A stretch of 64,000 bases of DNA from Macrostomum lignano (taxonomy: Eukaryota). The notes beneath the pieces are model-generated. The model saw nothing but the letters and a program-made list of their open reading frames with translations, was not told the origin of the DNA and did not search any database. Every line of letters begins with the position of its first letter. Position 1 is the first letter of the stretch. The position numbers and the translations under genes were made by a program. This document shows, one piece after another, positions 1 to 64,000 of this stretch. The stretch covers positions 73,278 to 137,277 of the forward strand of contig NIVC01000938.1 of the NCBI GenBank assembly GCA_002269645.1. The letters run 5' to 3'.

Positions 1-975
1 GGTCAACTCAAGAGACTCCACCAGAGAATTAGGGGGTCAACTCAAGAGACTCCACCAGAGAATTAGGGGGGTCACAAGGGGGGGTCAACTCAAGAGACTC
101 CACCATAGAATTAGGGGGTCACAAGGGGGTCAACTCAAGAGACTCCACCAGAGAATTAGGGGGTCACAAGGGGGGTCAACTCAAGAGACTCCACCATAGA
201 ATTAGGGGGGTCACAAGGGGGTCAACTCAAGAGACTCCACCAGAGAATTAGGGGGTCACAAAGGGGTCAACTCAAGAGACTCTACAAAAGAATCAAAAGG
301 GGTCACAAGAGGGTCAACTCAACACTCCACCAAAGAATCGAGGGAGTCACAAGGGGGGGGGGGTTTCTCAAGAGACTCCACCAAAGAATCAAAGGGGTCA
401 CAAGGGGTCAACTCAAGTGACTCCACAAAAGAATCAATGGGTCAGAAGGGGGTCAACTCAAGCGAGTCCACAAAAGAATCAAGAGGGGGTCGCAATTGGG
501 GGGTCAACTCAAGAGACCCCACTAAAGAATCGAGGGGGTCACAAGGGAATCAACTCAAAAGAGACCCCATTAAAGAATCAAAGGGGTCACAAGGGGGTCA
601 ACTCAAGAGACTCCTCCAAAGAATCAAGAGGGAGTCACAAGGGGGGTCAACTCAAGAGACTCCACAAAAGAATCAAGGAGGTCACAAGGGGGTCACCTCA
701 AGAGACTCCACTAAAGAATCAGGGGGTCACAAGGGGGGTCAACTTAAGAGACTCCACTAAAGAATCAGGGGGTCACAAGGGGGGTCAACTCAAGAGACTC
801 CACGAGAGAATCAGGGGGGTCACAAGGGGGGTCAACTCAAGAGACTCCACCAAAGAATCAAGAGGGAGTCACAAGGGGGGTCAACTCAAGAGACTCCACA
901 AAAGAATCAAGGAGGTCACAAGAGGATCACCTCAAGAGACTCCACCAAAGAATCGAGGGGGGCCACAATGGGGGT
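1..975. repeat. G-rich minisatellite, unit about 45 bp (GGGGTCACAAGGGGGGTCAACTCAAGAGACTCCACCAAAGAATCA)
   Basis: Direct reading; lies in the ELP1 intron following the 1059 donor. Confidence 0.95.
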
Positions 976-1058
976 CAACACAACTCAAGTTGTGCTGTAT
1001 TTGTTTAATTCAACACCAGGAGTATGCATATTGATCCGAATTGACATTTTAAACTCAC

Positions 1059-27763
<26,705 letters not shown>

Positions 27764-27917
27764 GCTTTTAATGCGTGTCTTTTAGGTGAATACAATAGCA
27801 AAACCAAAGACATGAAACGTGATGATTGTCGATATTACAACTCTAAAACTATTATAACACTGCATACTACCTTATGGCACCACAATGTCTTATAATTTCT
27901 TTATCTGCATTTATCCT

Positions 27918-28940
27918 AGTCACTCACTATCACATTCCCTAATAATTACAGTCACTCACTATCACCTAATTCACTAACAATTACAGTCACTCACTATCAC
28001 ATTCCCTAATAATTACAGTCACTCACTATCACCTAATTCGCTAACAATTACAGTCACTCACTATCACCTAATTCACTAATAATTAGTCACTCACTATCAC
28101 CTAATTCACTAATAATTAGTCACTCACTATTACCTAATTCACTAATAATTACAGTCACTCACTATTACCTAATTCACTAATAATTACAGTCACTCATTAT
28201 CACCTAATTCACTAACAATTACAGTCACTCACTATCACTTAATTCACTAACAACTACAGTCACTCGCTATCACCTAATTCCCTAATAATTACAGTCACTC
28301 ATTATCACCTAATTCACTAACAATTACAGTCACTCATTATCACCTAATTCACTAAAAATTACAATCACTCACTATCACCTAATTCACTAATAATTATAGT
28401 CACTCACTATCACTTAATTCACTAACAATTACAGTCACTCGCTATCACCTAATTCCCTAATAATTACAGTCACTCACTATCACCTAATTTACTAACAATT
28501 ACAGTCACTCATTATCACCTAATTCACTAAAAATTACAGTCACTCGCTATCACCTAATTCCCTAATAATTACAGTCACTCGCTATCACCTAATTCCCTAA
28601 TAATTACAGTCACTCACTATCACCTAATTCACTAATAATTACAGTCACTCGCTATCACCTAATTCCCTAATAATTACAGTCACTCGCTATCACCTAATTC
28701 CCTAATAATTACAGTCACTCACTATCACCTAATTCCCTAATAATTACAGTCACTCACTATCACCTAATTCACTAATAATTACAGTCACTCGCTATCACCT
28801 AATTCCCTAATAATTACAGTCACTCGCTATCACCTAATTCCCTAATAATTACAGTCACTCACTATCACCTAATTCCCTAATAATTACAGTCACTCACTAT
28901 CACCTAATTCACTAATAATTACAGTCACTCATTATCACAT
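27918..28940. repeat. 35-bp minisatellite CAGTCACTCACTATCACCTAATTCACTAATAATTA
   Basis: Direct reading; upstream of the ELP1 ATG. Confidence 0.95.
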
Positions 28941-29589
28941 TCATAACACCAGACACTTTAATCAAGCTAGCTAACATTGCCCCGAAAAAACAATTTCAAA
29001 ACGATAAAACAAAACGTTTTAAAAAATAATATAAACCGTGTAATAAGTATCGCTTGTTTTTTAAAAGAAAATTTTAGCGACAGAAAAAACTCTGTATTTA
29101 GCAAAGTGCAGTGCAGTTCAAGTGTCTTTGCGACAGTGGCTGTGGAAAACAAAGGTCACCAAAACAGAAAAATATAGGAGCTTTATCTTCGTTGGATAGA
29201 CTGCTTTTAAAAAAAACATTTTTTTTGGTTTTGCTTCATTTAAAATTGAAAAATTATCAATTTAATCAAAGCGGATAATAGCAGATAAAAGTTTTGATAA
29301 AAAGGCATCCAATATTCGTAAAAAAATAGCCGAATAATATAAACTAAAAATTTAATTAGAGCCTTTAGAATTATACAATGTAGCTAAATAATGGAAGTAG
29401 ATAAATAACTTGAACTTATTGCTCGCAAAAATTTCCGATTTTAACACTACAGTAGACGGCATAGCACAAATTAAAAATAACAATTTATAAAGAAGAATAA
29501 TACATTACTTATTTATGACGCATTACATGCATACTATATTTAATAGCAACTGTCAAGATGCCACCAATAAATGTGTCTACAGCCAGCAT

Positions 29590-30070
29590 TATTATCAGCT
29601 GCACTGTCTATGGCACCAGACAGTCAGGGTGTATCTGCTGTCTACTACAGCCAACCTTATTATCAGTTGCACTGTCTATGGCACCAGTCAGTCAGGGTGT
29701 ATCTGCTGTCTATAGCCAACCTTATCAGTTGCACTGTCTATGGCACCAGTCAGTCAGGGTGTATCTGCTGTCTATAGCCAACCTTATCAGTTGCACTGTC
29801 TATGGCACCAGTCAGTCAGGGTGTATCTGCTGTCTATAGCCAACCTTATCAGTTGCACTGTCTATGGCACCAGTCAGCCAGGGTGTATCTGCTGTCTATA
29901 GCCAACCTTATCAGTTGCACTGTCTATGGCACCAGATAGTCAGGGTGTATCTGCTGTCTACAGCCAACCTTATTATCTGTTGCACTGTCTATGGCACCAG
30001 ACAGTCAGGGTGTATCTGCTGTCTATAGCCAACCTTATCAGTTGCACTGTCTATGGCACCAGTCAGTCAG
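29590..30070. repeat. 62-bp minisatellite
   Basis: GTATCTGCTG recurs at 29699, 29761, 29823, 29885. Confidence 0.92.
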
Positions 30071-30207
30071 GGCGTATTTGCATAACTTTGATTTGTTTGC
30101 AAATCAAAACAAAGTGCAAAAACGCATACTTTTAATAGCTTGCAAGGCGCCGTTGAATTGTTAATTAGGAAATAAAGCGCGTCCCCACAGCGTAATCAAG
30201 GTCGTTA

Positions 30208-31053
30208 CTAAGACTTGAGTGAAGTCGAATTTAAGTCATGACCATCGCCCATCATTTGCTGCATAGAATGCAACGCCTCTGCTTCGATAGCATTAACAGC
30301 AGAGCTATCAACAATATTCGTGGATATTTTAGACCGGCTTTTGTCGCTTATGATTGTGAAATCTTCTATATTGCTGCTGTAAACGTGACTGCCAATATTG
30401 TTGCAGCATAACAGCATAGCAACAACTATAGCCAATTCTAGGCAGCTGACAACCAATCGAAGCCATAGCAACGGACGAGCGGCGGACGCCGCAGCAGCAG
30501 TGGCTGGTGAAGTTGACAAATCGGAAGCCCCTGCTGCGGCTGCTGCTGTTGTCAAGGACGACGTCAAAGGCGGAGAATTCGAATAGTCCAGCGTACTCAT
30601 AGAGGACACAGTCGATAAGTCAGTCGGTGCACTATCTGCGTCATCAAAATAATAGACCCAATAGAAGCCCGCAGTCAGCCAGGCCAACGAGAACAAGTGG
30701 CCAACGCTAGCTACCGTGAATAAGCAGCAACGATAGCAATTATTTTTGCCGCCTCTACTACTAACAGTAGCAGTAGTAGCATTAGCAGCAAATTGGTCTC
30801 GACGAAAACAACTGCAACTGGCCAAACAGCTGAATAAGCAGCCAAATATGCCGCTGACGATTAGATACGTTGCTATGGCAACGCCGCGGTAGTTGCCAGT
30901 CGCATTGGAATGCCGCAGTCTGGTCAGATGCAGGCAGCCAATGATTAATTCGGCCACACTGACGCATAGCGACAGCAGGCCCAAGCCTAGCAAGGAGAAA
31001 AACACCGCTATTAGAATCCGAGTTCCGCTAGCTTTGCTGTTGAAGGCCTCCAT
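30208..31053 (-). CDS. Intronless multi-pass membrane protein, TMEM272-like (281 aa)
   Basis: Open 281-aa ORF with about four hydrophobic segments; AELIIGCLHL, ATYLIVSGIFG and LFSLAWLTAGFYWVY resemble the TMEM272 family pattern. Family call is from motif recall only. Confidence 0.6.
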   Translation of the reverse strand: MEAFNSKASGTRILIAVFFSLLGLGLLSLCVSVAELIIGCLHLTRLRHSNATGNYRGVAIATYLIVSGIFGCLFSCLASCSCFRRDQFAANATTATVSSRGGKNNCYRCCLFTVASVGHLFSLAWLTAGFYWVYYFDDADSAPTDLSTVSSMSTLDYSNSPPLTSSLTTAAAAAGASDLSTSPATAAAASAARPLLWLRLVVSCLELAIVVAMLLCCNNIGSHVYSSNIEDFTIISDKSRSKISTNIVDSSAVNAIEAEALHSMQQMMGDGHDLNSTSLKS

Positions 31054-31232
31054 ATCGGCGCAACTCCTCTTGTTGTTGTTGTTGTTTTTTTTGTTATTAT
31101 TATTATTATTATTGTTGTTGTTGTTGTTGTTGCTTCAGCTTCTGCCGCAAAGAAGCAGCTCAAACGCCATGCAGCAAACAATTTAAGGCAAAATTTTGCA
31201 AGTATAATCTAGTCTAGCACATAGATATTAAA

Positions 31233-31648
31233 ATAACTAGATGGGCCACTCAGGCTTTATACTTAGTAAAACAGCTTTCTACTTTCAGTTCAGTAGCAAA
31301 GAAGAATACATAAGCTATTTTATAAAACTAAAGGTAGCTGAAATGACTTTGATAAGTTTAGAAGCCCAAAGCTTGCAGGCGTAAACAGTTTGCTAATTGG
31401 TTCAGCAATAATGTACATTGGCCAGTCCACTGAAATGTACAGGGCAGCTTTAGTCTGGAATTCCGAGAAAGGCAATAAAAATTGGGGTGGGGTAGTGTGG
31501 AAAGGCTCGGTTGGAGTGTTTAAGCTGGGGGGGGGGGTTAAGAGGGTAAGAACCAATAAACGAGCATTGGCTTTAAAAAGTACATTAAAATGCTTCAGTT
31601 TCTGAAAGTAGTTTACACGCAAATGTGCTGAGTAGGCCCATCTAGAAT
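31233..31648. mobile_element. MITE, copy 2
   Basis: Reverse-complement homolog of 15433-15830 along its length, with the same ends. Confidence 0.85.
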
Positions 31649-32169
31649 GGTATATGTGGTCTAACACAGGTATTTCCTATTTCTTACTAAGAAAAACTGT
31701 AGTAGCCAACAGAAAAGAACAGAAATAATTATTTTTAATAAATGAATCGACAAAATCCAGTTTATTTGTACGTTATTAGCATGCACAGCAATATTACTCA
31801 GTAAGTTTACAAATCCACTTCTATAATTATAAGTAGTAAGTTGTGTAATAAGTAGTATAAACTATATTGATGCGAAAATTAGTCGAAAAATGAATAGAGA
31901 ATATAAATGCGATACAACGATGTATACTTACTAATATGAAAATGATTATTCACACCGAGTTTTTATTACTTAATTATTGTTTTCGTATCGGCTTAGTATA
32001 ACCCGATTATGGCTGTAGTGTATGGAAGATTAATATTGCTAAGTGACATTAAAAATCTTCCTACCCCCGTTAAATATCATTCCGCATTGCACACAACGCT
32101 ATCTACTTCTCCCGTATCACTTAACAATCACTTATCCATTATCTACTTATCCCTCTTATCCACCTGTAA

Positions 32170-33040
32170 TGTATCTCCCTCTGTCTTATCTCAGTCTCCC
32201 CTGTCTCCCTCTCCCTTATCTCCCTCTCCCTTATCTCCCTCTTCCCCATCTCCCTCTCCCCTATTTCTCTCTCATGTATCTCCCTCTCAACTATCTCCCC
32301 CTTCCCTGCCTTCCTCTCCTCTATCTCTCTCTCCCCTATCTCCGTCTCCCTTATCTCCCTCTCCCCTATCTCCCTCTCCCCTATCTCCCTCTTCCTTATC
32401 TCCCTCTTCCCCATCTCCCTCTCCCCTATGTCTCTCTCATGTATCTCCCTCTCAACTATCTCCCCCTTCCCTGCCTTCCTCTCGTCTATCTCTCTCTCCC
32501 CTATCTCCCTCTCCCCATCTCCCTCTCCCCTATCTCCCTCTCCCCTATCTCCGTCTCCCCTATCTCCGTCTCCCCTATTTCCGTCTCCCTTATCTCCCTC
32601 TCCCCATCTCCCTCTCCCCTATCTCCGTCTCCCCTATCTCCCTCTCCCCATCTCCCTCTCCCCTATCTCCGTCTCCCCTATCTCCGTCTCCCCTATTTCC
32701 GTCTCCCTTATCTCCCTCTCCCCATCTCCCTCTCCCCATCTCCCTCTCCCTTATCTCCGTCTCCCCTATCTCCGTCTCCCCTATCTCCGTCTCCCCTATT
32801 TCTGTCTACCCTATTTCCCTCTTCCCTATCTCCCTCTCCCCATCTCCCTCTCCCCTATCTCCGTCTCCCCTATCTCCGTCTCCCCTATCTCCGTCTCCCC
32901 TATCTCCGTCTCCCCTATCTCCGTCTCCCCTATTTCCGTCTACCCTATTTCCCTCTTCCCTATCTCCCTCTTCCCTATCTCCCTCTTCCCTATCTCCCTC
33001 TTCCCTATCTCCCTCTTCCCTATCTCCCTCTCTCCCTATC
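32170..33040. repeat. Polypyrimidine 15-bp repeat (CTCCCCTATCTCCGT)
   Basis: Direct reading; between NUDCD3 and the TMEM272-like gene. Confidence 0.92.
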
Positions 33041-33182
33041 TCCAATTTTGTCTCCCCTATCCCTATCTGCCTTATCTTACCCATTTCTTACCAATTTACC
33101 CAGCTATCAATAGTAATATAAATATATCGATGCAGTAACAAGTAAATTAGAGGTTGAATTGGATCAATAACTGGACTGGATG

Positions 33183-35426
33183 TTACTGCTGCTGCTGCTG
33201 CTGTTTCAACAGATCAGCGGGCATCTGGTTAGAAATCACGCTCGGATCAAACGGAGTCCCCTTGAATGGCGAGCCTTCGGCGTCCCAGGCTTTGCGCAAC
33301 AGGTCCAAAGTTTTTGCTTCTTCGCTAGTTGGCAGGCCCATCTGCTTCTGGCGCTGGTCGAACATCATCTGGTCGATTTTAGCTTGGGCCTCCTCGTCTA
33401 AGTCGGACATAGGACGCGAGCAGTCGATCTCTCTGGTATTGATTTTCTCTTCCCCAGTGAAGCAGCAGTCCCACCAGCGTTCCTGCACTTTCTCTAGGCT
33501 GATCTGCAAGGGGGGGGGGCAATTATGGAATTCAATTTTGACAGACTCAGGCACTACGAGCTACGACAGATAGACAGTAACGCAGAACGATAGTAAAATA
33601 AACACTAAAGTAGAAGCTGAGACAGGCACTAAGAGTAAGACAGACACTAAGACAGTCAAGGCATTGAGACAGACATGCTGTGACAGACACCAAGACAGAC
33701 ACTGAGACAGGCACTAAGGCAGACACGAAGGTAGACAGTGAGACGGACATAAAAGCAGACACTGAGACAGGCCCTAAGGTAGACACTGAGACAGGCACTA
33801 AGGTAGACACTGCGACAGGCACTAAGGTAGACACTGAGACGGACACAAAAGCAGACACTGAGACAGGCACTAAGGTAGACACTGAGACAGGCACTAAGGT
33901 AGACACTGCGACAGGCACTAAGGTAGACACTGAGACGGACACAAAAGCAGACACTGAGCAAGCACTAAGGCAGGCACTGAAGCAAACACTAAGAAAGACA
34001 CTAAGACAGACATTAGGACAGACACTAGGACAGAATCTAAGACGGGCACTGAGACAGACACTGAGACAGACACTAAGAGACACTCAGACGGACACTCATA
34101 CAGACACTGAGACAGGCACTGGGACTCCAGCTCGCTCACCTGCACCACGCCGTCGCTAGGCACCAGAGACCAGACGGCCTCCTCAGCTCGAACCTCGTGG
34201 GACAGCTGCCGATCCAACACGGTTGAGAAGTCCCGAGCTCCACCGCCGCTGCGACAATCGACCCTCAACGATTTCCTACCGACATTCACGCGAACATCGG
34301 AGCCTTTGCTGGCCAGCGAACGATCGACGTTAACTCGAATGTCCAGCTCGGTGATGCTCTGGCTCCAACTGTAGCCATCCCTGGCAGCGCCGTTGTAGCA
34401 CTCTGGATCGGCTGAGTAGGCCAACTCACCTGTGGCTTTGTTAATTACAGTTGAACTGGCTGTCGGCTTCTTCTCGTCCGGCGGCTGTTCGGGTTTCTTA
34501 GAAACTGTCGACTGGGATGCAGCAGAGGCGCTGGAGGACTTAGGAATTGGCTGCTGTGGCTGCTGCTGTTGCTGCTGCTGTTGCTTAGCCTCGTGAGCTC
34601 GTCTTCAGTCGGAGAGACGAATGAAAGGTTAGAATGGCGAAATAATTCAAATTTGGAAAGTGCGCAATGGAAAAGATGCGCTTCCTTGTCACTGCATTCC
34701 CTCATCTCCTCACACTGATCTAATCTACCCCCTTCTCTCCTCTAATCTACACTTCTCTCTTCCAATCTACCCCTTCTCTTCCAATCGACCTCCTTCTCTC
34801 TTCCAATCTACCTTTTCTCTCCTCCAATCTACCTCCTCTATTCCAATCTACCTTCTTCTCTCCTCCAATCTACCCTTTTCTCTTCCAATCTACCCCGTCT
34901 CTGCTCCAATCTACCCCTTTCTCTCCTCTAATCTACTCTTTTTCTATCCTTTAATCTACCCTCTCTCTATTCTACTCCAATCTGCCCTTTTCACTCCTTC
35001 AATCTTCCCCTTTTCCACTCCAATTTACCTTCTTTCTCTCCTCCATCTACCCCCTTTCTCTCCTCCATCTACCCCCTTTCTCTCCTCCATCTACCCCCTT
35101 TCTCTCCTCCAATCTACCCCCTTTCATCCATCCATCTAACCTTTTCCACCCTCACTAAATCATTTTCTCTTACACCTCAAGCCAGCTCTCACTCACTTGA
35201 ACAAGGCCTCGTGCTTCTTAAACGACTGCTTAACCATATCGAAGGCGGCACCAGGTGGGAAGCCGCGATCTCTTGGCCCGTTCTCAGTCAGCTGATAATA
35301 ATAATCAGTCCGACGCATTAAAAAGCTGAACAGACTGTCAAAGAAAGCCGGCAGAGTGCCCTCACGCTGCAGTATGGACAAATATAGGCTGTCGTATTGC
35401 TCTTGTCGGTCGGCAGCTGACGACAT
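33183..35426 (-). CDS. NUDCD3: NudC domain-containing protein 3 (about 337 aa)
   Basis: Exons 35197-35426, 34140-34602 (acceptor approximate), 33183-33503 join in frame. N-terminal YDSLYLSILQ..FSFLMRRTDYY, CS/p23 domain CYNGAARDGYSWSQ..ISLEKVQERWW, C-terminal DEEAQAKIDQMMFDQRQKQMGLPTS..AWDAEGSPFKGTPFDP. Confidence 0.9.
33600..34125. repeat. GACAC-rich compound repeat with about 90-bp higher-order unit
   Basis: Direct reading; NUDCD3 intron 2. Confidence 0.85.
34700..35150. repeat. Degenerate CT-rich repeat
   Basis: Direct reading; NUDCD3 intron 1. Confidence 0.85.
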
Positions 35427-36477
35427 TGTACAAGAAATTTTTTGATTTATTAGCTTTGAAGCTGATAGATTCAAGTTGCTTTTTTTACAGATTAGCTGTG
35501 CTCGAAGCTCTGAAATATGAATTTCAAATTAAAAAAAATTAGCTGCTTTCGCGACTTACGAGCCATAGATAATAAAAAGAATTGCGTCATTTTTAATCTT
35601 CCGCTACAAAAATTCAGTAAAATGTTCTACTTTCTACTGGTATGAGTAGACGAACTCTAAGTAAACGTAAAATTTAAAAGGCCAAATATTGTTTTCGGGT
35701 ATTTGTAAACATTGCAAAAAATAACCAATTTTTATTAATGCTCAAATATATCAGCTGCTTAGCTTTGCAATAATGCTGCTGAGTTACAAGCAAATTAAGA
35801 ATACAGTGCATTACCTTAAATAGAAGCTTAAATATACAGTAAACTTGTAACTGCAGTGCACTTAACTACACAAGTAAAAAATTGGTTCGCTGCAAATTAG
35901 TGACTTTTTGTTAAATAATACTTCTAAACAGTTGTTTTCTGTTCAGTTTCAATTTCTTCAACCGAAGTACTAATAACAATATTAGCAATGTAAACTACTC
36001 AGGAAGCATTTTAAAGCATTCACAGGGATGCAAAAATTAAAAAAGTGCATTAGCATAGAAAATATCAAATTAGGATAAAAATCCAATTGGTACAACTTTA
36101 TCAAGATTCTTTACAATAACGTTATAGAAAAAAAAGGTGCAGGAAAAGCATGAAAACATTTCTGTACTACGTTACTCATATATAAAAAACATGACTGAAC
36201 TGTCATGACTTTCGATAAATTTTCTGAAAATATCGAAAAAGTACTCATTAGTAAACCCAAATAGAAAAATTTAATAAACAACAGTATAACAGACTAATAA
36301 CGACAGTTGCGTTTGACTAAATATCACAAACGTTGGTGTTCGTTTACTAGAAAAATAAGATGCTTCTATTTTTAAAAGTTTTAGTTACATTTTAAAAATT
36401 ACTTCAAACACGTATACAGGGTGTTAATTATTTGTTTTACAGAACTTAAAACTGCAAAGCAGTTTCTCGTATACTAG

Positions 36478-36841
36478 TTTGGAGGCAGAGGGTTGTGTGC
36501 ACCCTGGCGCACTTTAGGCGACATTGTCACACAACCGGCGAGAGGCATTGCTGCCCATTCCGCCGACTCCCCTGAGCAGGCACTCAAGCGCGCGGATACG
36601 TACGCAGTCATACGCACAGGCACACACTCACACAGGAGTGTACAGCGGCCCTAACTTTATCTATTGTTAGACATGCACACTTCACTGTGCTTTGGGGGTT
36701 GGCCCTCAAGGACGTTAATTGCACGAGCAGAGCCAAGCCGAGATTCCAATTAAGCCCCAAATTAATGTGACTGCACTTGGAATCGAGCCTGGGCCGCTGG
36801 CACATCAGAGCACCGCCGCTTGACCACTGGGCTACGGCTCC
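36478..36841 (-). mobile_element. tRNA-derived SINE, copy 2
   Basis: Head GAGCCGTAGCCCAGTGGTCAAGCG..GGCTCGATTCC; body near-identical to copy 1. Confidence 0.85.
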
Positions 36842-37267
36842 ACTTTAGTGTATTTACTAACGCATTAGTTCGATGTCTTTGATCGTTAATCGTCAGTTTG
36901 ACACTGACAGACATTTAACAAAGTGTTATTTATTTCGATTATTACACGAACTACATGCGCAAAATTTGCTAAATGAAAATTTGCCTTGCGATTTATACTT
37001 TATCATATTGCTCTTACCGTGTATGAGGACTAAAAAACACCAAGGACTGCACAAAAGTGCGATAGTCAAAAAAGTTGGTTTTCAAACAAAAAAGTTGTTA
37101 ACAAGCTAAACAATAGGAATAGGAAATAATCTAATGACATGGAAATGTTGATCGAGTCTTTAAAAAAACACCTAAAAGTCTTTAGAGACACAGCCAAAAA
37201 ATTGCGTTTTTATGATAAAAAATTGAATATTACACCAATTTATAAATTTTTAGATGATTTATTAAAG

Positions 37268-37697
37268 AGGGATCGGCAAATTTTGGCCCTCGGGTCCTTT
37301 AAAACTTTAAAATAGCAATCCGGCCCGCTCAAGGTTTTTGTCTCTTTCCAGTTCTCTTCTGTCTTTCTTATATTATCTCTTCTCTCAATCTCTCATCTAA
37401 TCTCTCCTCATATAACTTCTATCCTCTAATCTCTTTCTTTCATTATCTTCTCTCATCTTATATTCTCTTTCTTCTATTCTCTATCATTTAACTCATTTAT
37501 CTCCCATCTCACTTATCTCGCCTATGCTCTTATTTTTTCTCTCCATCTCATCTCGCCTCTCTTCTCTTCACTTTCATCTCCTCTCTCGCCTCTCCTCTCT
37601 TATCTCCTTAATTAACTGTACCTGCCCCGCAGTCATGAGCTAGATTCTTTATCTGGCCTTTGAAATAAAAAAAAATAAAAATTTGCCGACCCCCCAC
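37268..37697. mobile_element. hAT-like MITE with internal CT-rich tract
   Basis: GGGATCGGCAAATTT / AAATTTGCCGACCCCC inverted ends; no TSD found. Confidence 0.5.
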
Positions 37698-37804
37698 TTA
37701 GAGCATGATACAGTGCAATAACTTTGCTATAATGTGGTTTTCTAACAATCAAGTCTTAAGGCTACATTAGCTGTCTAAGAAACAACAACAGCATAGTCCG
37801 TTAG

Positions 37805-39448
37805 CTACACGACACATGTAAATGACCTTGGGATTAGAAAATCAAGCAGCGGCCTGTCTGCATACTTAGTAGGACAATTCCGTCTTGCATACCACTCCAT
37901 GCTGTACAGACACATCAGCACGCCTGTGCCAAGAAACAGGCAAACCCAGACAAATACAGCCCAGAAACGGGAGCGACCGTTGGCAAACATTAGCGCAAAT
38001 CCGAAACTGCAAAATGAGACAAATAATGCCGGAAAGAAGAAGCCTAAACCGAAAGAAATTACAATTTCGTGGAAGATGGCCGACAGGAGGAACACGCAGA
38101 CGGTTGCTAACAGACGATATTCGTATCCAAGCAACATGCAGATCTCGCGATACACATAGGCGTATAGCCAATCGTGTACAACGGTATTCCAAGTTCGGTA
38201 CCAAGTTCTAAACGACGTAGCATTCCACCAATCGCAGTAAAACTGTCTATCGCCAAATGTAAGCATTTCCGCGAAAGCGTTCATCCACGAGTGCAGAACA
38301 GTGAAGAATGTGATTAGCAGTACTAGGCCGCCAGGTAGAGCCGATTGGAATGCTGTGCGAACAAAATGAGCCAGACTGGGCCTACGCCAATGGCTAAACA
38401 CTGGTCGATAGTAGCGCAGCACCAACAGGTAGACAAAGAATATTCCGGCAACAACTTGACCAAGATTAGACGCCACGTAGTCCCATCGGATGTGATCAGT
38501 TCGCGGATAATTATCCCGATAAACCAGAGTTGGGGCGAATAAAAAGTACAAGAACCGACCGAAGCTAGGACAACAAGGCGTCAGACTAGCAGTTGACGAA
38601 GAACTATCAGAAGCGGTGGCGCTACAACTACCAGTCGACGAATAGTAACCACGACGTGCATTCTCCCAAAGGAAAGCGTGAACCTTCATCATTAGGCGAG
38701 CCTGTTCGGTTAGTACTATTAGAGCAGAGGCGGGCAGCAATTCAAACTGCAGAACCATACGAATCGGCTGCACTAGAAACCATAGCTGATAAACTGAGTA
38801 AGCAATCATCCACATAGACTTACTAATCCGACTATGGCCTTTAGTGCCAGCAATGCTTACATAGTAGTGAAAAGCCGGATAAAAAACTAGCAAAGCAGCC
38901 GCGTGCATCAACAGCCAGATTGCTATAGCGTCGGATAGCCGACCGAATGCCCAGAACACTAGCGACAAGGAGAATGTGTCAATCAAGGATTTACCTTCTA
39001 GAACGTCCGAGATAAGCGTGTTTAAACAGAACAGCGACATTATTGCAATGAAGATGTTTTGCAAACTGCGAAAATGCGCCAGTTCAAACAGCTCAGTTAG
39101 TAGACTATTGCGCAAGTGAAAGGTTTTCGGAGGCAGACGCTGTTCAACTGACAAATTGTCATCATTCTTGCCTTGACGATTATTTTTAGCCTGGTAACTA
39201 ATATTGGCGTCGAGAGCGGCTAAGGAGTCTAGTGACGTCATGCGAGCGGTTTCTGAACTCGCAGGTGCATCTACCAATGACGTCTCAAGCTCCGTTGACG
39301 CTCTGTCAATCAAGCCAGTCAGCTGTGAATCCAACAGCTCCAGAATCGACTGCTTGTCGTGTAGAAACTTTCGACGCCGACGAGCGTCTTCGAGTACGTT
39401 TAAACTGCCGTTGCTTCGCCTGGCGTTTTCTAATGACGACCGGTGCAT
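37805..39448 (-). CDS. SOAT1: Sterol O-acyltransferase (ACAT/SOAT, MBOAT family), intronless, 547 aa
   Basis: Motifs YFLFAPTLVYRDNYPR, HSWMNAFAEML, FYCDWWNATSF, WNTVVHDWLYAYVY and catalytic SAIFHE; many transmembrane segments. Confidence 0.92.
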   Translation of the reverse strand: MHRSSLENARRSNGSLNVLEDARRRRKFLHDKQSILELLDSQLTGLIDRASTELETSLVDAPASSETARMTSLDSLAALDANISYQAKNNRQGKNDDNLSVEQRLPPKTFHLRNSLLTELFELAHFRSLQNIFIAIMSLFCLNTLISDVLEGKSLIDTFSLSLVFWAFGRLSDAIAIWLLMHAAALLVFYPAFHYYVSIAGTKGHSRISKSMWMIAYSVYQLWFLVQPIRMVLQFELLPASALIVLTEQARLMMKVHAFLWENARRGYYSSTGSCSATASDSSSSTASLTPCCPSFGRFLYFLFAPTLVYRDNYPRTDHIRWDYVASNLGQVVAGIFFVYLLVLRYYRPVFSHWRRPSLAHFVRTAFQSALPGGLVLLITFFTVLHSWMNAFAEMLTFGDRQFYCDWWNATSFRTWYRTWNTVVHDWLYAYVYREICMLLGYEYRLLATVCVFLLSAIFHEIVISFGLGFFFPALFVSFCSFGFALMFANGRSRFWAVFVWVCLFLGTGVLMCLYSMEWYARRNCPTKYADRPLLDFLIPRSFTCVV

Positions 39449-40908
39449 CTTGTGGCTGATCTAAATACCACAGAGAAGCTGACTGTTTATTATAATGAAC
39501 TATTCGCCGAACTCAAGTTCGGTCAAAATTGTCCGACAAATTTTAAGCCGTCTCCGTATCGAGTCTTGCATCAAGCAAAAGAGCAAAAGGCAGAGGGCGC
39601 CAATTTAAAGACTTTGAAAAATGAAAAAATGGTCTGGAAACATTTTATCAAACTGTTATCAAACTGCTATCTCACTCAAGGCGCTCCTAAGGTACTCGCA
39701 GTTAGAGTAGCTAGCTTCAGACAGCAACAATCATTATCAGTTGTGTAAATTGCTAACACTATTATAAACCACTGATAGTTATCCACTGCAGCACGAACTT
39801 GGACTCGAACTTGGGTGCGATGGCCCCCACTTGAACTTGAACTCGAACAAGCGCACTGACAAAAACGGGGGAAAAAGAAATATAAAAATATTGACGCTAA
39901 AGATATATAGATTAAGCTACACTGAATTCAAAACAGAAACAGCAACAATAAGACTATCTGCGCAAGCAGTAAGTAACTTTAAAGTACGCTCGTATATTTT
40001 TAATTCAAACTTATTAGTCAATTAAATTAATATACAAGTAACGCAAATAAGGAAAGACTTGCAAATACAACAACAGTAACTAACAGTAGAATTCAGAATA
40101 AAATGCGACTGCAAATTTTCATTATATTTTGCACTATCTAATGTTAACTCATCGTTAAATAATACCCTTGTAAAACTGTATATAACCTTGAAGCAATGCA
40201 TAATTTTTTTAAATTGAAAATTTTTTATATATTTTCTCACAACTCTTAACAGTCAATAGTTTCAAGATTTAAAGAATCTCCACACGGAGTAGAAAAAGTA
40301 GAAAAACATTCCGTTAAAACTTGCTTGCGTCATTACACAACCGAAAAGTTTGTATATAACAATATAAAACCTAATCTTTTTGTCTACAAGTTAACACAAA
40401 AATAATTTGTAGCACAAGTTTTTAAAAGCAAACTTCAATTTTTTTCAATATTCATCTAGCTGCTTTAGTTAGTTACTTGTGTCTTTGGAGTTGGAGTTGA
40501 GCAGAGAATGTCTTTGGTCAAGTCTGTCTTTGATTCGCTGATGGGGAAAGAGTTGAGCCATAGACTTAATTTCACAAGGTTCTGGAGAAACACTTGTTTG
40601 CTTTAATCTAGGGAAGTGACGATACAGAGCTTTGTTATCACTTATGACGGTCTAAATGGGAATTCGGACAATCAAAACGGAACGCCATAGACATTCAAGC
40701 CAGGCCACAGATCACACACACACAGGTCATGGTCATGGACTGAAGCAGTTTAGCAAAGTCTACTGAGGGAGGCTTGGCCATAGACTATAACTTTGGACAT
40801 TCAATATCGGAGAAAGCCTTTCAAAACGGGAATCGGACTGAGATTTTACAGCTCTCTGTCCGTCCCTTCCCTGTTTGCTCGTCTTTGGCCTGAAAGCGAC
40901 CCCATTCA

Positions 40909-41175
40909 ATGGCGCTACCAATTCGTGTAGCAGATCGCCAGCGGCTGACTGATGCGATTGAACAAAGGTCATACATTACAGGAGCTGCAAGAATCTTGCA
41001 AATCAAGAAAACAACCGCCTTTCAAAGCGCTGCCAGCTTTCGACTCGATGGCAGAGTGGAATCCCTTCCTCGCGGTGATCCGAAAGAAGGATTGTGCAAA
41101 GCCGGTCAGGAAATGAGAGAATTCTTGGTTGAGAAACTTAAAGAAAGTTCTTTCCTGACGCTAAAAAATGTCTGA
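40909..41175 (+). pseudogene. N-terminal HTH fragment of an IS630/Tc1-like transposase
   Basis: DRQRL..AARILQIKKTTA..FRLDGRVESLPRG..EMREFLVEKLKESSFLTL; similar in pattern to the 4090-4170 segment; truncated. Confidence 0.55.
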
Positions 41176-41867
41176 ATTTTTCACTTTTAAATATATCCAG
41201 TGGCCCTGGGATATAAAAAAACACTAAATTGGGCGAATTACCGTTTTGAATGGCTTTTTCCCATATTGATTGTCCATTTTACATGGTATGGTTGATTGGT
41301 TGTGTAGTCCCAAGCAGCCCGAGTTTGTGGCCTGGTTTGAATGCATATGGCGTGCCGTTTTGATTGTCCAAATTCCCATTCAGATCATCGAAAGCGATAC
41401 AAAAGTCTGCTTACTACGTCCAAAGAATTTTAAACTGAAGCAATATGCCTATCAAATGTATTTGACTTATCAACGGAAGAGCCAGCGTGGGTTACTTACT
41501 GAATTAGCAAGTCAATATCTGGAAGACCTAAGCAGCAAATTTTTTGGAGGGGGAAATTCCGGACAGCTCAATGAGCTGAAACTGAAACAGCTTGAACAAT
41601 ACTAACGAGACTAAAAGTTCAACTGAACTTCCAAAGTGACAATTAGTTTTGCTATTAAGGTCACTCCACATGTAACATTTAGTTGCTAACAAATTGTTAA
41701 TTTTTGTTTCTCAGAAATCATACACTCCATCGAACTGAACACTGCTTGGACCATAGACTATGCGAAATTCCAGACGGAATTTCATTGATTGCCTGCCTCC
41801 AAATCCATAAACACGATCAGCCTGGAGAAGTTACTTAGTGACAATTTTCAATGTATTCATGAGTAGT

Positions 41868-44629
41868 TTAACCAACTGCAGCTTGCGACAACAGAGCCAA
41901 AATCTCGGCATTATCAGTTAGATCCTCAGGCTTGACGGTCTCAGACTCGTCCTCAACTGAGATGTCGAATTGTCCACCAGAAGCCAGCAACAATGCGACT
42001 ACAGTCTTAACGGATTCGATTGATTGTGTAGAGGCTACGGCTGTGTGCAACGGAGTCATACCGTCACAGTCCGGTCTATTAGGATCAGATCCCAGCTTCA
42101 GCAATTCCCTACAGGCTGCTTCATCAGCTCGATCAGCTGCCCAATGCAACAGAGTCTGACCAGCAGAGTCTGCGCTAGATTTTGCCAATTCCGGCTTGCT
42201 TTTTAACAGTGCCCGAACTCGTTCGGTTAAACCGTCTGATTTAAACAAAGTGAAAGCTTGCAAGATTTCTTTATCAATTTTATCGTCATGTTCAACATCG
42301 TTGTCGCCTTCAACACTGCCTAGCGCCGTCATTGTGCTGACTCTGGCGCCAAATGCTGCACCGCCAGCGCCGCTGTCTTTGCCAAATTTTTTATCAGAAG
42401 AAGACCAATCAGGAAAACGATCGCTGACAAAGGCTACGTACTCTGACATGGCCGTTTCTGTCGGCATTTGGCCCAACGAGTGCCAAGCGTCCCTGTTGTG
42501 ATATTTATACATTTTAGTTGCTACGTCACTTGATAATTAATAACTGATTTCTATTGGATTTATCAAGTCTCAGTACTATTTTATCCGTATCTCTAATCTC
42601 AGTTGATATCTTCATTGGGTATCTCTAATCTCAGTTGATATCTACATTGGGTATCTCTAATCTCAGTTGATATCTTCATTGGGTATCTCTAATCTCAGTT
42701 GATATCTTCATTGGGTATCTCTAATCTCAGTTGATATCTTCATTGGGTATCTCTAATCTCAGTTGATATCTTCATTGGGTATCTCTAATCTCAGTGGATA
42801 TCTTTATTGAGTATCTCTAATCTCAGTTGATATCTTCATTGGGTATCTCTAATCTCAGTTGATATCTTCATTGGGTATCTCTAATCTCAGTTGATATCTT
42901 CATTGGGTATCTCTAATCTCAGTTGATGTCTTCATTGGGTATATCTAATCTCAGTGGATATCTTTATTGAGTATCTCTAATCTCAGTTGATATCTTCATT
43001 GGGTATCTCTAATCTCAGTTGATATCTATATTTGGTATCTCTAATCTCAGTTGATATCTTCATTGGGTATCTCTAATCTCAGTTGATATCTACATTGGGT
43101 ATCTCTAATCTCAGTTGATATCTTCATTGGGTATCTCTAATCTCAGTGGATATCTTTATTGAGTATCTCTAATCTCAGTTGATATCTTCATTGGGTATCT
43201 CTAATCTCAGTTGATATCTACATTGGGTATCTCTAATCTCAGTTGATATCTACATTGGGTATCTCTAATCTCAGTTAATATCTTTATTGAGTATCTCTAA
43301 TCTCAGTGGATATCTTTATTGAGTATCTCTAATCTCAGTTGATATCTTCATTGGGTATCTCTAATCTCAGTTGATATCTACATTGGGTATCTCTAATCTC
43401 AGTTAATATCTTCATTGGGTATCTCTAATCTCAGTTGATATCTACATTGGGTATCTCTAATCTCAGTGGATATCTTTATTGAGTATCTCTAATCTCAGTT
43501 GATATCTTCATTGGGTATCTCTAATCTCAGTTGATATCTTCATTGGGTATCTCTAATCTCAGTTGATATCTACATTGGGTATCTCTAATCTCAGTTGATA
43601 TCTACATTGGGTATCTCTAATCTCAGTTGATATCTTCATTGGGTATCTCTAATCTCAGTTGATATCTACATTGGGTATCTCTAATCTCAGTTGATATCTT
43701 TATTGAGTATCTCTAATCTCAGTGGATATCTATATTTGGTATCTCTAATCTCAGTTAATATCTACATTGGGTATCTCTAATCTCAGTTAATATCTACATT
43801 GGGTATCTCTAATCTCAGTCAATATCTATACTGGGTATCTATAATCTCAGTCAATATCTCTAATCTCAGTCAATATCTACATTGGGTATCTCTAATCTCA
43901 GTTAATATCTACATTGGGTATCTCTAATCTCAGTTAATATCTACATTGGGTATCTCTAATCTCAGTTAATATCTACATTGGGTATCTCTAATCTCAGTGG
44001 ATATCTATATTTGGTATCTCTAATCTCAGTTAATATCTACATTGGGTATCTCTAATCTCAGTCAATATCTATATTGGGTATCTATAATCTCAGTCAATAT
44101 CTCTAATCTCAGTCAATATCTATGATATTGGACACCTCTAAACTCAGACTAGATTCCATCGGGTAACTCGTGTTTTTTAAAAACTACTAAAAATTTAAAA
44201 AATCATTCAGACTGTTCCGGGGACTAAAAACCCATTTAAAAGTACTTATTAAACTTGTATAAAAGCATCACTGGATATCTATTATCTAAAGTCTCCTTAA
44301 AAAATCTTACCATTTCTGTTTGCCTTGAAAATCGAAAAATCCAGGTCTCGGAATATTGCAAGGTCCGTCCAGAGCCTAAAAATTCAAAGTTTTGAACTGT
44401 TTAAAACTGAAAAATGCATTTTTCCTACTAACATAAGTAGAAGAAAACGCATTTTATAGCTGAAGAATATTACCTGCTTATATCTGGCGTAAAGATACAG
44501 CAGTTCGTCAGGCTTCAAGTTGCCAGTTGCGCTTCGAACGAACAGCGAAGCGCCTTGAAATTCTTTTTTTAAAGGCGACCAACTGTCCATTGAATCTTCG
44601 TCTTCGGAATCCAAAGGGTTACTCATCAT
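41868..44629 (-). CDS. ACBD6: Acyl-CoA-binding domain protein 6 (ACB domain plus ankyrin repeats, 281 aa)
   Basis: Exons 44474-44629, 44311-44375, 41868-42492 join in frame. LLYLYARYKQA..GPC..PRPGFFDFQGKQKWDAW (ACB domain) and GQTLLHWAADR / GMTPLHTA (ankyrin). Confidence 0.9.
42580..44125. repeat. 32-bp minisatellite TATCTCTAATCTCAGTTGATATCTTCATTGGG
   Basis: Direct reading; fills ACBD6 intron 2. Confidence 0.96.
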
Positions 44630-44739
44630 TCAGCTGGAAAACAGTAATCTAATTAAAATAGGTTATTGTGAATCATAGGATTGTTTCTAGATTAGGTCAG
44701 AATTAAGTTTTCAGAAAAATATTATGAGTGTTATTGTTA

Positions 44740-45950
44740 CTGAGTCTCTAGATCAGGATTGTAAGTCTCTAGATCAGTATTGTGAGGCTCTTGATCAGTA
44801 TTGTAAGTCTCTAGATCAGGATTGTCAGTCTCTAGATCAGGATTGTGAGTCTCTGAGATCAGTATTGTGAGTCTCTAGATCAGGATTGTGAGTCGCTGAG
44901 ATCAGTATTGTGAGTCTCTAGATCAGGATTGTGAGTCGCTGAGATCAGTATTGTGAGGTTCTTGATCAGTATTGTAAGTCTCTAGATCAGGATTGTAAGT
45001 CTCTAGATCAGGATTGTAAGTCTCTAGATCAGGATTGTCAGTCTCTAGATCAGGATTGTAAGTCTCTAGATCAGGATTGTAAGTCTCTAGATCAGAATTG
45101 TAAGTCTCTAGATCAGGATTGTAAGTCTCTAGATCAGGATTGTAAGTCTCTAGATCAGGATTGAGTCTCTAGATCAGGATTGTCAGTCTCTAGATCAGGA
45201 TTGTAAGTCTCTAGATCAGGATTGAGTCTCTAGATCAGGATTGCAAGTCTCTAGATCAGGATTGTAAGTCTCTAGATCAGGATTGTCAGTCTCTAGATCA
45301 GTATTGTAAGTCTCTAAATCAGGATTGTAAGTCTCTAGATCAGGATTGAGTCTCTAGATCAGGATTGTGAGTCGCTGAGATCAGTATTGTGAGGTTCTTG
45401 ATCAGTATTGTAAGTCTCTAGATCAGGATTGTAAGTCTCTAGATCAGGATTGTAAGTCTCTAGATCAGGATTGTAAGTCTCTAGATCAGTATTGTAAGTC
45501 TCTAGATCAGTATTGTAAGTCTTTAGATCAGGATTGTAAGTCTCTAGATCAGGATTGTAAGTCTCTAGATCAGGATTGTAAGTCTCTAGATCAGGATTGT
45601 AAGTCTCTAGATCAGGATTGTGAGTCTCTAGATCAGTATTGTAAGTCTCTAGATCAGGATTGTAAGTCTCTAGATCAGGATTGTAAGTCTCTAGATCAGG
45701 ATTGTAAGTCTCTAGATCAGGATTGTAAGTCTCTAGATCAGGATTGTAAGTCTCTAGATCAGGATTGTGAGTCTCTGAGATCAGTATTGTGAGGCTCTTG
45801 ATCAGTATTGTAAGTCTCTAGATCAGGATTGTAAGTCTCTAGATCAGTATTGTAAGTCTCTAGATCAGGATTGCAAGTCTCTAGATCAGGATTGTAAGTC
45901 GTTAGATCATTATTGTGAGCCTCTAGATCAGGATTGTGAGCCTCTCAATC
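44740..45950. repeat. 21-bp minisatellite GATCAGGATTGTAAGTCTCTA
   Basis: Direct reading; fills most of the BCS1L-ACBD6 gap. Confidence 0.96.
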
Positions 45951-46163
45951 AGGTTTGAGTTTCATACGCTTTAAAACTTGAAATTCTTAGTAAACAATGA
46001 AAGCAAAGGGGACTTAAGACAAAGAAAATGTTACTATTTTGTAAATCACTCAACTTTAAATATGTTCTTATATTATATTTAGCTAATTAATTATGCTACA
46101 ATTGAACTAATTCAGCACTTAAGCGGCCAGAATATTAAATGCCAAATTTACAACTCCAAGCCT

Positions 46164-47179
46164 TCAAGCAGCCTCAGCAACAGTCAGGCAGTCAGTAGCC
46201 GAATCCAAAGCCGCTTTCCAATCTGATTTGTGCATTAGAAAATGTCCTTGCACTTTAGCCGGACTAATTCTGGCGCTTTCAACGCAATCAATTGAATCGC
46301 TAATTAATAATTTATTAGCAAATTCTTTAGCCGCTTCCATACCGGCCTCGGGATAAAACCTGGCAAACATTCGGACCAGCTGATCTCGGGTGCAGTAGCC
46401 AATTCGGACGTAGAGGTCAACTCGACCTGGCCGGGTCAGAGCTGGGTCCAGCCGCTCGGGGTAATTAGTAGTCATAAACAGCAGCCGGCCCTCAGATGAC
46501 GTCACCCCGTCTAAGGTGTTCAACAGGCCGGTCAGGCTGATCCCGGGCATGCCGGAGTACCGGCTAGGCGACTCGGCTAATCTAGCTTGAGCAGCCAGAG
46601 CGGCATCGACATCTTCCAGTAGCAGAACAGACTGAGGCGGCGCGTGATTCAACAGGTGGTCCAGGCGGGCATCGTCTAAGCCGTATTCGCCCAGGTTCAG
46701 CATGCAGATTGAGCACTGGAGAGAGCCGGCCAAAGCTGTGATGAAGCTGGTCTTGCCGCAGCCGGGCGGCCCGTGCAGCAGGTATCCGCGTCGGTAGGGG
46801 ACTCCGCGGTCCGTGTACCAGCGCTGGCTGGATTGGAACTCCCTGATGTCAGCCAGGAGCGATTCGGCTTGGCCAGCTGCAAGAATCACCTGCGGTTATG
46901 CATTTGTTGAGCAATGGATTATCAGGTGGACTTTAGCGTGAGGAGAGGGGATAAAGGAAAATGGGAGAGAGTAATGTAGCTTATAGTGAGTGACTAATTT
47001 TTCCCAGTTCCTTTCCGGATACTGAATTACAAATAATCAGGCATTAGAAACCGGGACTCCAACCCGCGTCTATTCAATTATCCAACTAAATGCGTTAATC
47101 TAAACGCTATCATAATATTATAACTTTTAGCATCGATCTGCAGGTAAAAGCTGGTTCAAAAGCAATACCTGAATGTCTG

Positions 47180-47231
<52 letters not shown>

Positions 47232-47461
47232 GGCAGACAGGCAGGCAGACAGACAGAAAGACGGCAGACAGGCAGACAGACAGAAAGACAGACAGACCGG
47301 CAGACAGACAGGCAGACAGGCAGACAGACAGAAAGACAGACAGACCGGCAGACAGACAGGCAGACAGACAGGCAGACAGACAGACAAACAGACAGGCAGA
47401 CAGACAGACAGACAGACAGACAGACAGGCAGGCAGACAGACAGAAATACAGACAGACCGGC

Positions 47462-47513
<52 letters not shown>

Positions 47514-47581
47514 CGGCAGACAGGCAGGCAGACAGACAGACAGACAGGCAGACAGACAGACCGGCAGACAGACAGACCGGC

Positions 47582-47617
<36 letters not shown>

Positions 47618-49285
47618 CGGCAGACAGACAGGCAGACAGACAGGCAGACAGACAGGCAGACAGACAGACAGGCAGACAGACAGGCAGACAGACAGACCGG
47701 CAGACAGACAGACAGACAGACAGACAGGCAGACAGACAGGCAGACAGGCAGACAGACAGGCAGACAGACAGGCAGACAGACAGGCAGACAGACAGGCAGA
47801 CAGACAGACAGGCAGACAGACAGACAGACAGGCAGACAGACAGACAAACACAGACTCACGGATTCAACCGGCCGCCTCCGCCTGGGATAGCCGAACGGCT
47901 CCCACTCGGCGCCCCTGGCCTTGTACACCACAGTCCAGCCCTCCCTAGCCTGGAAAGCCATCTCCCTGGCCTCGTCCAGCACCCGATCGAAGACGCCCCG
48001 ACCGCGCCCGATGGCCGTCAGTCGAACCGATTCGAATGGCGACGTTTCGCCCGTTCGCTCTCGACGCATCTGGGCTTCGCGATTGCGCTCAACTCTAATC
48101 CAGGTGCCGCCGTAGCGAAAGAAATGATTGCCAACGCTCGGCAGGTAGGAGCTCCTGTTGTTGGTGAAAGGACAGTCTTTAATATGCGTTTCTCTTTCTA
48201 CTGTTATCTCTCCACTCTAACTTATCCCTCCCTATCATATACTGTCCCTTCTTTACCTACTCTTTCATTTTCTTATCTACTCTCTCACATATTATCTACT
48301 CTCTCCTATCCTTATCCACTCTCTCCTATCCTTATCCACTCTCTCCTATCCTTATCCACTCTCTCCTATCCTTATCCACTCTCTCCTATCCTTATCTACT
48401 CTCTCCTATCCTTATCTACTCTCTCCTATCCTTATCTACTCTCTCCTATCCTTATCCACTCTCTCCTATCCTTATCTACTCTCTCCTATCCTTATCTACT
48501 CTCTCCTATCCTTATCTACTCTCTCCTATCCTTATCTACTCTCTCCTATCCTTATCTACTCTCTAACCTCCTTATCTACTATTTCCCTTCATATCTACCA
48601 TCTCCTATTCTTATCTACTCTCCATCCTCCTTATCTACTCTCAACTCTCCTTTCTTATCTACCATCTCTTATCCTTATCTAGTGAGCTCTCCTTATCTAC
48701 TCTCTCCCTTCATATCTACCATCTCTTATCCTTATCTAGTGAGCTCTCCTTATCTACTCTCTCCCTTCATATCTACCATCTCTTATCCTTATCTAGTCTC
48801 TACTCTCCTTATCTACTCTCTCCCTTCATATCTACCATCTCTTATCCTTATCTAGTCTCTACTCTCCTTATCTACTCTCTCCCTTCATATCTACCATCTC
48901 TTATCCTTATCTAGTCTCTACTCTCCTTATCTACTCTCTCCCTTCATATCTACCATCTCTTATCCTTATCTAGTCACTACTCTCCTTATCTACTCTCTCC
49001 TCACTTAGTAATTATCCGGCCACTGTCGCTCTGTTCCAGCGCAGTCTGCACGCTAACATGCTGACAATTGCCAACCCGCTTAGTGATCCACTGCAGCAGC
49101 CAAGCATAGCTGGGATCGTGGCTGGGCACTTCAAGCGTGGCCGTGTAGCGACGCCGCAAAAAAATAGCGCCCAATTGTGCGCCACGACGCAGCGCGGTGA
49201 GGCCAACTCCTACTCCGGCTAGGCCGAAACCGGCGCCAAAGTACGGATTGTCCTTAAATAGGTCGTTGAAGTAGTCTGAGACGCC
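46164..49285 (-). CDS. BCS1L: Mitochondrial AAA chaperone BCS1 (no genomic start codon in first coding exon)
   Basis: Exons 49005-49285, 47860-48154, 46164-46889 join in frame (433 codons before stop). [39 protein letters not shown], Walker [10 protein letters not shown], Walker [28 protein letters not shown]. Confidence 0.95.
47178..47852. repeat. (GACA/GGCA)n compound microsatellite
   Basis: Direct reading; BCS1L intron 2. Confidence 0.95.
48240..49000. repeat. CT-rich 20-bp repeat (CTCTCCTATCCTTATCYACT) grading into a longer unit
   Basis: Direct reading; BCS1L intron 1. Confidence 0.92.
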
Positions 49286-51852
49286 CTGAAGCGAGTGAAA
49301 ATAACTTTGAGGTTATTTTAGTGGTAAAATAGACTCTAGTGTACAATTTTATACCATAGTAAAAGAGGATTTCTATGTAAAAAAAAAACAGAAGGAAATC
49401 TTCAATCAAATATACTAAAAATTATTGCTCTATTGCAGGGATTAGCAAACTCTGGCCCACAGACAACAAACAGACATAAAATGTTCACTATGACTTTCTT
49501 TATAGCAAGGTTCAACTTTTCCTAGACCATGGTTTAGAAACTTGCCAAGGGCTATATTGCCTTCAATGAAAAAGCAGACTTTTCTATTTAAATAAAAATG
49601 CAAAAGCACTAGTCAGACACTATTTAGATGCTTAAGCTTGTTGGTGCTATTGTGAGCTGCTTTGTGAGATATGTTAGTAAAACCACAAGAACTTTCTGAT
49701 GCACTAAATAGTAAGTAATAGATCATGGCTTTGCACTTTTCTTAAATGCATTAGACTTAATCCTACCAAATATATCAATTTCTTATAGACTATAATACCT
49801 AGTCAAACCCTAGATACACAAAATGGCTCATGGAAAAAAATGTTTTAATAAAACTACTCTCACCTATAAGACAAAAGCAATTTAGGCCTAACTGCATTCT
49901 AATCTATTAGACAATTCTAGCAATATTTTTATTATAATCTGTCAAGATATTTAGGAAGAATAGATCAACTACAAACTAGAATAAAATTAACTATAAAGAC
50001 ATGGCATACATATTCTCAAAGATACTGTTTTTTGGAAAAATTCTTATATGCAACTAGGTTTTCAACAGTTTACTATTATGTACATGGTGTAAGACCAAGA
50101 TAGCCATATACCAAGATGGCCACAATATTCAATTGCTATTGTATCTACTCTTTTTCTATTATTAATGACGTAGGGCTTGCTTCTGTCCTTATAAATAATT
50201 CCACAATGCCACCAAAGTTATAACAAGGCTTTTGGCTCTCTCTAGAAATCCCACCGTTGAGACACCAAAGTTGTTACAGGGGTTATTTCTTCCTCACGAC
50301 CTTACTGGTTACTACTTGCCTTCTACTAGTACTGCATGTCTACTACTTCTATTGGTAGCATATGTACTTTTATTGGTAGCATATATACTTTTATTGTACT
50401 TTCTGGCCTGAGCGGTCTTTTAGGCACTGTCTATCCTATCCTTATATTCCTCTAAAGATATTATTCTCAGTCCTGGGCATTCCTGGGATCAGAGGGTCAC
50501 AGCGCACTTCGCTGGGTATTCTGCCCTGAGGTGGGTTTTTCAGACTCTAAGCCTAGATTTCTCTACACTGTGGTAGGAATTCTGCCTTCTAAAGGCGGGT
50601 TACTAGACTCCTAAGTCTAAGATTTCTCATTCTCTGAGAACGGACTGAACTCCCAATCTTGGGGCAACTCCTATGTCACTATCTACTACTTGAAATAAGT
50701 AACACAAGTGATCACAAGCCCAAGGCTGATTTGAAGCTTGATCAATGTTCGAAACAATGGTACAAGACCAACAAACAAGAAAAGGTTCACAAGGTTATTT
50801 ATTTTGGCTCCCAGCTGACTCCTATTTATAGTAAAATTTTCCTAGTATATAAAACAAAGTATTAATACATAGAATATTTAGAATATTTTGCATATAATAA
50901 ATATTTTTATATTCGCATAGTATAACAACAGTAGTACATTTTTGAAATGCAACTTTTTCTAAGAAATTGTTATAAAAACTGGAGGCCTATTATATTAATT
51001 AGCAATTTCATAGCTATTGTTGTATTTATTATTATGTTAATCAATCATATTTATCAATACTAATATAATAATAGATTTGAAACTAATGACCAATAATATA
51101 AAACCAATTGATATTTTTCAGTGCTTGTGCCAATTTATTCTCTATCATATATCTATCAATATCAAATCTATTACTATCAGTTTATCAAGAAACCATTGCT
51201 AGTGCTAGTGGTACTGGTAATGCTATAGAGCAAAATGGGATCAATATGCAACAAGGTATTTATTTTGTGCTAGGCTACTTGATTTATGTAGTAGATAAAT
51301 ATCTATAGGCCAGGCTATAATAAAAGCTAAAGCCAAAAAGAAATGATTATAATACAATATAATTCTATTTCTATCTATCTTCTTAAGACTTAAAGATCTA
51401 CACCTAATAAAAATTACTACAAATAGAAAATAAGTGAAATATGTAGACCTAGACTTATTATTATCTATTTAGACATTTAGAACTATGGCCATCTTAGTGT
51501 ATGGTCCTATAGACATCTTGGTCATGTGACATGTACACAATGTATATCAAAAAATCAATAAGTTTTTTGTATACTCTGTATAATAGCGCACATAATTTTT
51601 TTTAATATTGGTCTTGGTCTTGGTCTTTGGTCTATCAACTTTGACATTATAGATTTGATCTGACCCTTATATAAGCAAAGTGAAAAAATTGTTACATGTA
51701 TATATAGCTATGTATAACATCTAGGCCTAGCCAAGCTGGCCAATTTGGTTATTTGGCAAAACACTGCAGCCAAAACAAAAAGTCACAAAAAATGCTCTCC
51801 CAAAAAAACCAATATAGTACTACATAGTTGGCAATGCTATGTTCCAGCCAAA

Positions 51853-52587
51853 TAGTGATGGATCGAAATTATTTTTTAAATTTAAATCGAATTTTTGGTT
51901 CCTTAGAATCAAAATTGAAATTGAAATTGAAATCAAAATCAAAATTTTTGAGCTTAACAAATTTTTACTTTTTTGCTAATCATGCAAAAAGGTTAACACC
52001 TTGCCTCTGCATGTATGAGCTTACATGTTTTATAAAAAGTATCCTTGATATGTTTAAACTAGAATACTTAAGATTTAACTTACTTTAAAAATACAAAATA
52101 GAAAATGCTGATGTATTATGTATTATACACTCGTACATAGAAATGTAGTAGAAGTTGTATTATACTTCACCGCTGTTTAAGCTGAAGATCTAGATACAAG
52201 TAGCCTATATCCATTTCATTAAGGTTTTAAGTCTTTAGCCAATTAAAATCCACGCCGATGAGTTCAGCCAGTGGGCATGTAGAAATTGAGGTGGGTGCAG
52301 CACAAGGCCTGGAACAGTGTGTGCCCCGCACAATCTTTTCTTGTAGAAAAGGTGATTCTCACCTTCCCACTGAGTCTTTGAACCGCACTTCCTTTCACTT
52401 CCTATAGATTTTCTTACTTGTGTAGCATGATCATCAATGTCTAAATTGTTAAAATATAACCAAAATTTTGAAATGATTTTTGATGAATAGTGTTGAAATT
52501 CAAAATCAAAATCAAAATTATTTCAATGTAAAATTAGTTTTAAAATTTGGAATATCGAAATCGAAATCGAATTTCGATCTATCACTA
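51853..52587. mobile_element. hAT-type non-autonomous element
   Basis: TIR TAGTGATGGATCGAAAT / ATTTCGATCTATCACTA; 8-bp TSD CAGCCAAA / TAGCCAAA (one mismatch); subterminal GAAAT/AAAAT repeats. Confidence 0.75.
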
Positions 52588-52794
52588 TAGCCAAAGTTGT
52601 CATAATTAAGACTGTTATGGGCTTAGGCCTATGTGGGTTTTCAAAAAAATAGCATTTCTCCCATGAATCTAGGACTATTTGTCTAGGCCTTACCAGACTA
52701 TTTGTCTGCCCTAGGCAAATGGCCAGTGGACTATTTGTCTGCCTGTGCTAAATAGTAGATATGGTAACTGTCATAGGTTTCTAGTCATTGGTGA

Positions 52795-53383
52795 CCAGAC
52801 TCCGGATGGTATATATGTACGCCGGAAAATTCCGGCGTACAGAGGGACCTAGATTACACATTGGCGTACAACTTGGCGTACAAAGGCGCCTGGCGTGCCC
52901 TCTTGGCGTACAGCTTGGCGTATAGAGATTGCCGAGACCAGCAGGTGGGACCAAAAGTTCCGAGTCCCAACAATCAATCTACATAATTAGCATACAAAAA
53001 TGATAAAGTTTGCATTTGGCATAGTTTCCATGTACATAGTTACAGTAGCTAAATTTTGATCAGAAAGAATGGCTGGCCCTTTACGAAAAAAACGGAAAAC
53101 TAAATTTAAAAAACCGGGCTTAACCTTTTCAAGAAAGTAAAAGTAAAACAAAATTAGTTAAAATGAACTAGTTCTCTATAGTTTAGTAAAAAATTTTTAG
53201 TTTTAACACATAGGTTGATCAAATATTAAAATTTTGCAAGCTTTTAATATTAGTTGTAGTTTGTAATTTCTATTTTGGCGTATTTTTGTATGAGATAAAA
53301 AGTTCGTTGGCGTACATTGGCGTGCATGAGCTACGGAAGCAATTTTCGTTCCGGCGTACAGCGGTACACGATCCTGACCCTGG
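52795..53383. mobile_element. hAT-type non-autonomous element
   Basis: Exact 8-bp TSD ATTGGTGA (52787-52794, 53384-53391); imperfect TIR containing TGTACGCCGGAA / TTCCGGCGTACA; internal GGCGTACA repeats. Confidence 0.8.
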
Positions 53384-55544
53384 ATTGGTGACAAGAAGTT
53401 TCATTGATAGATATTTCAGCAACAAGTCATATAGGCCTAGGCAACAAACATTGCAGTAACTTATAGCATAGGCCCTAGTAGAGTTCCTAACTTTATTATA
53501 ATTGTTTTATTGCATCACTAAAATATATTAGAAAAATTGCCATAAAATGTGCATTATTAGGCCTACACAATCTAGACTAAGGCAGTAGTGCTGTCTTATC
53601 TATTTTTCCTCCGAAATAAAACCATGCTACAATAAAAATAGAAGCCATTGTATTTGTATTGTATTTTGTAATCCATACAAATGTCAATGAAAGTATCCTG
53701 CCACCAAAAATCCCTATAAACTAAATCTCAAAGGTTTATATACTTGTGACTTTTTCTAAAGTCATTTTGATTCAAAGAAAGAATACACTTTTAACAAAGC
53801 CAACTGTTTCTCTGTTTTTAAAAATTCTAGAATATAATTGTTTGAAAAATTAGAATTTTCTTGCTTGTTAATTTTCTTGTTTCTTGCTTCTTCTCTATAG
53901 CATGGTGTGCTAGAAGGCCCAAGGGGCAGCATATCAAAGGGGCTAAGGGCAGCAGATGTATAATAATACACATATATCACTGAAGAGCAATGATCGCAAT
54001 TGTGTAAACCAAACATATGTATCTTTCTTTGTATTGTAATGTGGCCTGTGGCCTGTGGGCAAAATATGCAATATAGCAGAATCAGAAATAGCTTTTTTCA
54101 CTCTTGTTTCCATTTATTTAAAAAGAGCTCTTTTTAATCGATATTAGGCCTAAACTATACAATTTACACTAGGCCTAAACTTAGGCTATTTTGTACGCTA
54201 ACTATGCAAAATAATGTTAAAACTGAAAATTCTTTGCGCTAAGTACAACTGTATAATAAAAAATTCGAAAAAAACTTAGAAAATAATTTACGGTCGGGTA
54301 AGGAAAGATTACCCAACTGTACGCTTCGTTTATACATATTTATAAACAAAACTAAAATCAAAAGCCTACTATTCATAAGTTCAATTAAAAAATTGAAACA
54401 AATCAGTCAAGTTAGTACGCAGTCAAACCAGTCGTAAGTTAATGTCAAAAACAGATTCGTGTCGGAAACTCTCGCAGGCTCGTAGTTTTTTTTTATAATT
54501 TTTTACCAAAAAATTCTCATCACGTTTGAACTTTGGTTTGTTTCTTAGATGTACCAATTAAACCAAAAATTAAGAAGCTTTTATACAGTTACATTTTTTA
54601 GTTTTGAAGTTAATTCAAACACTGTCTAAAAGCATATTTGTGCGCAAACAAAAAGCTTCACTTAATATACGAAAATAGAAATTACGAAATATTTAAAATG
54701 TTAAACTCGGATATGACTCGCGACCATACAATAATTTAATTTGCATATGTAAATATTGAGTTAGATACTTACTTGGAGCCTACTTTGAGACTTCAAGATA
54801 TCGGAATCAAGAATGTATAAAGAAAAATACATAACCAGGAGGCTTTTCCTTACCGCCTATTGATTTTAGCAGAGGGTTTCCAATTTGTCGACAGATCGAG
54901 AGTGACTTTATCGCTTGCCGCCGACCTTCGGGATTAACATCATGCACATGTACTATTACAACTGTACTATTACTACTTAGTAGTTAGTACCAAGCTAGTG
55001 TAGATTGGCTGGCCAATCGCTGCTGGCCGCGATACGTGTTTGAGGGGGCGGGACCGTTGGGGGTCCTCGTCGTGTTTTTCGGTCTGGGGTTGGAGGGGTG
55101 CGTCGCGGCCTGTCGGGGATGGGTGTTAGTGGGGCCGTGTATTGTGCCAGCCTCGCCTTGTCTCGCTTATGTGCGTTTTATTTTTTAATCTCTAGTTTTT
55201 TAGCTCGCGCGATTATCCACTTGCTTACTCATCGCATCACAATGCAATTGCTAGTTTTTTCGCTTCATTAGAATTGTTTATATTAGCAAAATATACTCGT
55301 ATTTTTGTACTCTTCGCATATAGGACAGTAGGTTGTTGTTTTGCTCTGCAATATCGCTGTCTACTGCTTTCGCATTTTATTATAGTTTTGCATTAGAAGT
55401 CAGGGGGGTTGTTGTCAGGAGTATTCAAGATTCATTGAAGTAGTACTACTGGATTCCACCTAGACTATATCGACAGACATGGCGGCACTCCATTTGACAA
55501 GATCATTTTTCAAAAACCCACCAACCCCATACCAAAATGATTGT

Positions 55545-55552
55545 CTATAAAA
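55545..55552 (+). promoter_or_regulatory. TATA box candidate
   Basis: CTATAAAAG about 115 bp upstream of the signal-peptide exon ATG. Confidence 0.35.
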
Positions 55553-55660
55553 GCTTAGCAACCATTTTATCTATACTATGAAGTCAGAGATCTATACTAG
55601 AGCAATATAGTGTTCCCACACGGTCTGGTCTTTTCATATCCGATTACCCAACACGTCAAA

Positions 55661-56342
55661 ATGAGAATTCTACTGGTTGCGTTTGTCCTTGCTGCGTTCG
55701 TCATCAGTGAAACATTCGGCCTTTGTAAGTATACGTGTACATTATACAGTTTGCATATCATGTACTCGCATGCGTACGAATCTTCTGCAGCGCTTTGGTA
55801 CAGAATCCTTGATCACAATTTGCAGGCAGCTCAGGGGCATTTAAAAAAATGAACGCTACAGTCACGCTCATTGACTCTGTAACTCTGCCCACTTGCTAGT
55901 GTCGATATCCGCAGTGTATTTCTTAGAAAATTGGCCTTCAAAGATATTAAACGAGCTTCGAGTTTTTCGTCCTTGTCATACCCTGGTCTTTGACTACTAC
56001 TACTAACAGCACTACATGTCGCATATTCCAGTTTGCCCACGCGGCAAAGAGTTAAAGGGGAACGACGTAAGCCGCTATCAAAATCTGATTGGCAAATGCT
56101 GCACCATCCGCTTGAGAGGAACGCCGAGGCAAACTCTATGGATTTGGAGTCTACAGAGCCACGTCGCGTATGGGCAAAGCTGCAGTCCAAATTGGCTTGC
56201 TGAGGCTTGGCCAGAGCAAGTTCCTTCGAGTTCAGTTCCTGGCGATTCCTACAAGTCGGCAACTAAGCATCGTATTGTCAGTGACGCGGCTCCGGGCTAC
56301 AGCATGTCGTTTAGATTGTCGATGCCTAAATTAATTACCTGA
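55661..56342 (+). CDS. Candidate small secreted-protein gene (downstream exon structure unresolved)
   Basis: TATAAAA near 55546; 64-nt exon 55661-55724 encoding signal-peptide-like MRILLVAFVLAAFVISETFGL, then a strong phase-1 donor GTAAGT. A Cys-containing open frame (CPRGK..KCC..) runs to 56342. Confidence 0.4.
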
Positions 56343-56409
56343 ACGGTAAGATGCGTCTACCATAGTAGCACATTCTTTTGTCAGCGTCCATTATTTTTCG
56401 TAAAAATAA

Positions 56410-56425
56410 TCTTTAATAATTAATA

Positions 56426-56470
<45 letters not shown>

Positions 56471-56585
56471 TAATAAATAATAATAAATAATAATTAATAA
56501 TAATTAATAAATAATAATAAATAATAATAAATAATAATTAATAAATAATAATAAATAATAATTTCGTAATAATAATCTAAATAAT
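56410..56585. repeat. (AAT)n microsatellite
   Basis: Direct reading. Confidence 0.9.
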
Positions 56586-58065
56586 CTTCGTAAATATTTC
56601 CATAAAATCGTAAAGCTCAACATGAATTCCAACAGTCAATTGTTTCAGAAAACTAAAACTAAAGATTCTGCTCGAGCTGCTGATGAAAAATACGAGTAAA
56701 AACCTAAGTGAAATTTGGTGATGGTAACCAAAAACTAATCAGGACTTTAAGACTCAATTATAAGTTTAATAAATAAATATAACAAAAAGCTTTTGACTGC
56801 ATTGTAAATGCAGACTTAAAATTCAACAGATCCGACTCTAACTTATATTTGGTAGCATATACATGTACTTTTGTTTTTTAATTTGCTCTCAACGTATACT
56901 TCAAGACATGATCCGAACGTAGACATCCTAAGTATAAATTGTTATGCATTAATGCACATACATATATTATTCAATTCTATTGAAATCCTCCAAGCATTCT
57001 ACTTACAGCAGAATACTGGTTTATTTGCAAATTTGTTTTAATTTGTACATTTAATTGACCAACTCAGAATGCGAGCACGTTTTCTGGGACCATTCTGGAA
57101 CAGAGTGCAAGAAACAATTATTCCAATGAATAATGTTAACTGTAGATGCACAATCATTTATTGAATGTGAAAAATAAAGGAAAGTAGCGTTACAAACACA
57201 GTAAACACAAGAATTCGATTACAATACTCTTCTTACTTACATCCGCGAGGTTCTTAGCACTAGACTTTTATCACACAGCACTACTAGCTTTTCACTTTCG
57301 ACTCTTAATAAGATTTTAGTTTTTTGCGAAGGCTTGTTCTGGCATCAAGTTTAATTAAGAATAATCTAGAATTAAACCTGAGAATAAATCAGTGCTAGCC
57401 GAGTGCTCAAGAATCAAGATAGCAAATCAGAATGCGATATTCAATTATAGGGTTTGCTTGCGTTGTTATGAGCGTCGCAATGGCTCCAACTGATCGCACA
57501 CCTAGACCGTCGTCCAAATGAAAAGTGCAGCTTCGCTAACAATGCAACCATAATCTAATTATTGAACTCTTTCTCTTGAGAATAATTGCAAAGTCTGATT
57601 ACCTGCACAACAAAAAATGCCTTCCAATCTATTTAATGGAAATGGAGTTCTACAAGCTGGGACAAATAATCATTTCTCATCAAGGTTGGCTGAAATTCAT
57701 GTAAATTATCGGCGTAATCGGACGTGACACAGTGGCCGCCAGTTCCCTAATATGATTGCTAGTCTAGCAAACTGCAGATAGGCACTGTAAATGAAGAGAA
57801 TAGGCTTGTTCATTTACTTAATCTCGCTTAATTAAACGAACCAGCGCTTCTGATAACATTTGTCACAACGACAGCGAATCAATACGAGTTAATTTAAAAG
57901 CGTTGAGAGTACCGAGTCAGTGAATGTAGGCTAATCCGACGTAATCTCATCTGAGCAGCAGCCAGTGCCTGCTGTGTGGATATAACGGAGCTCGTCGACA
58001 AACTGAGCTGCACAGAGCCAGGAGTAGCTCATAACTAGTTTTGCAGCACTCAGATATTCTTTAAA

Positions 58066-60039
58066 ATGTTTGAGCTAATTCTTAACAACGGGCAACTGTC
58101 GAAGGCAGATCTGCACACTCAAAACGACATCACAAGCTTCCTGCAGGGCCCCAAAGAGTGGCTTACATTCGTCAATTGTATAGCCAACGATGATGTCGAG
58201 GACTTGCGAGTAGCTTCAAAGAGTTTTAATTGGAAAGAGTTTCTGAAGAGCTCCGACATTAATGCCATCTGGTCTGATTGCGAATCGAACTTTGCGCATC
58301 CATCAGCGATTGGTAACTCAAAGCATCCGTTTCCTACTAATCCGTTTTTTATTGCCATCTTCTACAATGCCCAGCGCTGTCTCCGGTTTATGAACGAATC
58401 CGACGTCGACTTCTCTAGGATCAGCGATAACGGCTTTACGGCGTATCACGTGCTGATGAGCGCGATTCGCTTCATGACTGACGAGAGCGCCGATTCCGCA
58501 TCAGGCTCGGGCATAACCGAAGAGTGCAAAAGTCTGTTAGCTCTGTTTCACAAGACTCTTTTCACGGCAGAGCAGCAACGCCGCATGCTAAATGTAACCT
58601 GCAAGCTCGGCATGGCCCCACTCAGTTGGGGAGTGTTTCTCGGCCTGGCAAACTACGTCGAGTACATCATGACATTCTGCGTTCCAGCCCCCGTCGTGAA
58701 TTCCGACGCTACTGGACTAAATGAACGCGTCAGCATTGACGTGTCCGAAATGACCGGCGATTATTCCAGCTTTTTCACAAGCCCAATTTGTGTCCTGGTC
58801 GACATGTACGGACAGAGCACTTTAGCGGAGATCAAGGCTCTTGGAATTTTCCGGACTGGCTTTATTTGGAAGCAGTGGGCCGAAGTGTTGTACATGCGCA
58901 ATCGCTTCTTCACCGCGCTGCTTCTGTCCAACGTAATTTTCCTCACCGCGGCAACGGTGTCAGTTGTTGGCGGCGGTGTCAACGATTTTCTTAAGGCCAG
59001 GTGTTCAGGTCGAGATTTTCCATTTCCAATAGGAGTGTTCCTCATCTTGGTTTACTGGTTCTTTTATGCTACATTTGGAACTGCCGCCAGCGGCTACAGT
59101 CTCTGGCGCAAAGAGCAGTACAGGTAAGTATAGAAACTTTAAATACGCTCGTGGTCCTGAAGGGATACTTAATTATAACGGTATTTAACCAATGTTTCTT
59201 CCAGAAGAAAAGTTGGCTATCCGATTGCGCCTAGGCATGCGCACGTTGACATGCTGTTTTGGTTCCTGCCGTGGATGCTGTCTATTCCCATCTCAACATT
59301 TCTCTTATGGCTTTACTCGGACACTGGCAACAGTTGCAGACTGCTGGGCGATCACATCTGCTCTGTGAGCGGCTGCTGCATTCTACTGTTGCTGCTTACT
59401 AGTGTATCGCTAATCGTTGCCTATCTCCGACTGGTCCCATCGCTTACAACCCTGATGACCAGTATGTACAAGAGCATTGGTACATTCACCGTGTTCATCA
59501 TGCTCTACTTGGTACTAACTGGCGTCTTCACACGCGTATTTCAAGTGCGCCTGTTCTCTGCTAGCAGCGATTATGTAGTTAGAAACAGCACCTCAATATC
59601 GGAGGAGAATAGTGGCCCAAAATCTGTCAACTTCTTCACCGCCTTTTATCGAACGTTTCTAGTGTCGCTAAACATTATCGATTCGAGCATGCTTTCACCA
59701 ACGGATGATCGAATCGACATGAGCATCACGCATATGATCTACATCCTGTTTGTACCTGTTCTGTTTCTAAACTTTGCGATCGGCATTCTGACATCGGTTG
59801 TAACGCACGTTCACGAGCACAGTCCAGAGAATCGCTACCTTCTCATATTGTCGGTGGCGGAGTTCTCCGAGATGATTTTGTCGCCAACTCGGTCGGCGAT
59901 AAGGAAACTAGTGGGAAGCAGCGGTGAACAGTTGGTGCTTCGTTGCTGCCGTCCAGTGAGTAGGCACAGCCGACTTCTGGCAGCCAACAATGAACGGCTC
60001 TCGGCTGTGCTTGAGGCCAAGAATTGTCAGCAGAACTGA
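58066..60039 (+). CDS. Divergent TRPV5/6-like cation channel, paralog A (630 aa)
   Basis: Exons 58066-59123 and 59205-60039 (81-nt GT-AG intron, in frame). Ankyrin-like N-terminus (PFFIAIFYNAQRCL, NGFTAYHVLM), six hydrophobic segments, pore helix FYRTFLVSLNIID, S6-like VPVLFLNFAIGIL. Confidence 0.75.
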
Positions 60040-60624
60040 TTTCACTGTTACTAACTAATACAGGCGACAATACTTGCTTGAATGAAAAAATGGGTCGCTT
60101 TCATAGGCTCAAAATTTTACATCGTCGAAGTCGGTACAGACGGAAAATTATTTTGTCGATAAGCCAGTTTTTTTTTACTTTCCTAACCTAGAAAATCAAA
60201 CACTTCAACGATGCAAAACGATGAGTTTTTGAAATGCCCCACGACTTTCAAAAGTGTATTTACGCTCGTATAAAGACAAAGTTCTGAAACATTTTAAGCG
60301 TATGCCCTTATTAAAAACATTTAAAGAGCTATAACCTATTAGATAGTTTTCATGACTGCAAGAGAAAATGTAAAGCTACACTCGAAAAATAACCTGCTGT
60401 TTTATGCCCCAACATGAAATTCTGGCATAAAAATCAGACATAACTGGTCAGCAGCAAATCAAATTCTGTCAGAGTATCAATATTGAACGGAGGGAGCTTT
60501 GAACCAATGAGACAGAAACGCAATAAATCTAATGCCTGCTCCAATTTTATTGTCCCTCTCTGATTGCTGGAGTGCAGCAGAGCAAAGTGAACGAGTTCTC
60601 CCAGCTATTAGAATTAGCTTATAA

Positions 60625-62617
60625 ATGACGGCAAAAGTAGCACCAAAATCTATGGATGGTAAAGAGACAGCCAAATTGCTAATGGATATTAAAAGAATTG
60701 TCAATAGCCGTTCGGAATGGCTGGCATTTGTAAAGTGCATCGCGACCGACAATGTTGACGACTTAAAAGCGGCCTCTCGGCGACTCAATTGGAAGAAGTT
60801 CTTACAGAGCTTCGACACTTCTGGTACCTGGTCGAATTGCGATCCAAACTTTTTGCACACGTCATCGATCGGTAACTCAAAGCACCCGTTTCCGACAAAT
60901 CCGTTTTTTATTGCCATCTTCTACAACGCTCAGCGCTGTCTCCGGTTTATGAACGAATCTGGCGTCGACTTTGCTGAGATTAAAGACAACGGCTTCACTG
61001 CGTATCACGTGCTGATGAGCGCGATTCGCTTCATGACTGACGAGAACGCCGGTTCCGCCTCAGGCTCGGGTATGACTGAAGAGTGCAAGAGTCTGTTAGA
61101 TCTGTTTCACAGGACCCTGTTCACGACGGAACAGCAACAGCGAATGATTCAGACCTTGTGTAGGTTCGGAATGGATCCGATGAGCTGGGGCGTGTTCCTA
61201 GGCCTGGCGAATTACGTTGAGTACGTCCTAATCTACTGCTCTCCAACTACTCTGGCTCACTCAGACACTGAAGGTCTTAATGAACGAATCTCGTTTGATG
61301 TGTCAGATTTTACTGCCGAGAATTTCTGCTTTTTCACCAGTCCTATCAGCGTTCTTGTAGATATCTACAGCCAGAGCACCTTGGCTGAGATCAAAGCGTT
61401 AGGAATCTTTCGTACCGGCTTTCTCTGGAAGCAGTGGACCGAGGCATTGTACTTGCGCAATCGAGTGTTCTTTGTTCAATTCTTGTTTGTTGCACTGATA
61501 TTTACATTCGCAAGTGCATTTTTCGCCGGATCGAACGTGTACGAATATTTAAATGATCGGTGTTCTGACAAGCCATTTACGTTTCCATACGGTCTACTTA
61601 CAATACTAATTGGCTGGATTACGCTTGGTTTCTTTGGCACCGTAGCAGTTGTTTACGGTTATATGCGCAAGGAACGCTATCGGTAAGCGAATTATTAATT
61701 ATCACACAGTTTCATCAAATCATTATTCACAAAGTTAAAACTGAAAATAAAAGTAAATTTTATCTCCTTTTAGGCGCTCTGTAGGATATCCCTGCTCGCC
61801 GCGAAAAAATGTCGGCGACATTCTTGGCTGGTACCTGCCGTACATCTTGGCCTTCCCGACATCAATTTTTCTACTCTGGATCTACCTTGACACTGAGCAC
61901 AGCTGCGCCTTGCTAGGTCAGCAAATTTATCCAGTTAGCGGCTGCGGCATCATGCTGCTTCTAATAGCGGGTTTCTCTCAGATGATCAGCTTCTTGCGGC
62001 ATTTGCACTGCCTAACAGCAATGATGAGTAGCCTCTATCGAAGCATGGTGACGTTCTCGTGGTTCTTCCTTCTCTACGTACTGCTCACTGGAGTTTTCGC
62101 TAGAATTTTTCAGTCTAGCTTTGCCTTCTCTAGAGCAGAAAATTCGACCACAACCCGACCGGATAATCTGGCCGAGTTTCTCAAGTCCTTCTATCAAACC
62201 TTTCTGGTTTCGCTTAACATCGTCGATGCAGAAAAGTTTTATCCGGCTAGCGATCGTATTGACCTAAACGTGACGCACGTATTCTACGTCTTGTTTGTTC
62301 CTGTGCTCTTCATCAACTTTGTAATCGGCATTTTGTCATCGATTGCCGCTCACGTGCAGGAACATAGCGTTGAGAACAGGTACATGCTGATGCTATCCGT
62401 GGCAGAGTTCGCTGAGACCACTTTCTTCCTAATCCACAAGCTATTAAGTAAGTGCTTTCGTCGGCGAGAGGTTCGTATAAAACTCTGCGGTCCTATTCGA
62501 AAGCAGAGCAGGCTTATAGTGAACTGCTATTGCTCATTCGAATCAGCAATCGATGCGCCATCGGACACGTGCGCGACAGGACACAGAGACAGCGAGAGTC
62601 GAAGCAGTCTGTTTTAA
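60625..62617 (+). CDS. Divergent TRPV5/6-like cation channel, paralog B (633 aa)
   Basis: Exons 60625-61682 and 61774-62617 (91-nt intron at the same position and phase as paralog A; first exon is 1058 nt in both). Pore FYQTFLVSLNIVD, S6-like VPVLFINFVIGIL. Confidence 0.75.
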
Positions 62618-63496
62618 CAATATCATGGCGTCGAAGAGCCGAGATCTCCTCCGATAGTTTGTCCGCATTGAAATTGATAATAGACATGCCATGTGCATGC
62701 AACCTGCATGCAATCTAAGCCGGCTAAATTACACCATAGGTAATACATAGTCCATGCAGATTTTTTGAAAATTTCTTGAAAATGTTTGTTTAACTATTAA
62801 TCCCGACGATATAAAATGACATAAATATACTGCTATTCTGAATTATTTCCTTAAAACACTGATTATAAAAAACAATTAGCACAGTCCTAACTCGAAAGGT
62901 CAGTTTATATACTATTGATTTGTCTGAATAATTTTTCTACTTTAAAATGTTAATGTTTGACTTTTCCACTAATCCGCTTGACTATTTACAATGTGTCTCT
63001 GTCACCCACTAATCAGATCGTTGCTGCATGCATATAAAGTCAATGGTATTAAGCAAACTTTTTTCGTAGCTTTAGCAATCGATAAAAATCTGATTTATGC
63101 AAAAATCCCTCTTTATTAGCAATCCCTTCCTCAGTGAGCTTCTGTAAACTCAATTATGCAAAACTGGGACAATATAATAGCCATTGACTTTGGCTTTGCT
63201 TGATTTACTTTCCATGAAAGTCTGTTTGCACTAGTCTTCACTGTATGCACCAGTGGTTAGAACTAAAAATAACAAAATTTGTCTCCGTCACTTTGCTCTC
63301 CGTCAAGGGATGACTTTATACTTTTTATTCATGTAGATGCATGATGCAATACAGTATTATTACCACTGCAATTAGTGAAACACAAATTTTGCTAATGTTG
63401 ATGAATCAGCTAATGCATATGCTACGTTCACATAAGCGCTGTGAGAATTACCTGAAAAAAAATTACCACCCGCTTGGTCAGGAAAAGCAATAATTG

Positions 63497-63845
63497 GGGG
63501 CCGTCGTCTAGGGGTCCAGCGCGCGCGGCGCTTTTATGTGCCAGCGGCCCAGGTTCGATTCCAAATGCAGTCACATTAATTTGGGGCTAAATTGGAATCG
63601 CGGTTTGGCTCTGCTTGTGCAATTAACGTCCTTGAGGGCAAACCCCAAGGCGCAGTGAAGTGTACATGCCTAACGATAAATAAAATTAGGGCGCTGTGCA
63701 CTCCTGTGTGAGTGTGTGCCTGTGCGTTTGACTGCGTACATATCCGCGCGCTTGTGTGCCTGCTCAGGGGAGTCGCGGAATGGGCAGCAATGCCTCTCGC
63801 CGGTTGTGTGACAATGTCGCTTAAAGTGTACAGCCCCTGCCTCAG
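63497..63845 (+). mobile_element. tRNA-derived SINE, copy 3
   Basis: B-box GGTTCGATTCC and the same body (GTGTGCCTGCTCAGGGGAGTC..GCAATGCCTCTCGCCGGTTGTGTGACAATGTCGC). Confidence 0.85.
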
Positions 63846-64000
63846 CTAACCAACAGGAAAAGCAGTCGACAGGAAAGGAGGCGACAGACACAGTGTACGA
63901 CGCTAAATCACGCGCAGGACACTAGAAAATGTCATGCAGTAACTTAAGCCGTTGTTGAAGCAAAATGGTCTCGAGCACCGTCTGAAACAAACGGAAGATG

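Follow-up and report, generated by a model that had tools for sequence, protein, structure and literature searches.

The stretch of DNA that we analysed (the window) is 64 kb long and forms the end of the Macrostomum lignano scaffold NIVC01000938.1. All coordinates are given as window positions, with the first coding base of the gene for BCS1 (BCS1L), a mitochondrial AAA chaperone, at 49285, which corresponds to NIVC01000938.1:122562. The gene is located on the minus strand, and the translation of its three-exon model (Table 1) is a protein of 433 aa, identical to GenBank PAA74579.1. The protein matched the Pfam families BCS1_N (residues 25-193, 4.8e-38), AAA (228-356) and AAA_lid_BCS1 (360-423), and followed the domain order of BCS1, with an N-terminal transmembrane (TM)/targeting segment, BCS1_N, the AAA ATPase and the BCS1 lid. 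The full-length identity to animal BCS1 proteins was 52-57%, and the Walker A motif GPPGCGK and the EDVDAA block were invariant in the orthologue alignment. A gene of the MBOAT family, SOAT/DGAT1-like, is also present in the window.

Table 1. Features of the BCS1 and SOAT/MBOAT loci in the M. lignano window (window positions)
Feature	Start	End	Strand	Basis
In-frame TAA closing the BCS1 frame, nine codons 5' of the first coding base	49313	49315	-	sequence
BCS1 3' splice acceptor CTTCAG (AG 49287-49286), putative trans-splice site	49286	49291	-	sequence, published motif, GenBank CDS starts at next base
BCS1 coding exon 1, opens GGC GTC TCA (GVSDYF), closes ACTAA/gtgagg, phase 2	49005	49285	-	
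BCS1 coding exon 2, cag/G AGC TCC ... GAA TCC/gtgagt	47860	48154	-	
BCS1 coding exon 3, AAA ATPase and lid domains, stop TGA	46164	46889	-	
First genome-encoded in-frame ATG of BCS1, residue 123 (124 with donated Met)	48067	48069	-	
N-terminal hydrophobic membrane-anchor segment of BCS1, residues 17-33 counting the donated Met	49190	49240	-	conserved block in orthologue alignment
Proximal portion of presumed BCS1 outron, AT-rich with T-run	49286	49700	-	sequence
MBOAT-family (SOAT/DGAT1-like) ORF with own ATG at 39448	37805	39448	-	
Candidate acceptor tatttag upstream of the SOAT/MBOAT gene, AG overlaps in-frame TAG	39460	39462	-	

Around the beginning of the BCS1 coding region, the minus strand reads TAA (49315-49313) CCT CAA AGT TAT TTT CAC TCG CTT CAG (49288-49286) / GGC (49285-49283) GTC TCA GAC TAC TTC. 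The initial annotation of this DNA had proposed that the first BCS1 exon opens in phase 0 directly after an acceptor, without a start codon, and the CTTCAG/GGC GTC TCA junction confirmed it. The upstream frame, described there as closed about ten codons back with no ATG, was found to be closed by a TAA nine codons upstream, and the nine codons between this TAA and the acceptor contain neither an ATG nor a near-cognate start codon. The first internal Met, expected after about 120 residues and past the anchor, is residue 123, downstream of the hydrophobic anchor (49240-49190) and well within the BCS1_N domain. Three ATGs in the presumed outron, at 49530, 49477 and 49357, open reading frames of merely 2-11 codons; therefore, the RNA cannot code for BCS1 unless it is trans-spliced.

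In the orthologue alignment, the initial G of the M. lignano protein occupied column 2, and M was found in column 1 in all 13 of the 13 animal orthologues. Therefore, exactly one residue is absent, Met1, and one added Met restores the N-terminus, as had been suggested. The function of the TM and targeting domain at the N-terminus of BCS1 has been described (PMC7994207).

The source of the missing codon was proposed to be the spliced leader (SL). All flatworm spliced leaders reported in the literature end in AUG, and this AUG initiates translation in Schistosoma, so the general premise of the proposal is documented. It also depends on the leader of M. lignano itself, which is 35 nt long, CGGTCTCTTACTGCGAAGACTCAATTTATTGCATG, and ends in ATG, its last residues ...TTGCATG being followed by a GTAAG donor (PMC8629364; PMC10468722). 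A search of the 64-kb window for the leader sequence, with 3 mismatches allowed, gave no match, which indicates that no SL RNA gene is located there, and the leader sequence was therefore taken from the literature. The BCS1 acceptor CTTCAG/GGC (49291-49286/49285) matches [T/C]TNCAG, the top-enriched trans-acceptor motif in M. lignano (PMC8629364). When the leader was placed in front of the BCS1 CDS, a 434-aa ORF was obtained, which starts with MGVSDYF at the first AUG of the mRNA and has no intervening stop. Among the 15 AG sites from -150 to +90, only the one at 49285 allowed a preceding ATG to be read into the complete conserved N-terminus, a fit that exceeds chance; at the remaining sites the frame was wrong or the N-terminus was cut short. 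The context of the leader AUG has U at -3, which makes it a weak Kozak context, and G at +4. A start codon is missing from the M. lignano BCS1 gene itself, and the leader sequence, the acceptor motif and the frame, taken with the gene layout, make it highly probable that its ATG is supplied by the trans-spliced leader.

Database records agree with this boundary. The GenBank CDS of PAA74579.1 is flagged 'partial' and its first base is 49285, exactly at the acceptor, and all four M. lignano BCS1 database entries, which come from two sources, begin with G. The M. lignano annotation pipeline trims the leader, cuts transcripts at the sites to which SL reads map and then calls ORFs (PMC5730564); going by this published description, a 5'-partial CDS opening at 49285 is the expected product of the pipeline. 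The annotation used the public RNA-seq sets SRP082513 and SRR2682326. Because of the TAA nine codons upstream, a transcript extending further 5' could not yield an ORF that opens with G. When the N-terminal 123 aa, prefixed with Met, served as the query of a homology search, only short fragments from other animals were returned, with at most 59% identity, and no transcript-derived M. lignano BCS1 fragment was found in this way in the protein collection. A literature search for M. lignano BCS1 and for the gene ids Mlig021660/Mlig000667 found no paper that addresses them explicitly.

An acceptor by itself cannot tell cis- from trans-splicing, and in parasitic flatworms acceptors are reported to be common to both. 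The start codon could then come from a 5' exon that is missing from the annotation, has ATG or ATG plus whole codons at its 3' end and is cis-spliced to 49285 with the leader uninvolved. Ten ATG/GT dinucleotide junctions are present within 10 kb upstream of the BCS1 acceptor; however, none of the ATGs in this region is followed by the consensus donor GTRAG, although a weak donor would be compatible with the sequence. Neither the RNA-seq-guided annotation nor the UniProt entries contain an upstream exon, and the CDS opens at G in all of them. An exact look-up of three Met-prefixed full-length BCS1 versions among about 15 billion proteins gave no match, and the orthologue alignment leaves space for one residue only. 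A cis-spliced exon of this kind, which the initial annotation had named, beside a leader not ending in AUG, as grounds for refuting its proposal, is thus very unlikely.

We assign a still lower probability to initiation at a non-AUG codon or at the internal Met123, by which a non-canonical or N-truncated BCS1 would be made without a donated AUG. Non-AUG initiation is documented in the literature for trans-splicing organisms, and an AAG is present in frame at codon 11. However, near-cognate codons are lacking between the TAA and the acceptor, and translation from Met123 would drop the membrane anchor and most of BCS1_N (about 100 residues of it), which constitute the targeting and sorting domain (PMC7994207). 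Moreover, the N-terminal 20 residues are conserved with the orthologues and between both gene copies, which implies that the N-terminus is translated.

The second copy is a paralogous locus on a separate scaffold (L002), which has an identical sequence at the acceptor and the same Met-less start. Outside repeats the two BCS1 copies are 97-99.8% identical, and thus too alike to provide comparative depth. Their CDSs differ at 11 synonymous and 3 non-synonymous codons, a ratio which indicates that both copies are under purifying selection. An assembly error behind the absent ATG, or decay of the locus into a pseudogene, is the least credible explanation, for although duplications and repeats abound in the M. 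lignano assembly and the UniProt entry A0A1I8HKX1 has a frameshifted stretch, the acceptor recurs unchanged on the second scaffold, the 433-aa ORF is intact with all three Pfam domains and invariant Walker motifs, and the 11:3 ratio indicates constraint.

We therefore return to the donated start codon, for which the following course of events can be proposed from sequence and annotation. The BCS1 pre-mRNA would be transcribed from somewhere within the AT-rich upstream region of about 8.8 kb, the outron would be removed, and the 35-nt leader would be joined to the CTTCAG acceptor, physically at 49285. The mature BCS1 mRNA is predicted to read ...UUGCAUG/GGCGUCUCA, and the leader/exon 1 junction expected in BCS1 transcripts is ...CTCAATTTATTGCATG. 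The initiator would be the terminal AUG of the leader, which lies 32 nt from the cap and is preceded by no other AUG, and the product would be a 434-aa BCS1 whose N-terminal membrane anchor and targeting region are complete. Since the genome holds no usable start, only trans-spliced transcripts should be able to make functional BCS1, as the initial annotation had argued. Expression of BCS1 as a downstream gene of an operon was considered and rejected, as about 8.8 kb separate BCS1 from the closest annotated gene upstream, which is on the opposite strand. Likewise rejected was N-myristoylation of the Gly exposed by Met removal, as the Tyr at position 6 does not fit the motif.

In 2006, translation was shown to start at a leader AUG in Schistosoma, in which more than 40 cDNAs depend on this codon. 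The layout of M. lignano BCS1 resembles those cases in that a start codon is missing from the gene, the N-terminus fits the orthologues only with the leader Met, and codon 2 of a conserved protein would follow the leader AUG immediately and in frame. Schistosoma belongs to the parasitic Neodermata, whereas M. lignano is a free-living member of Macrostomorpha with a different leader sequence, and the Schistosoma evidence is experimental while AUG use in M. lignano is deduced from sequence and annotation. SL-bearing cDNAs of Echinococcus granulosus also need the leader AUG, and its usage has been argued to be phylogenetically conserved (Parkinson et al. 2012, PMC3510090). As in M. lignano BCS1, the leader AUG is required there for an N-terminus matching conserved orthologues; in contrast to M. 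lignano, the E. granulosus evidence consists of full-length cDNAs containing the leader (PMC3510090).

In nematodes, Oikopleura and trypanosomes, ORFs that start from spliced-leader start codons have been termed slORFs (slORFfinder, PMC9851317). There too the initiation codon of the recipient mRNA comes from trans-splicing, but slORFs mostly start at near-cognate NUG codons and are new or alternative ORFs, whereas BCS1 would combine a canonical AUG with an ancient conserved ORF. Start codons are also made by ACG-to-AUG editing in plant organelles and by U-insertion editing in kinetoplastid mitochondria. The likeness is that the encoded gene has no start codon and that an RNA-level step is needed before translation; organellar editing, however, relies on wholly different chemistry and machinery, being base editing of organellar genes, while BCS1 is a nuclear gene for which spliceosomal trans-splicing is proposed.

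M. lignano BCS1 is thus a well-supported new example of a mechanism already known in flatworms since 2006, and no concept is changed by it. It would extend leader-AUG initiation, demonstrated by experiment in parasitic flatworms, to a free-living, early-branching flatworm in which transgenesis is established (PMC5730564) and the mechanism could be tested with reporters. BCS1 is a conserved and presumably essential nuclear gene, which would be untranslatable from genomic sequence alone. This explains the Met-less 'partial' deposits of M. lignano BCS1 and of similar genes. For annotators, it means that such 'partial' proteins would be complete once the leader Met is added, rather than truncated models.

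It is conceivable, but in our view rather doubtful, that the loss of the genomic start codon in BCS1 is ancient and common to rhabditophoran flatworms, and not specific to Macrostomum. This reading was considered because BCS1 of S. mansoni (Smp_083120) is also recorded as trans-spliced, with SL-trapping reads averaging 6941.5 and 14 reads from SL RNA-seq, a weak support since most genes expressed in cercariae were trans-spliced in that study. BCS1 is absent from the supplements of the Echinococcus (PMC3510090) and pan-flatworm SL papers. If the loss were ancient, the reliance of an essential respiratory-chain assembly factor on the leader AUG would date back hundreds of millions of years. This would act as an evolutionary ratchet by which the loss of SL trans-splicing is precluded, and it would explain why the terminal AUG has been kept by every flatworm leader.

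A second candidate acceptor had been pointed out upstream of the SOAT/MBOAT gene. The SOAT protein of the window was not on record by exact look-up, and the annotated product of its paralogue, 547 aa long, starts at the gene's own ATG. The sequence reads tatttag/ATC AGC CAC AAG ATG, where the exon would begin at 39460 and the ATG at 39448 follows 12 nt later, so that the arithmetic of the original claim is correct: a leader AUG joined at this candidate site would be in frame and would give MISHK-MHRSS.

The mitochondrial chaperone gene BCS1 was modelled with three coding exons, whose 1302 nt of coding sequence gave a 433 aa product recognised by Pfam as BCS1_N (residues 25-193), AAA (228-356) and BCS1 lid (360-423). 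Around its start the minus strand reads, 5' to 3', ...TAA CCT CAA AGT TAT TTT CAC TCG CTT CAG / GGC GTC TCA GAC TAC TTC AAC GAC... (slash, acceptor), with neither an ATG nor a near-cognate start codon among the nine codons from the TAA to the acceptor. The initial annotation had described coding that begins in phase 0 right after an acceptor, a TAA about ten codons upstream with no ATG in between, and a first internal Met after about 120 residues. All of this was seen again: the first coding base is 49285, and the first genome-encoded in-frame Met is residue 123 (codon 48069-48067), well past the hydrophobic anchor.

Positions of BCS1, neighbouring genes and repeats in the window
Feature	Position	Strand	Basis or remark
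Own-ATG ORF starts	27763, 31053, 34424, 39448, 44629	minus	ELP1-like (MQNLCL...), 281-aa membrane protein, CS-domain/NudC-like, SOAT, ACBD6-like
SOAT/MBOAT gene	37805-39448	minus	Pfam MBOAT; own ATG at 39448
Candidate SOAT acceptor, tatttag/	39460-39462	minus	sequence; AG overlaps in-frame TAG
ACBD6-like gene (ACBP + ankyrin repeats)	ORFs 44629-44384, 42512-41868	minus	sequence
Tandem array, 21-bp unit x 58	44743-45957		between BCS1 and ACBD6-like gene
BCS1 coding exon 3	46889-46164	minus	acceptor cag/G
(GACA)n tract, ~670 bp	47180-47850		begins ~10 nt after BCS1 exon-2 donor
BCS1 coding exon 2	48154-47860	minus	acceptor cag/G, donor GAATCC/gtgagt
Tandem array, 59-bp unit x 12.6	48253-49001		fills intron 1 up to exon-1 donor of BCS1
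BCS1 coding exon 1	49285-49005	minus	donor ACTAA/gtgagg
Hydrophobic anchor of BCS1	49240-49190	minus	translated sequence
First coding base of BCS1	49285	minus	sequence
AG of BCS1 acceptor	49287-49286	minus	sequence
In-frame TAA upstream of BCS1	49315-49313	minus	sequence
Two tandem copies of two-ORF gene (353 + 262/256 aa)	58066-60039, 60625-62617	plus	ORF translation

The product was aligned with 13 orthologues (vertebrates, echinoderms, amphioxus, molluscs, priapulid, insects, tardigrade). The initiator M stands in column 1 in 13/13 of them, the M. lignano protein opens with G in column 2, and an invariant 10-residue block directly follows the start columns. The earlier proposal was that one added Met would bring BCS1 into line with the human N-terminus; the alignment indicates that only Met1 is absent, with no space for a missing coding exon.

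In a protein search the model matched M. lignano 'mitochondrial chaperone BCS1' at 100%, followed by BCS1 of other animals at 47-57% identity. Four proteins make up the 90% cluster: PAA74579.1 and PAA93459.1 from GenBank, each labelled 'partial', plus A0A1I8FUE6 and A0A1I8HKX1 from UniProt; GVSDYF opens 4/4 of these and Met 0/4, and exact look-up of three variants among ~15 billion proteins returned no Met-prefixed form. The UniProt entries, which presumably derive from the older WormBase ParaSite annotation, open at the same residue as the GenBank CDS. Residues 25-41 of A0A1I8HKX1, through the membrane anchor (window ~49212-49160), correspond to the same DNA read in frame +1, after which the normal frame resumes; the most likely cause is two indel errors in the older assembly or gene model.

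Our three-exon model is identical to PAA74579.1. The locus of this protein, on scaffold NIVC01000938.1 of assembly GCA_002269645.1 (Mlig_3_7), is an exact match to the window, which forms the final 64 kb of the scaffold (record coordinate = window + 73277). The CDS in the record covers 3122 nt, and its first base is window 49285, directly after the AG. For the Mlig_3_7 annotation, leader-containing RNA-seq reads were extracted, the leader was trimmed, the remainder was mapped, transcripts were cut at the peaks (TBONE) and ORFs were called via TransDecoder (PMC5730564). Since the cuts fall at spliced-leader read peaks after trimming, a gene using the leader AUG should show a 5'-partial CDS from the base after the acceptor; the deposited BCS1 CDS fits this form, which is indirect evidence that the acceptor is used. 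With a transcript model a few codons longer at the 5' end, the in-frame TAA would bar an ORF starting at the G.

An assembly error or a pseudogene was rejected, as the second BCS1 copy, at the paralogous locus L002 (NIVC01000027.1), has the same 120 nt upstream except for one T in a T-run, the same AG/GGC start and few non-synonymous differences. Outside tandem repeats the two loci share 97-99.8% identity and are therefore recent duplicates. Their CDSs show 11 synonymous codon differences against only 3 non-synonymous ones (I92V, E373D, E396Q), so both copies are under purifying selection. The Met-less state is older than the duplication. The tandem arrays abut exon borders, and their lengths differ between the copies.

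The M. lignano spliced leader is a 35-nt sequence, CGGTCTCTTACTGCGAAGACTCAATTTATTGCATG, followed by a GTAAG donor in the SL RNA gene; trans-splicing affects ~30% of genes, and [T/C]TNCAG is the top enriched motif at trans-acceptors (PMC8629364). CTTCAG at the BCS1 acceptor conforms to this motif. When leader and exon 1 were joined in silico, the leader ATG was in frame, giving a 434-aa product; it lies 32 nt from the 5' end, and no ATG precedes it in the mRNA. Of the 15 AG dinucleotides between -150 and +90 relative to the site, 49285 alone yields the full conserved N-terminus in frame; in RNA without trans-splicing, the upstream ATGs at 49530, 49477 and 49357 open ORFs of 2-11 codons. The premise that flatworm leaders end in AUG holds for the M. 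lignano leader (PMC8629364) and, according to a 2025 survey, for every reported flatworm leader (PMC12582326). The leader would be joined at 49285 and its terminal AUG would initiate translation, and we consider it very probable that BCS1 is initiated in this way in M. lignano.

A single N-terminal TM helix, which belongs to the targeting and sorting domain, holds Bcs1 in the inner membrane (PMC7994207). A product started at Met123 would be without the anchor and the greater part of the BCS1-specific domain; therefore only trans-spliced mRNA should give functional protein, and the suggestion that trans-splicing is obligatory for BCS1 is supported by this inference.

In 2006, Cheng et al. (J Biol Chem) showed that the 3'-terminal AUG of a flatworm leader can act as initiator. 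According to the summary in PMC9851317, 28% of trans-spliced S. mansoni transcripts have the leader AUG in frame and >40 cDNAs need it. In Echinococcus granulosus the leader AUG is also required in SL-bearing cDNAs, a usage argued to be phylogenetically conserved (PMC3510090). Dataset 5 of PMC5832876 lists the S. mansoni BCS1, Smp_083120, as trans-spliced: SL trapping gave 6941.5 reads on average, and 14 RNA-seq reads contained the SL. The support is weak because most cercaria-expressed genes were scored trans-spliced by that sensitive method. For M. lignano specifically, a literature search found no paper on BCS1 or on initiation at the leader AUG. The mechanism is established and has been known for two decades; BCS1 adds a new example from a further flatworm lineage, one that the GenBank record already implies. 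It seems rather unlikely that a Met-less BCS1 is ancestral to rhabditophoran flatworms, acting as a ratchet that fixed both trans-splicing and the terminal AUG of the leader.

All other window genes with recognisable 5' ends have their own ATG at the first-ORF start, BCS1 alone of ~6 being without. Upstream of SOAT, an MBOAT-family gene, the sequence tatttag/ATC AGC CAC AAG ATG CAC places a candidate acceptor 12 nt 5' of the gene's own ATG. Joined there, at 39460, a leader would add MISHK in frame, so the arithmetic of the earlier remark on this gene is correct; the chance of such placement is one in three, the acceptor is TAG, not CAG, and the annotated paralogue product at L002 (547 aa) runs from the gene's own ATG.

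At window 44600-44640 on the minus strand, the ACBD6-like gene has a motif-perfect candidate acceptor, ttttccag/CTGA, 4 nt before its ATG at 44629, where a leader AUG would be out of frame and open a 5-codon uORF (MLNDE, then stop) overlapping the real start. Its S. mansoni orthologue Smp_147930 is heavily trans-spliced, and the nudC orthologue is also trans-spliced (PMC5832876, Dataset 5). On the minus strand, BCS1 is followed head to tail by the ACBD6-like gene and SOAT (window 46164-37805; gaps ~1.5 and 2.4 kb), an order also found at L002. The products of the two-ORF gene gave no Pfam match, and their C-terminal halves are hydrophobic; the gene lies ~8.8 kb upstream of BCS1 in divergent orientation, and a 636-aa product is annotated there at L002.
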